Assembly: GCA_050012035.1 (NCBI GenBank)
Contig: JBEKHY010000002.1
Span: 68,302-132,301 of the forward strand
Direction of reading: 5' to 3'
DNA from: Verrucomicrobiota bacterium
GTDB lineage: Bacteria; Verrucomicrobiota; Verrucomicrobiia; Limisphaerales; UBA11358
Length of the DNA: 64,000 nt
The position numbers and the translations under genes are program-made. Numbering within the stretch: position 1 is the first letter of the stretch; every line of letters starts with the position of its first letter. The notes beneath the pieces were generated by a model. The model was not told the origin of the DNA. It saw nothing but the letters and a program-made list of their open reading frames with translations, and did not search any database. Shown piece after piece: positions 1-64,000 of the stretch.

Positions 1-1898
<1,898 letters not shown>

Positions 1899-1993
1899 AA
1901 TTGCTAGTTGCGTAGAATTGTTTTGTTAATATCTTGTCAATAAGTTTAGGAATTGGAGTAAAATCGAAAGAGCAAATCTTTTTCTGCGAACAG

Positions 1994-2692
1994 ATGACCG
2001 GCAGCACCCAGAATTTTCTGAACACCGGTATATATACCGTGCCGGAAGCAGCGCGATTGAGTCGTGTTTCGACTGGCCGCATCCGGCGCTGGCTACGTGG
2101 TTACAAGTTTCGCACCAAGAAGAAGCGGGAGTATCACTCACCAGCACTATGGCATGGGCAGCTAGAACCTATTGACCATAGCCTCGCTCTGGGATTTCTA
2201 GACTTGATCGAAATCAGGTTCGTGGATGCTTTTTTAAGGGCAGGCGTTAGCTGGGCGATGCTTCGTAAAGCACACGAGCGAGGCAAGGAACTGTTCAAGA
2301 CCCCACATCCATTTTGCACACGCAGATTTAAAACCGACGGGCATGAAATTTTTGTAGAGCTCCACAAAGAAACGGGCGAGTCCAGCCTCGTTGAGATCGC
2401 CCACAATCAACATGTCTTTGTTCAAATTGTCAGTTCGTTCCTTAAGGAGTTGGAATTCGGCGGAGCTGATGTTCTACTCCGCTGGAGGCCAACGACAAGC
2501 AGACGACTCGTTGTCCTCGATCCAACGCGCAATTTCGGACGGCCCATTGTTGCTAAATATGGTGTGCCAACGGAAATTTTGTTCCGCGCCAGCAAAGCTT
2601 GCGGTTCGGTCGGAGAGGTTTCTCGTTGGTATGAAGTGCCGGAGATTGAAATAGATGACGCGGTAGAGTTCGAGCAGTCGCTCGCCGCATGA
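1994..2692 (+). CDS. DUF433-family antitoxin (HTH + DUF433, VapB45-like)
   Basis: GIYTVPEAARL N-terminal HTH, FLDLIEIRFV, C-terminal VVLDPTRNFGRPIV..GVPTE..AVEFE; stop overlaps the start of a PIN-type gene. Confidence 0.8.
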   Translation: MTGSTQNFLNTGIYTVPEAARLSRVSTGRIRRWLRGYKFRTKKKREYHSPALWHGQLEPIDHSLALGFLDLIEIRFVDAFLRAGVSWAMLRKAHERGKELFKTPHPFCTRRFKTDGHEIFVELHKETGESSLVEIAHNQHVFVQIVSSFLKELEFGGADVLLRWRPTTSRRLVVLDPTRNFGRPIVAKYGVPTEILFRASKACGSVGEVSRWYEVPEIEIDDAVEFEQSLAA

Positions 2693-3138
2693 GGTTTTTC
2701 CTCGATAATTGCCTTGCCATTCGTCATGCCCGGGCTCTCAACGAAATGGTGAAACCGGAACACAGCTTTACACACCTACAAGAAAAATTTCGACCGGACG
2801 TGAAGGACGAGGAATGGATTTGCCTACTCGGTAAACCGACCGCGCGGGAAATCGCCCAGACCAGCGCGACGTTCACGGGCAGCCTCACGGCGATTGACCT
2901 GGGTCAAAAAACCTTGAAAGCCAAAGCCACCTTCGCCACGAAGAAGTTCAGCCTGGGCGATGACTGCGCCATTGTCGTCAATGGCAAACCGGACGGGAAA
3001 TTGACCGACCTCAGGCCCGGTGAAAATCTGGCATTCAGTTACGACGACGTGAATGGCGTGAATATTGTAAACCGGATTGCTCCGGCGGGAACGGAATCAG
3101 CCACGCAAACGACGGCAGGGCAGTCGTTGCCGCAATAA
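2689..3138 (+). pseudogene. Truncated PIN-domain toxin (VapC45-like) fused to an unrelated C-terminal fragment
   Basis: MRFFLDNCL...HLQEKF...KDEEWI matches the PIN N-terminus; the expected downstream PIN motifs are absent and composition changes near 2835. Confidence 0.6.
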
Positions 3139-3160
3139 TCCGTTTCCAGATCGTTCAAAC

Positions 3161-3195
3161 GAGCACGTTCCCATGGGGACGTGCTCTTTTTCTTT
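3161..3195 (+). terminator. Rho-independent terminator
   Basis: gagcacgttccc-atg-gggacgtgctc followed by tttttcttt. Confidence 0.7.
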
Positions 3196-3285
3196 CCTTC
3201 GGCATGCGGCGAAAGGCGATGTGTTCAGACAGGGAAAAGAACATAGCGCGAGCCCGCACAATCTGCAAAAATCCGGGCAGGCGAA

Positions 3286-6180
3286 ATGATTTCCGTCATC
3301 GAACATCAACCCGCCGGGGCAGGCATTGATTTGGTCAAACAAGTCGAGGGAATTTTTTCACCGACGGGGCTACTGTCGCGCGCGAAGAATTTTGAATTTC
3401 GCCCGCAGCAGCAGGAAATGGCCGTGGCGGTGGCGCGCGCGTTGCAGGGGCGCGAGCATCTCGCGGTCGAGGCGGGCACCGGCGTCGGCAAATCGCTGGC
3501 GTATCTGATTCCGGCCATCCTCTTTGCGGTGGCGCAGGAGAAAAAGGCCGTTGTCTCCACACACACCATCAATTTGCAGGAGCAGCTCACGGAAAAAGAC
3601 CTGCCGATGCTCGTGACTGTGCTCGGCGCACTGACGCCGCCGGTGAAGTTCAGTTTTGCCATGCTCAAAGGGCGCGCGAATTATCTCTGCACGCGCCGGC
3701 TGCAAAAAGCGATGCAGCAATCCGGCAATCTGTTCACGTCGTCCGAGGCCGAGGAGTTGCGGCGCATCTACGCGTGGTCAAAGAAAACCCGGGACGGCAG
3801 TTTGTCGGACTTCGACGTCGAACCCGACCCGAAGGTGTGGGCGCTGGTCTGCTCCGAGCGCGGGTTGTGCTCGCCGAAAATCTGCGGGTATCCGTCTGAT
3901 TTTGCCAAGGACCACGGCGTCTGCTTTTTCCAGCGCGCACGGAACAAGATTCTCTCATCGGACGTGCTGGTATTGAACCACACGCTGTTTTTCACGCTGC
4001 TCGGCGGCATCGAGGAGGAAGTTGAGGGCGGCATTTTGTTCAAGAACGACTTTGTGATTTTCGACGAGGCACACCAGATGGAACGGGTCGCGTCGAAACA
4101 CATTGGCCTGAGCGTGTCAAGCGGCCAGGTGCGTTACGCGTTGAACCGGCTCTGGAATCCGCGCACGGAAAAGGGCCTGCTCGCCACCTTGCGCAAGGGC
4201 GCCGCGGTGAAACTCGTCGCCGATATTCTGGATGAAGCCGACAAGTTTTTTGAAAACGTTGAGGCTGCGTGTGATGAGATTCAGCGCAATGCTGGAAAAA
4301 ACAGTTTCGGCGCGACGGAATCCCGCCCCACCAGCCGGAAGTGGACGGAACTTCGCATCCGCCGCGCGGAACTGGTGCAGGACAATGTTACTTTGCCCAT
4401 CCAGCGCCTGCGCGAAGCGGTGAGCGATTTGATCAAGCTGAGCGAGGACAAGGACATCGGGCAGGAATTGATCGAGTGCAACCGGCGGCTGGCCGAGTTG
4501 CGCGACGCGGTGAAAGCGTTCCTCGAACAGAGCGCCGCCGACCACGTTTACTGGGTCGAACGCAGCGGCAAGGCGCAAAAGAACCTTTCGCTGAACGCCG
4601 CGCCGATTGACGTGGCGGAATTTCTGCGCCGGCGTTTGTTTGAGAGCGACACGAGCATCATCATGACCAGCGCGACGCTGGCGACCGTAGGACAGGCGTC
4701 ACGCCTGTCTAGCGAGCGCGCCAGCGCGAGCGGTCAAACAAAATCAGGGCAAGTTACGCCGACTTCATCGGCGCGGGCAGGCGGGACGCCCGCCCTACTC
4801 TTCGCACCGTTCGACCCGGATGCGCCGGTTGGCATCTATGGACGACATTTACCGCATTGGCGGCAATCGAGCGCGACGTATTTTGTCACGTTTCGGCTCG
4901 CTGATTCCATCCCGCAGGACAGACTCCGACAGTGGGAGCGGGAGTTGGCCGAGTGGCTGAAAAAAAATCCGGAACCGCATTCAACGGCGCAAAAAGCCGA
5001 GTTTCATGAGCGGTTCACGGAGAGGTTTCAGCGCTGGCTTGACGCGGGCATGGGTGAATGTGTGCTGCGAAGGCCGGAAATTTCCACCGTCGTGGAAGGA
5101 GCGCTGTGTCACTTTGATGGCGAGCGTTACGTCCTCGGTCATTACGTCATCATGCCCAACCACGTCCACGTTGTGGTGCGGCCCGTGCAAGGAAATCTGC
5201 TCAAAGACATCGCCCATTCCTGGAAATCTTTCACGGCGCACAAACTGAATGAAATGTTGGGCCGCACCGGGCAATTATGGCAGGACGAATCCTTTGATTG
5301 CATTGTGCGCAATGCACTGCAACTGGAAAAAATCGGATTTTACATCCGGGAAAATCCGCCAAAAGCCGGTTTGAGGCCGGGAGAGTTTAGACTGGGAGCG
5401 GGTCGTAACGTAGGGCAGGCGTCCCGCCTGCCCAATACGCGCGAAAACGCGGACAAAGAAGAGAAAGAACTTGCGCCGGCTGCGTCGGCGCGGGCAGGCG
5501 GGACGCCCGCCCTACATTACTTCATCCGCCGCGTCGGCGCGGAATCGGCCACCCAACTGCAGGTCGGCACGCCGTTCGATTACGAGCGGCAGATGAAAAT
5601 TTTTGTCGCCAAAAAAATGCCCGACCCGCGCGAAGCCGGTTACGCCGACGCCCTCGAACATTGGATCGAACACTTCGTGAAGCAAACGCACGGCAAAGCC
5701 TTCGTGCTGTTCACGAATTACAAGCTCATGCAGGAACTCGGTGAGCGGATGGAACCGTTTTTTGACAGGTTCGGCGTCGCGTGTTTCGTGCAAGGCACCG
5801 GCACGCCGCGCACGACGATGCTGGAGAAGTTCAAAGACGACGTGGACTCGGTGTTGTTCGGCACGGACAGTTTCTGGCAGGGGGTGGATGTGCCGGGCGA
5901 ATCGCTCAGCAACGTCATCATCACGCGGCTGCCGTTTGCCGTGCCCGACCATCCGCTCATCGAGGCGCGCATCGAGGCGATTGAAGCGCGCGGCGGCGAT
6001 TCGTTCCGGGAATTCTCGCTGCCGGAGGCGATTTTGAAATTCCGCCAGGGCGTCGGCCGGCTGATCCGCACGAAGACCGACACCGGCATCATCGTCGTTT
6101 TGGATAACCGGGTTTTGACGAAGCAATACGGGCAGGCGTTTCTCGACGCGCTGCCGAAATGCCCGGTGGAAATTGTGTGA
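3286..6180 (+). CDS. dinG: DinG/YoaA-family SF2 helicase with an in-frame inserted RAYT domain
   Basis: Q motif FEFRPQQ, EAGTGVGKS, KGRANYLC (FeS region), [35 protein letters not shown]. Confidence 0.93.
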   Translation: MISVIEHQPAGAGIDLVKQVEGIFSPTGLLSRAKNFEFRPQQQEMAVAVARALQGREHLAVEAGTGVGKSLAYLIPAILFAVAQEKKAVVSTHTINLQEQLTEKDLPMLVTVLGALTPPVKFSFAMLKGRANYLCTRRLQKAMQQSGNLFTSSEAEELRRIYAWSKKTRDGSLSDFDVEPDPKVWALVCSERGLCSPKICGYPSDFAKDHGVCFFQRARNKILSSDVLVLNHTLFFTLLGGIEEEVEGGILFKNDFVIFDEAHQMERVASKHIGLSVSSGQVRYALNRLWNPRTEKGLLATLRKGAAVKLVADILDEADKFFENVEAACDEIQRNAGKNSFGATESRPTSRKWTELRIRRAELVQDNVTLPIQRLREAVSDLIKLSEDKDIGQELIECNRRLAELRDAVKAFLEQSAADHVYWVERSGKAQKNLSLNAAPIDVAEFLRRRLFESDTSIIMTSATLATVGQASRLSSERASASGQTKSGQVTPTSSARAGGTPALLFAPFDPDAPVGIYGRHLPHWRQSSATYFVTFRLADSIPQDRLRQWERELAEWLKKNPEPHSTAQKAEFHERFTERFQRWLDAGMGECVLRRPEISTVVEGALCHFDGERYVLGHYVIMPNHVHVVVRPVQGNLLKDIAHSWKSFTAHKLNEMLGRTGQLWQDESFDCIVRNALQLEKIGFYIRENPPKAGLRPGEFRLGAGRNVGQASRLPNTRENADKEEKELAPAASARAGGTPALHYFIRRVGAESATQLQVGTPFDYERQMKIFVAKKMPDPREAGYADALEHWIEHFVKQTHGKAFVLFTNYKLMQELGERMEPFFDRFGVACFVQGTGTPRTTMLEKFKDDVDSVLFGTDSFWQGVDVPGESLSNVIITRLPFAVPDHPLIEARIEAIEARGGDSFREFSLPEAILKFRQGVGRLIRTKTDTGIIVVLDNRVLTKQYGQAFLDALPKCPVEIV
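4687..5515 (+). mobile_element. REP-flanked REP-associated tyrosine transposase (RAYT/TnpA-REP, Y1 HUH) cassette inserted in frame in dinG
   Basis: RHLPHW, YFVTFRLADS, YVIMPNHVH (HUH), SWKSFTA, WQDESFD, YIRENP..AGL (catalytic Tyr); REP doublets at 4687-4798 and 5410-5515. Confidence 0.9.
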
Positions 6181-6954
6181 TTTTTTCCGTAGGACAGGCG
6201 TCGCGCCTGTCACAAATCGAAGCAGAAGCGCCTTAAGGCGGAATTTCTTCAGATGGAGACAGGCGAGACGCCTATCCTACGCTCCTACGATTTTAAAATT
6301 CGCCAGGGCGTCGGCCGGCTGATCCGCACGAAGACCGACACCGGCATCATCGTCGTTTTGGATAACCGGGTTTTGACGAAGCAATACGGCCAATCCTTTC
6401 TTGATGCGTTGCCGAAGTGCCCCGTGGAGATTGTTTGAATTTTCTGTAGGACAAGCGTCGCGCCTGTCACAAATCGAAGCAGAAGCGCCTTAAGGCGGAA
6501 TTTCTTCAGATGGAGACAGGCGAGACGCCTATCCTACGCTCCTACGATTTTGAAATTCCGCCAGGGCGTCGGCCGGCTGATCCGCACGAAGACCGATACC
6601 GGCATCATCGTCGTTTTGGATAATCGCGTGTTGACGAAGCAATACGGCCAGTCATTTCTCGATGCGCTGCCGAAGTGCCCCGTGGAGATTGTTTGAATTT
6701 TCTGTAGGACAGGCGTCGCGCCTGTCACAAATCGAAGCAGAAGCGCCTCAAGGCGGAATTTCTTCAGATGGAGACAGGCGAGACGCCTATCCTACACTCC
6801 TACGATTTTAAAAATTCGCCAGGGCGTGGGCCGGCTGATCCGCACCAAGACCGACACCGGCATCATCGTCGTTTTGGATAACCGGGTTTTGACGAAGCAA
6901 TACGGCCAGTCATTTCTCGGTGCGCTGCCGAAATGCCCGGTGAAAATTGTTTGA
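6029..6954 (+). repeat. Tandem array (~257-258 bp period): dinG 3' ~150 bp x4 alternating with REP doublet x3
   Basis: dinG tail copies at 6029-6180, 6288-6438, 6545-6696 and 6803-6954; REP doublets at 6189-6280, 6446-6537 and 6704-6795. Confidence 0.93.
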
Positions 6955-6958
6955 AGCA

Positions 6959-7861
6959 CTATTTGGAAGAAGGCAACAGCAACTGAAACGTAGTCGGAAC
7001 GTTTGTACTGATCGGATTAAAAAACGGATCGTATCGCACCACTTCCTTGAAATTGCCATTGCTATCACCGCCTCGCCAAAGTTCGGTCAGCACACCGTTC
7101 TGAAATATTTCCCGCATGGTGGAAAATTTCGAGCCATTGGGTTTGATGTCCAGCTGTTGAATTATCTGGTGCTTGTATGTGCAAAATTCATCTGGAATGC
7201 CGTTAAAATCGGTATCCTTTTGCAATGTGTCTGCTCCATCATCTGAAAGTGTCCACCATTCGTCCGGCTTTCCATCGAAATTATTGTCATATTCTGAGCG
7301 CACCGCTCGGCCATGTTCAAAAAAAGTCCAATGGTCCCAATCTCCGTCGAGATTTCTGTCTTTCATAAATTCGACCAGATGCCCATCCCGGTAAATCCAT
7401 GCTTCGTCAATTTTCCCGTCCGTTGTGTGATGGTAATATGTCTTCGTTCCAAGTTTTTCCGCCCGTTGGTAAAGCAAACAAAGCATTACTCCAAGGATCA
7501 CCCCGATAACCGCGCTGAACATGATTTGACCCAGAGCCAGTTTTTTTGGTGGAACAGTTTCCGGCGGAGCAGCAGCGACGGCTTCAGTTTCGATTTGATT
7601 AATTTCCCTGGGCGATACTTGCGCATCCAGCAAGGCGATGGCGGCTTCGGCATCCGCAGCGCGAACCAGCAAACGGACGCCACCGGGAGCTGTTAAATTT
7701 GGCAACATACCGCCGGCATCGTCAGAGTTTAACCAACATTGAATTCCATGTGCTTCAAGGTTTGTTGCGGCAACTTCGGCGGCATCGTGGCTGGTGAACA
7801 CACGAATCGTTGCAGTTTTCACTTCGTTGTGAAGACCACCGTTAGTTGGTTCGGAAGCCAT
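6959..7861 (-). CDS. Hypothetical membrane-anchored protein (DUF2007-like N-terminus, one TM helix, DxNxDGxxD repeats)
   Basis: 300-aa ORF; AATNLEAHGI..GGVRLLV; DRNLDGDWD, DNNFDGKPD, DTDFNGIPD; AT-richer than flanks. Confidence 0.65.
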   Translation of the reverse strand: MASEPTNGGLHNEVKTATIRVFTSHDAAEVAATNLEAHGIQCWLNSDDAGGMLPNLTAPGGVRLLVRAADAEAAIALLDAQVSPREINQIETEAVAAAPPETVPPKKLALGQIMFSAVIGVILGVMLCLLYQRAEKLGTKTYYHHTTDGKIDEAWIYRDGHLVEFMKDRNLDGDWDHWTFFEHGRAVRSEYDNNFDGKPDEWWTLSDDGADTLQKDTDFNGIPDEFCTYKHQIIQQLDIKPNGSKFSTMREIFQNGVLTELWRGGDSNGNFKEVVRYDPFFNPISTNVPTTFQLLLPSSK

Positions 7862-8214
7862 AATCGCGCAAAGGAATAGTCTTTGGTTTCGATACGTAAA
7901 GCCAAAAACCCGACCTGCTGGCTCTGCCCGTCATGTTTTCGACACATGAGGCGCACCGAAAACCTCATAGACGAACTCATCGCACTGCCGAAATGTCCGG
8001 TGGAGATTGTCTTAATTGTCACGCACTTGACACGAAAACGTCACTTGCGAATCCGGGAACGTGGGTTAAGTTGGCAACGTCGTACAAAGCGGGTGTTGGG
8101 TATGTAGTTTGTGTGTTGCCCGACGCCCGCTTTGCTTTCAGTCCCAAGCTCCAGCCCAAAGAGGTCTTCGAGTTATCACTTTTCCCAAGGCTAAAACGCG
8201 CTATACTGGCCCGC

Positions 8215-9261
8215 ATGTATCGGACGCAGGATTTGCGCGTCAAGGAAATCGTCCGGCTCCTGACGCCGCAGGCATTGAAGGCGCAGTTGCCGGCGACCAA
8301 GACGGCCAACACCACCGTGGCGCGCAGCCGCGAACGGGTCATCCGCATTTTACAGCAAAAAGACCCGCGCCTGCTCGTCGTCATCGGCCCCTGCTCGATT
8401 CACGACGAAAAAGGCGCCCTTGATTACGCGGCGCGGCTCAATGCGCTCCGTGAGAAACTTGCCGACCGCCTGGAAATCGTCATGCGCGTTTATTTTGAGA
8501 AACCGCGCACGACCATCGGTTGGAAAGGGTTGATCAATGACCCGCACCTGGACGGGTCGCAAGACATCGAGACGGGTTTGAAAATTGCCCGGCGGCTGTT
8601 GCTGGCCATCACCGGCATGGGCCTGCCGGCGGCAACGGAATTTCTCGACCCCATCGTGCCGCAATACATCGCGGACCTGGTCACGTGGGCGGCGATTGGC
8701 GCGCGCACAACGGAATCGCAGACCCACCGCGAGATGGCCAGCGGCCTTTCCATGCCAGTCGGTTTGAAAAACAACACGGACGGCAGCCTGCAATCGGCGA
8801 TTGACGCGATGGGCGCGGCGCGGCATCCGCACAGTTTTCTGGGCATAGACCAGGACGGCGTCACGGCCATCGTGCGCACAACCGGCAATCCCGGCACGCA
8901 CATCGTGCTGCGCGGCGGACGGGCACGGACGAATTACGATGCGGCCAGCATCCGCGACGCCGAGGCGAAATTGAAATCGGAAAAATTGCCGCCGATTTTG
9001 ATGGTGGATTGCAGCCACGCGAATTCCGGCAAACAACCCGCGCGGCAGGAGAACGTCTGGCGCAGCGTGATTCGGCAACGGGTCGGAGGCACGCGCTCGC
9101 TCATCGGCCTGATGGTCGAGAGCAACCTCAACGAGGGCAACCAGCCCATTCCGAAAAATCCGGCCGACCTGCGTTATGGTGTGTCCATCACCGACTCGTG
9201 CATCGGGTGGGAAACCACCGAACGGATGCTGCGTTGGGGCTACGAAGAGCTGGCAAAATAA
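8215..9261 (+). CDS. aroG: 3-deoxy-7-phosphoheptulonate (DAHP) synthase, class I alpha
   Basis: [63 protein letters not shown]; the paralog name (aroF/G/H) is uncertain. Confidence 0.93.
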
Positions 9262-9297
9262 TCAGAACCGACGACTTCGACGATGTAATTCACTATG

Positions 9298-9357
9298 GGT
9301 GGGGCCGCGCTGCCGCGCGGCCAATCGTGTCCGGCGGCGCCGCAGCGCCGCCCTACC
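9298..9357. repeat. Intergenic REP doublet (GGTRG...CTACC family)
   Basis: ggtggggccgcgctgccgcgcggcc ... ggcggcgccgcagcgccgccctacc between convergent genes. Confidence 0.7.
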
Positions 9358-9364
9358 ATTGCTC

Positions 9365-10483
9365 CTATGGCCAGGACCAAGCGTAGGGGAACTGCAGCCG
9401 GTAAAACAACTGCGGCGAACCGGAGGCCGGAACAAAGACCGTTTGCGTGACGTTGGTGCTGTTGAAGCTTGCCTTGGTTGTCCAGTTCGTCAGCACAAGA
9501 TTCGTGCAGCCCTCCACAAAACCATTCAGACCAATTGGAACGTTGGCCACATCTAGCCGATTACTACCATTGAGCACTGTGAAGTTGGTGATTTGCACGG
9601 GCGAGACGAGTTGCTTGGCAATATCGGCCATCACCGCATGGGCCTTCGCGCTCGGATCATTTGCATCCCAAAAGATGTAGTTTGTGCCTGGACCATTTGT
9701 GGTCTTGTTACTCAGTGTGGGATCCTCGATTACATCAATGCTAAGTCCCTCAAAGAGAGCATTGATCACTCCATAGTTGGTGGGGTACGCAATCAGGTTG
9801 GTGAGCAGGGTGAAAAAGTCTGGCATATAAATCGTCAGGCCGGGGTAATTTGAATTTGTCCTTGCCAGGTTCAAGATGTTGGTAAAACCAACGTTGTAAT
9901 CAAGGCACCTTTGGTGGATGAATGCCGTGTTGGCGAAATAGTTAAACTTTGGAATCGTGGAAAGATCCACGGCATTCGGCATAATCAACGTGCGGGCGCC
10001 TTTGGCATACAAGTTGGTGATGGCCTTAAAATGATTGCTGAGAGACAGGTTGATTGTATTGGTCCACACGTTCATGCTGCTGTCGTTGTTTAGTGCCGGA
10101 TAAAATAAATCTGCGTTGTTGACCCAGATGACGAACAGAATGCTACTCATGCTCACACCCGATGGTGGTGTGAAGCTGCTGACACTTACCACCATAGAGG
10201 TGCTGGTATTGCCGAAGTAGGACCAGTTGTTGGTGGGGTAAAGAGTCAATCCCTGCCGCTGAGCCAGTACCTCAACCCAAACACGGCCGTTGGAATTACG
10301 TTTACCGTAGTAAGATGACCCACCCGGTCCATTTGTTGTAGCGGAAAGGCCGTCACCAAAAACCTGGAACGACGTGAATGCGGCTTGTGCCTGAGAGACG
10401 ACAGGGCTTAATAACAAAATGCCGACTGTGAATCGAATCAGGCGTATCACGTTGCAAGTCCGCATCATGTAAGTCTGCTTCAT
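9365..10483 (-). CDS. Secreted SGNH/GDSL-fold protein with degenerate catalytic residues
   Basis: Signal peptide; FGDGLS, RNSNGRVWVE, IWVNNAD, LYAKGAR, YIFWDANDPS. Confidence 0.8.
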   Translation of the reverse strand: MKQTYMMRTCNVIRLIRFTVGILLLSPVVSQAQAAFTSFQVFGDGLSATTNGPGGSSYYGKRNSNGRVWVEVLAQRQGLTLYPTNNWSYFGNTSTSMVVSVSSFTPPSGVSMSSILFVIWVNNADLFYPALNNDSSMNVWTNTINLSLSNHFKAITNLYAKGARTLIMPNAVDLSTIPKFNYFANTAFIHQRCLDYNVGFTNILNLARTNSNYPGLTIYMPDFFTLLTNLIAYPTNYGVINALFEGLSIDVIEDPTLSNKTTNGPGTNYIFWDANDPSAKAHAVMADIAKQLVSPVQITNFTVLNGSNRLDVANVPIGLNGFVEGCTNLVLTNWTTKASFNSTNVTQTVFVPASGSPQLFYRLQFPYAWSWP

Positions 10484-10874
10484 GCCAGACCGAAAGTAAA
10501 GACCAGGGCGGGAGCGCAAGGGCGGATGCAGTGGGCGCCGCTTGACACCACCGCCCAGTCGGTTGTGAACCATAAAGAGCAACGCGGGGCCGGAAAGCGC
10601 CACGAACCCGCAACCTCGAAGGCTGCGCCAAGCAGCGCAGGCATCCTTGAACCCCATTCATCCTCTTGCCCTTGTATGGGATACGCAGGAGCGACGGCCA
10701 ATCTTTCAAATATCGAAAATTATTTTCAAAATCACACCTCGATTAAGCGGTAATCAAACCAGGTGGCGAGGATGATAAACCGTTCCGCGCATTCTCGTGG
10801 CATCGTTGCCCAGCACCGGGGAAGGTTCGGGGCTAAAATCGGCGGGGCGAGACTCCCGGCGAGCCGGGTTGGAT

Positions 10875-10935
10875 TTTTGGACTGCGGCGACACGTCACCG
10901 CTTTGAAAGCGCGGACATGTCCGCGCACTCCAAAA
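10875..10935. repeat. Intergenic palindromic repeat (TTGGAnTGCG...CGCACTCCAA)
   Basis: ttttggactgcggcgacacgtcaccgc ttt gaaa gcgcggacatgtccgcgcactccaaaa. Confidence 0.7.
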
Positions 10936-11180
10936 TCTTTCCGGCTCGCACCTTCGCGGCGGCGAAACCGCTGCGGCGGCGCAGGCGCGAGGACGCTCGC
11001 CCTATCCAGTTAACCCACCACCTTGAATTGGGTTTCAAGACCTCGCGAAACTGGTTCCTCCGGAAACAGGTGGATATTTGCTGGCGCAACGCAAAGCGGC
11101 AGGTAACCTGCTGGCTCAAGCGCACACCCATGCGCACCCGCGGTGTTTGTCCAAGTGTTTGAACCAATGAATCGGCGAAT

Positions 11181-12440
11181 ATGAACCGGCGCAATATACT
11201 CAGGTGGCTGGCGATAATGCTTTCAGGCGTTTCGGCCTTGAACGCTTCAGCGAACGGTTTCCGGCTTGCGGATCAGGATGCCTTTGCGACTGCGCGCGGC
11301 GAAGCATTTGCCGCCACTGCGGATAATCCCTCCGCCATTTACTACAACCCGGCGGGCATCACCCAGCTTGAGGGCAACAATCTTCGTGCCGGCATTTATG
11401 GAATCTATTATGACCCAAGCTACAGCCCTCCGAACGGCGGCAATTCTTACCACAGTTCAGACAACCTCGGCGCTGCACCTCAATTCTTCTATGCATACAC
11501 GCCAAAGGATTTTCCGCTGAGTTTTGGTCTAGGGGTTTACGCGCCGTTTGGCGGAAAGTCGAGCTGGCCGCAGAACACGGGCTTCCGCTCGGTGGCTTTG
11601 GACGGCTCACTGACTTATTTGACGATCAATCCGGTCGTGGCATACAAGGTGTTGCCTTCCCTTTCCCTCGGCGCAGGCTTGATGGTGAACTATGCGAACA
11701 TGGATTTGGAACAAGGCTTGAGCCGTTTCTATCTGCCTCCTAATACCAACTTCTTCCGTTTCACCGGGGACGGCTGGAGTGTGGGTTATAATCTGGGCCT
11801 GCTCTGGCAGCCGCACGAAAAAATTTCGTTTGGTGCCTCGTTCCGCAGTTCCGCAACGGTCACCTTGGATGGCCAAACGCATTATGAGCAATGGCCCCAA
11901 ATATCAACGCCCGTCTACCAATCCGCCCACGCGGACTTCAAATTCCCGTTGAACGCCGTTGTCGGCATTTCCTACCGACCGACGCCAAAGTGGAATATTG
12001 AGTTTGATGCGGACTACACGGATTGGAGCAGCTTCGGATCAACCACCATCCACCAAGCGGCCACTACGTATCCTGTAATACAGGACATTCCTTTGAGACT
12101 TTACTGGCAGGCGAGTTGGATATACGAGTTCGGCGTAACGCGGTATTTTGACAGCGGTTGGCACGCGAGCGCCGGTTTCGTCTATAACGAGAACTCCGTG
12201 CCGAATGCGTATTATTCCCCAATCGTGGCGGACATGGACCGTTATTTTTTCAGTGTTGGTGCGGGACACAAAGGCAGACGATTCGATTTTGACATCGCCT
12301 ATCAGTTCGGCTACGGCCCCACGCACACGGTCACCGGCAGCCAGCCATCCTCGACACCTGCACAGACAACTGGGACTGCCAACGGGAATTATGATTTTAC
12401 CAGCCACGCGGTGCTGGTGACGGTGGGGCTGCATTTTTAA
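11181..12440 (+). CDS. fadL: FadL/OmpP1-family outer-membrane long-chain fatty acid transporter
   Basis: Signal peptide; ADNPSAIYYNPAG, GLGVYAPFG, YTDWS; terminal aromatic residue (LHF). Confidence 0.88.
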   Translation: MNRRNILRWLAIMLSGVSALNASANGFRLADQDAFATARGEAFAATADNPSAIYYNPAGITQLEGNNLRAGIYGIYYDPSYSPPNGGNSYHSSDNLGAAPQFFYAYTPKDFPLSFGLGVYAPFGGKSSWPQNTGFRSVALDGSLTYLTINPVVAYKVLPSLSLGAGLMVNYANMDLEQGLSRFYLPPNTNFFRFTGDGWSVGYNLGLLWQPHEKISFGASFRSSATVTLDGQTHYEQWPQISTPVYQSAHADFKFPLNAVVGISYRPTPKWNIEFDADYTDWSSFGSTTIHQAATTYPVIQDIPLRLYWQASWIYEFGVTRYFDSGWHASAGFVYNENSVPNAYYSPIVADMDRYFFSVGAGHKGRRFDFDIAYQFGYGPTHTVTGSQPSSTPAQTTGTANGNYDFTSHAVLVTVGLHF

Positions 12441-12868
12441 TTCCGCCGCTGTCCAAAGTTAAATCCCGCGGAACAAAACAACGGGGAAATCGGAACGCTG
12501 AGGGCTTTTGAAATTTCCCAAAGTGCTTCGACAGAAACGGGTTGTGGCCGCTTTCGATCTGGCTGATGCAAGCCCCGCCGCCGGCCCAAACCGTAGTCTC
12601 AATTATTTTAAATTCTTTGCTTGCATTATTCCTTAGACAGTATATACACCCGGTTGTTGGAGTTGGTTTTCAGAGGAAATTCGACACGGGAAAATGTGGA
12701 AATCAAAATCGGGAAGTTTTATGGAGTGGATCGCTCCCAAAGCGGAAGCGGGAAGCCCGCCCGGCCGGGCGCCGGCAGATGTAGCCGGAGAAGGAAAAGG
12801 ATGGCCGCGCTACGGGAACCTCTTTGTTCAAATTCACCGCATCGCAACCATGAATTCGAAGGAACATT

Positions 12869-13207
12869 ATGAATACATCGGCTGAAATAAAACCCTCTAA
12901 CGCGCGTCCGCTGAAATGGCGCTGGCGGCATAAAAAATTATACTTCTACCTTTCCCTTGGTTTGACAACATTCGCCGGGGCGTTACCTGGGCTGGCTGTA
13001 TTTGCCCTGCTTTTTTGCAGCCCCCTTTATGGTGCCCTAAAGCACACGCCGGTTCTGTTGGTGCTGACGGCCTTGGCCGCTTTGGTGGTAATGGTTTTTG
13101 GCTACCTCTTGGGTGCTTTAGTGACCTGTGTTTTTTTCATCATGGAAAAAATTTGTTTCCCCGAAGATACAGGCCCGTCCTCAGAGAAACATTCTGCCCA
13201 GCAATAA
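12869..13207 (+). CDS. Small membrane protein, cassette copy 1
   Basis: 112 aa with two hydrophobic segments; paralog at 13823; aagga RBS-like motif upstream. Confidence 0.7.
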   Translation: MNTSAEIKPSNARPLKWRWRHKKLYFYLSLGLTTFAGALPGLAVFALLFCSPLYGALKHTPVLLVLTALAALVVMVFGYLLGALVTCVFFIMEKICFPEDTGPSSEKHSAQQ

Positions 13208-13304
13208 CCCTTTCAACTTTAAAACAGGACAATTATGAAAATCAAAAAAGGCCGACTGGCGGTATTATTAACTGCCACCACCAGCATATTACATTAAGGT
13301 AGCT

Positions 13305-13622
13305 ATGAATACCCCCCCATCAGGCGTTCAAAGCGATTCAATATTTGCCATCATCCCCAAAACGAAAAAAGCGTGGCTCGAAGAATTATACGTTGGGCTT
13401 CTAGCCCTCGCCGGTCTTAGTCCCGGCATCCTTGCTTTTCTTGCGCGAGGGATGTTGCTTCACCGCGTTCACCTGTCTTTGATCGCCAACGTAATCTGGG
13501 TTTGCGCCGCGTTTGCCGTTCTGGTGTTCGGCGGATTTACCGGACTTATTGCAGGCGAGCAGAAGTTGATACTGGACAAGATCGAACGGCTGGTAAAACA
13601 GCACGATGCTTCGCCGAAATAA
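13305..13622 (+). CDS. Small two-TM hypothetical protein
   Basis: 105 aa; taaggt RBS-like motif; two hydrophobic stretches. Confidence 0.6.
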   Translation: MNTPPSGVQSDSIFAIIPKTKKAWLEELYVGLLALAGLSPGILAFLARGMLLHRVHLSLIANVIWVCAAFAVLVFGGFTGLIAGEQKLILDKIERLVKQHDASPK

Positions 13623-13822
13623 CTTTTCAAACGCCGAGGGCCAAAATTAAAATACAAAGAACAGTATCCGGGCGGGGAAAGCAAAAGGCAGTTGCCGGCA
13701 TACCCGCCATCGCCAAGGCCGGGGGAGCCAATTGTTGTCGAAGGAGCAAATAGGTGGCCGTGCGACCGGGAGCCCTTTTATTCAAATTCACTGAATCGTA
13801 ACCATGAAATCGAAGGAACATT

Positions 13823-14161
13823 ATGAATACATCGACTGAAATAAAACCTTCCAACACGCGCCCGCTGAGATGGCGGAACCGGCATAAAAATTTATATTTC
13901 GCACTTGGTCTTGCCGGCTGCATTGTTTTGGGGGCGTTGCCTGGGTTGGGTGCGTTTTACCTGCTCTTGGGTAACGCACACAACATCCTCAGACAAAATA
14001 CCCACTTTCAAACAATGGTTTTGCTCTTGGTGGCTTATGGGTTGCTCTTCGTTGGAATACTAATGGGTATTTTGATAGCCTGCGCATTGTTCCTTGTTGA
14101 AAAAATTTGTTTCCCCGAAGATACAGGCCCGTCCTCAGAAAAACATTCTGCCCAGCAATAA
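13823..14161 (+). CDS. Small membrane protein, cassette copy 2
   Basis: 112 aa; N-terminus similar and C-terminus (EKICFPEDTGPSSEKHSAQQ) identical to copy 1. Confidence 0.7.
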   Translation: MNTSTEIKPSNTRPLRWRNRHKNLYFALGLAGCIVLGALPGLGAFYLLLGNAHNILRQNTHFQTMVLLLVAYGLLFVGILMGILIACALFLVEKICFPEDTGPSSEKHSAQQ

Positions 14162-14188
14162 CCCTTTCAACCTTAAAACAGAACAATT

Positions 14189-15007
14189 ATGAAAATCAAA
14201 AAAGGCCGGTTGGCGGCATTATTGGCAGCTTATCCCCTATTGGGTAAAGCTTTCAGCCTTGTCCTTGCTGTCCTTATCCTCGTTATAGTTATTGGGACTC
14301 TCACGTATTTGGCCATCCATTTCGTGAAGAAGTTTGATGAAGAAATTAATCCGCCACCCCCAGCCCCGCAGACAAATAGCGTGTCTGTTAACATTGAAAA
14401 GATCTGGTGGACTTACCTTAATCCAACGAATCCGATTCTTCCACCGTTTGATTGGAACAGGGCTGAGAGTAATTGTTTAGTGGAATCTCCGATGCTGGGC
14501 AATTTCCCGGCTTTAACAAATCCGGGTTCGGGCCATGTCCTGCAATATGGTTACGCTTCTTTACCCAGCAATTCGTTTGTTTTGTGGATGCGCATGGACG
14601 CCGGTATTGCCCCCAACCTTACCCCACTTGAAACTAACGGATTGGTCCAGACCCTTCTGGATGATGGCGCTAATTTCGATGGTATTGTTGCTGTGCTCAA
14701 TAATTTTTATCCAATAACGGTGCAGTCGAATCCATCGAACAAGGTGAGCCTTTTTTATTCGCCTTTGGTCCATTACACCGCAATAAATGGAATTACCAAT
14801 ATGGTGGCTTTGAACTTCGTAATTGACCGGGGTGACACCTTGCAATCCATGATGCCGTTCTACACCAACAGGGGTTGTTACCTTGACGCAGTGAATATGC
14901 TCATTGATAGCAATGCGTTTCCGAACTGCGGCTTTTACCGAGTGAGGTTACAGGAAGGTATTCCAGACACGCAAAGCCAGACCAATTCAACTTACTGGGG
15001 AAATTAG
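14189..15007 (+). CDS. Hypothetical membrane-anchored/exported protein
   Basis: 272 aa; N-terminal hydrophobic anchor, Pro-rich linker, Asn/Thr-rich domain. Confidence 0.65.
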   Translation: MKIKKGRLAALLAAYPLLGKAFSLVLAVLILVIVIGTLTYLAIHFVKKFDEEINPPPPAPQTNSVSVNIEKIWWTYLNPTNPILPPFDWNRAESNCLVESPMLGNFPALTNPGSGHVLQYGYASLPSNSFVLWMRMDAGIAPNLTPLETNGLVQTLLDDGANFDGIVAVLNNFYPITVQSNPSNKVSLFYSPLVHYTAINGITNMVALNFVIDRGDTLQSMMPFYTNRGCYLDAVNMLIDSNAFPNCGFYRVRLQEGIPDTQSQTNSTYWGN

Positions 15008-15350
15008 TTCTCCCGTTGAGCGCATTTGACGTTGGTTTTTAAGCGGCGCCAGTCTTTTGGACACCGCGCCGGGAGCACCACCTGTGAACTTGCTCAGTTC
15101 TTTGTATGTCATCGCCATGGCTGACGATTGAGTGTCGTTCACTAATGCGGCCAATGTCACAGAATCCCCTAATGAGCGAATCTCGGGTGAAAGCCACAGG
15201 ACCAGAAAGAGATGCCAGATCGAGTCCGTGGCGGGGCTGCTCCGTCCTTTTACCGCGTCCGTTCACGCCATAGCCGACAGAACAACCGGGGGATGTTTCC
15301 ATTTATCTACTGGGCACTTTTCCCAGCTGTTCCCGAAGCAAAGCGCCGAC

Positions 15351-16244
15351 TTACCCGGCAATCAGATGAAACCTCTGCAACATGCCCGTGAGGAGGGCAT
15401 TGAATTCCGCCGGGCGCTCGAGCATGAGCCAGTGGCCCACGTTTTCCATGACGCGATAATCGGTTTGCGGCGAGAGTGAGCGGACGTAATTTTCGCCATC
15501 AGCGTCTGACATCAGGCCTTTGGCGCTGATGACGAGCAGGGGCACGTCTGCCTTTTTCAGCGACCAATCCGGCTGGTCCGGGCCGAACATTCCCTCCATG
15601 GCGCTGGAGATGACGTGCTGCGGCGTGGCGAGCATTTCGGACAAAATCCGGTCGCGCAAGGCTTCGGTGCCGGGCACGGGAAACATCGCGCCGAAAAACC
15701 GCCGGGTGTACTCGCGATATTCCGGTGAACGAAACTCGGCGATGAATTTTTCGGCTTCACCGGGCGGCACCCGGGGCCGGCGCACGAATCCGTCCACCAC
15801 CACCAAGGCGGCAACTTTCTCCGGCGCCTGTTCATAAACACGGCAGATGACCGGCCCGCCCATGCTGTGGCCGACGAGCACGGCCTTGTCCACCCGGGCA
15901 TCGCGCATCACCGCGAGGACGGCGCCGGCGAAATAGTCCATGCTGAATGCCGCGGGCTGCTGGTCGCTTTGGCCGTGGCCGGGAAGGTCAATGAGCACCA
16001 GCCGCGCCTTGCCCGCCAGCGCCGGGACCTGCTCGCGCCAGAAGCCGAGGTTGCCCGCCCAGCAATGAACGAAGACCAGCGTGTTCCGGCCTTCGCCCAC
16101 AGTGACGTAATGAATTTTATTTGCGCCGAAGGGGACGGAATGCGATTGGCCGTCAGCCGGCGATTTGCCTTTCGGCGCGGCGGCGTCACCGGTAAAGGAT
16201 GGCCGCCCGATGGCATCAAGGGCAAGCTCACTTGTTTTCGTCAT
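15351..16244 (-). CDS. Alpha/beta hydrolase
   Basis: IDLPGHGQS, nucleophile elbow GHSMGG, catalytic GH followed by ERPAEFN; start uncertain. Confidence 0.88.
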   Translation of the reverse strand: MTKTSELALDAIGRPSFTGDAAAPKGKSPADGQSHSVPFGANKIHYVTVGEGRNTLVFVHCWAGNLGFWREQVPALAGKARLVLIDLPGHGQSDQQPAAFSMDYFAGAVLAVMRDARVDKAVLVGHSMGGPVICRVYEQAPEKVAALVVVDGFVRRPRVPPGEAEKFIAEFRSPEYREYTRRFFGAMFPVPGTEALRDRILSEMLATPQHVISSAMEGMFGPDQPDWSLKKADVPLLVISAKGLMSDADGENYVRSLSPQTDYRVMENVGHWLMLERPAEFNALLTGMLQRFHLIAG

Positions 16245-16567
16245 AACCCAAAATTTCTTATCGCAGTTGACCGGGCCGTGCCGGACCTGCCCAAGGGCAA
16301 ACACACCCAAGGGCCGTTTCCCCTGTTCCCGACACTCGATTCAACCGCCACATTTTTTGCACAACTTCCGAAAAGAATCACCCTTTTTCAATACGGCGCC
16401 TGTCCTGTAACGGGACAAGCACCCCTTTTGCCGTTCGATTCCATCAGCGGTGCCGGGCATTTCACCTGCGAGCAGCGCGGGTGGAACAAAGCAATGGCGA
16501 TGCCAGTTGCAAAGGCCAAGAATCGCTTTGTTTTGGCGCAAAAAATGGTCTATTCATTCATTCCGAA

Positions 16568-18085
16568 ATGAGTCAGATCGCCAACAACAATGGAAACGGA
16601 GAGAGTGGACAGGAGCTTCGCGCGCTCAAAAAAATGGCGCAGGGCGAAACCGCTGCGGGTCCCTCCGGCGTCAAGGAAAGTCTGGTCACGTTCCAGACCG
16701 CCGAAGGACTGGAGTTGCGCGGCGTGCCGGTGCGCGTGACGCGGCACACGGTCGTGTTCGAGCTGTATAATCCGAGTGTGACACCGCGGCTGTCCGAAGT
16801 GCTGGGTGAATTCAAAATCAGCCTGCAAGGCCGGACGATTTACGCGGGCCGCGCCGTGGTCCGCAACGTGATGGATGCCGGCCAGAACGTCGTTTGCGAG
16901 GCGACGTTGAACGAGGCGCACTGGATGGATGTGGACCTCGGCTTGTTGTCGCAACCCGATGGGCGGCTGGCGGGGGAGTTCAGGAAATTCCTCGCCGAAT
17001 GGCAGAAGCTTTACAAAGTGCTGTCGGAATACAAAATCGTCGTTGCCGATATGCAGACCTTTCTGGCCGACCTGCAGATGTGGTTGGAACAGATCGAACT
17101 GGGCATTCGCTCCCTGCCGGCTGGCAGCCGATGGCAATTGGAACAGGAAGTAACCCATGAACTCGCGCAGGTGGTGATTCCGCCGGTGAACGAACTTTTT
17201 GAAAAATTCGAGGCGATTGCGGAAACTATCGACGACGATCAAAGGCCGGCGCATGAAAGTTATATGCGGCAACATTTGCATCCTTTGGTGCTGGGCGCGC
17301 CGTTTGCCCATCGCACGTTTTACAAGCCGCTCGGCTATGCCGGCGACTATGAGATGGTGAACATGATCGCCCGCGATGGCCAGGAAGGCAGTTCCCTGTT
17401 TGCCAAGGTCCTTAACTGTTGGTTTCTCAAACAGCCGCCGGCGGTAGCGCACCGCCACCGATTGACTTACCTGACCCAATGCGTGGAAACGGAGGCGTTG
17501 CGCGCCGTGCGCCTGGGGCGCAAGGCGCGCATTTTTGACTTTGCCTGCGGTCCCGCCGTCGAAGTGCAGCGTTTTCTCCAGGATTCTCCAATGCGCGAGC
17601 AGGTCGAATTGACCCTGACGGATTTCAATCGGGAAACCCTGGAACATGTCCGGAAGGCGCTGAATGACATCAAGGAACGCTCGGGTCGGAAATTCACGGT
17701 GCAGGTACAGAAGAAAACCGTTCATCAATTGATCAAGGAAAGCCTGAAGCCGGCGGTGTCGGGCGACAGGGCCAAACGTGAGTTTGATTTTATCTATTGC
17801 ACGGGGTTGTTTGATTATCTGTCCGACCACACTTGCCGGCAGTTGATGGACATTTTTTATGACCTGGTCGCGCCGGGGGGCTTGCTGGTGGCGACCAACG
17901 TGGAACCTTCCAACCCGCGGCGGAATGGCATGGCTTACCTGCTGGACTGGCATTTGATCTATCGCACGGCACCGGACCTGCGCGCGCTGAAGCCGGGGCG
18001 CGCGCCCGATGACGCCCTGTGTGTCCGCTCCGATGCCACGGGTGTGAATTTATTCCTCGAAATCCGCAAGCCAGCCAATGGTTGA
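16568..18085 (+). CDS. Class I SAM methyltransferase, PhcB-like (3-hydroxy fatty acid methyl ester synthase family), with N-terminal extension
   Basis: KPLGYAGDYEMVN, SAM motif IFDFACGPA, FDFIYCTGLFDYL, PGGLLVATN; overlaps the downstream sensor kinase. Confidence 0.75.
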   Translation: MSQIANNNGNGESGQELRALKKMAQGETAAGPSGVKESLVTFQTAEGLELRGVPVRVTRHTVVFELYNPSVTPRLSEVLGEFKISLQGRTIYAGRAVVRNVMDAGQNVVCEATLNEAHWMDVDLGLLSQPDGRLAGEFRKFLAEWQKLYKVLSEYKIVVADMQTFLADLQMWLEQIELGIRSLPAGSRWQLEQEVTHELAQVVIPPVNELFEKFEAIAETIDDDQRPAHESYMRQHLHPLVLGAPFAHRTFYKPLGYAGDYEMVNMIARDGQEGSSLFAKVLNCWFLKQPPAVAHRHRLTYLTQCVETEALRAVRLGRKARIFDFACGPAVEVQRFLQDSPMREQVELTLTDFNRETLEHVRKALNDIKERSGRKFTVQVQKKTVHQLIKESLKPAVSGDRAKREFDFIYCTGLFDYLSDHTCRQLMDIFYDLVAPGGLLVATNVEPSNPRRNGMAYLLDWHLIYRTAPDLRALKPGRAPDDALCVRSDATGVNLFLEIRKPANG

Positions 18086-20804
18086 GAATCCAACATTTTC
18101 AAATCCTGATTTTGCCAACGCGTTCGTTGCCAATGAACGACAGGAACGTCTGCGCACGGGCAAAGTCGCGTCGGTGCTGGTGATAGTTTTGATGCCGCTC
18201 GGCTCGGTCATGGATTGGCTGGTTTACCACCCGCAACGCTGGGATTTTCTCGAACTGCGGTTCCTCTGTTCCGTTCTGGCGGCCGGCCTCTGGTATTTGC
18301 ACACCACCGAGCTTGGACAAAAACATTATCGTCGGCTGGGTATTCCCATCGCGCTCCTGCCGGCGTTCTTCATGTGCTGGATCATTGCCGCGGCGCAAGG
18401 ACCATTGGCGGGCGCAACTTCAAATTATTATGCGGCGCTTAATTTGATCTTGCTCGCCGTGAGCGTCGTGGTGCGCTGGGATGTCTGGGAGTCAATGTTT
18501 TGTGTGGCCGCCATCATCCTGATGTATCTGGGCGCCTGCAGCTTCCACTGGCTGAAACCGACTTCCGAAGAATTTTTCAACAATCTGGCCAACAACCTTT
18601 ATTTCATGGCGCTGACCGGCATCATCGTCATTGTGGGGAACCACTTTTTTTACCGGTTGCGATTCAGCGAATTTGCCTTGCGCTACGAGCTGGACAGAAA
18701 CCGCGCGGCGCTGGAAGAGAGCAATCGCAAACTGGTCGAACTCGACCAGATCAAAGGCCGCTTCTTTGCCAACATCAGCCACGAGTTGCGCACGCCGCTC
18801 ACCCTGCTGCTCGCGCCGCTGGAAACGTTGATCCATCGCTTCAACCGCGCGTTCGACGAGGACACGTGCAATCTCCTGGAGACCATGCACGCCAACGGCA
18901 TGAGGTTGCTCAAACTCATCAACGATTTGCTCGCTCTGGTCCGCCTCGAATCCGGCCGCATGGACGTCAAGCGTGAGCCGCTCGCCGTCGCGGAATTTGC
19001 CAAAGGCCTGGCCAGCGCGGCGCGACAGGTGGCCGATGACAAGCGCATCCAGCTCGAAACGTTTGTGGACCCGGCGCTGGGCACCGTGCTGGCCGACCGC
19101 GACAAGCTGGAAAAAGTCGTGCTCAACCTTTTGTTCAACGCGCTCAAATTCACGCCGGCGGGCGGGCGCGTGGAATTGCGCGCCGAAAAGCAGGACGGAG
19201 AATTCGTCTTGATTGTGAGCGACACGGGCATGGGCATCGCCGAGAAAAACCTGCCGTTTATCTTCGACCGCTTTTGGCAGGCCGACGGCTCGTCCAAGCG
19301 CAAGTATCAAGGGGTTGGCATCGGTCTGGCGCTGGTAAAGGAACTGGTCGGGATCCAGAACGGCAAAGTAAGCGTGGACAGCCAGGAGGGCAAGGGCACG
19401 ACATTCACCGTGCGGTTGCCGTATGAAAAGGCCGGGGTGGTTGCGCCAGAGCCGCCGGCTGGAAGCGGGGAAAATGTTTCCAGCGAGGCGGAAGCCGGCG
19501 GGACCGTGACCTCGGAGGAATGGCTGGCAAATTTATATCGGCGTGCCGAGTTGTTCCCGGCGTTGACCCCATTGCATGAGGCCGTCAAGCCGGTCGAGTT
19601 CACGGGCAACGGTCGGCGGGCCAAGTTGCTGGTGGCCGACGACGAACCGGACATGCTGCGGTTTTTGAAATCGCAGTTGGCCGCGCAATACGAGGTGATT
19701 GAGGCGGTGGACGGCCAACAAGTGGTGGAAAAGGCAAGCCAGTTTTTGCCGGACGTCATTCTGCTGGACATGATGATGCCGGAGAAGGACGGGCTGCAGG
19801 CCTGCCGCGAAATCCGCGCGCACACGCCCACGCAAAACATCCCGATCATCCTGCTCACCGCGCGCGCCGATGAGGAAACGAAATTGACCGCGCTGGGGGC
19901 CGGCGCGAGCGATTTCCTGGCGAAGCCGTTTTCGACGACGGAACTGCACGTGCGCATCAGAAATCTGGTCGAATCACACGATTACCAGCGCAAGTTATCC
20001 AGGCAAAATCAGGCGCTCGAATCCACCATCGAACAGCTCAAGGACACCGAATCCCAGTTGGTGCAGACCGAGAAGCTGGCGTCGCTGGGGCGTATGAGCG
20101 CGGGCATCATCCACGAAATCAACAACCCGCTGAATTTTGCCACGACCGGCCTGTTCGCCTTGCGCCACAAAAGCGGGTTGCTCGCGCCGGAGCAGCGCGG
20201 TGAATACGAGGAAATTCTTCGGGACGTCGAGGAAGGCATCAAGCGCGTGCGCGACATCGTGTCCGACCTCCGCACCTTCACGCATCCGAATGTGGAGCAG
20301 CGTGAGCAGGTCGAGGTGGCCGAAGTGGTCGGCGCGGCGCTGCGGTTTTTGAGCAGCGAATGGCGCGACAAGGTGCGGATTGAACAGAACCTGGCCGAAC
20401 ACCAGACGGTCTGGGCCAACCGCAACAAAATGGTTCACATCCTGGTGAATCTGTTGCAAAATTCACTGGATGCGCTGCGGCACAAACAGTTTGCCGGCGA
20501 GCAGCCGACCATCTGGATCGAGGGCCGCGTGGAGAACGACCGCAGCCTGGTCATGGTTCGCGACAACGGCACAGGCATTGACGCCGAACACCTGGACAAG
20601 ATTTTTGATCCGTTCTTTACAACGAAGGAAGTGGGCAAGGGCATGGGATTGGGCTTGAGCATTTGTTATCGCATCGTTCGGGACTACGACGGGCGCGTTT
20701 CCGTCAAGACCGAGCGCGGCCGGTATTGCGAATTCACGCTCGAATTTCCCGTGAAGCGCCCGGCCGCAGTTTCACCGGAGCAACGACATGGAGAACTTGT
20801 ATAA
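18078..20804 (+). CDS. Membrane hybrid sensor kinase (TM-HisKA-HATPase-REC-HisKA-HATPase), PhcS-like
   Basis: Multiple TM helices; [53 protein letters not shown]. Confidence 0.9.
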
Positions 20805-22050
20805 CTATAAAAAATTTGCGGTCCTTTACGTGGACGACGAGGAAAAATCGCTGGCCAATTTTTCCCGCGCGTTCGGGGAGCAATTTTACATCTTCACGGC
20901 GGCCAACGCGCAGAATGGCCTGAAGCTGCTCGAGGAGCATGCCGACGAAATCGGCGTGTTGATGACCGACCAGCGGATGCCGGGCGAAAAAGGCGTGTGG
21001 CTGCTGGAACGCGCGCGCAAGCTGCGCCCCAACATCATTCGCGTGCTGGTCACGGCCTATGCCGACATGGACGCCGCCATTGCCGCCGTCAACAGCGGTG
21101 CGATTTACAAATACGTCACCAAGCCGTGGGACCCGCCGCAGCTCGAGCAAACACTCAAACGCGGCCTGGAGTTTTTCATGGTGCAACTGGAGCGCGACCA
21201 GTTGCTCCGGGAAAAAATGTCGGTGATTCGCAACATGATGATTGCCGACCGGATCGTGAGCCTGGGCCTGCTGGCCGCCGGCCTCAGCCACCACATCCGC
21301 AACTCGCTCGTGGCGGTGAAAACGTTTCTTGACCTCGCGCCGGCGAAAATGGCCGAGGAAAAATCAACGGCGCAAGGGCTGCGCAACCCCGACTTCTGGA
21401 AGGAATACCACCAGAACGTCCAGTCGCAGATCGAGAAAATCAACGGGCTGCTCAAGGATTTGTGGACGGCGTCCGAACCCCCGTCGTCCCACTTCAACGA
21501 CCAGGTGTTCATCCACGAGACCATCGCTGCCGTCCTCAAATCGTTCGAGGACCAATTCGCCGCGCGGCACATTCAGGTTGACAACCGGGTTCCCGATTCG
21601 CTGCCGGCGTTGCGGGCGGACCGGCCGAAATTTTTCCGGCTGTTCGAGCTTTTGCTGAAAGATGAGCTGGCCAGCCTGCCGGCCGGCAGCCGCCTCAGGC
21701 TGACGGCGGAATTGCAACAGAAAGACGGCGCCAGGCCCGAGATCCAGATTCAAATCAGCGACGACGGACCGGGCCTGACGCAGGAGGCGTTGCGGGTTGT
21801 GTTTGATCCGTTCGTCGTGCGCGGCGACACGCCGGCTGAATACGGCATTCACCTCATGGCGTGCTTCTTTATTGTTTATCACCACGGGGGACGGATTGAC
21901 GCCAAAAGCCAGCCCGGTCGCGGCACCACGTTCACAATTTGCCTGCCGCTCAATCCCGAACGCGCCGTGCCGCCGCCCGACGAACAGGACTTTCTCCGGC
22001 GGGTCCTGCTTAACGAGGAATTGTGGGAAAAACTGATTTCGTCCGAATAA
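20788..22050 (+). CDS. Receiver + histidine kinase-like protein, PhcR-like
   Basis: LYVDDE, TDQRMPG, YVTKPWD; LSHHIRNSL; degenerate HATPase boxes (no N-box Asn; EYGIHL in place of GxGL). Confidence 0.85.
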   Translation: MENLYNYKKFAVLYVDDEEKSLANFSRAFGEQFYIFTAANAQNGLKLLEEHADEIGVLMTDQRMPGEKGVWLLERARKLRPNIIRVLVTAYADMDAAIAAVNSGAIYKYVTKPWDPPQLEQTLKRGLEFFMVQLERDQLLREKMSVIRNMMIADRIVSLGLLAAGLSHHIRNSLVAVKTFLDLAPAKMAEEKSTAQGLRNPDFWKEYHQNVQSQIEKINGLLKDLWTASEPPSSHFNDQVFIHETIAAVLKSFEDQFAARHIQVDNRVPDSLPALRADRPKFFRLFELLLKDELASLPAGSRLRLTAELQQKDGARPEIQIQISDDGPGLTQEALRVVFDPFVVRGDTPAEYGIHLMACFFIVYHHGGRIDAKSQPGRGTTFTICLPLNPERAVPPPDEQDFLRRVLLNEELWEKLISSE

Positions 22051-22205
22051 ACGGGGCAGGCCTTCTCAAAAATTGTCCATTCTCAGCCAATTTCCTCACA
22101 GGTCTCCGGCAAAGAATGAATTGACCTGAAGCCAAAAGCAGTTCATAATCCGGCGGTAGTAACGCCAACCGGGAACCGGTTTGGTTCATTTGGAACGGCA
22201 ACGCG

Positions 22206-24248
22206 ATGAAAACGCTTTTGGTTTTGGCCGCTCATCCGGATTTCGCCGAAACGATTCGCGCGGGTCTGAACCCGGAGCAGTATCGCATCGTCCATCGCGC
22301 CGACGCGCAGGAAGCCGAACCGTTGCTGGCCCATGGCTTGGCAAGCGCGTGCATCCTCGACCTTGAACTGCTGGGCGTGCAGGGCATTTGGGCCATTGAA
22401 AAACTTCGCCGGCACGATACCCAATGCCCGGTCATCGCCTACACCGCCGCCAAAAAATCCGAATGGGAGGAGGAGGCTTATCTGCACGGCGTGACGCACG
22501 TTCTCACCAAGCCCGTGCGCATCCGGCTCCTGAGCGCGCTGCTGGACCGTTTATGGGCCGCGCCGCAACGCGCCCTGCCACCGCCGCCGCCCGCGCCCGC
22601 GCCCCCGCGGTTTCCCCGGGCCGTGGAACCTCCGGTGCCGCGGTTTGCCGGCGCGTCACCAGGCCCCGGTGTGCTGCGGGATTTTTCGTCCATCCTCGTG
22701 CATTCGCTCAACGCCGAGCTGATGCTTAAACAATTCCTCCTTTTCCTGCGCGAAACCCTGGGCGTCAACCGCGCCGCAATTTTTCTGAACCGTCCCACGG
22801 TGCCGCTCGGGGAACCGCATTCGGCGGAGGAAGGCCGCCGCTGGCGCGCCGTGTCCGCCATCGGCATCGCGCCGGGATTGCTCGAGCATCTTGAATTGTC
22901 GCCCGACTCGGGCATCGGCGCCCAACTGGCGAACCTGGGCCGGATTCTTCGCCGCGACAGCGACGAGGCGCGCGCGGATGCCGAAACGCAAAAGGAATTT
23001 GAGTTGCTCGGCGCGCAAGTCGCCGTACCGGTCTTCGACCGCGAAACCATCGTCGGCATCGCCGTTTTCGACGGCCGGGTCACCGGCGAGCCGCTCGCCA
23101 ACGACGAATTGGAACTGGTTTTCCATTTGCTTGAGCAGGTCGGGCTGGCGCTCCGCAACATCTCACTGCACGACCAACTGGCCAGCAACCACGAGATGAT
23201 GACCGATGTGTTGCGCGAGCTCAGCAGCGCGTGCGTCGTCGTGGGGCACGATTTGAAGGTGCTTCACGCGAACAAGGCGGCGCGCCGGCATTTCGGCCGC
23301 AAAAACCAGCGCGGCGGTGAACTGGAATTCGCCGATTTACCGCAAGTGCTCGGCGCGAAATTGTATCAGGTCTTGCGCACCGGCGCGGCCGTCGGCCCGT
23401 TCAAATTCGAGCCGGAAAGTTCACCCGGCACGGTTTACAGCGTCAGCGTTGTGCCGTTCCAGCGTCGGGACTCCGCCGCGCCCGCGTCCGCGCTGTTGAT
23501 GGCCGAAGACCTCACGCAGAGCGAGCAGTTGCAGCGGTTGGAAATCGAGGCGGCCAATCTGCGTCTGGTCAAGGCCATGGCCGACCGCCTCGCACACGAG
23601 ATCGGCAACGCCATGGTGCCGCTCTCCACACACCAGCAATTGCTCGCCGAAAAATACCGGGACGCCGAATTCCGCAAGTCGCTCGACCAGGCCCTGACCG
23701 ATGGCGTCAGGCGCGTCACGCGGCTCATCAATCAAATGCGTTTTCTCGCGCGCGACGGGCAGGTTGAGCCGCAAGCCTTCCCGGTGGGACCGTTGATTCA
23801 GGAGGCCTATCAGGAAGCGCGCCAGCATCAGCCCGCCGAGACCGCGCAGTTGCATTACGAAAACGGCGGCAAGTCCGTCATTGTCACCGGCGACCGCGCC
23901 GCGTTGAAGCATGCCCTTGCCGAGGTGATGCTCAATGCGCTGCAGGCCAATCCCAGGGAACCGAAGATTGGTGTCAGGTTGCACACCGCCGGTGACAACA
24001 GCCATCAGGACCTGCAAATTGAGGTGGAGGACAATGGCTCCGGTTTTACGCCGGAGACTGCCAAACAGGCGCCGGCGCCGTTTTTCACCACGCGTAATGT
24101 CGGGCTCGGACTCGGTTTGACCGTCAGCCGCAAAATCATCGAAACCCATCGCGGCAAACTGGAAATCATTCCGCCGCAATCCGGCAAATCCGGCGTCGTT
24201 CGCATCTCACTGCCGGTGGACGTTGCGGCGGCTGCGCCCGCTGAATAG
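22206..24248 (+). CDS. Multidomain sensor kinase (atypical REC, GAF, PAS-like, HisKA, HATPase)
   Basis: LAHEIGN, NALQA, DNGSG, FFTTR..GLGLGL. Confidence 0.85.
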   Translation: MKTLLVLAAHPDFAETIRAGLNPEQYRIVHRADAQEAEPLLAHGLASACILDLELLGVQGIWAIEKLRRHDTQCPVIAYTAAKKSEWEEEAYLHGVTHVLTKPVRIRLLSALLDRLWAAPQRALPPPPPAPAPPRFPRAVEPPVPRFAGASPGPGVLRDFSSILVHSLNAELMLKQFLLFLRETLGVNRAAIFLNRPTVPLGEPHSAEEGRRWRAVSAIGIAPGLLEHLELSPDSGIGAQLANLGRILRRDSDEARADAETQKEFELLGAQVAVPVFDRETIVGIAVFDGRVTGEPLANDELELVFHLLEQVGLALRNISLHDQLASNHEMMTDVLRELSSACVVVGHDLKVLHANKAARRHFGRKNQRGGELEFADLPQVLGAKLYQVLRTGAAVGPFKFEPESSPGTVYSVSVVPFQRRDSAAPASALLMAEDLTQSEQLQRLEIEAANLRLVKAMADRLAHEIGNAMVPLSTHQQLLAEKYRDAEFRKSLDQALTDGVRRVTRLINQMRFLARDGQVEPQAFPVGPLIQEAYQEARQHQPAETAQLHYENGGKSVIVTGDRAALKHALAEVMLNALQANPREPKIGVRLHTAGDNSHQDLQIEVEDNGSGFTPETAKQAPAPFFTTRNVGLGLGLTVSRKIIETHRGKLEIIPPQSGKSGVVRISLPVDVAAAAPAE

Positions 24249-24317
24249 ACAGTGGCTTTGCGCTTGTCACCGCCGGCAACCGGTTCTAAAGTGCGCAAGC
24301 ACAGAGGCGATTTTAAC

Positions 24318-24983
24318 ATGATTGAGTTGATTCAATTTCCGTGGAGTCCGTTCTGCATCGTTCAACGCCGCATCCTGGAGTTTTCCGGCGCGCCTTTCAA
24401 AATCATCAACGTTCCGAATCATGACCGCTCACTGGTCTGGAAACTGACGAAGCAACGCTACTACGGCGTGCCCATCGTCAAGGACGGCAAAAACGTCCTC
24501 TTTGAAATCAACGACGACTCGCAAGTGGTCGCCAAATATCTCGATGAAGAATTGGACCTTGGCCTTTTCCCGCCCGAACTCGAAGGCGTCCAGTCCGTCC
24601 TCTGGCGTTACATTGAAAATGAGGTTGAAGGTGCGGCGTTCCGGTTGAACGACATTTACTGGCGGGAAAACGTCCCGCCGACGGGACAGCTTCAGTTTCT
24701 GCGTTTCAAAGAGCGGAAGTTCGGCCGCGGCTGCATTGACCAGTGGCGCAAACAGCAGGGCGAATGGCTGAAGCGGCTCGAACAAAGCCTGGTGCCGTTC
24801 GAGGAAATGGTGGCGCACCATCCATTTTTGCTGGGGTACCGCCCGCACTTCGTGGATTTCGATTTGTTCGGGATGCTGGGGAATTTTCTTTACTCCGGCC
24901 ATTATAAATTGCCGCCGGCGCACAATCATCTCCAGGACTGGCATGGGCGGATGAGCAAGTTAAAAAGGAAAACAACAAAATGA
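24318..24983 (+). CDS. Glutathione S-transferase family protein
   Basis: WSPFC, VPIVKDG..DSQVVAKYLD, FLLG..P..VDFDLFG. Confidence 0.8.
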   Translation: MIELIQFPWSPFCIVQRRILEFSGAPFKIINVPNHDRSLVWKLTKQRYYGVPIVKDGKNVLFEINDDSQVVAKYLDEELDLGLFPPELEGVQSVLWRYIENEVEGAAFRLNDIYWRENVPPTGQLQFLRFKERKFGRGCIDQWRKQQGEWLKRLEQSLVPFEEMVAHHPFLLGYRPHFVDFDLFGMLGNFLYSGHYKLPPAHNHLQDWHGRMSKLKRKTTK

Positions 24984-25582
24984 AAGGGCGGCCGCCCGGT
25001 GGCCGATTTCCCCCTCCCGCCGTGTAAATTTCTCATTTTGCATTGTGAGGGATTACGTCCTTGACGCTCTTGTGCTCCTGCACGCTCCGCATTCCCTGTT
25101 GAACGTTGTGGACAGTCGTGCACGGCTCCCCACTGAATTCATCGGAGAATTTTAGCGCGAGTCCACCGAACCCGGCCAGAAGGCGTACGCCGGACTCGAC
25201 CGTGAATTCCACCGGCTCATGGTCGTGCGCCCGGCCATTTCATAGGCAAGGAACTCTGATTTTTGCCCGGGTCACTCGAAGAAAAACTCGCGCCGTGGAG
25301 GCAGCCGATTCACGATGCGTTCCCGAGGTTGAGCGACCTCGGCATGGGCCATGACCATCGCCGCAGACATCGAATTGAAAAAGGGCGGGTGGTTTGAACT
25401 TGCCGGATTGGCGGCAAATATTTTGTAACTAGGTACTTAGCCTCGACATGGAGAGAATTGACAGTGAATGACCGGCGTCAGGGGCAAACGGGCTTTCATT
25501 TTCCGAGTTGACAAATCATCGTTGCCGTCGAGATTCTTTTCAGAGCTGGATTGGGCGCTGCGGGCGTCTTCAGCGGGTAGTT

Positions 25583-25867
25583 ATGATATCAAACGAGCGA
25601 CCATCACCTTTTGGGGGGCGGCCTTACAGCCAGCCTAAACCGCCAGTCAACGAAGAGACGCTAAAATCCGGGCAGGTGCAGATTGAGCGCAAAACCTTCA
25701 TCTTTACCCTCAAGGAAAATCCGCGCGGACGATTCCTGCGCATCACCGAGGACGTTGGCGGCCGCCGCGACAACATCATCATCCCCGCTCCCGGCCTGGA
25801 GGAATTCAAAAGACTCCTCGACGAAATGGTGAAGGCGGCAAACGAATTGTCGGCAAAGCAAGCCTGA
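25583..25867 (+). CDS. PUR-alpha-like ssDNA/RNA-binding protein (DUF3276)
   Basis: ERKTFIFTLKENPRGRFLRITEDVGGRRDNIIIP. Confidence 0.8.
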   Translation: MISNERPSPFGGRPYSQPKPPVNEETLKSGQVQIERKTFIFTLKENPRGRFLRITEDVGGRRDNIIIPAPGLEEFKRLLDEMVKAANELSAKQA

Positions 25868-25930
25868 CCCGCTTGTTCGTTAAATCGTTGAAACGCGGCT
25901 GGTCCTTTCCCGACTTAACGATTCAACCAT

Positions 25931-26293
25931 TCAACGTTTCAGCGATTTCTTTTTTGGTTTCACCTGTGGGGCGTCGCCCCAGAGACCTTCCAAATCGTAA
26001 CGTTCGCGGATGTCCTGCCGCATGGTGTGGACAATCACGTCGAAGTAATCCAGCACCACCCAGGAGCCGTGCACCGTGCCATCCACGGCGCGTGGGCGCA
26101 CGCCGTGCTCTTCGCGCAACCGGTCGGTGATTTCATCCACGATGGCGCGCAAATGCGGTTCGCTCGTGCCGGACGCGATGACGAAATAATCCGTCACCGA
26201 CGACAGTTTACGCACGTCGAGGATGACGATGTTCTCCGCCTTTTTGGTATCCGCGAATTCGCGGCAAAGCCGGGCCAGTTTTCTGGAATCCAT
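25931..26293 (-). CDS. rsfS: Ribosome silencing factor
   Basis: KKAENIVILDV, DYFVIASG, WVVLDYFDVIVH, YDLEGLWGDA; downstream of nadD. Confidence 0.95.
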   Translation of the reverse strand: MDSRKLARLCREFADTKKAENIVILDVRKLSSVTDYFVIASGTSEPHLRAIVDEITDRLREEHGVRPRAVDGTVHGSWVVLDYFDVIVHTMRQDIRERYDLEGLWGDAPQVKPKKKSLKR

Positions 26294-26426
26294 AGTTGCC
26301 ACGAAGATTTAACCACGGATGGACACGGATGGACACGAAGAAAATTTTGGATCCTCCTCGTTCTGTTCTCGTCCATCATCCTCGAAAAAGTTCGATGACG
26401 AGAACGAGGAGTACGACGACGACCTT

Positions 26427-26999
26427 TCACAGATAAAGCCGCACGGCGCGAATCGCCTCCGCCACCGGCGGCGGCACGAACTGGTCAATCGGCAAACCTG
26501 CTTTCACCCGGGCGCGAATTTCCGACGATGACACCCCCACTGGAAAGCCCTTGAGGGTTCGTCCGCGAAACGGCGGCGGGAACTTCGCCGCCGCCCCGCC
26601 CGGTCGCGGAATGGCGACAAATACCGCGAGTTTTGCCAATTCGTTGGCCTCGCGCCATTCGTTGAGTTTCGCCGCATGGTCCGTGCCGATGAGGTAAAAC
26701 AATTCAGCCTGTGGAAAACGCCGCGCGTAATCGCGCAAAGTTTCAATGGTATAGGAAATGCCGCCGCGCCGGATTTCCTGCTCGTCAATTTCGTAGCGGG
26801 CGAAACCCGCCAGCGCCAGCCGCAGCAAACGCAACCGCTCCGGCGCGGGTGCGGGTTTGTTTTCCGGCTTGAACGGCGATTGCGCCGCCGGGATGAGGAA
26901 CAGCCGCTCCAACTCCAGTTCTTCCATGGCCGCCTGCGCCACGAGCAGATGACCGAGATGAACCGGGTCGAACGAGCCGCCCAAAAGTCCGAGTTTCAT
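26427..26999 (-). CDS. nadD: Nicotinate-nucleotide adenylyltransferase
   Basis: GGSFDPVHLGH, SYTIETL, SSSEIR. Confidence 0.95.
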   Translation of the reverse strand: MKLGLLGGSFDPVHLGHLLVAQAAMEELELERLFLIPAAQSPFKPENKPAPAPERLRLLRLALAGFARYEIDEQEIRRGGISYTIETLRDYARRFPQAELFYLIGTDHAAKLNEWREANELAKLAVFVAIPRPGGAAAKFPPPFRGRTLKGFPVGVSSSEIRARVKAGLPIDQFVPPPVAEAIRAVRLYL

Positions 27000-27004
27000 T
27001 TTCG

Positions 27005-29416
27005 TCAACAACAACGTTTCACACCATTAAACCGTTGTTCCGTAACTTCAACGTAAATCCGTTGCGCGCTTACGGCGTGGCACCGGCAAACCGTCTGCGC
27101 CTGTTGATGCGCGCGTTCCAGGTGCGATTCGCCGGACCATTCCTTCGCCAACGCCAATGCCAAGGCGGCAGCGCCGGCAGCGGTGCTGAAATTCGGGCCG
27201 GTTTCTTTCAGCGCATAATCCGGCAACCAAACCGGCTCGGTTTCGTGCAATACCGCCGGTTTGCGCTGTGTCAGCAGCAGAACCCACTCCCGCACGCTCA
27301 GGAGAATGATGGCCGTGACGAGCGCCAGGAAAATTCCGGCAACAGCAGCGTCGAGGACGTTGTTGAAATACAAGGAACGATTTTGAGGCAAGTCCGTTTC
27401 CGCGGCTTGAAGTTTTTTCGTGAATTCGGCAACCAGCTCTGGACGCACAATCGTTTGTTCCATTAGTCGACATTCTTCAATTTTTGCTTTCAACAGGTGT
27501 GCCTGCGCCAAAAACCCGATGCGCGGGTCAGGATGAAAGATTTTTTGAATGCCAGCCGTGAAGGTCACCGCCACCAGCCAGACCAGCGGAATCGACGTGA
27601 TGAGCACGAGTGCCGGTGAATGTAGGACAGGCGTCCCGCCTGTCTCTGACTTTGCTTTCGCGCCTTGAGTTTCACTTTCCAAGTTGGAGGCAGGCGGGAC
27701 GCCTGCCCTACGCTGCAATTGCATCTTCAAAATAATCGTCGTGGCCAGGCACAGCGCGATGGCGGCGAGCATCTGGTTGGCGATGCCGAACAGCGGCCAG
27801 AGCGAGTTGATGCCGCCCAGCGGGTCGCGCACGCCTTGAATCAAAAAATATCCCCACGCCCCGACCATCAGCGCGGCGGCGATGGGAACCGCGCGGTAAT
27901 TTTTCCGGTCGCCCAGCGGTTTCCAGATATGTCCGAGTATGCCCTGAATCAAGTAACGTCCGACGCGCGTGCCGGCATCCACCGTCGTCAGGATAAACAA
28001 CGCCTCGAACATGATAGCGAAGTGGTACCACAGGTCGAGCCACCGGCCATTGACGGCCTTGGAAAAAATTTGCGCCATGCCTACGGCCAGCGTAGCCGCG
28101 CCGCCAGTGCGCCCGAACAAAGTTTTCTCGCCAAGTTCCCCCGCTAGCGAGTTCATGTGGTCGGTCGTCACCGGAAATCCGAGTGCGGTAACCTGGGCCA
28201 CGGTCGCGGCAGGATCGCCCTTGACGTTCATGCTGAAATAGACGCCGGGCTCCAAAGCGCAAGCAGCGATGAGCGCCATGATGGCGACGAAGGATTCACA
28301 GCACATTGCGCCGTAACCGATGTGCCGCGCATAGCCCTCGCGGGTGATCATTTTCGGCGTCGTGCCGCTGGCGATGAGCGAGTGGAAGCCGGAAATCGCA
28401 CCGCACGCAATGGTAATGAAGCAGAACGGGAAAACTTTTCCGGCGACGACCAGGCCGGAACCGTCGGTGAATTGCGTGAGCGCAGGCAGTTGGAGGTTGG
28501 GCAGCACGAATAAAATGCCGAAGGCGAGTGCGCAAATCGTCCCGAGCTTCATGAACGTGCTGAGGTAATCGCGTGGCGCGAGCAGCAGCCACACCGGCAG
28601 ACTGCTGGAGATGACGCCATAACCAATGATGATCCATGCGACAGTGATGTCGCGCAGGCCGAAGAACTGTGACCAATGCGGACTTTGGTAAACCAGTTTG
28701 CCGCCCCACACCGCCAGCAGCAGCAACACGATGCCGAAGGCCGACGCCTCCAAAACCTTGCCGACGCGCACGAATCGCATGTAACCGCCCATCAGCAGCG
28801 CGATAGGAATGGTCGCGCCAACGGTGAAAATACCCCACGGACTTTCCGCGAGAACCTTCACCACGACAAGTGCGAGGACGGCGAGCATAATGATGAGGAT
28901 CGCCAGAATCGCCAGCATCGCGATAAAACCCGCCGGCGAATTCAATTCCTCTTTCACCATTTGCGCGAGCGACTTGCCGTCGCGCCGTATCGAGCAGAGC
29001 AGAATAACAAAGTCCTGCACAGCGCCGCCGATCACGGCGCCGATCAAAATCCACAGCGCACCCGGCAGGTAACCGAATTGCGCCGCCAGCACCGGTCCGA
29101 CGAGCGGTCCTGGCCCGGCAATCGCCGCGAAATGGTGGCCGAAGACGATCCATTTGTTCGTCCGCACGAAATCACGTCCGTCATCGTGGACTTCGCAGGG
29201 CGTGGCGCGGCGGTCATTGAGCGCGAGCACGCGCGCTGCGATCCACTTCGAGTAAAATCGAAAACCGATGGCGTAGGTGCAAATCGCCGCGATGAGAATA
29301 TGGGCGGAGTTGATCGGCTCGCCCCGCCGGAACGCGAGGGTCACGTAAGCCCATGCGCCGGCCAGCGCGAGCAAAATCCAAAAAATGGTGGCGACACATT
29401 TTTTCAGGTTCGTCAT
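27005..29416 (-). CDS. cstA: Carbon starvation protein A (peptide/pyruvate transporter) with REP insertion and C-terminal RCC extension
   Basis: FGHHFAAIAGPGPLVGP, APRDYLSTF, IACGAISGFH, DAGTRVGR, LWPLFGIANQ. Confidence 0.93.
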   Translation of the reverse strand: MTNLKKCVATIFWILLALAGAWAYVTLAFRRGEPINSAHILIAAICTYAIGFRFYSKWIAARVLALNDRRATPCEVHDDGRDFVRTNKWIVFGHHFAAIAGPGPLVGPVLAAQFGYLPGALWILIGAVIGGAVQDFVILLCSIRRDGKSLAQMVKEELNSPAGFIAMLAILAILIIMLAVLALVVVKVLAESPWGIFTVGATIPIALLMGGYMRFVRVGKVLEASAFGIVLLLLAVWGGKLVYQSPHWSQFFGLRDITVAWIIIGYGVISSSLPVWLLLAPRDYLSTFMKLGTICALAFGILFVLPNLQLPALTQFTDGSGLVVAGKVFPFCFITIACGAISGFHSLIASGTTPKMITREGYARHIGYGAMCCESFVAIMALIAACALEPGVYFSMNVKGDPAATVAQVTALGFPVTTDHMNSLAGELGEKTLFGRTGGAATLAVGMAQIFSKAVNGRWLDLWYHFAIMFEALFILTTVDAGTRVGRYLIQGILGHIWKPLGDRKNYRAVPIAAALMVGAWGYFLIQGVRDPLGGINSLWPLFGIANQMLAAIALCLATTIILKMQLQRRAGVPPASNLESETQGAKAKSETGGTPVLHSPALVLITSIPLVWLVAVTFTAGIQKIFHPDPRIGFLAQAHLLKAKIEECRLMEQTIVRPELVAEFTKKLQAAETDLPQNRSLYFNNVLDAAVAGIFLALVTAIILLSVREWVLLLTQRKPAVLHETEPVWLPDYALKETGPNFSTAAGAAALALALAKEWSGESHLERAHQQAQTVCRCHAVSAQRIYVEVTEQRFNGVKRCC
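27622..27711. repeat. REP doublet in frame within cstA
   Basis: gtaggacaggcgtcccgcctgtc ... ggcaggcgggacgcctgccctac. Confidence 0.9.
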
Positions 29417-29479
29417 GCGGATTGGTTCTGTTTTAAGCAAATCGTGCCATGCCTGACAGAAAAATCTGGAAGGAACGCA

Positions 29480-31159
29480 ATGATTCCGGTATTGCCAGCC
29501 GAACACCGGATGAGGTCGCGTCTGAAGCTTGGCCATTTGATTTTAATGTTTGCGCTGGCGGCACTGCCGTTTGCCGCCACGTTCGCGCTGTATTATCCCG
29601 ACGAACGCCATTACACCGACGGCGCGCTGATGATGCTGAAGCACAGCGACTGGCTCGTGCCCCAAACCGCCGCGGGGGCGCCCCGCTTTCAAAAACCGCC
29701 ACTGGCTTACTGGTCGGTTGCCGCAAGCTATGCGACATTCGGAGTGGGCGTGTTCGCTTCGCGACTCCCGTTTTTACTGGCTGGTTGCGGAACGCTTTGG
29801 CTGACGTATCGGCTCGCGCGGCGATTGACGGGTAATGCCGAAACCGCGCGGCTCGCTGCGGTTGTGTTGCTGTCGCACCCGCAATTTTTTCTCTGTTCCA
29901 TTCGTTCCATGCCCGACGCGCTGCTGGTCTTTTTCATCACGTTGAGCGCGTATGGATTTTTGCGAGGGATTGTCTTTGAAGAATTCGCGGCGGGCGCATT
30001 TTGGATGGCTTACGGCGGCGCGGCAGGTGCGGCGTTGAGCAAAGGACTGCTGGGCGCGGGCATCGTGCTGTTCGCGTGGGCGTTTGTGTTCTGGCAGAAA
30101 CGCGATTGGCGGGCGATCAGAAAAACCATCCACCCGCCAAGCCTGGCAACGGCAATCATTTTGGTCGCCGGTTGGTTCGGTTTCGTTTTGGAGAGGCATG
30201 GCGCAGTGGCGATGAAGGTTTTCTTCAATGACCAGGTGGCGGGCAATTTTCACGGTCACTGGTGGTCACCGATTGGCCACGCACCACTGTTCGCGCTGGT
30301 TTTGATCTTCAATTTTTTACCATGGAGCGCGACGGTGTTGGAATGGCTCTTGCGAAAAAATGCCGGGGTGGGCGGCAATGTCCCGCCGCTTGCGCAAAAA
30401 TTCATTCTGGCGTGGACAGCACTGCTGATTGTCGGCTTCGCGCTTGGCGAAGTTGTCTCATTGCGTTATTTGCTGCCGGCGACGCCGCTACTGGCCGTGT
30501 TGGTCGCCGACTGGCTGCGAAGCGCGGAAGGTGTGCGGCTGATCTTCTCCCTCCGTCGAATTTTGAAGATGGTTTTGGCGGTGCTGGCCCTGTCGGCCGC
30601 AACGGCATTTGTCATCGATATCCAATGGTTCTTGCCGGCAGTACTGTTTGCGCTGACATGCGGTTTGTTTTTGTTTGGCATGGCCGTGCTCGGTTTGGGG
30701 GCACTGTGGCGCAAGTCCTTTTCAGCAGCCGAGGCGCTGGGCTTGGCGATTCTGCTCGGCTGGGTGATTTTTTTCGCCGCCGCGATGCCGATTCTTTTAC
30801 CCGACCGGGCACAGCAAATCGCGTCAACACTTTGGCAGACTCAAACCGATTCTTCCCAACCCGTGCTGGTCGTCGGGGATGTGAAACTGGCCAGCCGCGT
30901 GCGCGTGCTGCTCGGCAAGAACTGGACGGTTGCACAGATTGACAAATTGGATCCGACGGTCGTGGCGAATTATATGTGCGTTCTGATTTCGGAGAAAGAG
31001 ATCCAGCCCTTTCTTGGCGACGGTTGGCGAATTCAAACAGCAGCGGTGAGCTTGGGTTGCCCAACGCGTGAAGAATTATGGGGGGCTCTGAAGTCACGGC
31101 GACTGCCGGACGTGCTCATGCGTCACGCGCAAAAAATCTGTCTGGCGACACGCGAGTAG
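29480..31159 (+). CDS. ArnT/PMT-family (GT-C) glycosyltransferase
   Basis: PDERHY, RFQKPPLAYW, ASRLP, LSKG; polytopic membrane protein; start at 29480 or 29510. Confidence 0.85.
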   Translation: MIPVLPAEHRMRSRLKLGHLILMFALAALPFAATFALYYPDERHYTDGALMMLKHSDWLVPQTAAGAPRFQKPPLAYWSVAASYATFGVGVFASRLPFLLAGCGTLWLTYRLARRLTGNAETARLAAVVLLSHPQFFLCSIRSMPDALLVFFITLSAYGFLRGIVFEEFAAGAFWMAYGGAAGAALSKGLLGAGIVLFAWAFVFWQKRDWRAIRKTIHPPSLATAIILVAGWFGFVLERHGAVAMKVFFNDQVAGNFHGHWWSPIGHAPLFALVLIFNFLPWSATVLEWLLRKNAGVGGNVPPLAQKFILAWTALLIVGFALGEVVSLRYLLPATPLLAVLVADWLRSAEGVRLIFSLRRILKMVLAVLALSAATAFVIDIQWFLPAVLFALTCGLFLFGMAVLGLGALWRKSFSAAEALGLAILLGWVIFFAAAMPILLPDRAQQIASTLWQTQTDSSQPVLVVGDVKLASRVRVLLGKNWTVAQIDKLDPTVVANYMCVLISEKEIQPFLGDGWRIQTAAVSLGCPTREELWGALKSRRLPDVLMRHAQKICLATRE

Positions 31160-31205
31160 CCGGCTTTGTTCCCTGTTCGAGAGTTGGCAGCAGCCCATCA
31201 GTCTT

Positions 31206-31775
31206 TCACCGTCCGCGCAATTGTCGCACGTCCACCGCTTCCATGCCCGCCGCGCGAATGGCTTGCAGGCCGAGGTCGGTATCTTCGTAGGCGCGGCAGA
31301 ATTTCGGTTCCACGCCAATCCGCCGTGCGGCTTCGATAAAAATGTCCGGCGCGGGTTTTTGCTTTTTCACCATTTCGCTCGTCACGACCGCATCGAAGAG
31401 CTGGCGGATTTTCAAATGGTCGAGCACCATGCCGATGATTCTTTGTGTGCCGCCGGAAGCCACCGCCATTGGGATTTTGCCATGATTCGCCTTGGCAATT
31501 TCCAGGACGGCATGGATGGGTTCGACCTGCGGCAACAGCGGCAGATACGTTTCCTCCTTTTCGTGCGCGACGGCGAGGTGGTCGAGCGAACGGCCTTGTT
31601 CCTTGGCAAGCAATTTCAAAATGTCGCGCGACGGCATGCCGCCCGAGGCGTAAAAACGGTCCTCCGGGAAATGGAGATTGTGCCGTTGCGTTATTATTTG
31701 CCACGCGCGCCAGTGCAACGGCATCGTGTCGGCCAGCGTGCCGTCACAATCAAAAATCAATCCTTTGGGGTGCAT
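31206..31775 (-). CDS. HAD-superfamily phosphatase (YqaB/beta-PGM-like)
   Basis: FDCDGTLADT, KPAPDIF, EDT..G. Confidence 0.9.
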   Translation of the reverse strand: MHPKGLIFDCDGTLADTMPLHWRAWQIITQRHNLHFPEDRFYASGGMPSRDILKLLAKEQGRSLDHLAVAHEKEETYLPLLPQVEPIHAVLEIAKANHGKIPMAVASGGTQRIIGMVLDHLKIRQLFDAVVTSEMVKKQKPAPDIFIEAARRIGVEPKFCRAYEDTDLGLQAIRAAGMEAVDVRQLRGR

Positions 31776-31831
31776 AATTTGTCAAATCGTTGAATGGTTG
31801 GACCATCTGCCAGTTTCAACGATTTAACGAT

Positions 31832-32911
31832 TCAACTGTTTAACGCTTCTAGCCTCTCCTCCAAATCGTGCGCCATGAGCGGTTCGATGATATTGTCCAG
31901 ATTGCCATCCATCACAGCGGGCAGGTTGTAAAGCGTCAACTCGATGCGATGGTCGGTAACGCGGTTCTGCGGAAAATTGTAGGTACGGATGCGCTCGTTA
32001 CGTTCGCCCGTGCCGACCTGCGCCTTGCGTTGGGCGGCGTATTTCGCGTTTTCCTCGGTGGTTTTCTTGTTGAGCAGACGCGAACGCAAAACCTTCATCG
32101 CCTTGACCTTGTTCTTTTGCTGCGAACGTTCATCGGCGCAACGGACAGTCAGGCCGGTCGGCCTGTGCAAAATTTGGACCGCGGAGTCCGTCGTGTTCAC
32201 GCCCTGACCGCCGGGGCCGGACGCGCGGCAAACGGTAATTTCCAATTCCTCCGGCTTGATTTCGACATCCACTTCCTGCGCTTCGGGCAGCACGGCGACG
32301 GTGCAGGTGCTGGTGTGGATGCGGCCCGACGCCTCGGTGGCGGGTACGCGCTGCACACGGTGGACGCCACTCTCGTATTTCAGCCGCTTGAAGACGTCCG
32401 TACCGGCTAAGGAAAAAATGATTTCCTTAAAACCGCCGAGATCAGACGGGCTGGAATCCATCGTCTCGACCTTCCAGCCGCGCATTTCGGCATAGCGCGT
32501 GTACATGCGGTAAAGATCGGCGGAAAACAACGCGGATTCCAGACCGCCGGCACCGGCGCGGATTTCGATGATGGTGTTGCGCGAATCCGTCGGGTCCGGC
32601 GGCAGAACGCCGAACTGGATTTGCTGCGCGAGGTGCTTTTCCTCGGTTGCGAGCCGTGCGAGTTCGTCCCGTGCAAGTTGCGCAAGTTCGGAATCGGGCG
32701 GTTCGCTCTTGAGCAGGGCGCGGTTTTGCTCCAGATCGGCGAGCGTTTTCAAATAATTGTCGCCTTGCGTCAGCAGTTCCTTAAGTCGGGCGTATTCCCT
32801 GGACAATTCCTGCGCACGCTGCGGATTGTCGAAGGCTTTAGGGGCACTTAGTGCGGCTTCGACTTCGGCGAAGCGTTTACGGAGTTTTTCAATGTGCGGG
32901 CGCAGGTCCAT
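31832..32911 (-). CDS. prfA: Peptide chain release factor 1
   Basis: EIRAGAGG, VQRVPAT (PxT tripeptide), GGQ, IRTYNFPQ. Confidence 0.97.
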   Translation of the reverse strand: MDLRPHIEKLRKRFAEVEAALSAPKAFDNPQRAQELSREYARLKELLTQGDNYLKTLADLEQNRALLKSEPPDSELAQLARDELARLATEEKHLAQQIQFGVLPPDPTDSRNTIIEIRAGAGGLESALFSADLYRMYTRYAEMRGWKVETMDSSPSDLGGFKEIIFSLAGTDVFKRLKYESGVHRVQRVPATEASGRIHTSTCTVAVLPEAQEVDVEIKPEELEITVCRASGPGGQGVNTTDSAVQILHRPTGLTVRCADERSQQKNKVKAMKVLRSRLLNKKTTEENAKYAAQRKAQVGTGERNERIRTYNFPQNRVTDHRIELTLYNLPAVMDGNLDNIIEPLMAHDLEERLEALNS

Positions 32912-33065
32912 TTGGATTTACGATCTGCGATTTACGATTGACGAATGGTCGCGCGAACAGGCCTCAATCGGCAATCGTAAATCGTAAATTTTGCGGCAAT
33001 TGCATTGAAATAGAAACCGCCTGCATTTTGCTGAAACAGGGCGCGGGCGGATAAATGTTGAAAAG

Positions 33066-33308
33066 CTACTTCTTTTTCTTGCGGGTTGCGGCGGCAGCCT
33101 GGGCGGCCTGGGTCTTCACCAGGCGCTGCTGGAACTTGTCCACGCGCCCGGCGGTGTCAACGAACTTTTGCTGGCCGGTGTAGAACGGGTGACACACGTT
33201 GCAAATACCCACGATAATCACGGGTTTGGTGGAGCGGGTCTTGATGACGTTGCCGCAGGCACAACGGATTTCCGCGTCCACGTACTTCGGATGAATGTCC
33301 GTCTTCAT
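33066..33308 (-). CDS. rpmE: 50S ribosomal protein L31 (Zn-binding type)
   Basis: [30 protein letters not shown]. Confidence 0.96.
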
Positions 33309-33367
33309 AAAAAGGGGCGCAAAGTTATCACGAACGAAACGGATGACAAGAGTGAAGTTGCAGCAGG

Positions 33368-34552
33368 CTATACACTGCCAATCCACTTGCGGTCTTCCCA
33401 AACAGCCTTTAGGGAAGCCAGATTGCGCGAATCCAGGACGTTTTTGGCCGCGGAGAGCAATTTGCCCTGTTTTAAATTGTTCCAAGCGTCGCTGGCGCTG
33501 ATGGCGACGTACTGCAGCACGCTCGGGTCGCGGTAGCAGTCAATCATGCAACGCGTGCAACCGTCGCGGATGAGTTTTGATTCGTCCCACTCGTGGACTT
33601 TGCACATCGGCCTTTCCCAGAAATGGCAGCGGTATAAATCCAAGTTCCAATCGAGGTAAAAGTATTTATGGCCGCCGAGACAGCCGAATTTTTCACGTTC
33701 ACTGCGCAAATGCCGTTGCATCTCGGTGAGTGATTCCATCGGATTGACGACAGGGAAACCGCTGCGCTGTTTCATACGCTTGATCTTCTCAAAGACTTCG
33801 ATGAGTTCGTCCTTCGTGTAACTGACCAAGCCGCTGTTGCTGAAGCTGAGATAGCTGCTGGCCAACGAGGTCAGCGGATAGCTGAAGGTGCAACTCTTGA
33901 AGCCGAGCGATTCAAGAAAGGCTGGCAGCTTGTCGTAATCGTCAATCAACCGGCTCGCCGTAATGCTCGCGGTGGTTTGAATGCCGACCGAATGAAAGAA
34001 TTCATTCGCGCGCCTGATCTTTTTGCAAACGTCCGGCAAACCGCGGTTTTTCTCGTGCTTGGCCATGTCGTGCGCGTCAATGGACATGATAACACTGCTC
34101 AATCCGTCGCGGGCGAGTCCGCGCATGTTTTCCTCGGTCCAAAGCGCGCCATTGGTGCAAATCATCGGATGGATGCCACGCTCCGCTGCGGATCGGGTCA
34201 TCGCGCGCAGGTCGCGATGCACCATCGGTTCGCCACCTACAAAGAGCAGGTAACCGATGTGGTTTTTTAGTGCAATGTCCATGGCATCACATGCCTCCGG
34301 CAACGTCACGCTGCGCCGGGCTTTGGGGTCAAATTTCGAGCGGGCAAATCCACAGAAGTCACAGTCGGCATTGCAAATATTGGTAATGGCGAACTGGAGA
34401 TAACCCGGCCCACCATGATTGAGGATCTCGCCAATAAATTTAAGCGTGCCCTTTTTAACGTGCTTGATCGGCTTGGAGAAATCGGCTGCAACCGAAGTCT
34501 CCGTACGGGCTTCGGTAACAGGCGGATTTGCCGCAGTTGAGACGTTGTTCAT
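33368..34552 (-). CDS. Radical SAM protein with C-terminal SPASM/twitch-like cysteines
   Basis: [12 protein letters not shown]; later [16 protein letters not shown]. Confidence 0.88.
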
Positions 34553-34674
34553 TGCAAACCAAGTTATTGTGTGGGTAAAAATGTTGCGGGTAAACTTTCT
34601 TTTGCTTGCGCCGTCTTCCAAGAACGATTTTCCTTTTGCGCGGAGTGCGCCAAGAGTTTAGTTTTCATGCGGTT

Positions 34675-34748
34675 TGTCCGGTGGTGTAACGGTAGCACAA
34701 GGCCCTTTGGAGGCTTTTGTCCTGGTTCGAATCCAGGCCGGACAGCCA
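34675..34748 (+). tRNA. tRNA-Gln(UUG)
   Basis: Cloverleaf: TGTCCGG/CCGGACA acceptor, CTTTGGA anticodon loop, TTCGAAT, CCA. Confidence 0.95.
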
Positions 34749-34757
34749 TGGTTCCAA

Positions 34758-36713
34758 CTACTTCTCGAGTTCTACTTCGCGACGATCGTCTGGTTCATTC
34801 GCCATCGAGGCGTTCTTTCTATCTACCATGCCGTGGCGTTTTAGGCAAACCATGAGGATGCTGATGTCCGCAGGCGACACTCCTGAGATGCGGGCGGCTT
34901 GGCCAATCGTGTTCGGGCGTATCTTGGAAAGTTTTTGCCGCGCCTCGAGTCGGAGACTGGGGACAGTAGAAAAGTTGAAGTCATCAGGAATCATTCTATC
35001 TTCCATGTTCTTGAATTTCTCCACCTCTAACTCTTGGCGATCAATGTAGCCGGCGTACTTGACAATAATTTCGACCTGCTGAACGACTTCGCTAGGTAAG
35101 GCTTCATTTCGGTTTGGTAAATCCTTGTAACTTATTTCGGGACGTGAAAGAATTTTTGCCAAACTGTCAGATTCGCAATACGTTTTGTATAAATGAGTTA
35201 TCTCATTATTTATCATCTCTTTCTTTGCCATGAATTTATTGTAGTTGCGAAGTGGCAAAAGGCCGATTTCGTGGCCTATTTGTGACAAGCGAAGATCAGC
35301 ATTATCTTGCCGAAGCAAAAGTCTATACTCTGCCCGGGACGTGAACATACGGTAAGGCTCAGTCGTTCCTTTTGTGATCAGATCGTCAATTAAGACACCG
35401 ATATACGCTTGGTCCCGCCTAAGAATGATTGAATTACAGCCACTGACCCGGCGAGCTGCATTTATTCCGGCCATGAGCCCTTGGGCTGCGGCTTCTTCGT
35501 ATCCTGATGTGCCATTGATTTGACCTGCCAGGAAAAGATTCCGGCATAACTTTGTTTCGAGCGATGGATACAGTTGTGTCGGATAAACGAAATCATATTC
35601 GACGGCGTAAGCGGGGCGCAAAATCTCGGCCTTTTCGCATCCGATGATTGTGCGGACGAGTTCAAATTGCACATCGAATGGTAGGCTGGTGGAGAAACCA
35701 TTTACGTAGAACTCGTCGGTCTCTACGCCTTCTGGTTCGAGAAAAATTTGATGCCTTTCTTTCTCTGGGAACTTGACGATTTTATCTTCGATGGATGGAC
35801 AATACCTAGGCCCAACACCTTCGATGATGCCTGTGTAAAGCGGTGATTTGTGAAGATTTTGGCGTATAATGCTAGCCGTTTTTGATGTCGTAAACGTGAT
35901 AAAACAAGGCAGTTGGCCATTTATTCTATCCAGAATTGAACCCGATGGGTATTCGCCATCCGAGCTTTGGTTTCCTCTGTGTTTCACTCGTGAATGTTCC
36001 ACGTGGAACAAATCGTCTTTCCAGAATGTAAAATAAGGAACTGGTTCGTCTCCTGGCTGGCTTTCAGTTTTTGAGAAATCAATTGAACGGCGCAATAGGC
36101 GCGGTGGGGTTCCAGTCTTCAGCCGCCCAAGTTCAAGGCCGAGTTCTTTAAGAGAAGACGAAAGATCCATGGCAGCTGCGTCACCCGACCGGCCTCCCGA
36201 TTGCCGATTTGAACCTATGTGCAATAAACCGCGAAGGAATGTCCCAGTGGTTATGACGATTGCCGTTCCGAGATACTGAACGTCTAATGTGGTCTGAACT
36301 CCGAATGCTTGGCCATCCTCGTGAAGAATACTTGACGATTGCCCTTGCTTTACATCAAGATTCGGTTCAGATTCGCATATCCACTTCAATCTGAATTGAT
36401 AAGCCTTCTTGTCACATTGTGCGCGGGGAGCCCAAACTGCCGGTCCTTTCTTTGTGTTCAACATTCTGAATTGTAGGCCTGTCATATCCGTCGTCTTGCC
36501 CATTTCTCCACCGATCGCATCTATCTCCCGAGCCAAATGTCCCTTTGCTAAACCGCCTATAGCCGGGTTGCAGGACATTTGGCCGATGGTATCAACATTG
36601 ATGGTTAGGAGGAGCGTCTGACATCCCATTCGCGCTGCTGCTAGAGCTGCTTCTACTCCGGCATGGCCAGCTCCAACAACTATAACGTCATATTGTTTTG
36701 GATAAAGAAACAT
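34758..36713 (-). CDS. mnmG: tRNA uridine 5-carboxymethylaminomethyl modification enzyme
   Basis: GAGHAGVEAA, MSCNPAIGG, LKTGTPPR, GPRYCPSIEDK, AGQINGTSGYEEA, YRMFTSRAEYRL. Confidence 0.97.
   Translation of the reverse strand: MFLYPKQYDVIVVGAGHAGVEAALAAARMGCQTLLLTINVDTIGQMSCNPAIGGLAKGHLAREIDAIGGEMGKTTDMTGLQFRMLNTKKGPAVWAPRAQCDKKAYQFRLKWICESEPNLDVKQGQSSSILHEDGQAFGVQTTLDVQYLGTAIVITTGTFLRGLLHIGSNRQSGGRSGDAAAMDLSSSLKELGLELGRLKTGTPPRLLRRSIDFSKTESQPGDEPVPYFTFWKDDLFHVEHSRVKHRGNQSSDGEYPSGSILDRINGQLPCFITFTTSKTASIIRQNLHKSPLYTGIIEGVGPRYCPSIEDKIVKFPEKERHQIFLEPEGVETDEFYVNGFSTSLPFDVQFELVRTIIGCEKAEILRPAYAVEYDFVYPTQLYPSLETKLCRNLFLAGQINGTSGYEEAAAQGLMAGINAARRVSGCNSIILRRDQAYIGVLIDDLITKGTTEPYRMFTSRAEYRLLLRQDNADLRLSQIGHEIGLLPLRNYNKFMAKKEMINNEITHLYKTYCESDSLAKILSRPEISYKDLPNRNEALPSEVVQQVEIIVKYAGYIDRQELEVEKFKNMEDRMIPDDFNFSTVPSLRLEARQKLSKIRPNTIGQAARISGVSPADISILMVCLKRHGMVDRKNASMANEPDDRREVELEK
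35995..36010. promoter_or_regulatory. parS centromere-like site
   Basis: Perfect palindrome TGTTCCACGTGGAACA matching the bacterial parS consensus. Confidence 0.85.
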
Positions 36714-36721
36714 GTAGAAAC

Positions 36722-38317
36722 TCAAGACAGGCCGTACTTCACTGCAAACGGAAATTCAGCGGGAATCTTTTTTATGTGTCGACTTGGATTCTGTGACAGG
36801 TGCTCACAAATCTTAAAAACGCTTTCAACTTCATCGTTAGCTCGAATTCTGCTCGCGAGTTCGAGTGCTGTGAAAGTTTGTCGCGGCTGTTTTGACAGGA
36901 ATTCCAAAATTTGCTTCTGGATTGCTATGACATTGCTGGCTGCTTTCTTTCCGGCTTCAACACCAGGTTGGTTATAGGCATTAACATTGATTAGAGAAGC
37001 GTAAAACCCAACAGCTCGCTCGAACAATGCGATCAGCATACCGACGGTAAATGGTGATACCTCCTTGACGATTAAAGTTAATGATTCACGTCCTTTTTCG
37101 GACAGGGCTTGGCGTGTGCCCAAGTAAAAGCCGTGGAGGAAATCTCCGCTTGTAACCTCAGGTTCGACCATCAGACTCGGTTGACCTTCGTCTGTTTGGA
37201 CCTCAATAAACACAACAAAAAAATTGCTTGTACCATCTCTAAGTTGTTGGATATAAGAATGTTGGTCAGTTGAACCCTTATTTCCTAAAACCGTTATCCC
37301 TTGGTTCACTCGTTTGCCGTTCAAATCGATTTCCTTACCCAATGATTCCATCAACAACTGTTGAAGATACTTGGAAAACAGCTCGAGTCGATCTTTATAA
37401 GGTAAAACAACCAGATTTTTACGGCCTTTACCGTTACCTGAAGCGTAAAATGCTAACGCAAGTTGAGACGCAGGATTTAATATAACGTTATTGTCTCTTG
37501 TTATCTCATCGCATCGTCTAGCTCCAGCGAGTAAGTTGTCGATCTCAATTCCTTGTAATGCTGCTGGAACCAGTCCTACCGAGGATAACTCACTTGTCCT
37601 TCCCCCCACCCAATCCCACATCGGAAACGTAGTCAGCCATTTGTTGTTGATGGCATATTTGTGAAGCTCGCTTGCCGAGGTAGTTATCGCGATGGTGTGT
37701 TGGCCGAAATTGAGCCCAGCTTTCTCGAAAGCGGCCTTGGCAACGAGCATTCCATTGCGAGTTTCCTTTGTGGAACCTGATTTGGAAATGACGATACAAA
37801 GTGTCTGGTTCAAATCCTTGCCAATATATGCCAATACCCGATGCATGCCGTCGGGATCCGTGTTATCAAAGAAATATGGTGTGAGTTTGTCCCTGAGAGG
37901 ATCACCCAGTGCATGGGCGACAAATTGCGGTCCCAAGGCAGAACCGCCGATTCCTACCAACAGGTAATTTTTGAAAGGCCCGCCATTTCCGCGGATCTTG
38001 CCGGTATGGACTTGCGCAGAAAAATTTTTAATATCAGCCAGGTTTTCCTCGATTGCCTTGCGGATTTCTGGTTTCGGCGCCAACGACGGATTACGGAGCC
38101 AGTAGTGGCCGACCATGCGATTTTCGTCAGGATTGGCAGTGGCGCCCTTTTCCAGTTCGGACATTTGCGAAAACGCCTGTTGAATTCTCGGCTCCATGGC
38201 GGCGAAGAAAGCATCGTCCACATTCATCCGACTCAAATCTACCGCCAAACCGAGAGTGGGAAACTCGGTGTAATACTTTTGAAACCGGCTCCACCATTCC
38301 AACTTTGAGTGATTCAT
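36722..38317 (-). CDS. pgi: Glucose-6-phosphate isomerase
   Basis: GIGGSALG, SKSGST.ET, DWVGGRTS, QQLLMESLGK, DQHSYIQ, YNQPGVEAGK. Confidence 0.96.
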   Translation of the reverse strand: MNHSKLEWWSRFQKYYTEFPTLGLAVDLSRMNVDDAFFAAMEPRIQQAFSQMSELEKGATANPDENRMVGHYWLRNPSLAPKPEIRKAIEENLADIKNFSAQVHTGKIRGNGGPFKNYLLVGIGGSALGPQFVAHALGDPLRDKLTPYFFDNTDPDGMHRVLAYIGKDLNQTLCIVISKSGSTKETRNGMLVAKAAFEKAGLNFGQHTIAITTSASELHKYAINNKWLTTFPMWDWVGGRTSELSSVGLVPAALQGIEIDNLLAGARRCDEITRDNNVILNPASQLALAFYASGNGKGRKNLVVLPYKDRLELFSKYLQQLLMESLGKEIDLNGKRVNQGITVLGNKGSTDQHSYIQQLRDGTSNFFVVFIEVQTDEGQPSLMVEPEVTSGDFLHGFYLGTRQALSEKGRESLTLIVKEVSPFTVGMLIALFERAVGFYASLINVNAYNQPGVEAGKKAASNVIAIQKQILEFLSKQPRQTFTALELASRIRANDEVESVFKICEHLSQNPSRHIKKIPAEFPFAVKYGLS

Positions 38318-38458
38318 AAAAATTGAAACTCCGTCGAATAAGCCTGCCGACAAAGTCTGGCAAGAAAATAGCGCGTGATGGCAATTTAGCAATAAACGCC
38401 ATGACTCAATTAAGGGAAAGCCCGGCCAGTCAGGTGGCCGCGCATTGACTTAACCGTC

Positions 38459-40189
38459 TTATGGGAATGGCAAGAAAACCGTAATGCTGGTGCCGCGGCC
38501 GGGCCGGGACTTGATGCGGATGCTGCCGTGATGCGTTTCAATGATGCGGCCTACAATGGCCAGGCCGAGTCCGGTACCCTTGGTCTTGGTGGTGTTCAAA
38601 AAGGCTGTGAATGCGCGGACTTGCAACTCTTCGCTCATGCCTTTGCCGGTGTCCTTGAATTCCACAGTCACGTAAGTCGGGCGGGTGCGGGCGCGCGGCG
38701 ACCGGACTGCGCGCGATCTGATGGTCAGCCTGCCCCCGCCCGGCATCGCCTCTGCGGCATTGAGAATCAAGTTCAAAAAAGCCTGCTCCAGTTGCGGCGC
38801 ATCACCCGGCACGGGCGGCAAATCCGGTTGCAAATTGCGAACGAATTCAACGTTTTGATTGGCCAACTTGTGCCGCACCAGCAATCCCAACTCATCAATC
38901 AATTCGTTCAGGTTTACCGGCTTCAGTTGGGGTTCGGTTGTGCGCGCAAAGGCTAGGATTTGTTCCACGATTCTGTTCAAGTGTTCGATTTTGGCATCAA
39001 TAAGCTGTGCGTCCTTTGCCCGCGGGTCGCCGGCGGGGAATTTCAAATCCAGTGAATGATACAACAATTTCATCACCGTGAGTGGATTGCGGATTTCGTG
39101 CGCGACCTCGGCGGCCAGCAGGCCGAGTGCGGAAAGTTTCTCGTTCTGTCGCAGTTGCTCCTCCACGTCCACGGTGCGCTCGTAAAGCCGCGCCTTTTCA
39201 ATGGCAATACCGGACAGTTCCGCCAGTGCGCTTAGGATGCGGATTTCCTCGTTGGAAAACTGATAGGGCCGATCGGTATAAATGTTCAGCGTGCCGGTCG
39301 CCTGCCCGGCAAACAGCAGCGGAACGCTCAGCAGCGAAACCAGGCCTTCACGCCGCGCGACTTCGACGTTTTGATAACGGCTGGACGTCTGGACATTTTC
39401 CACCTGCAAGGGCTTTTTGCGGCGCACGACGACGCCGAGCAGACTATCCCCCACGCTCAAACGCGGTTTGTTGAGGTAAGCTTCGCCCGCGCCGTAGCTG
39501 GCACGCAGGTTGAGCCACTCGCGGGTTTCATCGAGCATCATCAGCGAGCACATGCGCGCGCGCATGAGCAGGCACGCTTCGCGTGTGATGACGCGCAGCG
39601 CCTCATCCAGGTTCAGTGTAGAATTAATCGTCCGGCTCACGCTCGCGAGCGACTCAAACAAACCCGCCTTCAACCGCAATTGCTCGAACAGCCAGGTGTT
39701 ATAAATCACCTTGGCTGCTTGCACTGCAAGTTCTTGAAGCAATTCCTGATCGTCCGCGCTGAAGGCGTTCGTCCGGTCCGAATCCACATTCAGCACTCCA
39801 CGCACCTCGCCGTTAACCTCCAGCGGGACGGCCAATTCCGAACGGATTCCGCGCCGTGCGGCAACGTAGCGCGGGTCTTGGGTCACGTCACCGACCCGGG
39901 CGGGTTTGCCGGTGCGCGCGACCCAGCCGGTAATGCCTTCGCCGACGCGCAACTTGAGTCGCGCCGCCGCCTTCGGCAGATTTTGCGAGGCGTGGATTTC
40001 CAGAAAGCTGGTGGTGGGGTTGATCAAAACAACCGAACCGCTCGAGCCGCGCATGAGCCGTACCGCTTCGCTCACGATCAACTGCAATGCTGCCTGCGGC
40101 TCCAGCGTCGAGTGAATGACATTGCTAACCTGATAGAGCAAATTGAGCTGCTCATAACGCAACACCAGTTTTGAAAGCTCGTCGCTCAC
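38459..40189 (-). CDS. GAF-GAF histidine kinase
   Basis: Two GAF repeats (GEGITGWVA, SELAVPL); AHEIRNPL, NAAEA, GTGLGL. Confidence 0.9.
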   Translation of the reverse strand: MSDELSKLVLRYEQLNLLYQVSNVIHSTLEPQAALQLIVSEAVRLMRGSSGSVVLINPTTSFLEIHASQNLPKAAARLKLRVGEGITGWVARTGKPARVGDVTQDPRYVAARRGIRSELAVPLEVNGEVRGVLNVDSDRTNAFSADDQELLQELAVQAAKVIYNTWLFEQLRLKAGLFESLASVSRTINSTLNLDEALRVITREACLLMRARMCSLMMLDETREWLNLRASYGAGEAYLNKPRLSVGDSLLGVVVRRKKPLQVENVQTSSRYQNVEVARREGLVSLLSVPLLFAGQATGTLNIYTDRPYQFSNEEIRILSALAELSGIAIEKARLYERTVDVEEQLRQNEKLSALGLLAAEVAHEIRNPLTVMKLLYHSLDLKFPAGDPRAKDAQLIDAKIEHLNRIVEQILAFARTTEPQLKPVNLNELIDELGLLVRHKLANQNVEFVRNLQPDLPPVPGDAPQLEQAFLNLILNAAEAMPGGGRLTIRSRAVRSPRARTRPTYVTVEFKDTGKGMSEELQVRAFTAFLNTTKTKGTGLGLAIVGRIIETHHGSIRIKSRPGRGTSITVFLPFP

Positions 40190-40283
40190 GATTCCAATTT
40201 TTAGATTTAAATTTTTTGTTTCAAGTCGGGTTGTGCCTTCACTGAAACTCTGCGGCGCAAACTAAAAATTAAAAGCTGAAAAT

Positions 40284-41399
40284 TCACCTCACCCTTGCCG
40301 TCATCCACAGGCCCGTTGCGCCGAAAATCAGGTTGGGCAGCCACGCCGCCAGCCATGCGGGCAAACGACCGCCCAAACCCAAAGCCAGCCCAACCTGTTG
40401 GAGCACGAAAAAAGTGAAACAAATAAAAATGCTGCCTGCGACGCCGAAAAATAAATTGCGCCGGCCCGAAGCCGCCCCAAACGGAATCGCAATGAGCACT
40501 ACCACCAGACAGGTCCACGGCGCGGCTAATCGCCCGTACAGTTTGGTCAGCAGCTTGTTCGAATCGGCGCGTGGCAAATCGGGGTGCAACCGCAGATAGG
40601 CAACAAGGTCCGCGAGCGGGATGTCGGGTCGGCGTGAAGCGCCTAGTCCTTGGTATTCGTTGATTTTGATTTCACTCCGGATTTCCTTTGGTGTTTCGCC
40701 AAATTCCGGCTTGGGCAGGACGTTGGTTTGAAATGACGGCAGCAACGGCGCGCGGGCATTGGCCTGTTCAAATTCCTTCGCGCCCCAAAATGTCCACACG
40801 CCATTCGTGTAATTTGCGCGGTCCGCCTTCAATTGCCGTATGGAACCGTCCGGCAAGGTCCAGCTTACAATGGGATTGAGCATTTCGCTTGTCTTGACGC
40901 GATATTCGCTGAAATGCCACAGGCGATGTTCGCGGGCGTTGACGAAATCGGTGAAACGATTTTGCGCTGCGAGGTCGCCTGATTTTTGCACGTAGCGGCT
41001 CAAAATGCGGTCCGCCCAATCTGTGTTGCGCGGCACACAAAATTCATTGAGCACAAACAACGCGATGCTGGCCAGGAAGCCGACGATTAAATATGGCAGG
41101 CACACCCGCCACAGGCTCACGCCGGCCGCGCGCATGGCGGTGATTTCGTTGTGACGCGCATGATTGGTGAGCGCATAAAGCAAGGCCAGCAGGAGCGCGA
41201 TCGGGAGCACCGTCACGATAAATTCCGGCGTCATCGCGAAGTAATACTGGATGATGTCAAGCAAGCGCAGTTTGTCGTCCTGAAAATCCTGCAAACTTTT
41301 GAAGGCATCGAAGGAAATCCAAAAGATCAAAAAGCCACTGAGGCAATACGCCAGTGGCGAGAGCAATTCACGAAATAAATATCGGTCCAACAGCCGCAT
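40284..41399 (-). CDS. LptF/LptG family LPS export permease
   Basis: MRLLDRYL, NEITAMRAAGVS, AAWLPN. Confidence 0.9.
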   Translation of the reverse strand: MRLLDRYLFRELLSPLAYCLSGFLIFWISFDAFKSLQDFQDDKLRLLDIIQYYFAMTPEFIVTVLPIALLLALLYALTNHARHNEITAMRAAGVSLWRVCLPYLIVGFLASIALFVLNEFCVPRNTDWADRILSRYVQKSGDLAAQNRFTDFVNAREHRLWHFSEYRVKTSEMLNPIVSWTLPDGSIRQLKADRANYTNGVWTFWGAKEFEQANARAPLLPSFQTNVLPKPEFGETPKEIRSEIKINEYQGLGASRRPDIPLADLVAYLRLHPDLPRADSNKLLTKLYGRLAAPWTCLVVVLIAIPFGAASGRRNLFFGVAGSIFICFTFFVLQQVGLALGLGGRLPAWLAAWLPNLIFGATGLWMTARVR

Positions 41400-41580
41400 T
41401 GTGCGGGCAGGGTAGCGGGCATCCGTTGCGCGGGGCAATGCCGGAATATTGCACACGGAGAGTGCGGTGATTGGCTGGGGCGTGGCTCGAAGCGTGCCAT
41501 TGAACAACAGCTTCAGCCCGCCACCTGCCGCGCACTACGACGCGGCAGTCTTCGCTCTGCGCTGCACTTCGAGCGGAGAC

Positions 41581-41656
41581 TGGTGGGTTGGCCGGGACTC
41601 GAACCCGGGACCAACGGCTTAAAAGGCCGCTGCTCTACCGACTGAGCTACCAACCC
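41581..41656 (-). tRNA. tRNA-Lys(UUU)
   Basis: GGGTTGG..AGCTCAGTCGGTAGAGC..CTTTTAA..TTCGAGT..CCAACCC-ACCA. Confidence 0.96.
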
Positions 41657-41765
41657 GACGAAGCGCGGGAAATTAGTCTTCCGTACCAGCCCATGCAAGA
41701 TTTTCCGTCGACATGGAGGACGGTTTTCAGTTTTATTTTTCACCGCCGTTGCGTTAGATTGCTAC

Positions 41766-42638
41766 ATCAAAACCGCCACCCGCGTAAAATTTTGGGGCGT
41801 GCGCGGCTCGATCCCCACGCCGGGACCGACCACGGTGCGCTACGGTGGTAACACGTCCTGCGTCGAAGTGCGTTCGGGCGACGACATCGTCATCCTTGAC
41901 GCGGGTTCGGGGTTGCGCGCGCTGGGTCGCGCGTTGCTGGCAGAATTTAAAAACCAGCCGTTGAGCCTGACGCTGCTGCTGACACATACGCATTGGGACC
42001 ACATTCAAGGGCTGCCGTTCTTTGCGCCAATTTACGATCCGCGCTGCCATCTGCGGATTCTGGGCGGCGAAGGCGCGCGCAAAGGCCTGGTCAACGCGCT
42101 GACCGGCCAGATGGAAAGCACGTATTTCCCCGTGCCGTTCGCTAAACTGCCCAGCAACATCGCAATCGAGGAACTCAAGAGTTTCAATCTCAACATCGGC
42201 TCGGTCTGTGTGCGGGCGCAACGCGCAAACCATCCCGGCGTTTGCGTCGGGTACCGGCTGTCTACACCGCGTGGGTCCGTGGCTTATTTCCCTGACAGCG
42301 AACCGCGGCCGGGCGGCGAAGACCGGGAGATGATTGATTTCCTGCGTGACGCAGATGTGCTGATTCTCGATTCGCAATATGACTCGGCGGAATACAAAAA
42401 GCACATCGGCTGGGGACACGGATGTGTGGACGATTCGGTCACGCTCGCGGTGCAAGCCGGAGTCAAACGGCTTTACCTGTTTCACCACGACCCGGACCAT
42501 GACGATAGAAAAATTGACGGCTTGGTCAGGCACGCGCGCCAACTCATCGCTGGGCGGCGGGCAAAATTAAAAGTGGACGCCGCACGTGAGCTGCAAACAA
42601 TCAGGCTGCCGTTCAGGGCGGTTTCTCGCCGTAATTAA
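41766..42638 (+). CDS. MBL-fold metallo-hydrolase (start uncertain)
   Basis: KFWGVRGSIPTPG, YGGNTSC, THTHWDH, WGH, FHHDP. Confidence 0.88.
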   Translation: MKTATRVKFWGVRGSIPTPGPTTVRYGGNTSCVEVRSGDDIVILDAGSGLRALGRALLAEFKNQPLSLTLLLTHTHWDHIQGLPFFAPIYDPRCHLRILGGEGARKGLVNALTGQMESTYFPVPFAKLPSNIAIEELKSFNLNIGSVCVRAQRANHPGVCVGYRLSTPRGSVAYFPDSEPRPGGEDREMIDFLRDADVLILDSQYDSAEYKKHIGWGHGCVDDSVTLAVQAGVKRLYLFHHDPDHDDRKIDGLVRHARQLIAGRRAKLKVDAARELQTIRLPFRAVSRRN

Positions 42639-43341
42639 TGGCCATGGCGCCACCAAGAATATTTATGACACGCACGTTCGCAAGTTTCAGTTCATGCATT
42701 TTGGCTGCGATCCCCGCCTGCGCCGGGTAATGTTTCAACGATTCGAGGATGTAAGCGTAAGCCTGCGCGTTGCCGCAAAATGTCCAGCCGAGCAACGGCA
42801 CGAAAATTTGGAGGTGTGTAAAATAAACCGTGCGCCAAACCGCGTTGGCGGGCTTGCCAAAATCCAGCACAACCAGCCGCCCGCCCGGCTTGGCCGTGCG
42901 GCACATCTCGGCCAAACCGGTTTCCCAACTCGCCAGATTCCGCAAACCGTAACCAATGGTGATGGCGTCAAATGAATTGTCGGGAAATGGGATTTGTTGC
43001 GCATCACCCTGAATGAATTTCAGATTGGGGACTTGAAATGGGAGATTTTTCTGCCGGCGTTTTTCCGCGATTTCGAGCATGGCCCCGCTGAAGTCGAGGC
43101 CGATGACAGCCGCGCCACGCTGTGCGAGGGCAAGTGCGATGTCACCTGTGCCGCAGCACAAATCCAGCACACGGTCGCCCGGTTTTGCGGCGGCAAGTTC
43201 AGCGACACGGCGTTTCCAGCGGCGATGGAAGCCGAAACTTTGCAGGTCATTGAGCAAATCGTAGCGCCGGGCTATGGCGGCGAAAAGGCCGTTGACCTTC
43301 GCGGCACGTTGTCCGCCGGGTGTATAAAAAACGTTGCTCAT
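42613..43341 (-). CDS. ubiE: Demethylmenaquinone/ubiquinone methyltransferase UbiE/MenG
   Basis: IARRYDLLNDLQSFG.HRRWK, LDLCCGTGD, GYGLRN, AYAYILES. Confidence 0.9.
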   Translation of the reverse strand: MSNVFYTPGGQRAAKVNGLFAAIARRYDLLNDLQSFGFHRRWKRRVAELAAAKPGDRVLDLCCGTGDIALALAQRGAAVIGLDFSGAMLEIAEKRRQKNLPFQVPNLKFIQGDAQQIPFPDNSFDAITIGYGLRNLASWETGLAEMCRTAKPGGRLVVLDFGKPANAVWRTVYFTHLQIFVPLLGWTFCGNAQAYAYILESLKHYPAQAGIAAKMHELKLANVRVINILGGAMAINYGEKPP

Positions 43342-43477
43342 AAGCGTAGTTTAGCACGGCAGACGGGGCAAAAGTCAAAGGGCATAAAATGTGCTTTGCT
43401 TGGCATGGCCGGTTCGCTAATTTGTTGCTAACATCGTCGTTGAAGGCAATGCGAACCGGTTTCGATGATGAAGTTTT

Positions 43478-43903
43478 ATGAACGCTGAATCCGTAACTGG
43501 ACGCGCCAAAAAGATTTTGGTGGTGGATGACAATGAGATCATCCTTAAAACCGTTTCCCTGAAACTGCAGGGAGCCGGTTACGAAGTTTTCACGGCGTTG
43601 GACGGCGCCGAGGCCGTGGCGGCTGCGCGTAAGGAAAGTCCGGATTTAATTTTGTTGGACATCGGCTTTCCACCCGACGTGGACGGTGTTCCCTGGGACG
43701 GCTTTCGGCTCATGGAATGGCTCCACCGGTTGGATGAGATGAGACGAATTCCCATCATCATCATCACCGGCAGCGAAGACCCCAAAAACAAGGAACGAGC
43801 CGTCAACTGCGGCGCGGTGGCGTTTTTCCACAAACCGATTGACCACGACGATTTGCTCAAGGTGATCCGGTCAGTACTGGACAGTGCGGCCAAACCGGCC
43901 TGA
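43478..43903 (+). CDS. Single-domain response regulator
   Basis: LVVDDN, LILLD, FHKP. Confidence 0.9.
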   Translation: MNAESVTGRAKKILVVDDNEIILKTVSLKLQGAGYEVFTALDGAEAVAAARKESPDLILLDIGFPPDVDGVPWDGFRLMEWLHRLDEMRRIPIIIITGSEDPKNKERAVNCGAVAFFHKPIDHDDLLKVIRSVLDSAAKPA

Positions 43904-43956
43904 AATCCGGCTTGCAAATTCCGCGGGCTGGCATAGTTTCTCCCGACTTTCTGGAG

Positions 43957-44033
43957 GCGAGCGTAGCTCAGTCTGGTAGAGCGTCACCTTGCCAAGGTGA
44001 ATGTCGAGGGTTCGAATCCCTTCGCTCGCTCCA
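43957..44033 (+). tRNA. tRNA-Gly(GCC)
   Basis: GCGAGCG/CGCTCGC acceptor, TTGCCAA loop, TTCGAAT, TCCA. Confidence 0.96.
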
Positions 44034-44090
44034 ATTCATGGTTTGGTGAAACCCGCTTGATTTCGCCGCCAATCGCGCCCATCTTGCGAA

Positions 44091-44345
44091 ATGCTTTTGC
44101 CGAATGAAGCCGTTACCTTGAGTGCCGAACAAATACGCGAGTTGAATCAGAAACTCACCGCGCTGCGCCACGATGCCAATAACGGCCTGTCGCTAATGGT
44201 AGCAGCGGTCGAATTGATTCGGCGCCGGCCGGAAACTGCAGGGAACCTGTGGAGTACCCTGCTCGAGCAACCACGCAAAATCACCGAAGCCATTTCGCAA
44301 TTCTCCGGTGACTTTGAGACGGCACTGCGCATCACCCGGCCTTGA
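44091..44345 (+). CDS. Small protein resembling an isolated HisKA dimerisation helix pair
   Basis: LRHDANNGLS H-box-like motif; 84 aa. Confidence 0.6.
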   Translation: MLLPNEAVTLSAEQIRELNQKLTALRHDANNGLSLMVAAVELIRRRPETAGNLWSTLLEQPRKITEAISQFSGDFETALRITRP

Positions 44346-44532
44346 TGCGTGCCGGCCCGGATGGCTTTTTGCCTTTAGCCCCGACACGACAGCCGATATA
44401 ATCGCGGGTAGTGGGCTACTTTGAAATCGAATAAAAAGCCTTCGATTTTCCGAAGGTTTTTAGAACTTGACGGAACGGCAAATGCTTTGATATAGTCCTA
44501 TGGAACTGATGGAAACCATGAAGCCGAACGGT

Positions 44533-45126
44533 TTAGCGTTGGAATACCAACGAGACTACGCTGCATCCCGGCGTGATTTTAACGTCTCTGACATCATCAA
44601 TAATCCCAGCGCCAATGGCATCTGTCGCGTTTTTGGTTTGGGCTTCGCGGAAAAGTCCCTCGACGACTTCTTGCGTGAGCTTCGTTCGCTGCGTGAAAAC
44701 GCTGGCGATTCTCTTGTGGTCGCTAGTGACGCCCGTTAAAAACTCCCGCAGGTTTTTTTCTTCCAAGCGGAATGTTTGGTTTTTGAAGTCGAACCCTACA
44801 CCGTGAAACATGAAAGTCGAATGGGGACATGCGTAACGTTTCTTACCGGCAAGGAAAACAGCATTTCCAATTGAGTCCACGTTGCCGACGTTGTGCGTAA
44901 TCAGTTCAAACGGCATACCGAGTAAAACATTGTAAAGGTTCATTCCGTTCATCACGTTTCCGCCGGGGGTGGAGAGCAACAAGTAAACGGTTTTGACTTT
45001 CTGATTTACACAGTTTGCCATCACAGCCAAAAGGCTTTCTGTGGTGTGTGGGGATATTTCCGCCGAAAACGAAATGAACGTCGTTTCGGTCAGTTGGTTT
45101 GGGTTGGCTGGCGGATTCCCATTCAT
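44533..45126 (-). CDS. ClpP-like peptidase (IS passenger)
   Basis: LSTPGG.V..G..LYN, NVDSIG (Ser), FMFHG (His). Confidence 0.82.
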   Translation of the reverse strand: MNGNPPANPNQLTETTFISFSAEISPHTTESLLAVMANCVNQKVKTVYLLLSTPGGNVMNGMNLYNVLLGMPFELITHNVGNVDSIGNAVFLAGKKRYACPHSTFMFHGVGFDFKNQTFRLEEKNLREFLTGVTSDHKRIASVFTQRTKLTQEVVEGLFREAQTKNATDAIGAGIIDDVRDVKITPGCSVVSLVFQR

Positions 45127-45133
45127 AAATTTC

Positions 45134-45958
45134 TTAAACCAATTTAACAATTTCTTCCAAATTCCAAACATGGTCACTGATACCAGCTTCCATCGCAGGC
45201 GTCACGCGCAAAGTTTGGTGAATCCGGCAAAAGTTATAGTTCATGGCGTAAATCGCAATCATGTGCTTGTGATTCTCGATTTTCTTTGAAAAGGCATTCG
45301 TCAGCCTCGTAAAGCGGCGATTGGTCATGCGGAGCGTCAAATTTTGACGTTCCACGAACGAAGTGGAAATCAGATTGCGGTCTGGATTTCCGATGATTCT
45401 GCGGCGGCGTGCCCCAATACAAACCGGCGGTGAATAGCGAGTTTCACCCGTTCCAGTTTCACGCCCATATAATTTTATCAGCATTGAATAATCAATGTCC
45501 GCGCCAAAGGCATCTTCAACCGCCAGTAGGTATGGCCGGTGCCCGTCACTGGTTAATTGCACCCGGTTTGCCAACCGACCTTTCAGGTCGTGGATGAAAC
45601 TGTAAGCGCCAGCAGCGTCACGAAGCCCCACATGCCAGCTAGGAATCAATTTTGTGTCGGCATCAATCGCAATCCACGTCCAAGTGTCCCCCACGCCGTC
45701 TTGCCCCTGCAAATGCTCTGGAATGTTCGCCTGCTTGCAGTAGGTGAATGACCAAACCTCATCCACTTGAATCACCTTGCACGGTAGATTCCGCATAATT
45801 TTGTCGTGATACGCGGCGCACGCTTCACCAACTTCAACCAAGATTCGGGACACGGTTTTCTTGGCAACGCCCGTAAGCCGGACTGTGGAGCGCAAGCTGC
45901 AACCCTCAATCAAGCAATTAACCACTTTTGCCCTCTCTACCACTGATAGCTTATTCAT
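45134..45958 (-). CDS. IS1-family DDE transposase (single ORF, N-terminal HTH)
   Basis: EGCSLRSTVRLTGV, QVDEVWSF, LTSDG, TSFVERQNLTLR, RRFTRLTNAFSKK. Confidence 0.92.
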   Translation of the reverse strand: MNKLSVVERAKVVNCLIEGCSLRSTVRLTGVAKKTVSRILVEVGEACAAYHDKIMRNLPCKVIQVDEVWSFTYCKQANIPEHLQGQDGVGDTWTWIAIDADTKLIPSWHVGLRDAAGAYSFIHDLKGRLANRVQLTSDGHRPYLLAVEDAFGADIDYSMLIKLYGRETGTGETRYSPPVCIGARRRRIIGNPDRNLISTSFVERQNLTLRMTNRRFTRLTNAFSKKIENHKHMIAIYAMNYNFCRIHQTLRVTPAMEAGISDHVWNLEEIVKLV

Positions 45959-46007
45959 ACGATTTTTGTTGCTTTTGGCGGGTTTTCTGCTACTTTTTCT
46001 ACCGACA

Positions 46008-46082
46008 TGGCGCGCCGTGGTGGAATTGAACCACCATCTAATCCTTAGCAGAGACTGCTCTAGCCATTTGAGCTAACGGCGC
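46008..46082 (-). tRNA. Atypical tRNA-like gene (anticodon GCU, short variable loop) inside the IS
   Basis: GCGCCGT/ACGGCGC acceptor, GCTC/GAGC D stem, CTGCTAA loop, GGTGG-TTCAATT-CCACC T arm, G discriminator, encoded CCA. Confidence 0.85.
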
Positions 46083-46144
46083 AAACCTGTCAAACCGGCC
46101 ACCGAGAGCCCCCGCTAAAGGCGCTCGGTGGCCTCATTGTTTTA

Positions 46145-46173
46145 AGGGTAACAGTTTTATTTTCAATTGTCAA
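46145..46173 (-). promoter_or_regulatory. Sigma70-like promoter upstream of the tRNA-like gene and transposase
   Basis: TTGACA-N17-TACCCT on the minus strand. Confidence 0.6.
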
Positions 46174-46275
46174 CACTTTTATCCAACTATATTTTGAACC
46201 TGCGGAAATAAAAATGTCAGATTTATGTTGACAGGGTGGATTTGGGGGTGCAATTTGGAGCAAGAAAGGCACATT

Positions 46276-47277
46276 ATGGCAACTGACAAAAATATAGAAT
46301 ACGCTCAAAACTTGAGGAAAACCGATGATGCAAAGAAGCAAAAGCATCGCAGCCCGGCCTATCCATCCATAGGGCTGAAGGAGGCCCTTGAAAAGGCGCG
46401 CGCAATATGGGACAACGAGAAGCGCAACGAGGTTTCAGTTGATGTTGTTGCCGCACACTGGAAGATGGCGGCAAAAAGCAGTTCAACGCTTTTGGCAATT
46501 TCCGCGCTCAAAAAGTTTGCGCTTATTACAGACCGGGGCAGTGGCGACCAGCGATATGTAAAATTAACCGATTTGGCTTACAACATTCTTCGAGCCGAAC
46601 CGGATTCTGATGTGTGGCTAAAGTCAGTTCAAAAGTCCGCCTTGTCTCCTAAAATGATTGTTGAACTATGGGAAACAGACAAAGAAAGCCCAAAATCAAC
46701 GGCAAATCTGAAGAAATACTTGGAATTTGAGAAGAAATTCAATCCGGCTGTAATTGACCAGTTTGTTCAAGCCTATCGTGACACTATTTCATTTGCAAAA
46801 CTTGGGATTGGTGATAAAGTGTTGACAGACGGAGCCGATGGTGACGCGGTGGAGCTGGAAAATGGCAGTCAGGAAGAAGATTTACTACCACCAGCCGGAG
46901 GCAAAGTCGCACCAATAACGAAGCAAATAGGCAAAAAGATGTTGGCACAATACTCAATTCCAATTGGGGCGAATGAAGCCACAATCACGTTCACTGGCGC
47001 GGAATTAACCGTTGGTGATTTTGACGCGCTGGCTGATTATGTTGTCATTTTCAAAAAGCAGTTTGAGCGGAAGCAAAAATCAGAATCTTCAAGTTCAACC
47101 CCCACAAAACCAGCATTCCCCGAACCGCCGTTCGTGGCACTTTGGAAAGGGAAAAATTTTGATAAAATGGTTAAAATTGTCGGCCAACCAGTTTGGGAAA
47201 AAGGTGAATGGATTTACCAAGATGATGGCGGGACTTTGGTCCCGGCCAAAGAGCTTTTTCCCAATTTGAAAAAATGA
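46276..47277 (+). CDS. Hypothetical protein, possible winged-helix N-terminus (IS passenger)
   Basis: Long ORF; RSPAYPSIGLKEALEKA..ISALKKFALI..VKLTDLA; TTGACA upstream at 46228. Confidence 0.7.
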   Translation: MATDKNIEYAQNLRKTDDAKKQKHRSPAYPSIGLKEALEKARAIWDNEKRNEVSVDVVAAHWKMAAKSSSTLLAISALKKFALITDRGSGDQRYVKLTDLAYNILRAEPDSDVWLKSVQKSALSPKMIVELWETDKESPKSTANLKKYLEFEKKFNPAVIDQFVQAYRDTISFAKLGIGDKVLTDGADGDAVELENGSQEEDLLPPAGGKVAPITKQIGKKMLAQYSIPIGANEATITFTGAELTVGDFDALADYVVIFKKQFERKQKSESSSSTPTKPAFPEPPFVALWKGKNFDKMVKIVGQPVWEKGEWIYQDDGGTLVPAKELFPNLKK

Positions 47278-47412
47278 TTATTTACGGCGCGGCTTGCTGG
47301 CGGGCTTGGCGGGTGCTTTGATTGGCTTCTCTGACAGCTTAATCACGTCAGCAAAGACGCTGTGAGCAAGCTGGATTGTATCGCTAGGTCGCTTGCGCTT
47401 TGGTTTTATCAT
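47278..47412 (-). CDS. Small basic protein at the IS end (44 aa)
   Basis: Manual translation MIKPKRKRPSDTIQLAHSVFADVIKLSEKPIKAPAKPASKPRRK; below the ORF-track cutoff. Confidence 0.55.
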   Translation of the reverse strand: MIKPKRKRPSDTIQLAHSVFADVIKLSEKPIKAPAKPASKPRRK

Positions 47413-47485
47413 GCCCCAACTTTGCCACACTCAGGCCGGAAACGGAAATCCAAATTCAAAGTAGCCCACTACCTAATCGCGCGCC

Positions 47486-48014
47486 ACGGAACGGACCGAG
47501 GCGGAGTTGATTGCCGTGGTCTTGCGCGGCGACCCCGCGAGCTTAGCCGGAACGATTCAGTTGGATGGATAACTTGGAAGTCATCCCTCCCTCCAAATCA
47601 ACGCATGAACGATGACGGAAGGAGCCAATTCGGCGAACCGTTTGGTTCCTGATTCCAACTGCATAGCAGTTGAATTCAGCACGTTTCCAGCCTTGCAAAT
47701 CAGGGACTTGCGAAATCATAGGCTTAAAACTGCGGCTTGGTCTGAATCGTTCCGGCTTAGAGCCGCTGGTTCAAGGTATTCGCCGCGCGTATTGCCACCG
47801 CCCGCCGTTACGTCCGCCGCGAGAACGAAGTGGACGACATCGCGCAGAAGGTCTGGCTCAAGGCGTTTGAAAAACTCCACAGCTACCGCGGCGAAGCGCC
47901 GTTTCAGCACTGGGCGGTCCTGGACGTGCTACGATTTTCCTGCGCGCCCGCCAGTGCATTCACGCCGTATTGACACCCGGCAGAGGAAACAGTTTGAAGA
48001 ATTGCTGAAACAGC
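47486..48014 (+). pseudogene. Disrupted ECF sigma factor
   Basis: Fragments (ACG)ERTEAELIAVVLRGDPAS / EPLV / YSPRV / ENEVDDIAQKVWLKAFEKLHSYRGEAPFQHW lie in different frames and are interrupted by a MITE. Confidence 0.75.
47546..47756. mobile_element. MITE (211 bp)
   Basis: 15-bp IR GCCGGAACGATTCAG/CTGAATCGTTCCGGC, flanked by TTA duplication. Confidence 0.8.
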
Positions 48015-48094
48015 TCCCGCCACACCGGTCGCCGGCGTCCACGAACGCCCCTTTAGCCCTGCCACCGACCAACATATCAACAAGCGCTTGACGT

Positions 48095-48823
48095 CTATTT
48101 TTCCGCCAGCAGCGCGCGGATTTTCTCCCACAACGTCTGCGTGATTGTCTCCACGGAACGATTGCCGTCCACGATGGTGAAGTCGTAGGTCTTCTGCAGT
48201 TGACGGAATGCGGTCCGCATGGCCATCTGGTATTTCAGAAAGCTGTCGAACATGTCGCGCGACAGGCCGAGGTCCATGCCGCTTTCCCAGTAATCCAGCG
48301 CCGCCTTTTTGGAAAGATTGCGCTGCACCAGTTCCTCGGGCTCGACTGCAAGATAAAAAACCGCGTCCGGTTCGAGCGCGATGCCGTAAAGATTCTTCAG
48401 CCACGCTTCGTCCATGCCGCGCACCATGTCACGCGCCATGAGCGTGTAAATATAACGGTCAGACAGCACGATGAAGCCCGCTTTGAGCGCCGGCAAAATG
48501 ATGTTTTCCAACTGGTCGGCAAAGTCCGTCGCGTAAAACAGGCTCAATGTCGTCCGGCTCAAAATATTTCCTTCCTGCGCCTTGTCGAGTTCGGCGCTGA
48601 CGAGCGTGGAGCGTTTGAGGCCGACCTGCACTGTTGCGTGGCCGCTGGCCTCCAGCCAGTCCACCAGTCGCACGATTTGCGTGGAACGGCCCGAGCCGTC
48701 CGCGCCTTCCACCACAATCAATTTGCCCGCCAATTCTTCCAGCCGGACATGGGGAATGCCGTGGCCGTAAAACCGGCGGTGATTGACCCGGCCGCCGGCT
48801 GACCCGGTGGTTTTCTTCTTCAT
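48095..48823 (-). CDS. Thymidylate kinase-like protein
   Basis: EGADGSGRSTQ, SDRYIYT. Confidence 0.85.
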   Translation of the reverse strand: MKKKTTGSAGGRVNHRRFYGHGIPHVRLEELAGKLIVVEGADGSGRSTQIVRLVDWLEASGHATVQVGLKRSTLVSAELDKAQEGNILSRTTLSLFYATDFADQLENIILPALKAGFIVLSDRYIYTLMARDMVRGMDEAWLKNLYGIALEPDAVFYLAVEPEELVQRNLSKKAALDYWESGMDLGLSRDMFDSFLKYQMAMRTAFRQLQKTYDFTIVDGNRSVETITQTLWEKIRALLAEK

Positions 48824-49569
48824 GCGGCCGAATCCTCCTCCATTTCCTCGACCTTGTTGGTTCGTTGCGCGGGTGGCGGCAACGGCAGCGGACCGCGGCG
48901 CCGGAACCGCTCCAAATCTATCCGCTCCCTGACCAGCTTGCGCACAGCGGCTTGCTGTGTTTCCACGTTCCGGTTGGCGTCTGTCACCACGAAATTGAAC
49001 TCCCGGCTCATTGCCATGTATTGCGCCAGAATGCGGCCTTGAAAGATGCGGAAGCTTTCATACGGGTCGCTCGACAACCGCAAATCCATGCCCGCCTCGA
49101 AAAACTTCAACTTTGGCCGGCCTTCGAGAATGCGGTTGAGCGACACTTCCAAATCCGCCTTGAAGAAAAACGTGAGGTCGGGCAGGGCGGCGAAACTGTA
49201 AATGCCGCGCACCCAGTCCGTCGGGCAGCCGCGCGTCACGTCGCGCGCAAACGCCGTGAAAACATAGCGGTCGCAGAGCACGACGTAGCCGGCGCGCAGC
49301 AACGGGAGCAGGTGACGTTCGTAACGGTCGGCAAAGTCCGTCGCGTGAATCAGGCTGAACGTGGTGGGGGTAAGCAATTCGCGCTTTTTGCCCTTGCTCG
49401 TGGCGGATTTCACAAGCTCGGACGAGTTCCACTCGCTGAAATAGACCTTGATGCCCTCGGCCTCCAGCCATCGCTTAAGCAGATAAATCTGCGTGGACTT
49501 GCCCGAGCCGTCGAGGCCTTCGACGGCAACGAGCCGGCCGGGAAAATTCAATTCCGTGAAAGTTTTCAT
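48820..49569 (-). CDS. tmk: Thymidylate kinase-like protein
   Basis: EGLDGSGKSTQ, CDRYVFT, PDLTFF. Confidence 0.8.
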   Translation of the reverse strand: MKTFTELNFPGRLVAVEGLDGSGKSTQIYLLKRWLEAEGIKVYFSEWNSSELVKSATSKGKKRELLTPTTFSLIHATDFADRYERHLLPLLRAGYVVLCDRYVFTAFARDVTRGCPTDWVRGIYSFAALPDLTFFFKADLEVSLNRILEGRPKLKFFEAGMDLRLSSDPYESFRIFQGRILAQYMAMSREFNFVVTDANRNVETQQAAVRKLVRERIDLERFRRRGPLPLPPPAQRTNKVEEMEEDSAA

Positions 49570-49769
49570 AATCACGCCTGCCGCATTTTCTGATTCTATA
49601 CCAGCTGCTGCCGGCCACAAGCGCAAGTTGATAACATAATGATGCGTTGGCGTCTGTTAAATTCGGGTGAAATTAAGTCCTCTTGTGAAAAAAATCACAA
49701 ATTCAACTTGCCCCGGTTTGCCGCGCAAATTACGTTGCCACGGCGCCCGGTTCAGGGCGCGCTGTGTTT

Positions 49770-50300
49770 ATGCGAACCGAAACCGAAGTGGGTTACAACA
49801 CAAAGATCGAAGGCGACGTCATCGTCACACGCGTGGACGCCGCGCTCAACTGGTTTCGCAAAAATTCCATCTGGCCGATGCCGATGGGACTGGCCTGTTG
49901 CGCCATCGAATTGATGGCCGCCGGCGCAAGCCGGTTTGATATTTCGCGGTTCGGATCGGAAGTCATGCGCTTTTCGCCGCGGCAGGCAGATTGCATGATT
50001 GTTGCCGGCACGGTCACCTACAAAATGGCCGGCGCCGTGAAGCGCATTTACGACCAGATGCCCGAGCCAAAATGGGTCATCGCCATGGGCGCGTGCGCCT
50101 CGACTGGCGGCATGTATCGCAGCTATGCCGTGCTGCAGGGCGTGGACCACATCATTCCGGTGGACGTTTATGTGTCCGGTTGCCCGCCGCGGCCGGAAGC
50201 CGTGCTCGACGCGCTGATGAAATTGCAAAAGAAAGTGGCCAAAGAACCGGTTTTGGAGAAACTCACGGCCGTCACCGCGCTCAAACATAAAGCCGCTTGA
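49770..50300 (+). CDS. nuoB: NADH-quinone oxidoreductase subunit B
   Basis: [21 protein letters not shown]. Confidence 0.96.
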
Positions 50301-50303
50301 ATT

Positions 50304-50452
50304 TTTAACCACGGATGAACACGGATGAACGCGGATTGGTAGGGCGGGCAGTTCTCTGTCCGCCGAAGCGCCGGGAGCAGCCAAACGGCGCGCACGGAGT
50401 GACGCGCCCTGCCTTTGAAGAAATACGTGTTTGTCCGTGCCTATCGGTGGCC
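50304..50452. repeat. Nested intergenic repeats (ACCACGGATGAACACGGAT arms around a GGTAGGGC REP doublet)
   Basis: Arms at 50304-50336 and 50426-50452; inner element 50338-50413; the arm motif recurs at 26308-26337 and inverted at 59406-59438. Confidence 0.75.
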
Positions 50453-50466
50453 AATTCTTTTGAACT

Positions 50467-51045
50467 GTGACATCGTTGGAGCAAGCCCAGAAAATCAAAG
50501 CCAGGTTCGGCGATTTAATCTCCGAGCCGGCGGAATTTCGCGGCGAAATTACCCTTAAAATCGCCGACGCCGAAAAAATCGTTGAAGTCTGCCGTTATGC
50601 GAAAAACGATTTGGATTTCGATTATCTCGTGGACATCAGCAGCGTGGACAGTTACGGCGAGGACCCGCGCTGGACGGTCGTTTATCATTTGCGCGGTCTT
50701 GCGAATCGCTGCGAATTGCGGCTCAAGACCGGCGTGAGCGAGGAAAAATCCGAACTGCCGACCGTCACGACGGTTTGGAAGACCGCCAACTGGCACGAGC
50801 GCGAAATCTACGACATGATGGGCATACGTTTTCGCGGACATCCCGATTTGCGCCGGATTCTGATGTGGGAAGGCTATCCGTATTTCCCGTTGCGCAAGGA
50901 CTTTCCGCTGGCCGGCAAACCGACTGATCTGCCCGGCGTCGCATTCACCAAACCCGCGCCGCTCGAAGGCGGGCCCTTCGTGACGGTGCCCGGCGGCAAG
51001 GACGCGATTGAACGCGAGCCCCGCGTGCGGACACCGAAGGATTGA
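50467..51045 (+). CDS. nuoC: NADH-quinone oxidoreductase subunit C
   Basis: ANWHEREIYDMMGI.F.GHPDLRRIL, PLRKDFP. Confidence 0.96.
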   Translation: MTSLEQAQKIKARFGDLISEPAEFRGEITLKIADAEKIVEVCRYAKNDLDFDYLVDISSVDSYGEDPRWTVVYHLRGLANRCELRLKTGVSEEKSELPTVTTVWKTANWHEREIYDMMGIRFRGHPDLRRILMWEGYPYFPLRKDFPLAGKPTDLPGVAFTKPAPLEGGPFVTVPGGKDAIEREPRVRTPKD

Positions 51046-51055
51046 TTCTGTGAAA

Positions 51056-51364
51056 ATGATTCTGGCAACACTCATTCTGTCAGTTTCAGAACTGGCACTG
51101 GCTGTTCTGTTCGTGGTGCTCGCGTTTGGCCATACCAATAGTCAGGGTTTGAATCGCGCTTGGTTTGAATACTATGAGCATCCGTCGCCACAAACAGAGG
51201 CTGCTTTCAAACAGAAGAAGGCAGCTGAAGATAGAATTAGCTTTGTATTGACCGTTGGTGCGGGATTGCTGCTTGCGGTCAACAGTTACGTCTTGGTTAA
51301 GACGATCCGAAAGATCCGCGCTGGAAGTCAGCCGGAGACAAAGCCGACATCAAAGGGAGCTTAA
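51056..51364 (+). CDS. Small two-TM hypothetical protein inserted in the nuo operon
   Basis: Fills the nuoC-nuoD gap exactly; two hydrophobic helices; AT-richer codon usage. Confidence 0.6.
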   Translation: MILATLILSVSELALAVLFVVLAFGHTNSQGLNRAWFEYYEHPSPQTEAAFKQKKAAEDRISFVLTVGAGLLLAVNSYVLVKTIRKIRAGSQPETKPTSKGA

Positions 51365-51378
51365 CAATTTTGCGCGAG

Positions 51379-52650
51379 ATGCCCGACATTCACGAAATCG
51401 AGATTCACGATTCCGCCGCACGTGCAGCGCAGGCGACGGAAGAGCTTCAGGATGTTCAAGGCGAGAAGATGGTCCTGAACATGGGACCGTCGCATCCGGC
51501 TACGCACGGCGTGTTGCGCATTGTGCTCGAGTTGGACGGCGAAATCATCACCAAGGCCGACCCGGACGTGGGTTATCTGCATCGCGGCGACGAAAAAATC
51601 GCCGAGAACATGACCTACACGCAGTTCATTCCTTACACGGACCGGCTGGATTATCTCGCGCCGCTGGCCAACAATGTCGCCTACGCGCTCGCGGTGGAAA
51701 AACTGCTCGGCATCGAAAAGGACCTGCCGCCGCGCTGCCAATACATCCGCGTGATGTGCGCGGAACTGGCGCGCATCTCGTCGCACCTGCTCGGCATCGG
51801 CGCGTTCGCGATGGACGTCGGCGCGATGACCGTGTTCCTTTACATTTTCACCGAGCGCGAAAAGATTTATAATCTGGCCGAATCACTCAGTGGCGCGCGT
51901 TTCACCACAAGTTACACGCGCATCGGCGGCCTGATGCGCGATCTGCCGCCGGGTTGGGCGGACCAATGCCGCAAATTTCTGAAGGAAGTCGTCGTTACGC
52001 TCGACGAAGTGGAGACACTGCTCACACGCAACCGCATCTGGGTGGACCGGGTGCGCGACCTCGCCGTCATTTCCAAACAGGACGCCATTGATTACGGCTT
52101 GAGCGGGCCGAATCTGCGCGGGAGCGGCATCGAATGGGATTTGCGCAAAAACCAGCCGTATCTTTGTTACCGGGATTTTGAGTTCGACATCCCCATCGGT
52201 TCGGTGGGCGATTGCTACGACCGTTACCTCGTGCGCATGGAGGAAATGCGCCAGAGCGTGCGCATCCTCCACCAGTGCCTCGATAAAATTCCCGGCGGTG
52301 CGGACAACAAAACGAAAGAGCCGATCAACGTGCCGGACGGCAAAATCGTTCTGCCGCCGAAGCAGAACGTGATGACGAAAATGGAGGAATTGATCCATCA
52401 GTTCATGCTCGTAACACAGGGCATGAACTGTCCGCCCGGCGAAATTTATTTCGGCCACGAAAATCCCAAGGGCGAGCTGGGCTTTTACCTCAACAGCCGC
52501 GGCGGCGGCACGCCGTACCGGATGAAAATTCGCGCGCCCAGCTTTGTGAACCTGAGCATTCTGTCGCACCTGTTACCCGGCCACATGATGAGCGACACGG
52601 TGGCAATTCTGGGTTCGCTCGATTTCGTGATGGGAGAGTGCGACCGATGA
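51379..52650 (+). CDS. nuoD: NADH-quinone oxidoreductase subunit D
   Basis: NMGPSHPATHGVLR, GYLHRG, DRLDY, GECDR. Confidence 0.97.
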   Translation: MPDIHEIEIHDSAARAAQATEELQDVQGEKMVLNMGPSHPATHGVLRIVLELDGEIITKADPDVGYLHRGDEKIAENMTYTQFIPYTDRLDYLAPLANNVAYALAVEKLLGIEKDLPPRCQYIRVMCAELARISSHLLGIGAFAMDVGAMTVFLYIFTEREKIYNLAESLSGARFTTSYTRIGGLMRDLPPGWADQCRKFLKEVVVTLDEVETLLTRNRIWVDRVRDLAVISKQDAIDYGLSGPNLRGSGIEWDLRKNQPYLCYRDFEFDIPIGSVGDCYDRYLVRMEEMRQSVRILHQCLDKIPGGADNKTKEPINVPDGKIVLPPKQNVMTKMEELIHQFMLVTQGMNCPPGEIYFGHENPKGELGFYLNSRGGGTPYRMKIRAPSFVNLSILSHLLPGHMMSDTVAILGSLDFVMGECDR

Positions 52651-53180
52651 ACCCCACGCACACCGAACCCATCCCCAACCCGCTCCGGCAACAGGACGGT
52701 TTCGCTGTGCCAGCCGTGCTTGAGGCGGAGGTGGACGAACTCATTACCCACTATCCGGTGAAACGTGCGGCATCGTTGATGGTGCTGCACGCGATTCAGG
52801 AACAATTCGGCTGGATTTCGCAGGAGGCGGTCGAGTGGACGGCGAGGAAGCTCGAACTGCAACCCATCAACGTTTACGAGCTGGTGACGTTTTATCCGAT
52901 GCTCCGGCAGCAGCCGATGGGCAAATATCAAATCAAGGTCTGCCGGACGCTGAGCTGCGCGCTGGGCGGCGCGTATGAACTCCACAAACATTTTTGCAAG
53001 AAGCTGGGTCTGGACGCGCACGCGCACGGCCCGCAAACAACGAAGGACGGAAAGTTCACGGTCGAATTCGTCGAATGTCTCGCCAGTTGCGGCACCGCGC
53101 CGGTGATGATGTGCAACGACGCTTTTTACGAAGCCGTTTCAAAAGTGAAGGCAAATGAGATAGTGGCAAAATGCAGTTGA
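52647..53180 (+). CDS. nuoE: NADH-quinone oxidoreductase subunit E
   Basis: VTFYPM, CRTLSC, ECLASCGTAP. Confidence 0.95.
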   Translation: MNPTHTEPIPNPLRQQDGFAVPAVLEAEVDELITHYPVKRAASLMVLHAIQEQFGWISQEAVEWTARKLELQPINVYELVTFYPMLRQQPMGKYQIKVCRTLSCALGGAYELHKHFCKKLGLDAHAHGPQTTKDGKFTVEFVECLASCGTAPVMMCNDAFYEAVSKVKANEIVAKCS

Positions 53181-53232
53181 GCGAGATCTGATGCAAAGCG
53201 TAAATCGCAAATCTGAAATCGCAAATGTCAGT

Positions 53233-53306
53233 TGGCTGCCCGACATGGATTTGAACCATGACAAACAGATCCAGAGTCTGCTGTGCTACCGTTACACCAT
53301 CGGGCA
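53233..53306 (-). tRNA. tRNA-Gln(CUG), antisense within the nuo operon
   Basis: TGCCCGA/TCGGGCA acceptor, GCAGA-CTCTGGA-TCTGT, CATGG-TTCAAAT-CCATG, GCCA. Confidence 0.93.
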
Positions 53307-53359
53307 AGCCGGAGCATGGGTTAGGCTAAAGGGTTTCTCCACCCAGTCAAGCCGGCAAC

Positions 53360-53430
53360 GTTGGACAGGCATCCTGCCTGTCTCCCATTTATTTATTTCA
53401 AGCCAGAGACAGGCGGGTCGCCTGTCCTAC
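53360..53430. repeat. Intergenic REP doublet
   Basis: gttggacaggcatcctgcctgtc ... gacaggcgggtcgcctgtcctac. Confidence 0.85.
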
Positions 53431-53437
53431 GAGTAAA

Positions 53438-54871
53438 ATGGCGCAAGAATACAAATTGGTTTTGAAATACGCCGATCAGCCGGGTTACACGCCCGACATC
53501 GAATGTTATTTGCGTCACGGCGGCTACGAGGTTCTGAAGAAGGCGCTCGCACTCCAGCCCAAAACCTTGCCGGGCGGCAAGACCCAGTCGCCGCAGGAAC
53601 AAATCCGTCAGGAAGTCATGACCTCCGGTCTGCGCGGTCGTGGCGGAGCGGGTTTTTCGTGCGGCTTGAAGTGGAGTTTCGTTGACCGCAGGAGCGGCAA
53701 GCCGGTTTACCTGATTTGCAACGCCGACGAGTCCGAGCCGGGCACGTTCAAGGACCGGCAGATCATTTACAAAGACCCGCACCAGTTGCTCGAGGGCACA
53801 ATCATCTCGTGCTTCGCCAACGACGTGCATCTGGCTTACATCTACATCCGCGGCGAAATGCCCGATGGCGCGAAATTGTTGAACCAGGCGCTCGCCGAGG
53901 CCCGCGCAAAAAATTTCATCGGCAAAACCATTTTAGGCAGCGGCTACGATTTGGAAATTTACATTCATCGTGGCGCGGGTGCTTACATCTGCGGCGAGGA
54001 AACCGGCCTCATCGAATCACTCGAAGGCAAACGGCCGTATCCGCGCATCAAGCCACCGTATTTTCCCGCCGTGCTCGGTTTGTGGATGTGCCCGACCATC
54101 GTCAATAACGTCGAGACGCTTTGCAACGTGAAGCACATTGTTGCGATGGGTGGCGCGGAATATGCCAAACTCGGCACGCCCAACAACACCGGCACCCGCA
54201 TTGTCAGCCTCAGTGGCCACGTCAAAAAGCCGGGTTATTACGAAATCGAGACCGGCAAGGTCACCATCGGCCAGCTTATCAACGATCCGGCGTTCGGCGG
54301 GGGACTGCGTCCCGGGCATTCGTTGAAAGCCGTGATTCCCGGCGGTTCTTCGGCAAAAGTTTTCAAAGCGGGTGAGAAATTCAAACTCAAGCGCAAAGGC
54401 CCGGACGGCCAGCTCGTCGAACAGGAAGTGGACACGCTGGATTTGCCTTACGACTTTGACACACTCATTGCTGCAGGCAGCATGTCCGGCTCGGCGGCAA
54501 TCATCGTGCTGGACGATTCGACCGACATCGTCGCGGCGCTGGCGAACATCGCCGAGTTTTACGCGCACGAAAGCTGCGGCCAATGCACGCCCTGCCGCGA
54601 AGGCTCGCTCTGGATGAGCAAGGCGCTGCACCGCCTTACCCACGGCGAAGGTCGCGCGAGTGACGCGGATTATCTGATTAAAATCGCCGACAACATTCCC
54701 GGCGGCCGCACCATTTGCGCCTTTGGCGAGGCCTGCTCGTGGCCGGTGCAAAGTTTTGTCGCAAAATTCAAAGACGAATTTATTGCCAAAGGCGCTACTG
54801 ACGAAGCGCGTCGCGCGAAGGAAAATGCCGCGCCGGCGGGACCAAAACAATTAGCTGCCGCGCGCCACTGA
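53438..54871 (+). CDS. nuoF: NADH-quinone oxidoreductase subunit F
   Basis: GLRGRGGAGF, NADESEPGTFKDR, GAGAYICGEETGL, ESCGQCTPCREG. Confidence 0.97.
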   Translation: MAQEYKLVLKYADQPGYTPDIECYLRHGGYEVLKKALALQPKTLPGGKTQSPQEQIRQEVMTSGLRGRGGAGFSCGLKWSFVDRRSGKPVYLICNADESEPGTFKDRQIIYKDPHQLLEGTIISCFANDVHLAYIYIRGEMPDGAKLLNQALAEARAKNFIGKTILGSGYDLEIYIHRGAGAYICGEETGLIESLEGKRPYPRIKPPYFPAVLGLWMCPTIVNNVETLCNVKHIVAMGGAEYAKLGTPNNTGTRIVSLSGHVKKPGYYEIETGKVTIGQLINDPAFGGGLRPGHSLKAVIPGGSSAKVFKAGEKFKLKRKGPDGQLVEQEVDTLDLPYDFDTLIAAGSMSGSAAIIVLDDSTDIVAALANIAEFYAHESCGQCTPCREGSLWMSKALHRLTHGEGRASDADYLIKIADNIPGGRTICAFGEACSWPVQSFVAKFKDEFIAKGATDEARRAKENAAPAGPKQLAAARH

Positions 54872-54875
54872 TTGC

Positions 54876-56630
54876 ATGTCAACCGCAGCCATAACTGACA
54901 TGAAGCCCGCCGCGCGGGCGATCGAAAAGATCAAGGTAAAGGTGGACGGGCGTGAAATCGAGGTGCCGAAGACGACACCCGACCCGATTTCCGGCCGGCC
55001 GATTCCGACCACGATGATCCAGGCCTGCGAGTTGGCGAAGGTGGACGTGCCGCATTATTGCTATCATCCGAAGCTGCCGGTCGCCGGCAACTGCCGCATG
55101 TGCCTCGTTGAATTCGGCACGCCCATGCTCGGCCCGGATCGCAAGTCGATCTTGAATCCCGACGGCTCGCTGAAAATTGTGAAATCGCCGCGTCCAGCCA
55201 TTGCCTGCGCCACGCCGATTTCGCCCGGCATGGAAATTTATACGAACACGCCCGGCGTGAAACAGATGCGCGAGGGCGTGCTGGAATTCCTGCTCATTAA
55301 TCACCCGCTCGATTGCCCGATATGCGACCAAGCGGGCGAATGCAAGCTGCAGGAATACTCGGTGGACTACGGTCAATCGGCCAGCCGCTTTGTTGAACCG
55401 AAGGTCCACAAACCCAAGGCCGTTGACCTCGGTCCGCGCATCGTGCTCGATGACGAACGCTGCATTCTCTGTACGCGCTGTATCCGGTTCACGCGCGACA
55501 TCGCGGGCGACGATGCGCTAGGCATCGTCAATCGCGGCAGCTACAGCACGCTCACGGCTTATCCGGGAAAAGTTTTCGACAATAATTACACACTCAACAC
55601 CGTGGACATCTGCCCCGTCGGCGCGCTCACGTCGAAGGATTTCCGGTTTCAGATGCGCGTGTGGTTCCTCAAGGAAACCAAGAGCATTTGCACCAGTTGC
55701 GCGACGGGCTGCAACGTCATCGTCGGTTCGCGCGAAGAAAAAGTTTATCGCTACACGCCGCGCGAAAATGATGCCGTCAACGCGTGCTGGATGTGCGATT
55801 ACGGCCGCTTGAATTACAAATGGATCGGCCGGGCAGACCGGTTGAAGGATGTTCTGGTTCGTGATGTAGGACAGACTTCCAGCCTGTCTCCATCTCATAA
55901 AGAGTCAGAGACAGGCGCGACGCCTGTCCTACGTAAAACAACGTGGACCGCTGCACTCAGTGAAATTGCAAACAAGTTGAAAAATGCGCCGTACGGTTCG
56001 GTTGCCATAGTTGCCTCGGCGCGGCAGACGAACGAAGAACTCTGGCTGCTCAAAAAACTGGCGGACAAATTTGGTGCCATGACGGACTCCATCGGGCGGT
56101 TTGGCGAAGGCGACAAGCTGTTGCTGAACGCCGACCGCAATCCGAACAAGACCGGTGCGCGGCTCATCGGCATCTGCCAGGCGAGCGTGGGCATCAAAAT
56201 GCGGCCGATTACCGAATTCATCCGTGCCGGCAAGGTCAAGACCTTGATCGTTTTCGGTGAGGACGTGACGAAGAACGGCATCGGCACTGACTTGCTCGAC
56301 AAATTGGACATGTTGATTGTCAGCGACATTTTGCCAAACGCAACGACGAAGCTGGCGCATTATCTGCTGCCCGGCTGCGCCCACGTCGAGAAACGCGGCA
56401 CGTTTACGAACATCAAGGGCCGTATCCAGAAATTCATGAAGGCCGTCGAACCGCCCGGCGACGCGCGGCCCGAATGGGAATTTTTGCACGACTTGGTCTA
56501 TAACATCACCGGCCAGGATGGTTTCCTGACGATTGAAGGCTTATTCAACGAAATGGCGAAGGACGTGCCGGCGTTCAACGGTTTGACCTGGGCGGGTCTG
56601 GGCGACACAGGCGTGACGGTAAAAATCTGA
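54876..56630 (+). CDS. nuoG: NADH-quinone oxidoreductase subunit G, with REP insertion
   Basis: HYCYHPKL..AGNCRMCLV, NHPLDCPICDQAGEC, CILCTRCIRF, DICPVGAL. Confidence 0.95.
   Translation: MSTAAITDMKPAARAIEKIKVKVDGREIEVPKTTPDPISGRPIPTTMIQACELAKVDVPHYCYHPKLPVAGNCRMCLVEFGTPMLGPDRKSILNPDGSLKIVKSPRPAIACATPISPGMEIYTNTPGVKQMREGVLEFLLINHPLDCPICDQAGECKLQEYSVDYGQSASRFVEPKVHKPKAVDLGPRIVLDDERCILCTRCIRFTRDIAGDDALGIVNRGSYSTLTAYPGKVFDNNYTLNTVDICPVGALTSKDFRFQMRVWFLKETKSICTSCATGCNVIVGSREEKVYRYTPRENDAVNACWMCDYGRLNYKWIGRADRLKDVLVRDVGQTSSLSPSHKESETGATPVLRKTTWTAALSEIANKLKNAPYGSVAIVASARQTNEELWLLKKLADKFGAMTDSIGRFGEGDKLLLNADRNPNKTGARLIGICQASVGIKMRPITEFIRAGKVKTLIVFGEDVTKNGIGTDLLDKLDMLIVSDILPNATTKLAHYLLPGCAHVEKRGTFTNIKGRIQKFMKAVEPPGDARPEWEFLHDLVYNITGQDGFLTIEGLFNEMAKDVPAFNGLTWAGLGDTGVTVKI
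55866..55932. repeat. REP doublet in frame within nuoG
   Basis: gtaggacagacttccagcctgtc ... gacaggcgcgacgcctgtcctac. Confidence 0.88.
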
Positions 56631-56631
56631 A

Positions 56632-57693
56632 ATGAACTGGAATTTCCTCATCTTCAGTCTGGTCAAAATCGCCGTGGTCATCGGCGTGGTGCAGGGCATG
56701 GTGGCCTATGCGGTCCTGGCCGAGCGCAAGGTATCGGCATGGATTCAGGACCGCGTCGGGCCGAACCGCGCAGCGCCGCCGTTTGCCCAATATATTCCGG
56801 TCATCGGGCCGCTCCTGACCCGCGTCGGCTTCTTCCAGCCGCTGGCGGACGGCTTGAAATTCATCCTCAAGGAGGATTTCACGCCGGCGGGCGTGCGGAA
56901 GGCTTACTTTTGGCTGGCACCAGCGATTGCCATCATTCCGGCGATGCTGACCGTGGCGGTGATTCCGTTCGGCTCCACACTCGGTCAGCAGCAAATGGTC
57001 ATTTCGGATTTGAACGTGGGCATTCTTTACACGTTCGGCATCGTTTCGCTCGGCGTTTATGGAATTGTGCTGGCGGGCTACGCGGCGAACTCGAAATATC
57101 CGTTCCTGGGCGGCATCCGGTCGAGCGCGCAGATGATTTCGTACGAAATTGCGATGGGTATGTCGGTGATTCCGGTGCTGCTCATCGCGGGCAATTTGAA
57201 TTTGAGCCGGATCATCGGCTGGCAGGCGCTGCACGGCTGGCTGGTGCTGTATGCGCCGGTATCGTTCTTCATTTTCCTGACCGCGTCGTTTGCGGAAACG
57301 AATCGACTGCCATTCGATTTCCCGGAAGCCGAGCAGGAACTGGTCGGCGGTTATCACACCGAATACAGCTCGATGAAATTCGCGCTGTTTTTCCTCGGGG
57401 AATATTCCAACATGATTGCGTCGGCGGCGATGATGGTGACGCTGTTTTTCGGCGGCTGGACGCTGCCGTTCTGGGGGCTGGACCATCCGGCGGCGACACT
57501 GGGCGCGGGCATCGCGCACATCCTGATTTTCCTGGTGAAGATGCTGCTGTTCATGCTGCTGTTCATCTGGGTGCGCTGGATGTGGCCGCGGTTCCGGTAT
57601 GACCAGTTGATGAATTTGGGCTGGCAGCGGTTCGTGCCGCTGGCGCTCGTGAACATTCTGGTGACGGCAGTAATTTTGTGGATGAGAAGTTGA
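56632..57693 (+). CDS. nuoH: NADH-quinone oxidoreductase subunit H
   Basis: ERKVSAWIQDRVGPN, AQMISYE, ETNRLPFD, PRFRYDQLM. Confidence 0.97.
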   Translation: MNWNFLIFSLVKIAVVIGVVQGMVAYAVLAERKVSAWIQDRVGPNRAAPPFAQYIPVIGPLLTRVGFFQPLADGLKFILKEDFTPAGVRKAYFWLAPAIAIIPAMLTVAVIPFGSTLGQQQMVISDLNVGILYTFGIVSLGVYGIVLAGYAANSKYPFLGGIRSSAQMISYEIAMGMSVIPVLLIAGNLNLSRIIGWQALHGWLVLYAPVSFFIFLTASFAETNRLPFDFPEAEQELVGGYHTEYSSMKFALFFLGEYSNMIASAAMMVTLFFGGWTLPFWGLDHPAATLGAGIAHILIFLVKMLLFMLLFIWVRWMWPRFRYDQLMNLGWQRFVPLALVNILVTAVILWMRS

Positions 57694-57768
57694 TTGGTAG
57701 CCGCGTTTGTGAAGACGCGGAGTGAATTGAGCTTGTCCGCCGATTTACATCGGCGGCTGCGGAACGGA

Positions 57769-58326
57769 ATGATAGTAAATCGCAAGCCATTGACGATTTG
57801 GGAAAAGCTTTATCTGCCGGCGATTATCGGCGGATTCAAAGTCACCGCCCGGCATTTGTTCCGCTCGTTGTTCGGCGGCAAAACGGTCACGATGGAATAT
57901 CCGGAACAGAAATGGGCCGTGCCGCCGGATTATCGCGGCGCGCCGTATCTCGTGCGCGACCAGGACGGCAACACGAAATGCGTCTCCTGCCAGCTTTGCG
58001 AATTCGTCTGCCCGCCCAAGGCCATCAAAATCATTCCGCCCGGGCCAGCCGGGCCGCCAGCCGACCGGCCCAACGCGGAAAAAATACCGCTCGAGTTTGA
58101 AATCAACATGCTGCGCTGCATCTTTTGCGGCTATTGCCAGGAGGTCTGCCCGGAGGAAGCAATTTTTCTGCTGAAGGATTATTCGCTCACCGGCTTGATC
58201 CGCGACGAGATGATTTACAACAAAGAAAAACTCCTCGCGCTCGGCGGCGAACACGGCGGCACCCAGAAATGGAAACACAAGCTGGCGGAAGCGAAGGCGC
58301 AGAAGGATTTTCCGGTAAACGTTTGA
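57769..58326 (+). CDS. nuoI: NADH-quinone oxidoreductase subunit I
   Basis: CVSCQLCEFVCP and CIFCGYCQEVCP. Confidence 0.95.
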   Translation: MIVNRKPLTIWEKLYLPAIIGGFKVTARHLFRSLFGGKTVTMEYPEQKWAVPPDYRGAPYLVRDQDGNTKCVSCQLCEFVCPPKAIKIIPPGPAGPPADRPNAEKIPLEFEINMLRCIFCGYCQEVCPEEAIFLLKDYSLTGLIRDEMIYNKEKLLALGGEHGGTQKWKHKLAEAKAQKDFPVNV

Positions 58327-58338
58327 AACCGGGGCGAA

Positions 58339-58845
58339 ATGGAATTCACGGACATTTTATTTTACGTTTTCGCGGCGCTGACGCTGTTGTGCGGCGCGCT
58401 GGTCGTGGCCAATCCGTTCAGCCGCAACCCGGTCACGAGCGCCATGTTTCTCGTCCTGACTATCGTTTCGCTGGCCGGGCTGTTCGTGCTGTTGCATGCG
58501 TTCTTCCTCGCGGCGGTGCAAATCCTCGTCTATGCCGGTGCCGTCATGGTGCTGTTCCTGTTCGTCATCATGCTGCTCGATTTGAAGGAGGAACAACGGC
58601 GCAAAATCAAAATGTTCGGTTTTGTGGGCGGACTGGTTTCCGTCGGCGCCATCATCGTGATTGCCCTGAAGTGCTTGCGGGCCAGCAATCTAAACGCCCA
58701 GTCGCTGCTCACGCTCGAAGGGGGCACCGCTGAACTCGGTAATCTTCTGTTCAAGCAGTACGTGCTGCCGTTTGAAGTCGTCTCGGTGCTGCTGCTGGTG
58801 GCGATGGTCGGCGTGATTTTGTTGAGCAAAAAGGATTTGAAGTGA
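58339..58845 (+). CDS. nuoJ: NADH-quinone oxidoreductase subunit J
   Basis: QILVYAGAVMVLFLFVIML, LPFEVVS. Confidence 0.95.
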   Translation: MEFTDILFYVFAALTLLCGALVVANPFSRNPVTSAMFLVLTIVSLAGLFVLLHAFFLAAVQILVYAGAVMVLFLFVIMLLDLKEEQRRKIKMFGFVGGLVSVGAIIVIALKCLRASNLNAQSLLTLEGGTAELGNLLFKQYVLPFEVVSVLLLVAMVGVILLSKKDLK

Positions 58846-58856
58846 TTAAAAACCAC

Positions 58857-58944
58857 AACGCAGAGACGCAGAGGACGCGGAGGAACGCGGAGAATTTATT
58901 TTTGGTTTCTCTGCGAACCTCTGCGTTCTTCGCGCCTCTGCGTT
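58857..58944. repeat. Intergenic palindromic repeat built from ~9-bp units (ACGCAGAG...CTCTGCGT)
   Basis: aacgcagagacgcagaggacgcggagg ... ctctgcgttcttcgcgcctctgcgtt. Confidence 0.75.
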
Positions 58945-58968
58945 TAAGTGGGCGCATCCGCAATTAAA

Positions 58969-59274
58969 ATGCAAGTCGGACTGGAACAATATCTGGTTGT
59001 CAGCTTCCTGCTGTTCGCGCTGGGGCTGCTCGGTGTGGTCATGCGCCGCAATCTGCTGGTGATTTACATGTCACTGGAGCTGATGCTCAACGCGGCCAAT
59101 CTCGCCCTGGTGGCGTTCTCGCGGTTCAACGACAAATTGGATGGTCAGGTGTTGGTCTTTTTCATCATCACCGTTGCGGCGGCGGAAGTGGCGGTCGGTC
59201 TGGCACTCGTCGTGGCGCTTTACCGCAAACGCCAGTCCGCGCACGTCGAAGACCTGACGACCATGAAACTTTAG
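58969..59274 (+). CDS. nuoK: NADH-quinone oxidoreductase subunit K
   Basis: [19 protein letters not shown]. Confidence 0.96.
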
Positions 59275-59301
59275 CCATGAACGAAAGTCTCCATTCAACT
59301 T

Positions 59302-59398
59302 GTAGCAGCCGACGCGAGGAGGCTCTAACTTCTCTGCGCCGTGATGCGTGTTGCGTGATGCGTGATGCAAGTCAGAGCCTCGTTCCCTCGGCTGCTAC
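59302..59398. repeat. GTAGCAGCCGA...GGCTGCTAC REP doublet with internal heptamer repeats
   Basis: gtagcagccgacgcgaggaggctct ... agagcctcgttccctcggctgctac; a related GTAGCC element at 57697-57760. Confidence 0.75.
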
Positions 59399-59443
59399 GA
59401 ATTTTATCCGTGTCCATCCGTGTTCATCCGTGGTTAAACAGCA

Positions 59444-61300
59444 ATGAAACTCGAAGCGTTACCGTGGCTGATTTTGTTCCTGCCGCTGTTCGCCGCGGCG
59501 GTCATTACGCTGTTCACGTTGAAACATCGCAACGTGAGCGCGCTCCTGTCCATCGGCGCGGTCGTCATCGGCTTCGTCTCCACCGTCGCGTTCATTGCGG
59601 CCAACGGCTGGGTCACCGCCGAGTCCGCCGTCAACTGGCTGTCCATCGGCGGCCTGAACATAGACTTCGGCCTGAAGCTCGACCGCTTGAGTGAGATGAT
59701 GATGCTCATCGTTACCGGCGTCGGCGGCGCGATCCACATTTATTCCTTTGGCTACATGCACGCTGACCGCGGCTTCTCGCGCTACTTCGCGTGCCTGAGC
59801 CTGTTCACGTTCTCGATGCTCGGCGTCGTACTGGCGAACAATTTCATCGAACTGTTCATCTTCTGGGAACTGGTCGGCGTGTCCAGCTATCTGCTCATCG
59901 GCTTCTGGTTTGAAAAACCCAGTGCCGCCGACGCGGCGAAAAAAGCCTTCTTCACCAACCGCCTCGGCGACTTCGGGTTTATGCTCGGCATTCTGGTGGT
60001 GTGGGCAACGCTCGGCTCGTTGAACTTCAGCACGCTCCAGGAAAAGCTCGGTGGAACTACCGCTGCGCTTGGCAACATCGCTTCGCTCGCCGGTCTGCTG
60101 ATTTTCTGCGGTGCGATGGGCAAGTCCGCGCAATTTCCGTTGCACGTGTGGCTACCGGACGCGATGGAAGGTCCAACGCCGGTCAGTGCGTTGATCCACG
60201 CCGCGACGATGGTGGCCGCCGGTGTTTACATGCTTTGCCGCGTGATCTTTTTGCTCGATGCCACCGCGCTGCAAGTCATCGCCTGGATCGGTGGCTTCAC
60301 CGCACTGCTATCCGCCGTTATTGCAATTCAACAAAACGACATCAAACACATCCTCGCCTACTCGACGCTGTCGCAACTCGGCTACATGGTCATGGCCGTC
60401 GGCCTGGCCGGCCCGACGCCCGCGATGTTTCACCTGACCACGCACGCTTTTTTCAAGGCGCTGCTGTTCCTTGCAGCCGGCTCGGTCATTCACGCGTTGC
60501 ATGAGGAACAGGACATCTGGAAAATGGGCGGCCTGCGCGACAAGATGGGCATCACGTTCTGGACTTTTCTGATTGGCACACTTGCCTTGAGCGGCGTGCC
60601 GCCGTTCAGCGGGTTCTATTCCAAAGACAGCATCCTCAGTCAGGCGCTGGAGCAGAAAAATTATCTGCTCTTTGCTGTCGGTGTCGGTGTTGCGGGTTTG
60701 ACGACGTTTTACATGTTCCGGCTTTTCTACGTCGCATTTGTCGGCAAACCTCAGACGGAAACCGCCGAACATGCCCATGAATCGCCGCCGATAATGACCT
60801 GGCCGTTGCTGGTTCTGGCGTTGTTCGCCATCATCGGCGGCGTCATCGGCACCAGCGAAATTTACAGCGCGCAATTTTCGGGCGGCGAAACCGTTTCGTT
60901 CGCGCAGAGAATTCTCGAACCGTTGCATTCACCGGTTGCAATGACTCTAGGCTTGCTGGCGGTGGCCATCGGCTTTTTCGCGGCGCGGAAGGTTTATCGT
61001 GACGCCGCCAGCGATCCTCTGCCCGCCAAGCTCGGCAAATTTGCCGTGGCCATGAAGAACCGGTTTTATTTTGACGAACTTTACGAAGCCACGGTCATTC
61101 GCGCGCACGATTTCATCGCGGCAGTGATGGACGTGATTGACCGCTGGTTCGTGGAAGGTTTTTGCATCGGCTTCGTTCGCGGCGGCACGGATTTGGCCGG
61201 CCGCGCGTTGCGCCTCATGCAAACCGGCAACCTCCAGACCTACGCCCTGCTGTTCGTACTCGGCGTGGCTGCGCTGCTGTATTTCGTTTTGTTGAAATAA
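59444..61300 (+). CDS. nuoL: NADH-quinone oxidoreductase subunit L
   Basis: WELVGVSSYLLIGFW, KSAQFPLHVWLPDAMEGPTPVSALIHAATMV. Confidence 0.97.
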   Translation: MKLEALPWLILFLPLFAAAVITLFTLKHRNVSALLSIGAVVIGFVSTVAFIAANGWVTAESAVNWLSIGGLNIDFGLKLDRLSEMMMLIVTGVGGAIHIYSFGYMHADRGFSRYFACLSLFTFSMLGVVLANNFIELFIFWELVGVSSYLLIGFWFEKPSAADAAKKAFFTNRLGDFGFMLGILVVWATLGSLNFSTLQEKLGGTTAALGNIASLAGLLIFCGAMGKSAQFPLHVWLPDAMEGPTPVSALIHAATMVAAGVYMLCRVIFLLDATALQVIAWIGGFTALLSAVIAIQQNDIKHILAYSTLSQLGYMVMAVGLAGPTPAMFHLTTHAFFKALLFLAAGSVIHALHEEQDIWKMGGLRDKMGITFWTFLIGTLALSGVPPFSGFYSKDSILSQALEQKNYLLFAVGVGVAGLTTFYMFRLFYVAFVGKPQTETAEHAHESPPIMTWPLLVLALFAIIGGVIGTSEIYSAQFSGGETVSFAQRILEPLHSPVAMTLGLLAVAIGFFAARKVYRDAASDPLPAKLGKFAVAMKNRFYFDELYEATVIRAHDFIAAVMDVIDRWFVEGFCIGFVRGGTDLAGRALRLMQTGNLQTYALLFVLGVAALLYFVLLK

Positions 61301-61301
61301 A

Positions 61302-62903
61302 ATGTCCATACTGACATACATTTTGGGCTGGCCGCTGCTGGCAGCGCTGGCCTTGGTCGTCGTGCCGCGCAATTACCGCGTCGTCATCCGCGCCGTCGCC
61401 CTGCTCGCCACGTTCATCCCGATGGCGCTGGCGGTGAAAATGTTTTGCCAGTTCGTGCCCGGCGCGAGCGGCTACCAGTTCGAACAGCAAATCCCTTGGG
61501 TCGAATCGCTCGGCATCAGCTATCACGTCGGCGTGGACGGCTTGAACGTCGGCCTGATTTTGATGGGCGCCATCGTCACGTTTGCCGCCGCGTGCTGCTC
61601 GTGGGAAATTCAGTCGCGCGAAAAGGAATTTTACATCCTGCTGCTGGTTATGAGCGGCGGCATCCTCGGCGCGTTCGCGTCGCTGGACCTGTTCTTTTTT
61701 TATTTCCTGCACGAACTGGCACTGGTGCCCACGTTTATCATGATCGGCGTCTGGGGCCGCGGCGAACGCAAGAATTACGCAACGTTCCAGATCACGCTTT
61801 ACCTCAGCATCGGCGCGCTCATTGCGCTCATCGGCCTCATCGCGCTTTATTTGCAATCCGGGGCGAACACGTTCGACATCCCGAAATTGATTGAGCACGC
61901 GAAGTCGAATCCGCTCGCGGCGAGTGCGCAGAATTTCATCTTCCCGCTGCTGCTGTTTGGCTTTGGAATTCTGGTTTCGCTCTGGCCGTTCCATTCGTGG
62001 GCGCCGCTGGGCTACGGTTCCGCGCCGTCGCCCACCTCGATGCTGCACGCCGGCGTGCTAAAGAAGTTCGGTCTTTACGGTTTGATTCGCATTGCGCTGC
62101 CGTTGATGCCACAGGCCGCCCACGATTGGATGAATTTCCTCGCGTGGCTCTGCCTCGGCAACATCCTTTATGTCGGCTGGGTAGCGATGCGCCAGAAGGA
62201 CCTGAACCTCCTCATCGGCAATTCGAGCGTGGCGCACATGGGCTTCGTTTTCCTCGGCATCGCCAGCCTGAACCTCATTGGCGTGACCGGCGCGATGGTC
62301 ATCATGATTGCGCACGGCTTTCTCGCGGCCCTGACGTTCGCGTTGAGCGGCTACATCTATCAACAGACCGGCACGCTGGAAATGAGCCGGCTCGGCGGGC
62401 TTTGCCGTCAAATTCCCTTTATTGGCACCGCACTCTTGATGGCGGCGCTGGCGGGCTGTGGTCTGCCGGGCTTTGCGAATTTCGTCGGCGAAGTCACAGT
62501 GTTCTTCGGCGCGTGGACGGTTTTTCCGCTCGTGACGGCGCTCGCGGTTTGGGGCGCGTTGTTGATTGCCGCGCTTTACATGTTGCGCGCGATGCGGAAC
62601 ATCCTGCACGGCCCGGTGCCGGATAAATGGTCGGGCATTCCTGACGCCTCGAATGTCTGGCGCAAGCTGCCTTACGCGCTGCTGCTGGCGAGCCTGTTCG
62701 TATTCGGCTGCTTCCCGCGTCTGCTCACGGACAAAATCACGCATGATGCGGAAAAGGTTGTGAGTATGGCAGCAGTTGAAAGTAGGACAGGCGTCTCGCC
62801 TGTCCAGCGAGCGCTTCGGCGCGAGAAAAACGGGGAAATTTCCGTCGGCTTCGCCGACGCAGGCAGGCGAGACGCCCGCCCTACTTTAATTCCAAATCAA
62901 TGA
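61302..62903 (+). CDS. nuoM: NADH-quinone oxidoreductase subunit M with REP-derived C-terminal tail
   Basis: GVDGL, WPFHSWAP, SSVAHMG, GLPGFANFVGE. Confidence 0.93.
   Translation: MSILTYILGWPLLAALALVVVPRNYRVVIRAVALLATFIPMALAVKMFCQFVPGASGYQFEQQIPWVESLGISYHVGVDGLNVGLILMGAIVTFAAACCSWEIQSREKEFYILLLVMSGGILGAFASLDLFFFYFLHELALVPTFIMIGVWGRGERKNYATFQITLYLSIGALIALIGLIALYLQSGANTFDIPKLIEHAKSNPLAASAQNFIFPLLLFGFGILVSLWPFHSWAPLGYGSAPSPTSMLHAGVLKKFGLYGLIRIALPLMPQAAHDWMNFLAWLCLGNILYVGWVAMRQKDLNLLIGNSSVAHMGFVFLGIASLNLIGVTGAMVIMIAHGFLAALTFALSGYIYQQTGTLEMSRLGGLCRQIPFIGTALLMAALAGCGLPGFANFVGEVTVFFGAWTVFPLVTALAVWGALLIAALYMLRAMRNILHGPVPDKWSGIPDASNVWRKLPYALLLASLFVFGCFPRLLTDKITHDAEKVVSMAAVESRTGVSPVQRALRREKNGEISVGFADAGRRDARPTLIPNQ
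62782..62884. repeat. REP doublet in frame at the nuoM 3' end
   Basis: gtaggacaggcgtctcgcctgtc ... ggcaggcgagacgcccgccctac. Confidence 0.88.
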
Positions 62904-64000
62904 ACTCTGCCCTGATAAGTTTGGAAGCCTGCGTCATCGCCCTCGGCGTCGTGCTGTTGCTGGCGGATTTGATCATGCCCGCCGAACGCCGGCGTTTCCT
63001 CGGTTACGCAGCCATCACGGCGCTGGGGCTGCTGCTGCTGACGAGCCTGAGCGGCTACGGCAGTTGCAGTCTGACAGGCACGGCGTTCAACGGCGCATTT
63101 GTCGAGGACGGACTGGCCGTGTTTTTCAAGCGCTTCTTCATCATCGCCGCCATTCTCGTGCTGTTCATGTCGGTGGAGTTTTCAGGGCAAATTGCCGCGG
63201 GCATTTCGGAATATTATTCGCTCATTATTTTTGCGTTGGCCGGCATGTTGTTTGCAGCGTCGGCAAATGACTTCGCGATGTTGTTCGTTTCCATTGAGCT
63301 TATCACCATCACATTTTATGTGCTCACGAGTTTTCAGCGTGGACGGCTGGTGTCGCTCGAAGCGGGCGTGAAATATCTGATTCTCGGCGCATTATCGTCG
63401 GCGTTCATGATATTCGGCATCGCTCTGGTGTGGGGCACGACCGGCAAGCTGAACTTCACCGAACTCGCTGCCGTCGTCACGCAGTTTGCAGGCAACAAAA
63501 TCTTTATGCTGGGTGTGCTGCTGGTGCTGGTCGGGCTCGGATTCAAAATCGCCGCGTTTCCATTTCAAATCTGGGTGCCGGACGTTTATCAGGGTGCGCC
63601 GACGCCGACGACCGCCTTTCTCGCCGTTGGTTCCAAGGCCGCCGGGTTTGTGCTGCTGCTGCGCGTTTTGTTCACCGCCGTTCCCAGCATCACGGCGCAT
63701 TGGGCGGATTTACTCATCGTGATTTCGGGCATCACGATTCTTTACGGCAACCTGTGCGCGCTGCCACAGCGTAATCTGAAGCGATTGCTCGGTTATTCGA
63801 GCATCGCGCATGCGGGTTACCTGCTACTGGGCGTGGCGGCGTTGAGCGCGAGCGGCCAGGCGGCGGTGCTGTATTATCTGGCCGGCTATTTATTCACGGT
63901 GCTGGGAGCGTTCACAGTGATTTGTCTCGTGATGCAACACGCGGATGCCGAGGAAATTCCCGCATTGGCGGGCTTGAATCAGCGTTCGCCGTTGCTGGCC
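62900..64000 (+). CDS. nuoN: NADH-quinone oxidoreductase subunit N (3' partial)
   Basis: Manual translation: EAGVKYLILGA, FKIAAFPFQIWVPDVYQGAP, NLKRLLGYSSIAHAGY; ATGA overlap with nuoM. Confidence 0.95.
   Translation, partial: MNSALISLEACVIALGVVLLLADLIMPAERRRFLGYAAITALGLLLLTSLSGYGSCSLTGTAFNGAFVEDGLAVFFKRFFIIAAILVLFMSVEFSGQIAAGISEYYSLIIFALAGMLFAASANDFAMLFVSIELITITFYVLTSFQRGRLVSLEAGVKYLILGALSSAFMIFGIALVWGTTGKLNFTELAAVVTQFAGNKIFMLGVLLVLVGLGFKIAAFPFQIWVPDVYQGAPTPTTAFLAVGSKAAGFVLLLRVLFTAVPSITAHWADLLIVISGITILYGNLCALPQRNLKRLLGYSSIAHAGYLLLGVAALSASGQAAVLYYLAGYLFTVLGAFTVICLVMQHADAEEIPALAGLNQRSPLLA

Follow-up and report, generated by a model that had tools for sequence, protein, structure and literature searches.

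The window analysed here, a stretch of 64,000 nucleotides, carries at positions 3286–6180 (+) a gene for a dinG/yoaA-like Fe-S helicase, assigned with Pfam and family models, whose reading frame is open over all 964 codons, insert included. Judging from its sequence, the product would be a DinG/YoaA-type Fe-S helicase, given that Walker A, DEAH, motifs III, V and VI and four Fe-S cysteines are recognizable, and it is the sole full DinG of a genome that is 97% complete. Pfam assigned DEAD to residues 48–103, Y1_Tnp to residues 619–690 and Helicase_C_2 to residues 794–958, while the YoaA and DinG models matched the ORF as two stretches, one on each side of an insert. The N-terminal helicase part (residues 1–467; positions 3286–4686) ends just past motif III, with Met460 at position 4663, and the C-terminal helicase part (positions 5515–6180) runs from His744 onward.

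The insert is a cassette of 829 nt (positions 4687–5515) that begins with GTAG, ends with CTAC and has the order REP doublet, RAYT, REP doublet. In the left doublet (4687–4798), a GTAG-footed hairpin (4687–4709) is followed by an inverted one (4776–4798), and the right doublet (5410–5515) has the same orientation; the four hairpins are thus located at 4687 (+), 4798 (−), 5410 (+) and 5515 (−). The RAYT (HUH, Y1) domain spans residues 506–705, approximately (positions 4801–5400), as indicated by profile, residue and fold matches, and its key residues His626, His628, Tyr686 and Asn690 are encoded at positions 5161, 5167, 5341 and 5353, respectively. The cassette lies in frame and has neither a start nor a stop codon of its own, in contrast to the stand-alone gene of a REPtron. 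From Met460 of motif III up to the LPHW of the RAYT, no further in-frame ATG, GTG or TTG was found, and 74 of 119 fused proteins likewise had no Met in this interval; an internal RAYT start was therefore rejected as a candidate. These data bear out three claims made earlier from the sequence, namely that an insert devoid of stops follows helicase motif III, that REP doublets surround the RAYT at both of the above positions, and that a complete REP-RAYT unit is inserted in frame and can only borrow the start of dinG.

Of the 120 top-scoring proteins of the database, 119 (query included; 65–86% identity) had an insert at the same place, which makes 118 DinG fusions besides the query, in a protein search that covers intact long proteins only. 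The fused relatives were labelled Verrucomicrobiota, Limisphaerales or Pedosphaera, and their inserts measured 256–325 aa. His626, His628, Tyr686 and Asn690 were kept in 119/119 fused proteins and in 152/152 DinG-borne domains, two sets that overlap; DEAH, SAT and motif V were found in all 119 fused proteins, and Walker A, motif VI and the Fe-S cysteines in nearly all of them. A six-frame search of the genomes, in which stops are read through, revealed no stop inside the inserts of 15 carriers of the genus. In three of these carriers (G033, G117 and G119), the dinG frame is broken upstream of where the insert begins. Among 105 carrier pairs, the 20 closest gave dN/dS values of 0.07–0.29 for the insert and 0.08–0.24 for the dinG flanks. 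The cassette is kept intact by selection, with its frame open and its catalytic residues invariant.

With regard to the class of the inserted domain, the Y1_Tnp profile matched with 25–27 bits, above its cut-off of 23, a match on which the earlier note had made its reading depend, and REP_Tyr_transpos (NCBIfam) reached 49–53.5 bits, below its cut-off of 80, a profile that aligns only in part because of an extra insert in the RAYT core. The Y1_Tnp core, the HUH motif and the single catalytic Tyr agree with a RAYT/TnpA-REP protein. Foldseek retrieved the E. coli RAYT 4ER8 (E 5e-5; TM by target 0.56) alongside E. coli DinG 6FWR (E 5e-26), and a PDB sequence search with the RAYT domain gave nothing related. 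In the AlphaFold2 model (107 sequences; pLDDT 72, pTM 0.54), the RAYT is folded between low-confidence linkers (residues 464–504 and 711–740) to which the two REP doublets correspond; the second motor domain is of low confidence in parts, and the model does not fix domain orientation. The motifs NHVH, WQ and YIxxNP resemble the rows given for both subclass 2.4 and subclass 2.7 (PMC6006769), a resemblance at the level of motif comparison only. The cassette RAYT occurs in one copy in the genome, its nearest paralogue being 43% identical, unlike multi-copy IS200/IS605 elements. Neither a Hint domain nor any other family besides Y1_Tnp was detected by Pfam inside the insert, and the junctions carry no intein-type splicing residues, in agreement with the earlier statement that no intein signature is present.

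Allele states and exchange at the dinG site

Within the genus, the cassette was carried by 15 of 151 genomes; a further 300 genomes of the order yielded 13 carriers, spread over 11 families. Allele states were compared at 87 of 90 dinG loci, comprising the 30 best-scoring ones plus 60 chosen with a preference for high scores and for genomes rich in REPs (G006, G054 and G114 failed the motif search and were omitted). A full cassette was found at 15 of these loci, an 11-residue loop at another 15 and a single REP doublet at six, the remaining 51 having other in-frame loops of 20–39 residues. Empty alleles in relatives, which had been proposed as a check, do therefore exist. The solo alleles of G004, G073 and G024 align to the left start plus the right end of a cassette, in two blocks with 89–94% identity, and bear the junction residues of the matching cassette; the other three solo alleles fit less cleanly. 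The solo doublets are most simply explained by a deletion between the two doublets, which are direct repeats; they may also represent a precursor state. No collapse joint was listed in the contigs of four runs.

Carriers were scattered on the dinG-flank tree, requiring 12 changes, at least eight of which are forced by well-supported branches. When identities were compared with those of rpoB in 78 carrier pairs (G100 being excluded from the rpoB set because of frameshifts), the dinG flanks gave rho values of 0.45 and 0.77, and the insert gave 0.05. Since the flanks track rpoB and the insert does not, cassettes are exchanged at the dinG site. For instance, dS in the pair G077/G119 was 0.10 for rpoB, 0.135 for the flanks and 1.5 for the insert, and in G027/G119 it was 0.585 for rpoB and 0.257 for the insert. 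Both the rpoB and the flank trees were rejected for the insert in the AU test by >700 log units, and the insert and rpoB trees had one of 12 splits in common. In three close pairs, the drop in identity lay no more than about 60 nt from either end of the cassette, and short donor-like patches adjoin the cassette in G119 and G034. The history of the insert differs from that of dinG and of rpoB, with breakpoints near the cassette. The pair G013/G016 (insert 95%, flanks 82%) was rejected as a cassette transfer and not counted, since an rpoB identity of 96% indicated that the 5′ dinG part of G016 had been replaced.

In the RAYT phylogeny, 151 of 152 DinG-borne domains fell together in a single clade (FastTree support 0.86) that also contains one short fragment and is separate from the RAYT lineages of DnaE, PriA and ClpB. 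This topology points to a single origin at the dinG site, followed by lateral spread. As in homing elements, there is one lineage per insertion site and it is discordant with the host.

Of the explanations considered, we regard as probable, although far from certain, that the cassette is a translated, active passenger REPtron residing in a permissive loop of DinG, under selection and exchanged between species. The alternative that survives best, which we consider unlikely, is that of a host-maintained passenger without drive, in which the RAYT or its REPs would benefit the cell and the loop would be shuffled by background recombination. The swapping could indeed come from ordinary recombination, because RAYT-free loop types were also scattered on the dinG tree (the K type, with 12 alleles, required eight changes) and dinG itself is mosaic: for the flanks, the rpoB topology was rejected in the AU test (about 100 log units), only three of 12 splits are common to the trees of rpoB and of the flanks, and the 5′ dinG part was replaced in G016/G024. 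An absence of drive would also fit the minority status of the carriers (15/151, with no sweep) and the argument that RAYTs are domesticated (PMC5581495). However, where flank identity was 90% or more, both members had the same loop type in 2/32 pairs with a RAYT allele versus 14/26 without, a comparison in which the pairs are not independent and the loop classes were set by the analyst. Moreover, a heterologous insert of 800 nt has passed from one family of the order to another, and RAYT groups are described as mostly tracking the species tree within a genus (PMC5581495), a vertical inheritance that the DinG cassette does not follow.

REP family and other host genes

The REP that flanks the cassette outnumbers every other repeat of the genome, with 195 copies and 70 doublets, an abundance that corresponds to that of a REPtron. 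Of the 70 doublets, 43 lie in frames with 70 or more open codons on each side, one of them in mutS within the window, a count taken from open frames without a gene caller, so that some frames may be due to chance. Among 11 Y1 loci examined in the genome, only the dinG cassette was flanked by the commonest REP family, and four of the others bear different hairpin flanks of their own. A REP was found on the right in 27/27 cassettes and on the left in 26/27. The REP stems vary in pairs across the 27 cassettes, and hairpins within one cassette tend toward a common variant.

Exact matches to the REP pattern had a median of 60 in the 15 carriers versus 3 in 136 other genomes, and at least 30 matches were present in 13/15 carriers versus 19/136 non-carriers; five of the six solo-doublet genomes were among these 19. 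The link between REP count and carriage is weak evidence, because related genomes are not independent, the pattern derives from this genome and there are 19 REP-rich non-carriers. A test with variant REPs was mixed, with 39, 35, 16 and 2 copies in B-cassette carriers and 34 in G013, which has another cassette. By analogy with known REPtrons, the RAYT is likely still able to cut the REPs of its own family and to multiply them.

The same RAYT clade occurs in other host genes. The 34 best matches of the RAYT domain in the genus were all in open frames of 547–1500 aa with no internal stop, and all but one of the 116 further matches listed were in frames of at most 424 aa. Inspection by eye of 15 non-DinG loci identified six DnaE, five ClpB and three PriA proteins and one type I restriction subunit, and Pfam confirmed the DnaE, PriA and ClpB hosts in 8/8 frames scanned. 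In a set of 149 other 50% representatives, 67 were at least 340 aa long, and another Pfam family was detected in 48 of the 66 scanned (one was left unscanned). The host families of these long representatives included LeuRS, ValRS, CarB, RecG, XseA, HypF, PdxA, Mur ligase and restriction-modification enzymes, and AlaRS and oxidoreductases were further hosts that do not act on DNA. The search suggested in the earlier note for Y1_Tnp domains embedded in other housekeeping proteins was thus positive, and DinG is one address among many for this RAYT clade.

This host range bears directly on whether a coupling of helicase and nuclease, which that note had put forward as possible, is the reason for the fusion. 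In such a reading, DinG would unwind DNA and hand single-stranded hairpins to the HUH domain, their joint function being domesticated and selected. Purifying selection on both halves would be compatible with such a role, as would the DNA-acting nature of several hosts (DinG, PriA, RecG, DnaE, XseA and restriction enzymes) and the requirement of RAYTs for single-stranded REPs (PMC8266576). However, the presence of the clade in many non-helicase hosts makes a helicase-specific coupling unlikely as the cause, and many hosts (LeuRS, ValRS, AlaRS, CarB, ClpB, HypF, PdxA and oxidoreductases) do not act on DNA at all. In addition, the dinG of most relatives has no insert, linker length varies, the linkers retain DNA hairpins that a purely protein role would not need, the tethers are of low confidence in the model, whose pTM is 0.54, and cassettes are swapped across species. 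Coupling is thus not supported as the cause of the fusion and we consider it improbable, although the RAYT could still profit from being tied to a translocase that moves on single strands.

Still more doubtful is the removal of the cassette by RNA splicing or protein excision before the helicase works, which would leave to the open frame only the production of the RAYT. Such a removal might be expected because some hosts are essential (DnaE, tRNA synthetases) and an insert of 270 residues could be costly, and the doublets fold as stable hairpins. Nevertheless, the insert and its junctions are devoid of the intein-type features looked for above, and cassette lengths between fixed dinG codons were multiples of 3 in all 27 cassettes examined at the DNA level, which means that the frame is kept. 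Other in-frame loops, of 20–51 residues, are also tolerated at the dinG site. The metagenome runs in which the DNA was present came from peat and wetland, and no RNA run was among those listed. Finally, an assembly artefact or a dead remnant, conceivable in a metagenome assembly in which REPs are repeats, has a negligible probability: misassembly, a concern raised earlier, was ruled out by the insert in independent genomes and by identical contigs from three runs besides the possible source (no difference over 4769–5514, left junction bridged), and a pseudogene by dN/dS values well under 1 and the conserved residues.

Relation to known elements and significance

The cassette resembles REPtrons as these are described (PMC3479197, PMC8266576, PMC6006769, PMC5581495) in its HUH motif with a single Tyr, its 4ER8-like fold, the inverted GTAG-footed doublets on both sides, the match to an abundant REP family and its single copy. 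It differs from those described in that it has no start or stop of its own, the whole unit being read inside a host protein, in that its RAYT core has an extra helical insert, and in that it is not inherited with the species tree in the genus. The TnpA-REP of E. coli is reported to be a monomer (PMC3479197), and TnpA-REP to cleave beside GTAG-footed hairpins (PMC8266576). In the passenger REPtron that we favour, the cassette would be made within the 964-residue protein as an unspliced passenger domain, and the REP-encoded peptides would act as flexible tethers that allow the helicase to fold and the monomeric RAYT to work while tethered. The RAYT would recognize single-stranded GTAG-footed hairpins and spread REP doublets, here mostly in frame in genes. 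Incoming DNA would recombine with the conserved flanks of dinG or with the REPs and so take the place of the loop, perhaps aided by nicks that the RAYT makes, and recombination between the two direct-repeat doublets would delete the RAYT and leave one in-frame doublet. DinG would be the landing site rather than a partner.

Inteins with homing endonucleases are in-frame passengers of conserved genes, with one lineage per site, a patchy distribution discordant with the host tree, and empty and reduced alleles. The cassette shares all of these features of distribution. It differs from inteins, among which it does not belong, in having neither a Hint domain nor splicing residues, and it encodes an HUH single-strand enzyme instead of a double-strand nuclease and ends in DNA hairpins. 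By analogy, it may be said to work like a REPtron and to be distributed like an intein. A bolder extension, which we put forward tentatively and with the balance of probability against it, is that such translated HUH cassettes in conserved genes are splice-free homing elements, nicking REP hairpins in order to copy themselves into cassette-free alleles and cycling between full, solo-doublet and empty states.

The fusion of DinG with a RAYT domain is not new to print, because a 2025 review of DinG noted one protein of Humisphaera borealis (Planctomycetota) whose motor domain 1 contains a 4ER8-like domain, an acquisition that it called incidental (PMC11981726). The section of the review on that protein (PMC11981726) is silent on REP flanks, empty alleles, selection and mobility, and the site and lineage may differ; no DinG junction-spanning match was found in 401 Planctomycetota genomes around the Planctomycetaceae genome G443 (E 1e-45). 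Similarly, in-frame REPs have been known since 2013 from Opitutus terrae, itself a member of the Verrucomicrobiota, where REP dimers form loops of 20–30 residues, often in repair genes (PMC3733652). The cassette shares in-frame REP units with these intragenic REPs and with the Rickettsia RPEs, but the latter two are presented as non-autonomous repeats only, with no transposase inside a host gene in that description (PMC3733652). REPs inside subclass 2.4 tnpA-REP genes have also been described in a phylogenomic survey, which took proteins of unusual length for fusions or errors of annotation and left them out (PMC6006769). Our literature search, which covered mostly open-access papers and left room for fusions listed in supplements, retrieved no paper on whole in-frame REP-flanked cassettes, their solo alleles or their exchange.

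How REPs spread and why RAYTs persist are described as still open questions (PMC8266576, PMC5581495). Here, a RAYT sits at a fixed, alignable address with full, collapsed and empty alleles, and gain, loss and replacement therefore become countable and testable. The cassette would represent an intein-like way of life without splicing, for which a tolerant loop suffices. It would also explain the long 'transposase-fused' annotations of DinG, DnaE, PriA, ClpB and tRNA synthetases in Verrucomicrobiota, and the tolerant loop, together with the linkers that the cassette itself supplies, may mark domain-insertion sites in DinG-type helicases.

Tandem repeat downstream of dinG

On the 3' side of dinG, a head-to-tail repeat with a unit of 258 nt was found at 6033-7064, in which the 3' end of the gene is present in three additional copies. 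Each of these extra copies is preceded by a REP doublet, the first of which lies at 6189-6280. This arrangement looks like a REP-linked tandem amplification. No comparable array was found behind dinG at the other loci carrying the RAYT cassette, none of which gave more than one additional match. Moreover, approximately 1 kb past the array, the terminal 42 nt of dinG recur at 7976-8017, at the start of the ORF 7933-9261, in a copy more diverged than those of the array.

REP doublets in mutS and other features of the window

Two doublets of the REP family that flanks the RAYT of dinG were also present in frame inside mutS (57-1898), at 378-459 and 1108-1207. Between mutS and dinG, two ORFs with a four-base overlap (1934-2692 and 2689-3138; together 1934-3138) look by eye like an antitoxin of the DUF433 type followed by a PIN-like toxin; the 3' part of the putative toxin ORF appears, again by eye, to pass into unrelated sequence. 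Further downstream, a gene for a small membrane protein has its initial part duplicated (12813-12959 and 13767-13913), the two copies being 82% identical.

Other inserts and replaced stretches in dinG of relatives

Besides the RAYT cassette, the dinG loop after motif III harbors at least eight further kinds of in-frame insert in relatives (loop alleles L016-L029 and L061-L118), many of which are runs of short inverted repeats, and these non-RAYT inserts likewise change place across the dinG tree. In the genomes G016 (locus L010) and G024 (locus L115), a divergent allele substitutes for the 5' part of dinG, despite rpoB being still 94-97% identical to that of their neighbours.

RAYT domains embedded in other hosts

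With regard to embedded RAYT domains in hosts other than DinG, the Asn located four residues past the catalytic Tyr was replaced by His in 9 of 90, and this variant was found in ClpB hosts (loci L055-L059). Three database proteins (P0130, P0139 and P0122) contain two RAYT domains each: one is an alanyl-tRNA synthetase, another is a DUF1156 protein, and the third is a RAYT pair linked by a REP-encoded array. The RAYT clade to which the DinG-borne domain belongs occupies two distinct sites in DnaE, in different genomes, one represented by locus L254 and the other by L047-L054 together with L257.

Follow-up and report, generated by a model that had tools for sequence, protein, structure and literature searches.

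Stacked dinG gene ends alternating with REP doublets mark a probable integrase-free addition hotspot in a peat-dwelling Verrucomicrobium

We found that a dinG/yoaA-family helicase gene was followed by an array in which four copies of the gene's own 3' end alternated with three REP doublets. We consider it fairly probable that the array is a stacked cassette, each unit pairing a REP doublet with a displaced dinG end of 152 bases, built at an integrase-free addition hotspot, likely via recombination with DNA of relatives. The four tails are probably the scars left as DNA of relatives was taken up repeatedly, adding cargo behind conserved genes. The analysis was based on a window of 64,000 nucleotides (the whole stretch of contig JBEKHY010000002.1 under study), and the coordinates of the features are given in Table 1.

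The array was reported by TRF as a repeat with a period of 258 bp, 3.6 copies and 93% matches at 6029-6955. An earlier sequence-only reading had described about 150 bp of the dinG end occurring four times with three REP doublets, and both TRF and the four TGA stops closing the tails (6180, 6438, 6696, and 6954) agreed with it. The dinG ends measured 151-152 bp, so that a direct target repeat longer than 30 bp was present, and the inserts between them were 106-107 bp and non-coding. The same reading had noticed that each extra tail starts right after CCTAC; the junction CCTAC/GATTTT, 152 nt ahead of the stop, was indeed common to all three extra tails. Its extent for the array was right as to the four tails and overlooked a fifth, of 30 bp, further downstream. 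The fifth tail belongs to an argE/dinG chimera joined at CGCGCTGCC, and CGCGCTGCC was found in both parent genes. Tail 4 is likely the oldest displaced dinG end of the array, and the gene 3' of it corresponds to the gene lying directly 3' of dinG in the relative G033. The displaced dinG tails have no evident function.

Table 1. Features of the dinG locus in the window (positions are those of the window)
Feature	Position	Strand	Description
dinG/yoaA-family helicase gene	3286..6180	+	964 aa; Helicase_C_2, DEAD; 3' end is the hotspot anchor
RAYT (Y1 HUH transposase)	4687..5515	+	In-frame insert in dinG; Y1_Tnp at aa 619-690
Tail 1	6029..6180	+	dinG 3' end in current functional use
Spacer 1	6181..6287	.	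GTAG REP doublet 6189-6280, a single long hairpin, between a T-rich linker and GCTCCTA
Tail 2	6288..6438	+	Displaced allele, 151 nt; 1-bp frameshift close to its start
Spacer 2	6439..6544	.	REP doublet 6446-6537
Tail 3	6545..6696	+	Displaced allele, 152 nt; private synonymous patch at -100 to -67
Spacer 3	6697..6802	.	REP doublet 6704-6795
Tail 4	6803..6954	+	Displaced end, decaying; two non-synonymous changes
Older cargo gene	6959..7861	-	300 aa; convergent on dinG; member of family F3; matches DUF2007 weakly
Head of argE/dapE-like gene	7946..7989	+	Displaced 5' head; argE is the usual downstream neighbour in the genus
Tail 5	7981..8010	+	dinG end of 30 bp, fused to the argE head via 9-bp microhomology

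The source genome was assembled in 57 contigs from a mixed community, and no single contig piece spanned the whole array. Both facts would suit an artefact of co-assembled strains, as would the tail-2-specific stretches that had no cover in runs X1 and X3 among the pieces listed, although contigs drop variants. Against the artefact, contig pieces spanning the junctions with 0-1 differences were recovered in 7 of 7 different runs, and the depth of the pieces tracked the 31-mer multiplicity of the assembly in four runs (r of 0.97, 0.96, 0.91, and 0.87; 7-8 pieces per run among those listed, 31 overall), one of which may be the source sample. Spacer depth exceeded single-copy depth accordingly (78.5 versus 30.6 in X1, and 21 versus 8.2 in X9). 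The junction pieces and the depth contradicted the artefact reading, which we dropped as highly improbable, and the array withstood the check for strain co-assembly that the sequence-only reading had named.

The variation among the tails was determined over their last 138 in-register nucleotides. Fifteen of the 19 variable sites were third codon positions (binomial P = 6e-5), and 13 of the 19 fell in the last 51 nt (P = 0.004-0.005). The REP spacers, which had been claimed to be almost invariant, varied at 3 of 101 sites, compared with 12 of 46 third positions of tails 2-4 (Fisher P = 6e-5). Seventeen of 20 tail changes were present in the dinG of at least 5 of 100 relatives, versus 68 of the 405 possible changes (P = 5e-11). 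The distance between tails (8-12 of 138 nt) was about that to the nearest of 100 other genomes (10-13), and tail 2 was identical to tail 1 over 87 nt and then differed from it at 11 positions in the last 51. No exact donor was found among the dinG ends and tails of the 100 relatives, where the nearest matches to tails 2-4 had 4-6 differences in the last 51 nt. Each of the three ways to pair the four tails was supported by some sites, giving the tails a mosaic structure. A local tandem duplication followed by neutral mutation would account for the single shared junction and the near-identical spacers. However, non-coding copies would not favour third positions or the alleles of relatives, and the tails had changed several times more than their own spacers; as a sole cause this explanation is largely refuted by the site pattern of tails versus spacers, and we regard it as extremely unlikely. 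The results thus support the earlier proposal that the tails would derive from different functional dinG alleles instead of slippage plus mutation. The incoming DNA appears to be foreign, judging from tails that are as divergent as alleles of other species and biased to synonymous change.

The description of the tails as differing at synonymous sites was correct for the majority of sites but not throughout, in that tail 4 carried D>G and E>K, changes rare or absent among the 100 relatives, and tail 2 a 1-bp frameshift. Just past the junction, tails 2 and 4 both had TTA plus a lost C, which shifts the frame, and the intact TTA allele was present in 7 of 100 relatives. Since this deletion is shared, the junction was inherited and not made anew each time. 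The suggestion that each unit records a separate integration event was therefore not borne out.

We further investigated the dinG locus across the genus. Thirty of 100 genomes (28 of 90 when at least 3 kb downstream was required) had displaced dinG tails of 24-109 bp, located behind cargo that was varied and for the most part not REP; these genomes included assemblies of at most 10 contigs (L032, L041, L043, L057, L073, and L129). The claim that the gene end is replaced and the old end pushed downstream was thus extended to the genus, where the same pattern recurred. Recurrent cargo comprised a PIN/RHH toxin-antitoxin pair, DUF2442, and ankyrin proteins among others, and the F3 family was found at 21 of 101 loci (100 relatives plus the window). 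Truncated argE heads were detected in 17 of 100 genomes. An empty site was found in G033/L031, where the F3 gene lies directly 3' of dinG; this is a separate species with 93% identity over the dinG end. Between the relatives' displaced tails and their own genes, 89 of 140 differences were at third positions (33 tails). In 31 disjoint close pairs, selected by their N-terminal part, divergence was higher over the last 16 dinG codons (0.275) than over the remainder of the C-terminal part (0.206, P = 5e-4), with 92 of 101 loci having enough coding sequence; this 3'-end excess is modest, as random pairs likewise diverged above average over these codons (0.33). Neither 18 loci of other families nor 58 further loci contained a displaced dinG tail, and this limit to one genus counts against our model.

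Displaced ends were not limited to dinG. In the source genome, displaced 3' ends lay behind about 20 other genes, among them asd, thiC, glyA, hisD, thrS, tyrS, lysS, dapL, and a metB-family gene. Of the same-strand gene repeats located downstream, 27 of 58 ended within 15 nt of the stop, versus 1.4% expected; among upstream repeats, 3 of 42 did so and 18 of 42 were 5' heads. The idea that this type of scar is strictly confined to the genus was rejected, as the match tables contained what appear to be a displaced asd-like piece in G040 and thiC-like pieces in G039, both of other families.

The sequence-only reading had linked the array to repeated integrations driven by REPs and RAYT. In this explanation, the RAYT inside dinG cuts beside a REP and joins it to a fixed dinG site, so that every unit would stem from its own REP-linked integration. 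The RAYT keeps its HuH motif (NHVH) and Tyr about 0.8-1.4 kb upstream of the array, and GTAG REP doublets of the same family as the spacers flank it on both sides. The array junction lies 8 nt from the end of the doublet, and in one other dinG junction type of the relatives (type E) a palindromic repeat is likewise no more than about 8 nt away; both cases count against our model. Immediately at the junction, tail 3 opens with the allele of tail 1. Displaced tails were somewhat commoner in genomes with an in-frame RAYT (7 of 14) than in those without (22 of 83), but the difference was not significant (P = 0.11), and seven more loci had a RAYT insert and no displaced tail, some of them with little downstream sequence. 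Most dinG junction types had no REP, consistent with the cargo of the relatives. A check for gene tails joined to REPs behind other genes, proposed earlier, turned up 1 of 24 displaced-end junctions genome-wide within 20 nt of a GTAG hairpin (2.5% expected, P = 0.46), and that one was the array itself. Together with the single junction history of tails 2 and 4, these results spoke against the REP/RAYT link, which we consider unlikely. The RAYT in dinG is likely a bystander, and the REP doublet in the array is best read as cargo. The idea that microhomology for the array junction came from a constant REP flank found little support: 95 REP ends had diverse flanks, and only one other (C41) had the same continuation as the array junction.

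Could the dinG end instead be an attB site for integrase-borne elements, with the tails as att remnants and the cassettes mobilised in trans? All fragments ended at or near the stop, in the manner of displaced tRNA fragments, their 5' boundaries recurred at -34, -42, -78, and -101, and the genome had 10 tyrosine-recombinase matches. However, the nearest such match on the contig was about 89 kb away, none of the 74 downstream proteins scanned belonged to integrase, recombinase, or transposase families, and three of the genome's own integrases had no tblastn match in the 101 downstream regions. The fragments, at 24-152 bp, showed no att core of fixed length, the last 51 nt of dinG were conserved no more than the preceding 87, and the same scar occurred behind about 20 unrelated genes with 5' heads displaced as well. 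We therefore regard an attB origin as very unlikely.

The favoured model, a stacked cassette built by recombination with relatives' DNA, would proceed in three steps. A relative's dinG end and the DNA following it would enter, probably by transformation, and pair with dinG through RecA, while the far end of the incoming DNA would join by microhomology inside the resident gene end. The gene would thereby receive a new tail and gain cargo, and the old tail would be shifted downstream; in the case of the array, the REP doublet would have been the cargo, and the stop would lie 152 nt beyond the join. Bounded by 152-bp repeats, this unit could then have reached three copies by unequal homologous recombination. 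Later traffic at the hotspot may have overwritten mainly the last ~50 nt of single copies with foreign alleles, leaving mosaic tails between uniform spacers. Microhomology at the dinG locus was seen as the 9 bp of the argE/dinG junction, the only junction type in which it could be checked. RecA-mediated transformation is a candidate route; the genome contains comEC, dprA, and recA, but since comEC and dprA matched in 10-11 of 14 control genomes, their presence does not demonstrate competence. Two further points count against the model. Homology-facilitated illegitimate recombination usually deletes target sequence and seldom duplicates it, and tails of 30-45 bp, of which there are many here, are short for RecA. 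The process is also rare, according to the portion of the published account considered here (PMC5361080).

A circular intermediate, in which a gene tail plus cargo is excised in the donor, carried by phage, vesicle, or transformation, and integrated by a single crossover, predicts identical anatomy, and a circular cycle of this type was hypothesised by Furuta et al. (PMC2853133). The same cargo-junction pairs occurred on distant branches of the dinG tree, over which tails and RAYT inserts were scattered, although the tree (501 nt) is poorly resolved. A circle leaves the origin of the first junction without explanation, and no clear circle joint was present among the contigs listed, though contigs drop rare forms; we judge this route improbable. 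More speculative still is an integron-like exchange of cassettes without integrase at the ends of housekeeping genes, in which a DinG::RAYT protein would peel off single-stranded tail-cargo circles that re-enter by homology, and the array would be a dated record of gene ends swapped one after another between species; we hold this to be quite unlikely.

Several known systems resemble the locus as the stacked cassette would have it. Integrase islands with displaced att fragments, and integrons, have a displaced gene end as the far border and new units at the front. Unlike these, the locus had repeats of 24-152 bp with no conserved core and no integrase was found here. Insertion with long target duplication was reportedly described by Nobusato et al. 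in 2000. In the sections available of a later study (Furuta et al. 2010, PMC2853133), such insertions place cargo within long, variable direct target repeats, often across a stop or start codon, have no mobility gene, have an insert below 20 kb (106-107 bp here), have a relative with an empty site (G033/L031 here), can be amplified via the repeats, and occur mostly in naturally competent species. The present locus differs from those sections in three respects: no restriction-modification family was found among the 74 downstream proteins scanned, and in the array a REP doublet without coding content is the cargo; its repeats represent alleles of different lineages instead of one target copied; and the events form stacks, recurring behind about 20 genes within a single genome. 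Arrays formed by sequential displacement through homology-facilitated illegitimate recombination, as far as their description by Kirchberger et al. (2017, PMC5361080) was available, likewise have a conserved gene that anchors incoming DNA, with new modules beside the anchor, old parts moved downstream, and no integrase. What is displaced in those arrays is immunity genes of toxin loci that remain functional, whereas at the present locus it is non-functional housekeeping-gene ends, with fragments left by both flanking genes (dinG tail and argE head). In transformation-triggered tandem duplication, a donor repeat leads by alternative pairing to unequal crossing-over (Johnston et al. 2013, PMC3784515, in the parts concerned). 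Such pairing is, by analogy, a plausible route for amplifying the array, although those duplications are 100-900 kb and transient, while the array has a unit of 258 bp that occurs in several samples.

Our literature search, covering few subscription papers and no supplements, returned no description of stacked housekeeping-gene tails in Verrucomicrobia or of a RAYT in frame in dinG. The mechanism of gene insertion with long target duplications was called unexplained in the text available from Furuta et al. (PMC2853133). The locus points to recombination with DNA from relatives, and it shows that a 'duplicated target' can consist of alleles of different lineages and that a restriction gene is not needed. 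Uniform spacers with divergent tails provide an internal clock, amounting to several cross-species gene-end swaps per 1-3% non-coding change. If the pattern holds, a group of peat and soil bacteria gains accessory genes singly at gene ends, by a route that would escape integrase-based island finders.

The spacers themselves are of a known kind, as each is an inverted GTAG REP dimer like those of the REPtrons treated by Di Nocera et al. (2013, PMC3733652). The portion available describes no moving or stacking of host gene ends, and the present data do not link the junctions of the displaced ends to REPs. The same source, in that portion, records in-frame REPs in repair genes of Opitutus terrae (PMC3733652). 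In the window, the dinG product carrying the in-frame RAYT matched the YoaA/DinG models below their curated cut-offs.

The repeat array at 6029-6955 had a period of 258 and 3.6 copies (TRF). Three extra 3' ends of dinG (tails 2-4) followed the functional end (tail 1), and three inverted GTAG REP doublets, each folding as a single hairpin, formed the spacers between them. All extra tails shared a common junction 152 nt upstream of the stop. The closest named relatives mostly carried Limisphaerales or Verrucomicrobiota in their titles, and the sequencing runs that contained the window sequence were peat and wetland metagenomes.

Features of the dinG locus (window positions)
Feature	Position	Strand	Remarks
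dinG/YoaA-family helicase gene, 964 aa	3286-6180	+	functional 3' end inside the array
Whole RAYT in frame inside dinG	4687-5515	+	a REP doublet of the same family on either side; HuH and Tyr intact
Tail 2	6288-6438		extra dinG 3' end
Tail 3	6545-6696		extra dinG 3' end
Tail 4	6803-6954		extra dinG 3' end

Seven of the 24 runs were examined, all as assembled contigs, and tail-spacer or spacer-tail junction pieces with 0-1 differences were present in 7/7; each piece covered part of the array, none spanned all of it, and the source sample may be among the runs. Piece depth tracked how often the 31-mers occur in the assembled genome, with r of 0.97 (run X1), 0.96 (X9), 0.91 (X3), and 0.87 (X13), using 31 of 32 pieces at 7-8 pieces per run. 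The shared spacer had a depth of 78.5 in X1 versus 30.6 for single-copy sequence, the expectation for three spacers being 2.35-fold. Tail-2-specific sequence was absent among the pieces listed for X1 and X3. The tandem array described in the sequence-only reading is thus real, since its junctions recur in seven runs and depth follows copy number, and an artefact of co-assembly is barely conceivable. Diverged versions of the gene behind tail 4 (6955-7861) occurred in the same samples (X3, X4, X20), and its depth in X3 was half that of the array.

The same reading had proposed that the tails come from different functional dinG alleles while the REP spacers stay almost invariant, and both parts were borne out. 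Tails differed pairwise at 8-12 sites, a distance similar to that from the nearest other genome (10-13), whereas 3/101 spacer sites varied. In the last 138 nt, 15 of the 19 variable tail sites fell at third codon positions (P 6e-5), and 17 of the 20 changes relative to tail 1 were present in the dinG of at least 5 of 100 relatives, against a background of 68 of 405 possible changes (P 5e-11). As judged from these substitutions, the tails are different functional alleles, and local duplication alone is hardly credible. Thirteen of the 19 sites fell in the final 51 nt, more than variability across the genus would predict (P 0.004). Sites supported tails 1+3 at the 5' end, 3+4 at -43, and 2+3 at -22, -16, and -10; because all three pairings of four tails had support, the tails are mosaics. 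Tail 4 looks the oldest, having two non-synonymous changes that few or none of the relatives share. We infer that tails 2 and 4 derive from one junction because both carry TTA and a lost C right behind it; the intact TTA allele was found in 7/100 relatives.

The dinG end was matched in 154 of 163 genus genomes, of which 100, selected by score and contig room, were analysed. Within 6 kb downstream, 30/100 (28/90 among those with at least 3 kb) carried a displaced dinG tail, 24-109 bp long, compared with none in 18 loci of other families and none in 58 further loci (80 minus 22 duplicates). The dinG 3' end is a hotspot across the genus. Sequence behind the stop was highly variable yet recurrent between genomes, and what followed one genome's displaced tail often lay directly behind dinG in another; in the relative G033, a gene matching 6959-7861 occupied that place, representing the empty state of the window. 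The cargo was often one convergent gene ending 2-16 bp past the dinG stop. Among the families found behind the stop were a PIN/RHH toxin-antitoxin pair, DUF2442, ankyrin, and an oxidoreductase. For many convergent cargo genes (loci L031-L130), this distance leaves no space for a terminator. The usual downstream neighbour, an argE/dapE-like peptidase gene, left truncated 5' heads in 17/100 loci, and a fifth tail (7981-8010) was joined to an argE-like head via 9 bases common to both genes. On a separate contig of the genome itself (G000 C27:43633-43674, L238), a 42-bp dinG tail just upstream of an intact argE-like gene is a remnant of the dinG-argE neighbourhood found in relatives. The last 16 dinG codons were more divergent than the preceding 204 (0.275 vs 0.206, P 5e-4; 31 disjoint close pairs picked on the N-terminal part), an effect that is modest since random pairs were also above average there (0.33).

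Integrase-borne elements are a very unlikely source of this cargo: the 74 downstream proteins scanned (54 singletons and 20 family representatives) included no integrase, no match to three integrases encoded by the genome itself turned up in 101 downstream regions, and the nearest on the contig lay ~89 kb from the array.

The proposed REP/RAYT-linked integration was not supported. The RAYT insert occupied the same dinG place in 14/100 relatives and in 7 further loci, with differing flanking REP families. That RAYT makes the junctions is unlikely: the excess of displaced tails in RAYT-bearing genomes was non-significant (7/14 vs 22/83, P 0.11), and 1 of 24 junctions genome-wide, that of this array, had a GTAG hairpin no more than 20 nt away, about as expected (2.5%, P 0.46; six shadow or paralogue-like rows removed, array counted once). 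RAYT may have had a part in the array's own junction. A homologous doublet followed the dinG tail in loci L032 and L085 with different continuations, and is therefore an old occupant of the site, here acting as cargo. REP doublets were also translated in frame within mutS (~1140-1210) and the G000 C27 argE-like gene. The stretch between mutS and dinG (1934-3138) holds what looks like a broken toxin-antitoxin-type pair, made up of an HTH gene plus a short PIN_10 piece joined to unrelated sequence.

Displaced 3' ends occur behind other genes too, and dinG is not special. Crude ORF calls (2,175 ORFs of at least 200 aa) were scanned for short same-strand, non-paralogue repeats. Downstream, 27/58 ended within 15 nt of the gene's stop (expected 1.4%), a count in which three are dinG tails and a few are shadow ORFs; upstream, 3/42 ended near the stop and 18/42 were 5' heads. 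Third positions held 178/337 differences across the 27 tails. Hosts by NCBIfam were asd, thiC, glyA, hisD, thrS, tyrS, lysS, dapL, and a metB-family gene; others, named from their sequences, are presumably mfd, trpE, ligA, rtcB, and leuC. According to match tables, some relatives, two other families among them, may also carry displaced ends of asd and thiC. Stacks of two or three displaced ends lay behind the metB-family gene (G000 C11:3431-4678, L234), asd (C6:35658-36701, L231), glyA (C3:75096-77282, L233), and lysS (C12:80835-82601, L235).

We consider it reasonably probable that recombination with relatives' DNA, a microhomology join, and amplification together produced the array. The conserved end of a gene would pair with relatives' DNA, whose far end would join via microhomology within that same gene end, adding cargo and pushing the old tail downstream. 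At dinG, one event would have added a 152-bp repeat along with a REP doublet, the resulting cassette would have been multiplied by unequal recombination, and later traffic would have replaced the last ~50 nt in individual copies. A circular intermediate seems doubtful. The genome contains recA, comEC, and dprA, which are commonly present and therefore no proof of competence.

The array is a real variation on an already known insertion type. Insertion with long target duplication (PMC2853133) works in the same way, but the array lacks the restriction gene used as a criterion there. Also similar to it are displacement arrays attributed to homology-facilitated illegitimate recombination (PMC5361080) and transformation-triggered duplication (PMC3784515), and its REPs match those in PMC3733652. 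The literature searched, supplements and subscription papers aside, held no account of such stacked tails in Verrucomicrobia. The array's special value is that it exposes the 'duplicated target' as foreign DNA, because the one cassette is present in three copies that have different tails. Elsewhere in the window, two 112-aa membrane-type ORFs (12869-13207 and 13823-14161) resemble each other, are identical at their C-termini, and represent a small tandem duplication.

Follow-up and report, generated by a model that had tools for sequence, protein, structure and literature searches.

An identity-mismatched tRNA in the transposase leader of an IS1-like element: a possible RNA toxin in a reusable slot

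Background

RNA-only and cis-antisense toxin-antitoxin systems are exemplified by the type VIII SdsR/RyeA and CreTA and by the type I hok/sok layout. The locus described here resembles the cis-antisense systems in its predicted overlapping sense and antisense RNAs within a mobile element and in a candidate toxin that would act on translation. Unlike in SdsR/RyeA, CreTA and hok/sok, however, the candidate toxin would itself be a tRNA. Natural mistranslating tRNAs are also known: Streptomyces tRNA-ProA and tRNA-ProX have proline bodies, and some of them come with a dedicated synthetase. The tRNA examined here is likewise a natural bacterial tRNA that combines one body with the anticodon of another amino acid, but its body is not of the proline type and no synthetase gene was seen in these elements. 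Single-ORF, cargo-carrying members of the IS1 family (transporter IS) presumably belong to an ISMhu11-like grouping, on which our literature search found no paper. They share with the present element a DDE transposase, GG-starting repeats, 8-bp duplications and variable passengers; the tRNA module in the transposase leader sets the present element apart from them.

The closest described tRNAs are the allo-tRNAs and other irregular tRNAs, which have been reviewed (PMC7609411) and which occur near toxin-antitoxin genes (Mukai 2017, PMC5389517). According to the text of the latter paper, serine-charged allo-tRNAs with leucine anticodons killed E. coli, G-1 tRNAs were charged with histidine yet unused in translation, and one irregular tRNA pseudogene overlaps a transposon-related ORF. 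The tRNAs of the present family agree with those of PMC5389517 in having their identity outside the anticodon (Ser, Ala or His G-1), diverse non-matching anticodons and a soil or peat origin. The allo-tRNAs in that text mostly have 8/4 or 9/3 folds, whereas ours is a 7/5, short-armed, arginine-type molecule. The text and supplement of PMC5389517 speak neither of an IS1 family or a fixed slot nor of tRNA replacement or an antisense unit, and the word "antisense" does not occur in its main text, although the locus map in its Figure 4A may show such an arrangement. A full-text literature search, with most subscription journals outside its scope, found no paper on tRNAs in IS1 leaders. Within the literature searched, the slot-conserved leader tRNA is a real feature that is unexplained in print.

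Results and discussion

An intact IS1-like element

The window, by which we mean the whole stretch of DNA analysed, spans 64,000 nucleotides of a Verrucomicrobiota contig (JBEKHY010000002.1, positions 68,302 to 132,301). It contains an IS1-like element with the following parts.

44399-44406, plus strand: left copy of the 8-bp target-site duplication (identical 8-mers at both element ends)
44407-44432, plus strand: terminal inverted repeat at the downstream end, 26 nt, 88% complementary to 47448-47473, with the family-wide GGTAGTGG start
44533-45126, minus strand: ClpP-like protease, cargo, 197 aa (Pfam PF00574, E 1e-17)
45134-45958, minus strand: IS1-like DDE transposase, single ORF, 274 aa (PF03400, E 1.3e-4; D66, D138 and E203 invariant)
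46167-46195, plus strand: predicted divergent promoter of the winged-helix gene (9/12 match)
46276-47277, plus strand: divergent cargo gene of about 333 aa with an N-terminal winged helix-turn-helix (predicted model, pLDDT 83)
47448-47473, minus strand: terminal inverted repeat at the upstream end, pairing with 44407-44432
47474-47481, plus strand: right copy of the 8-bp target-site duplication

The element (44407-47473) is intact at 3,067 bp, with 26-bp inverted ends and an 8-bp duplication, and the genome holds one full copy. Its GC content is 47%, compared with 57% for the genome. An empty site in peat run X22 skips 3,075 bp, exactly the element plus one duplication, which indicates that the insertion is polymorphic in the population. 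The DDE transposase, GG-starting inverted repeats and 8-9-bp target duplication are those of IS1-type elements, while the canonical insA/insB programmed frameshift is absent, the transposase being one open frame of 274 codons. Its PF03400 match (22.8 bits) falls under the 24.1 cut-off, and relatives at 52-58%, including three of four plasmid relatives, are annotated as IS1 family.

The winged-helix protein has no Pfam, PADLOC, named Atlas cluster, viral locus or PDB match at E <= 0.001, and its predicted model gives only weak ArsR/MarR-type fold matches (E >= 0.03). Its gene family adjoins a leader tRNA in six of eight loci, five of those six being seeds, and it is a possible regulator of the tRNA module. 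A small basic ORF at the element end (47278-47430, minus strand) resembles the short lysine-rich proteins that end many relatives. Elsewhere in the host genome, positions 38814-38911 of contig C10 hold a fragment that matches the transposase 3' end (80% of nucleotides) and is probably a non-autonomous derivative, and more transposase remnants occur on contigs C4 and C10.

An arginine-type body with a serine anticodon

The leader of the transposase contains three features on or across the minus strand.

46145-46173, minus strand: predicted sense promoter for hairpin, tRNA and transposase (from sequence; a similar site lies at the same place in relative L014)
46097-46143, either strand: GC hairpin with an A-rich tract on its 5' side, the leader stem of the tRNA transcript; on the opposite strand it reads as a hairpin followed by UCAUUGUUUU, a predicted terminator
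46008-46082, minus strand: tRNA with an Arg-type body, 75 nt, GCU anticodon (46049-46047), G73, encoded CCA and C20 (46063)

The promoter, the hairpin and the cloverleaf are what the initial annotation had picked out, and they hold up in detail. The promoter has TTGACA at 46173-46168, a spacer of 17 nt and TACCCT at 46150-46145; it matches the consensus at 9 of 12 positions and is absent from the list of the promoter scanner. The hairpin (46133-46097) combines 10 Watson-Crick pairs with an apical stem (-28.4 kcal/mol, z -5.1), and Rfam assigns nothing to it. A "Plastid-ycf2" Rfam match, far below its cut-off, is the mirror strand of the tRNA. The cloverleaf itself (46082-46008) is called Ser(GCT) by ARAGORN and matches Rfam RF00005 at 54 bits (cut-off 29, E 8e-9); the four ordinary tRNAs of the window score higher, at 60-77 bits. 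Its acceptor (7/7), D (4/4) and T (5/5) arms consist of Watson-Crick pairs throughout (16/16). The anticodon stem is indeed weak and one base short: its pairs are A-U, G-U, U-A, C-G and U-G, and one base is missing at 26/27.

The variable loop has four nucleotides, so the long arm of tRNA-Ser is absent, and the host already has a normal long-arm Ser(GCU) gene on contig C17. The leader tRNA is accordingly not a serine tRNA. When the anticodon arm is masked, its best three matches among 47 host tRNAs are all Arg; this masked test recovers the correct isotype for 32 of 40 host tRNAs. It also resembles the host tRNA-Arg in carrying the marks C35, U36 and G73, which are acceptable to ArgRS. It differs from the host tRNA-Arg in its GCU anticodon, in its weak, shortened anticodon stem and in having C rather than A at position 20. 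A20 is a main ArgRS determinant according to the text of PMC12361112, and it is present in other Arg-type leader tRNAs (for example L039, L091, L096, L123, L151 and L197). Folding of the unmodified RNA further predicts that the anticodon pairs with the molecule's own D arm (ensemble probability 0.92), whereas the same prediction gives a median of 0.03 for host tRNAs, with 4 of 47 above 0.5. The molecule is therefore probably a feeble or attenuated copy, an arginine body that would read AGC/AGU and would be both poorly charged and poorly decoding.

An identical tRNA occurs in contigs of seven of eight peat or wetland runs, several of which may be the source sample; among the listed pieces of the eighth run, X24, none spans it. 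This agreement rules out an assembly error, and no population variants were found among the runs compared. The tRNA-only pattern for this tRNA type had no match in 400 other genomes of the host order. As the initial annotation proposed, the tRNA is not an integration-site remnant: it is whole, it lies 1.4-1.6 kb from both ends of the element that surrounds it, and a blastn search of the whole element against the host matched no host tRNA copy. The annotation had also reported a 17-codon upstream ORF that starts at the last A of CCA and whose TGA overlaps the transposase ATG. This ORF exists, but a function for it is unsupported, and it appears to be a chance frame whose ATG is absent in five of five close relatives; the ATGA overlap follows from the Met-Asn start of the transposase. 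The annotation did not recognise that the body is of the Arg type and lacks A20, that close relatives differ by exchange of the tRNA, or that an antisense unit can be predicted.

Replacement of the tRNA between close relatives

In the clade of the window (transposases 78-92% identical), five relatives have a tRNA that ends 47-51 nt before the ATG, and none of these tRNAs is like the window's; L001 and L003 have ordinary genes in the slot instead. The comparison with L014 is the most direct. Here the hairpin agrees at 35 of 38 positions, the last 35 nt of the spacer at 32 and the transposase start at 263 of 300 nt, while only 41 of 76 tRNA positions are shared. The L014 tRNA is of the His type with anticodon UGU, and a loose contig end in run X4 holds a further relative that ends in a His-type 3' end. 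On these alignments, the tRNA is the fastest-changing part of the module, with its fold kept.

A family of elements with mismatched tRNAs

We collected 245 loci of related transposases, of which 211 were evaluable, that is, distinct and with a full transposase start and at least 300 nt upstream (truncated starts, short upstreams and duplicates were dropped). A same-strand leader tRNA-like gene is present in 43 of the 211 distinct elements, including the window's own and one more in the host genome. Opposite-strand or downstream tRNA-likes were scored as non-bearing. Detection is a lower bound, since L028 and L233 came to light only on visual inspection or in a motif scan; ARAGORN at threshold 80 gave mostly noise. 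About a dozen of the tRNA cases came from 43 later loci of the host order. The bearers appear scattered among tRNA-less members on the transposase tree. Collecting homologous elements was the check that the initial annotation had proposed, and because the cloverleaf is kept in the same slot of relatives, the window tRNA is not a lone decaying capture.

Most complete relatives have GGTAGTG at their ends, are flanked by 8-bp duplications and carry 2-5 kb of variable cargo, which includes HicA, Panacea/SocA antitoxins, ClpP/SDH proteases and BstA. The BstA phage-defence gene is cargo of the close relative L004 (positions 3873-4820; 85% transposase identity). Four plasmid relatives have no leader tRNA, and a motif scan found no 9/3 or 8/4 allo-tRNAs in the tRNA-less close relatives of the window.

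The synthetases for Ala, His, Arg, Leu and Ser rely on marks outside the anticodon. The leader tRNAs mostly carry identity marks of these five kinds, and their anticodons mostly do not match. Among the 31 short-arm leader tRNAs, 14 have G3:U70 (the Ala mark) and four have C73 with an encoded G-1 (the His mark). The pairings of body and anticodon are as follows.

Ala bodies: UAC, UAG, CCC
His bodies: UGU, AGU, GUU
Arg bodies: ACU, GCU, CGU, CGG
Leu bodies (long arm): UUA (five distinct), AGA, GGA
Ser-like bodies (long arm): UAG, GUA, AUA; the GUA group may derive from Tyr

A few cases are cognate or ambiguous (L197 with GCG, and Gly-like and Cys-like cases). The initial annotation's suggestion of a mischarged tRNA fits this family, whose tRNAs retain their identity marks outside the anticodon and vary in the anticodon itself. 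In a widespread IS1-like group that carries cargo, roughly every fifth element has a tRNA in which the charging marks conflict with the anticodon. The irregular tRNAs found in soil metagenomes, so far unexplained, thereby gain a defined vehicle and a layout of sense promoter, hairpin, tRNA and reverse promoter, and tRNA annotation based on the anticodon will miscall such genes.

The looseness of these tRNAs is concentrated in the anticodon stem, where 31 of 155 pairs are mismatched, compared with 2 of 180 in host tRNAs. The acceptor stem (3/217 against 3/252) and the T stem (1/155 against 2/180) differ little from the host. The alignment behind these counts was fitted to a model whose training set included some of the genes themselves, and the relatives are not independent. 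The anticodon is unusable in two members: L137 has a 32-nt structured loop (tRNA-like at 2341-2442), and L191 is a tmRNA-like Ala acceptor stub (2453-2525). The anticodons AGU, ACU, AGA and UUA are absent from the host tRNA set.

Several single loci are worth recording. The five Leu-body tRNAs with the ochre anticodon UUA are in L047, L051, L102, L125 and L146. L028, about 290 nt before its transposase, has a degenerate T loop with G3:U70 and CCA intact. L197, the second and distant IS1-like element of the host genome (2,254 bp, 8-bp duplication), has its tRNA with the rare anticodon GCG at 127161-127237 of contig C3 (minus strand), behind a hairpin similar to that of the window. L196 and L221-L239 have compact Ala-type tRNA-likes with UAC loops of 7-9 nt; their transposases keep GTA at codon 161, where RNA-less members of that clade have TCA, GAA, GTT or ATT.

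Arg-body ACU/GCU tRNA-likes were also found by the tRNA-only pattern at 14 distinct viral loci, 13 of them without this transposase, so that the tRNA type is a wider mobile-element trait. The viral examples (L246-L267) have A20 and often stand alone with a promoter and a terminator; in several the acceptor end is broken and the anticodon loop is intact.

A predicted antisense unit

Two further features are predicted on the plus strand of the window.

45969-45996, plus strand: predicted reverse (antisense) promoter, TTGCTT at 45969-45974, 16 nt, TACTTT at 45991-45996, with a start at about 46003
46003-46143, plus strand: predicted antisense RNA of about 140 nt that would cover the whole tRNA and end at the hairpin, placed from the promoter and terminator

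Of 39 loci, 29 have a strong hairpin with an A-rich 5' tract in the 40 nt that precede the tRNA; for host tRNAs the figure is 2 of 47 (L057, which has no hairpin within 110 nt, was left out). At least six A residues precede the hairpin in 31 of the 39 loci, and at least six T residues follow it in only two. A blind scan found the hairpin/A-tract signature in 22 of 40 tRNA-bearing elements, compared with 11 of 160 tRNA-less ones. On the opposite strand this arrangement becomes a hairpin followed by U residues, a predicted intrinsic terminator for RNA that arrives through the tRNA.

Of 26 discovery loci, 13 under a strict and 17 under a relaxed definition have a reverse sigma-70-like pattern no more than 80 nt beyond the tRNA end, compared with none of 48 other host-genome tRNAs, 4 of 23 non-leader tRNAs of the loci and a shuffle mean of 1.6. 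The full pattern is present in only 1 of 12 held-out loci. A -35-like hexamer at fixed distance, a motif chosen after seeing the data, occurs in 22 of 40 loci overall and in 8 of the 12 held out (shuffle mean 3.2). For several of the held-out loci, antisense read-through might instead come from a small divergent gene that resembles a repressor. All five close relatives of the window have the reverse pattern at the same distance, one of them as TTGACT-16-TATAAT; the window's own site, with 6 of 12 matches, is the weakest of its clade. A reverse promoter near the transposase start is also found in 63 of 145 tRNA-less elements, and it may therefore be the ordinary outward promoter of the family. 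The conserved features U8, D-loop GG, T loop, G3:U70 and CCA are all on the sense strand, which indicates that the tRNA strand is the one under selection.

L057 may have a different solution. Between 2200 and 2445, upstream of its tRNA, a 75-nt reverse RNA is predicted from TTGACT-17-TACAAT to a hairpin and U tract, with one 10-nt block complementary to the variable loop and another block complementary to the anticodon loop. The duplex is beaten by 26 of 1,000 shuffles in this one case, and the RNA is a possible trans-acting anti-tRNA. We discarded a general kissing between hairpin loop and anticodon, or a C4-like pairing of leader and tRNA. Across 40 loci the longest words shared by leader and tRNA average 6.6 (direct) and 6.4 (inverted), compared with 6.5 and 6.4 for permuted pairs, and L057 is the sole exception.

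Possible functions

We give a probability of about 0.4 to the reading that an identity-mismatched tRNA in a reusable slot acts as a weak RNA toxin held in check by the predicted antisense RNA. If so, both strands would be transcribed and the tRNA would be matured by RNase P with its CCA. A host synthetase that ignores the anticodon would charge it, with arginine in the case of the tRNA in the window, which would read AGC/AGU. The charged, mismatched tRNA would disturb translation unless neutralised by the RNA of the opposite strand, with which it would pair and decay as a duplex. Loss of the short-lived antisense RNA, through loss of the element or through phage shut-off of host transcription, would release the stable tRNA and lead to addiction or abortive defence. 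The mirror strand being the antidote, a tRNA newly placed in the slot would at once have a matching antidote, and this would account for the rapid turnover. The toxin-antitoxin reading would also explain the choice of bodies, the weakened anticodon arms (as attenuation), the opposite-strand terminator, the free exchange of tRNAs and the presence of cargo of the toxin-antitoxin and defence kinds.

Some observations count against a toxin: the present copy has C20 and an anticodon predicted to be paired, L137 and L191 could not decode, and the histidine-charged G-1 tRNAs described in the text of PMC5389517 are unused in translation. Transposases do not clearly avoid the codons that their tRNA would misread (mean z -0.3, 12 of 17 negative). 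A more far-reaching form must be considered doubtful. In it the toxin is the tRNA itself and the genetic code is weaponised: the slot would accept mischarged tRNAs, the mirror-strand RNA would silence them, and element loss or phage infection would release them. That tRNA swaps diversify such a toxin, giving Ser-to-Arg, Thr-to-His, Val-to-Ala, ochre-to-Leu and other changes, is a similarly tentative proposal. If the locus is a toxin-antitoxin or defence unit, it would be a novel route by which mobile DNA affects translation; otherwise the family still provides a natural collection of candidate missense and ochre suppressors.

The best-surviving alternative, which we consider unlikely, is a decoy or shield: an RNA that, once processed and aminoacylated by way of its acceptor/T half, would titrate tRNA-cutting toxins, anticodon nucleases (perhaps including nucleases carried as cargo) or EF-Tu, and that is not meant to decode. 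Conserved acceptor and T stems with loose anticodon stems would suit such a molecule, as would a tRNA that changes faster than its flanks and the viral Arg-body tRNA-likes with broken acceptor ends. The text of PMC5389517 shows that charged but non-decoding tRNAs exist. A decoy should, however, copy host anticodon loops, and many of the anticodons found here are foreign to the host; it needs no antisense silencer, and no tRNase consistently co-occurs with the leader tRNAs.

Somewhat less likely again is control in cis of the transposase mRNA, with the tRNA either excised (by RNase P and 3' trimming) or paired with antisense RNA so as to destabilise or activate the message. The 47-51 nt gap in the window's clade fits this proposal; no sense promoter lies within it, so tRNA and transposase would share a transcript. 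An antisense RNA over the transposase leader would resemble IS10 RNA-OUT. In most relatives, however, a promoter-like site belonging to the transposase alone follows the tRNA, with distances of up to 755 nt and other genes in between, and the tRNAs of L085, L222, L231 and L066 are on the other strand or downstream. Processing does not need charging marks such as G3:U70 and G-1:C73, yet these are kept.

It is improbable that the window tRNA is a defunct member of an otherwise functional family, or that the slot is a functionless capture trap for tRNA fragments. The lost A20, the missing base, the alternatively folding anticodon arm and the weakest reverse promoter of the clade would agree with decay, as would the single element copy and the absence of a match among the other genomes of the order. 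Against decay, the acceptor, D and T pairs are perfect and CCA is encoded, the damage is confined to an arm that is loose family-wide, and the element is intact and polymorphic.

The least probable reading is a private decoder that reads a chosen codon in the element's own transposase to set or recode its output. The attraction of this reading is a distant clade with 12 Ala-type tRNA-likes (11 UAC loops and one UAG), in which GTA is at codon 161 in 12 of 12 members with the RNA and 0 of 5 without, while L199/L201 (UAG) have CTA at 163. It is opposed by the window itself, whose transposase has 5 AGY codons (6.6 +/- 2.0 in other elements), none at an Arg column or at 158-163, so that the recoding suggested in the initial annotation is unsupported; by the lack of a codon link in His-type relatives; by the five ochre-tRNA elements, whose transposases all end in TGA; and by AGT at 158 and ATA at 161, which follow the clade rather than the anticodon.

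Other occupants of the slot

L006 and L017 share a non-tRNA structured RNA in the slot, about 430-330 nt before the transposase, that consists of a hairpin, an A tract and a second hairpin. In L079, L096, L125, L199, L237, L239 and other loci, the stretch before the hairpin contains short ORFs that have strong ribosome-binding sites and, in some cases, tandem AGA codons. These ORFs are reminiscent of leader peptides or CreT-like RNAs.
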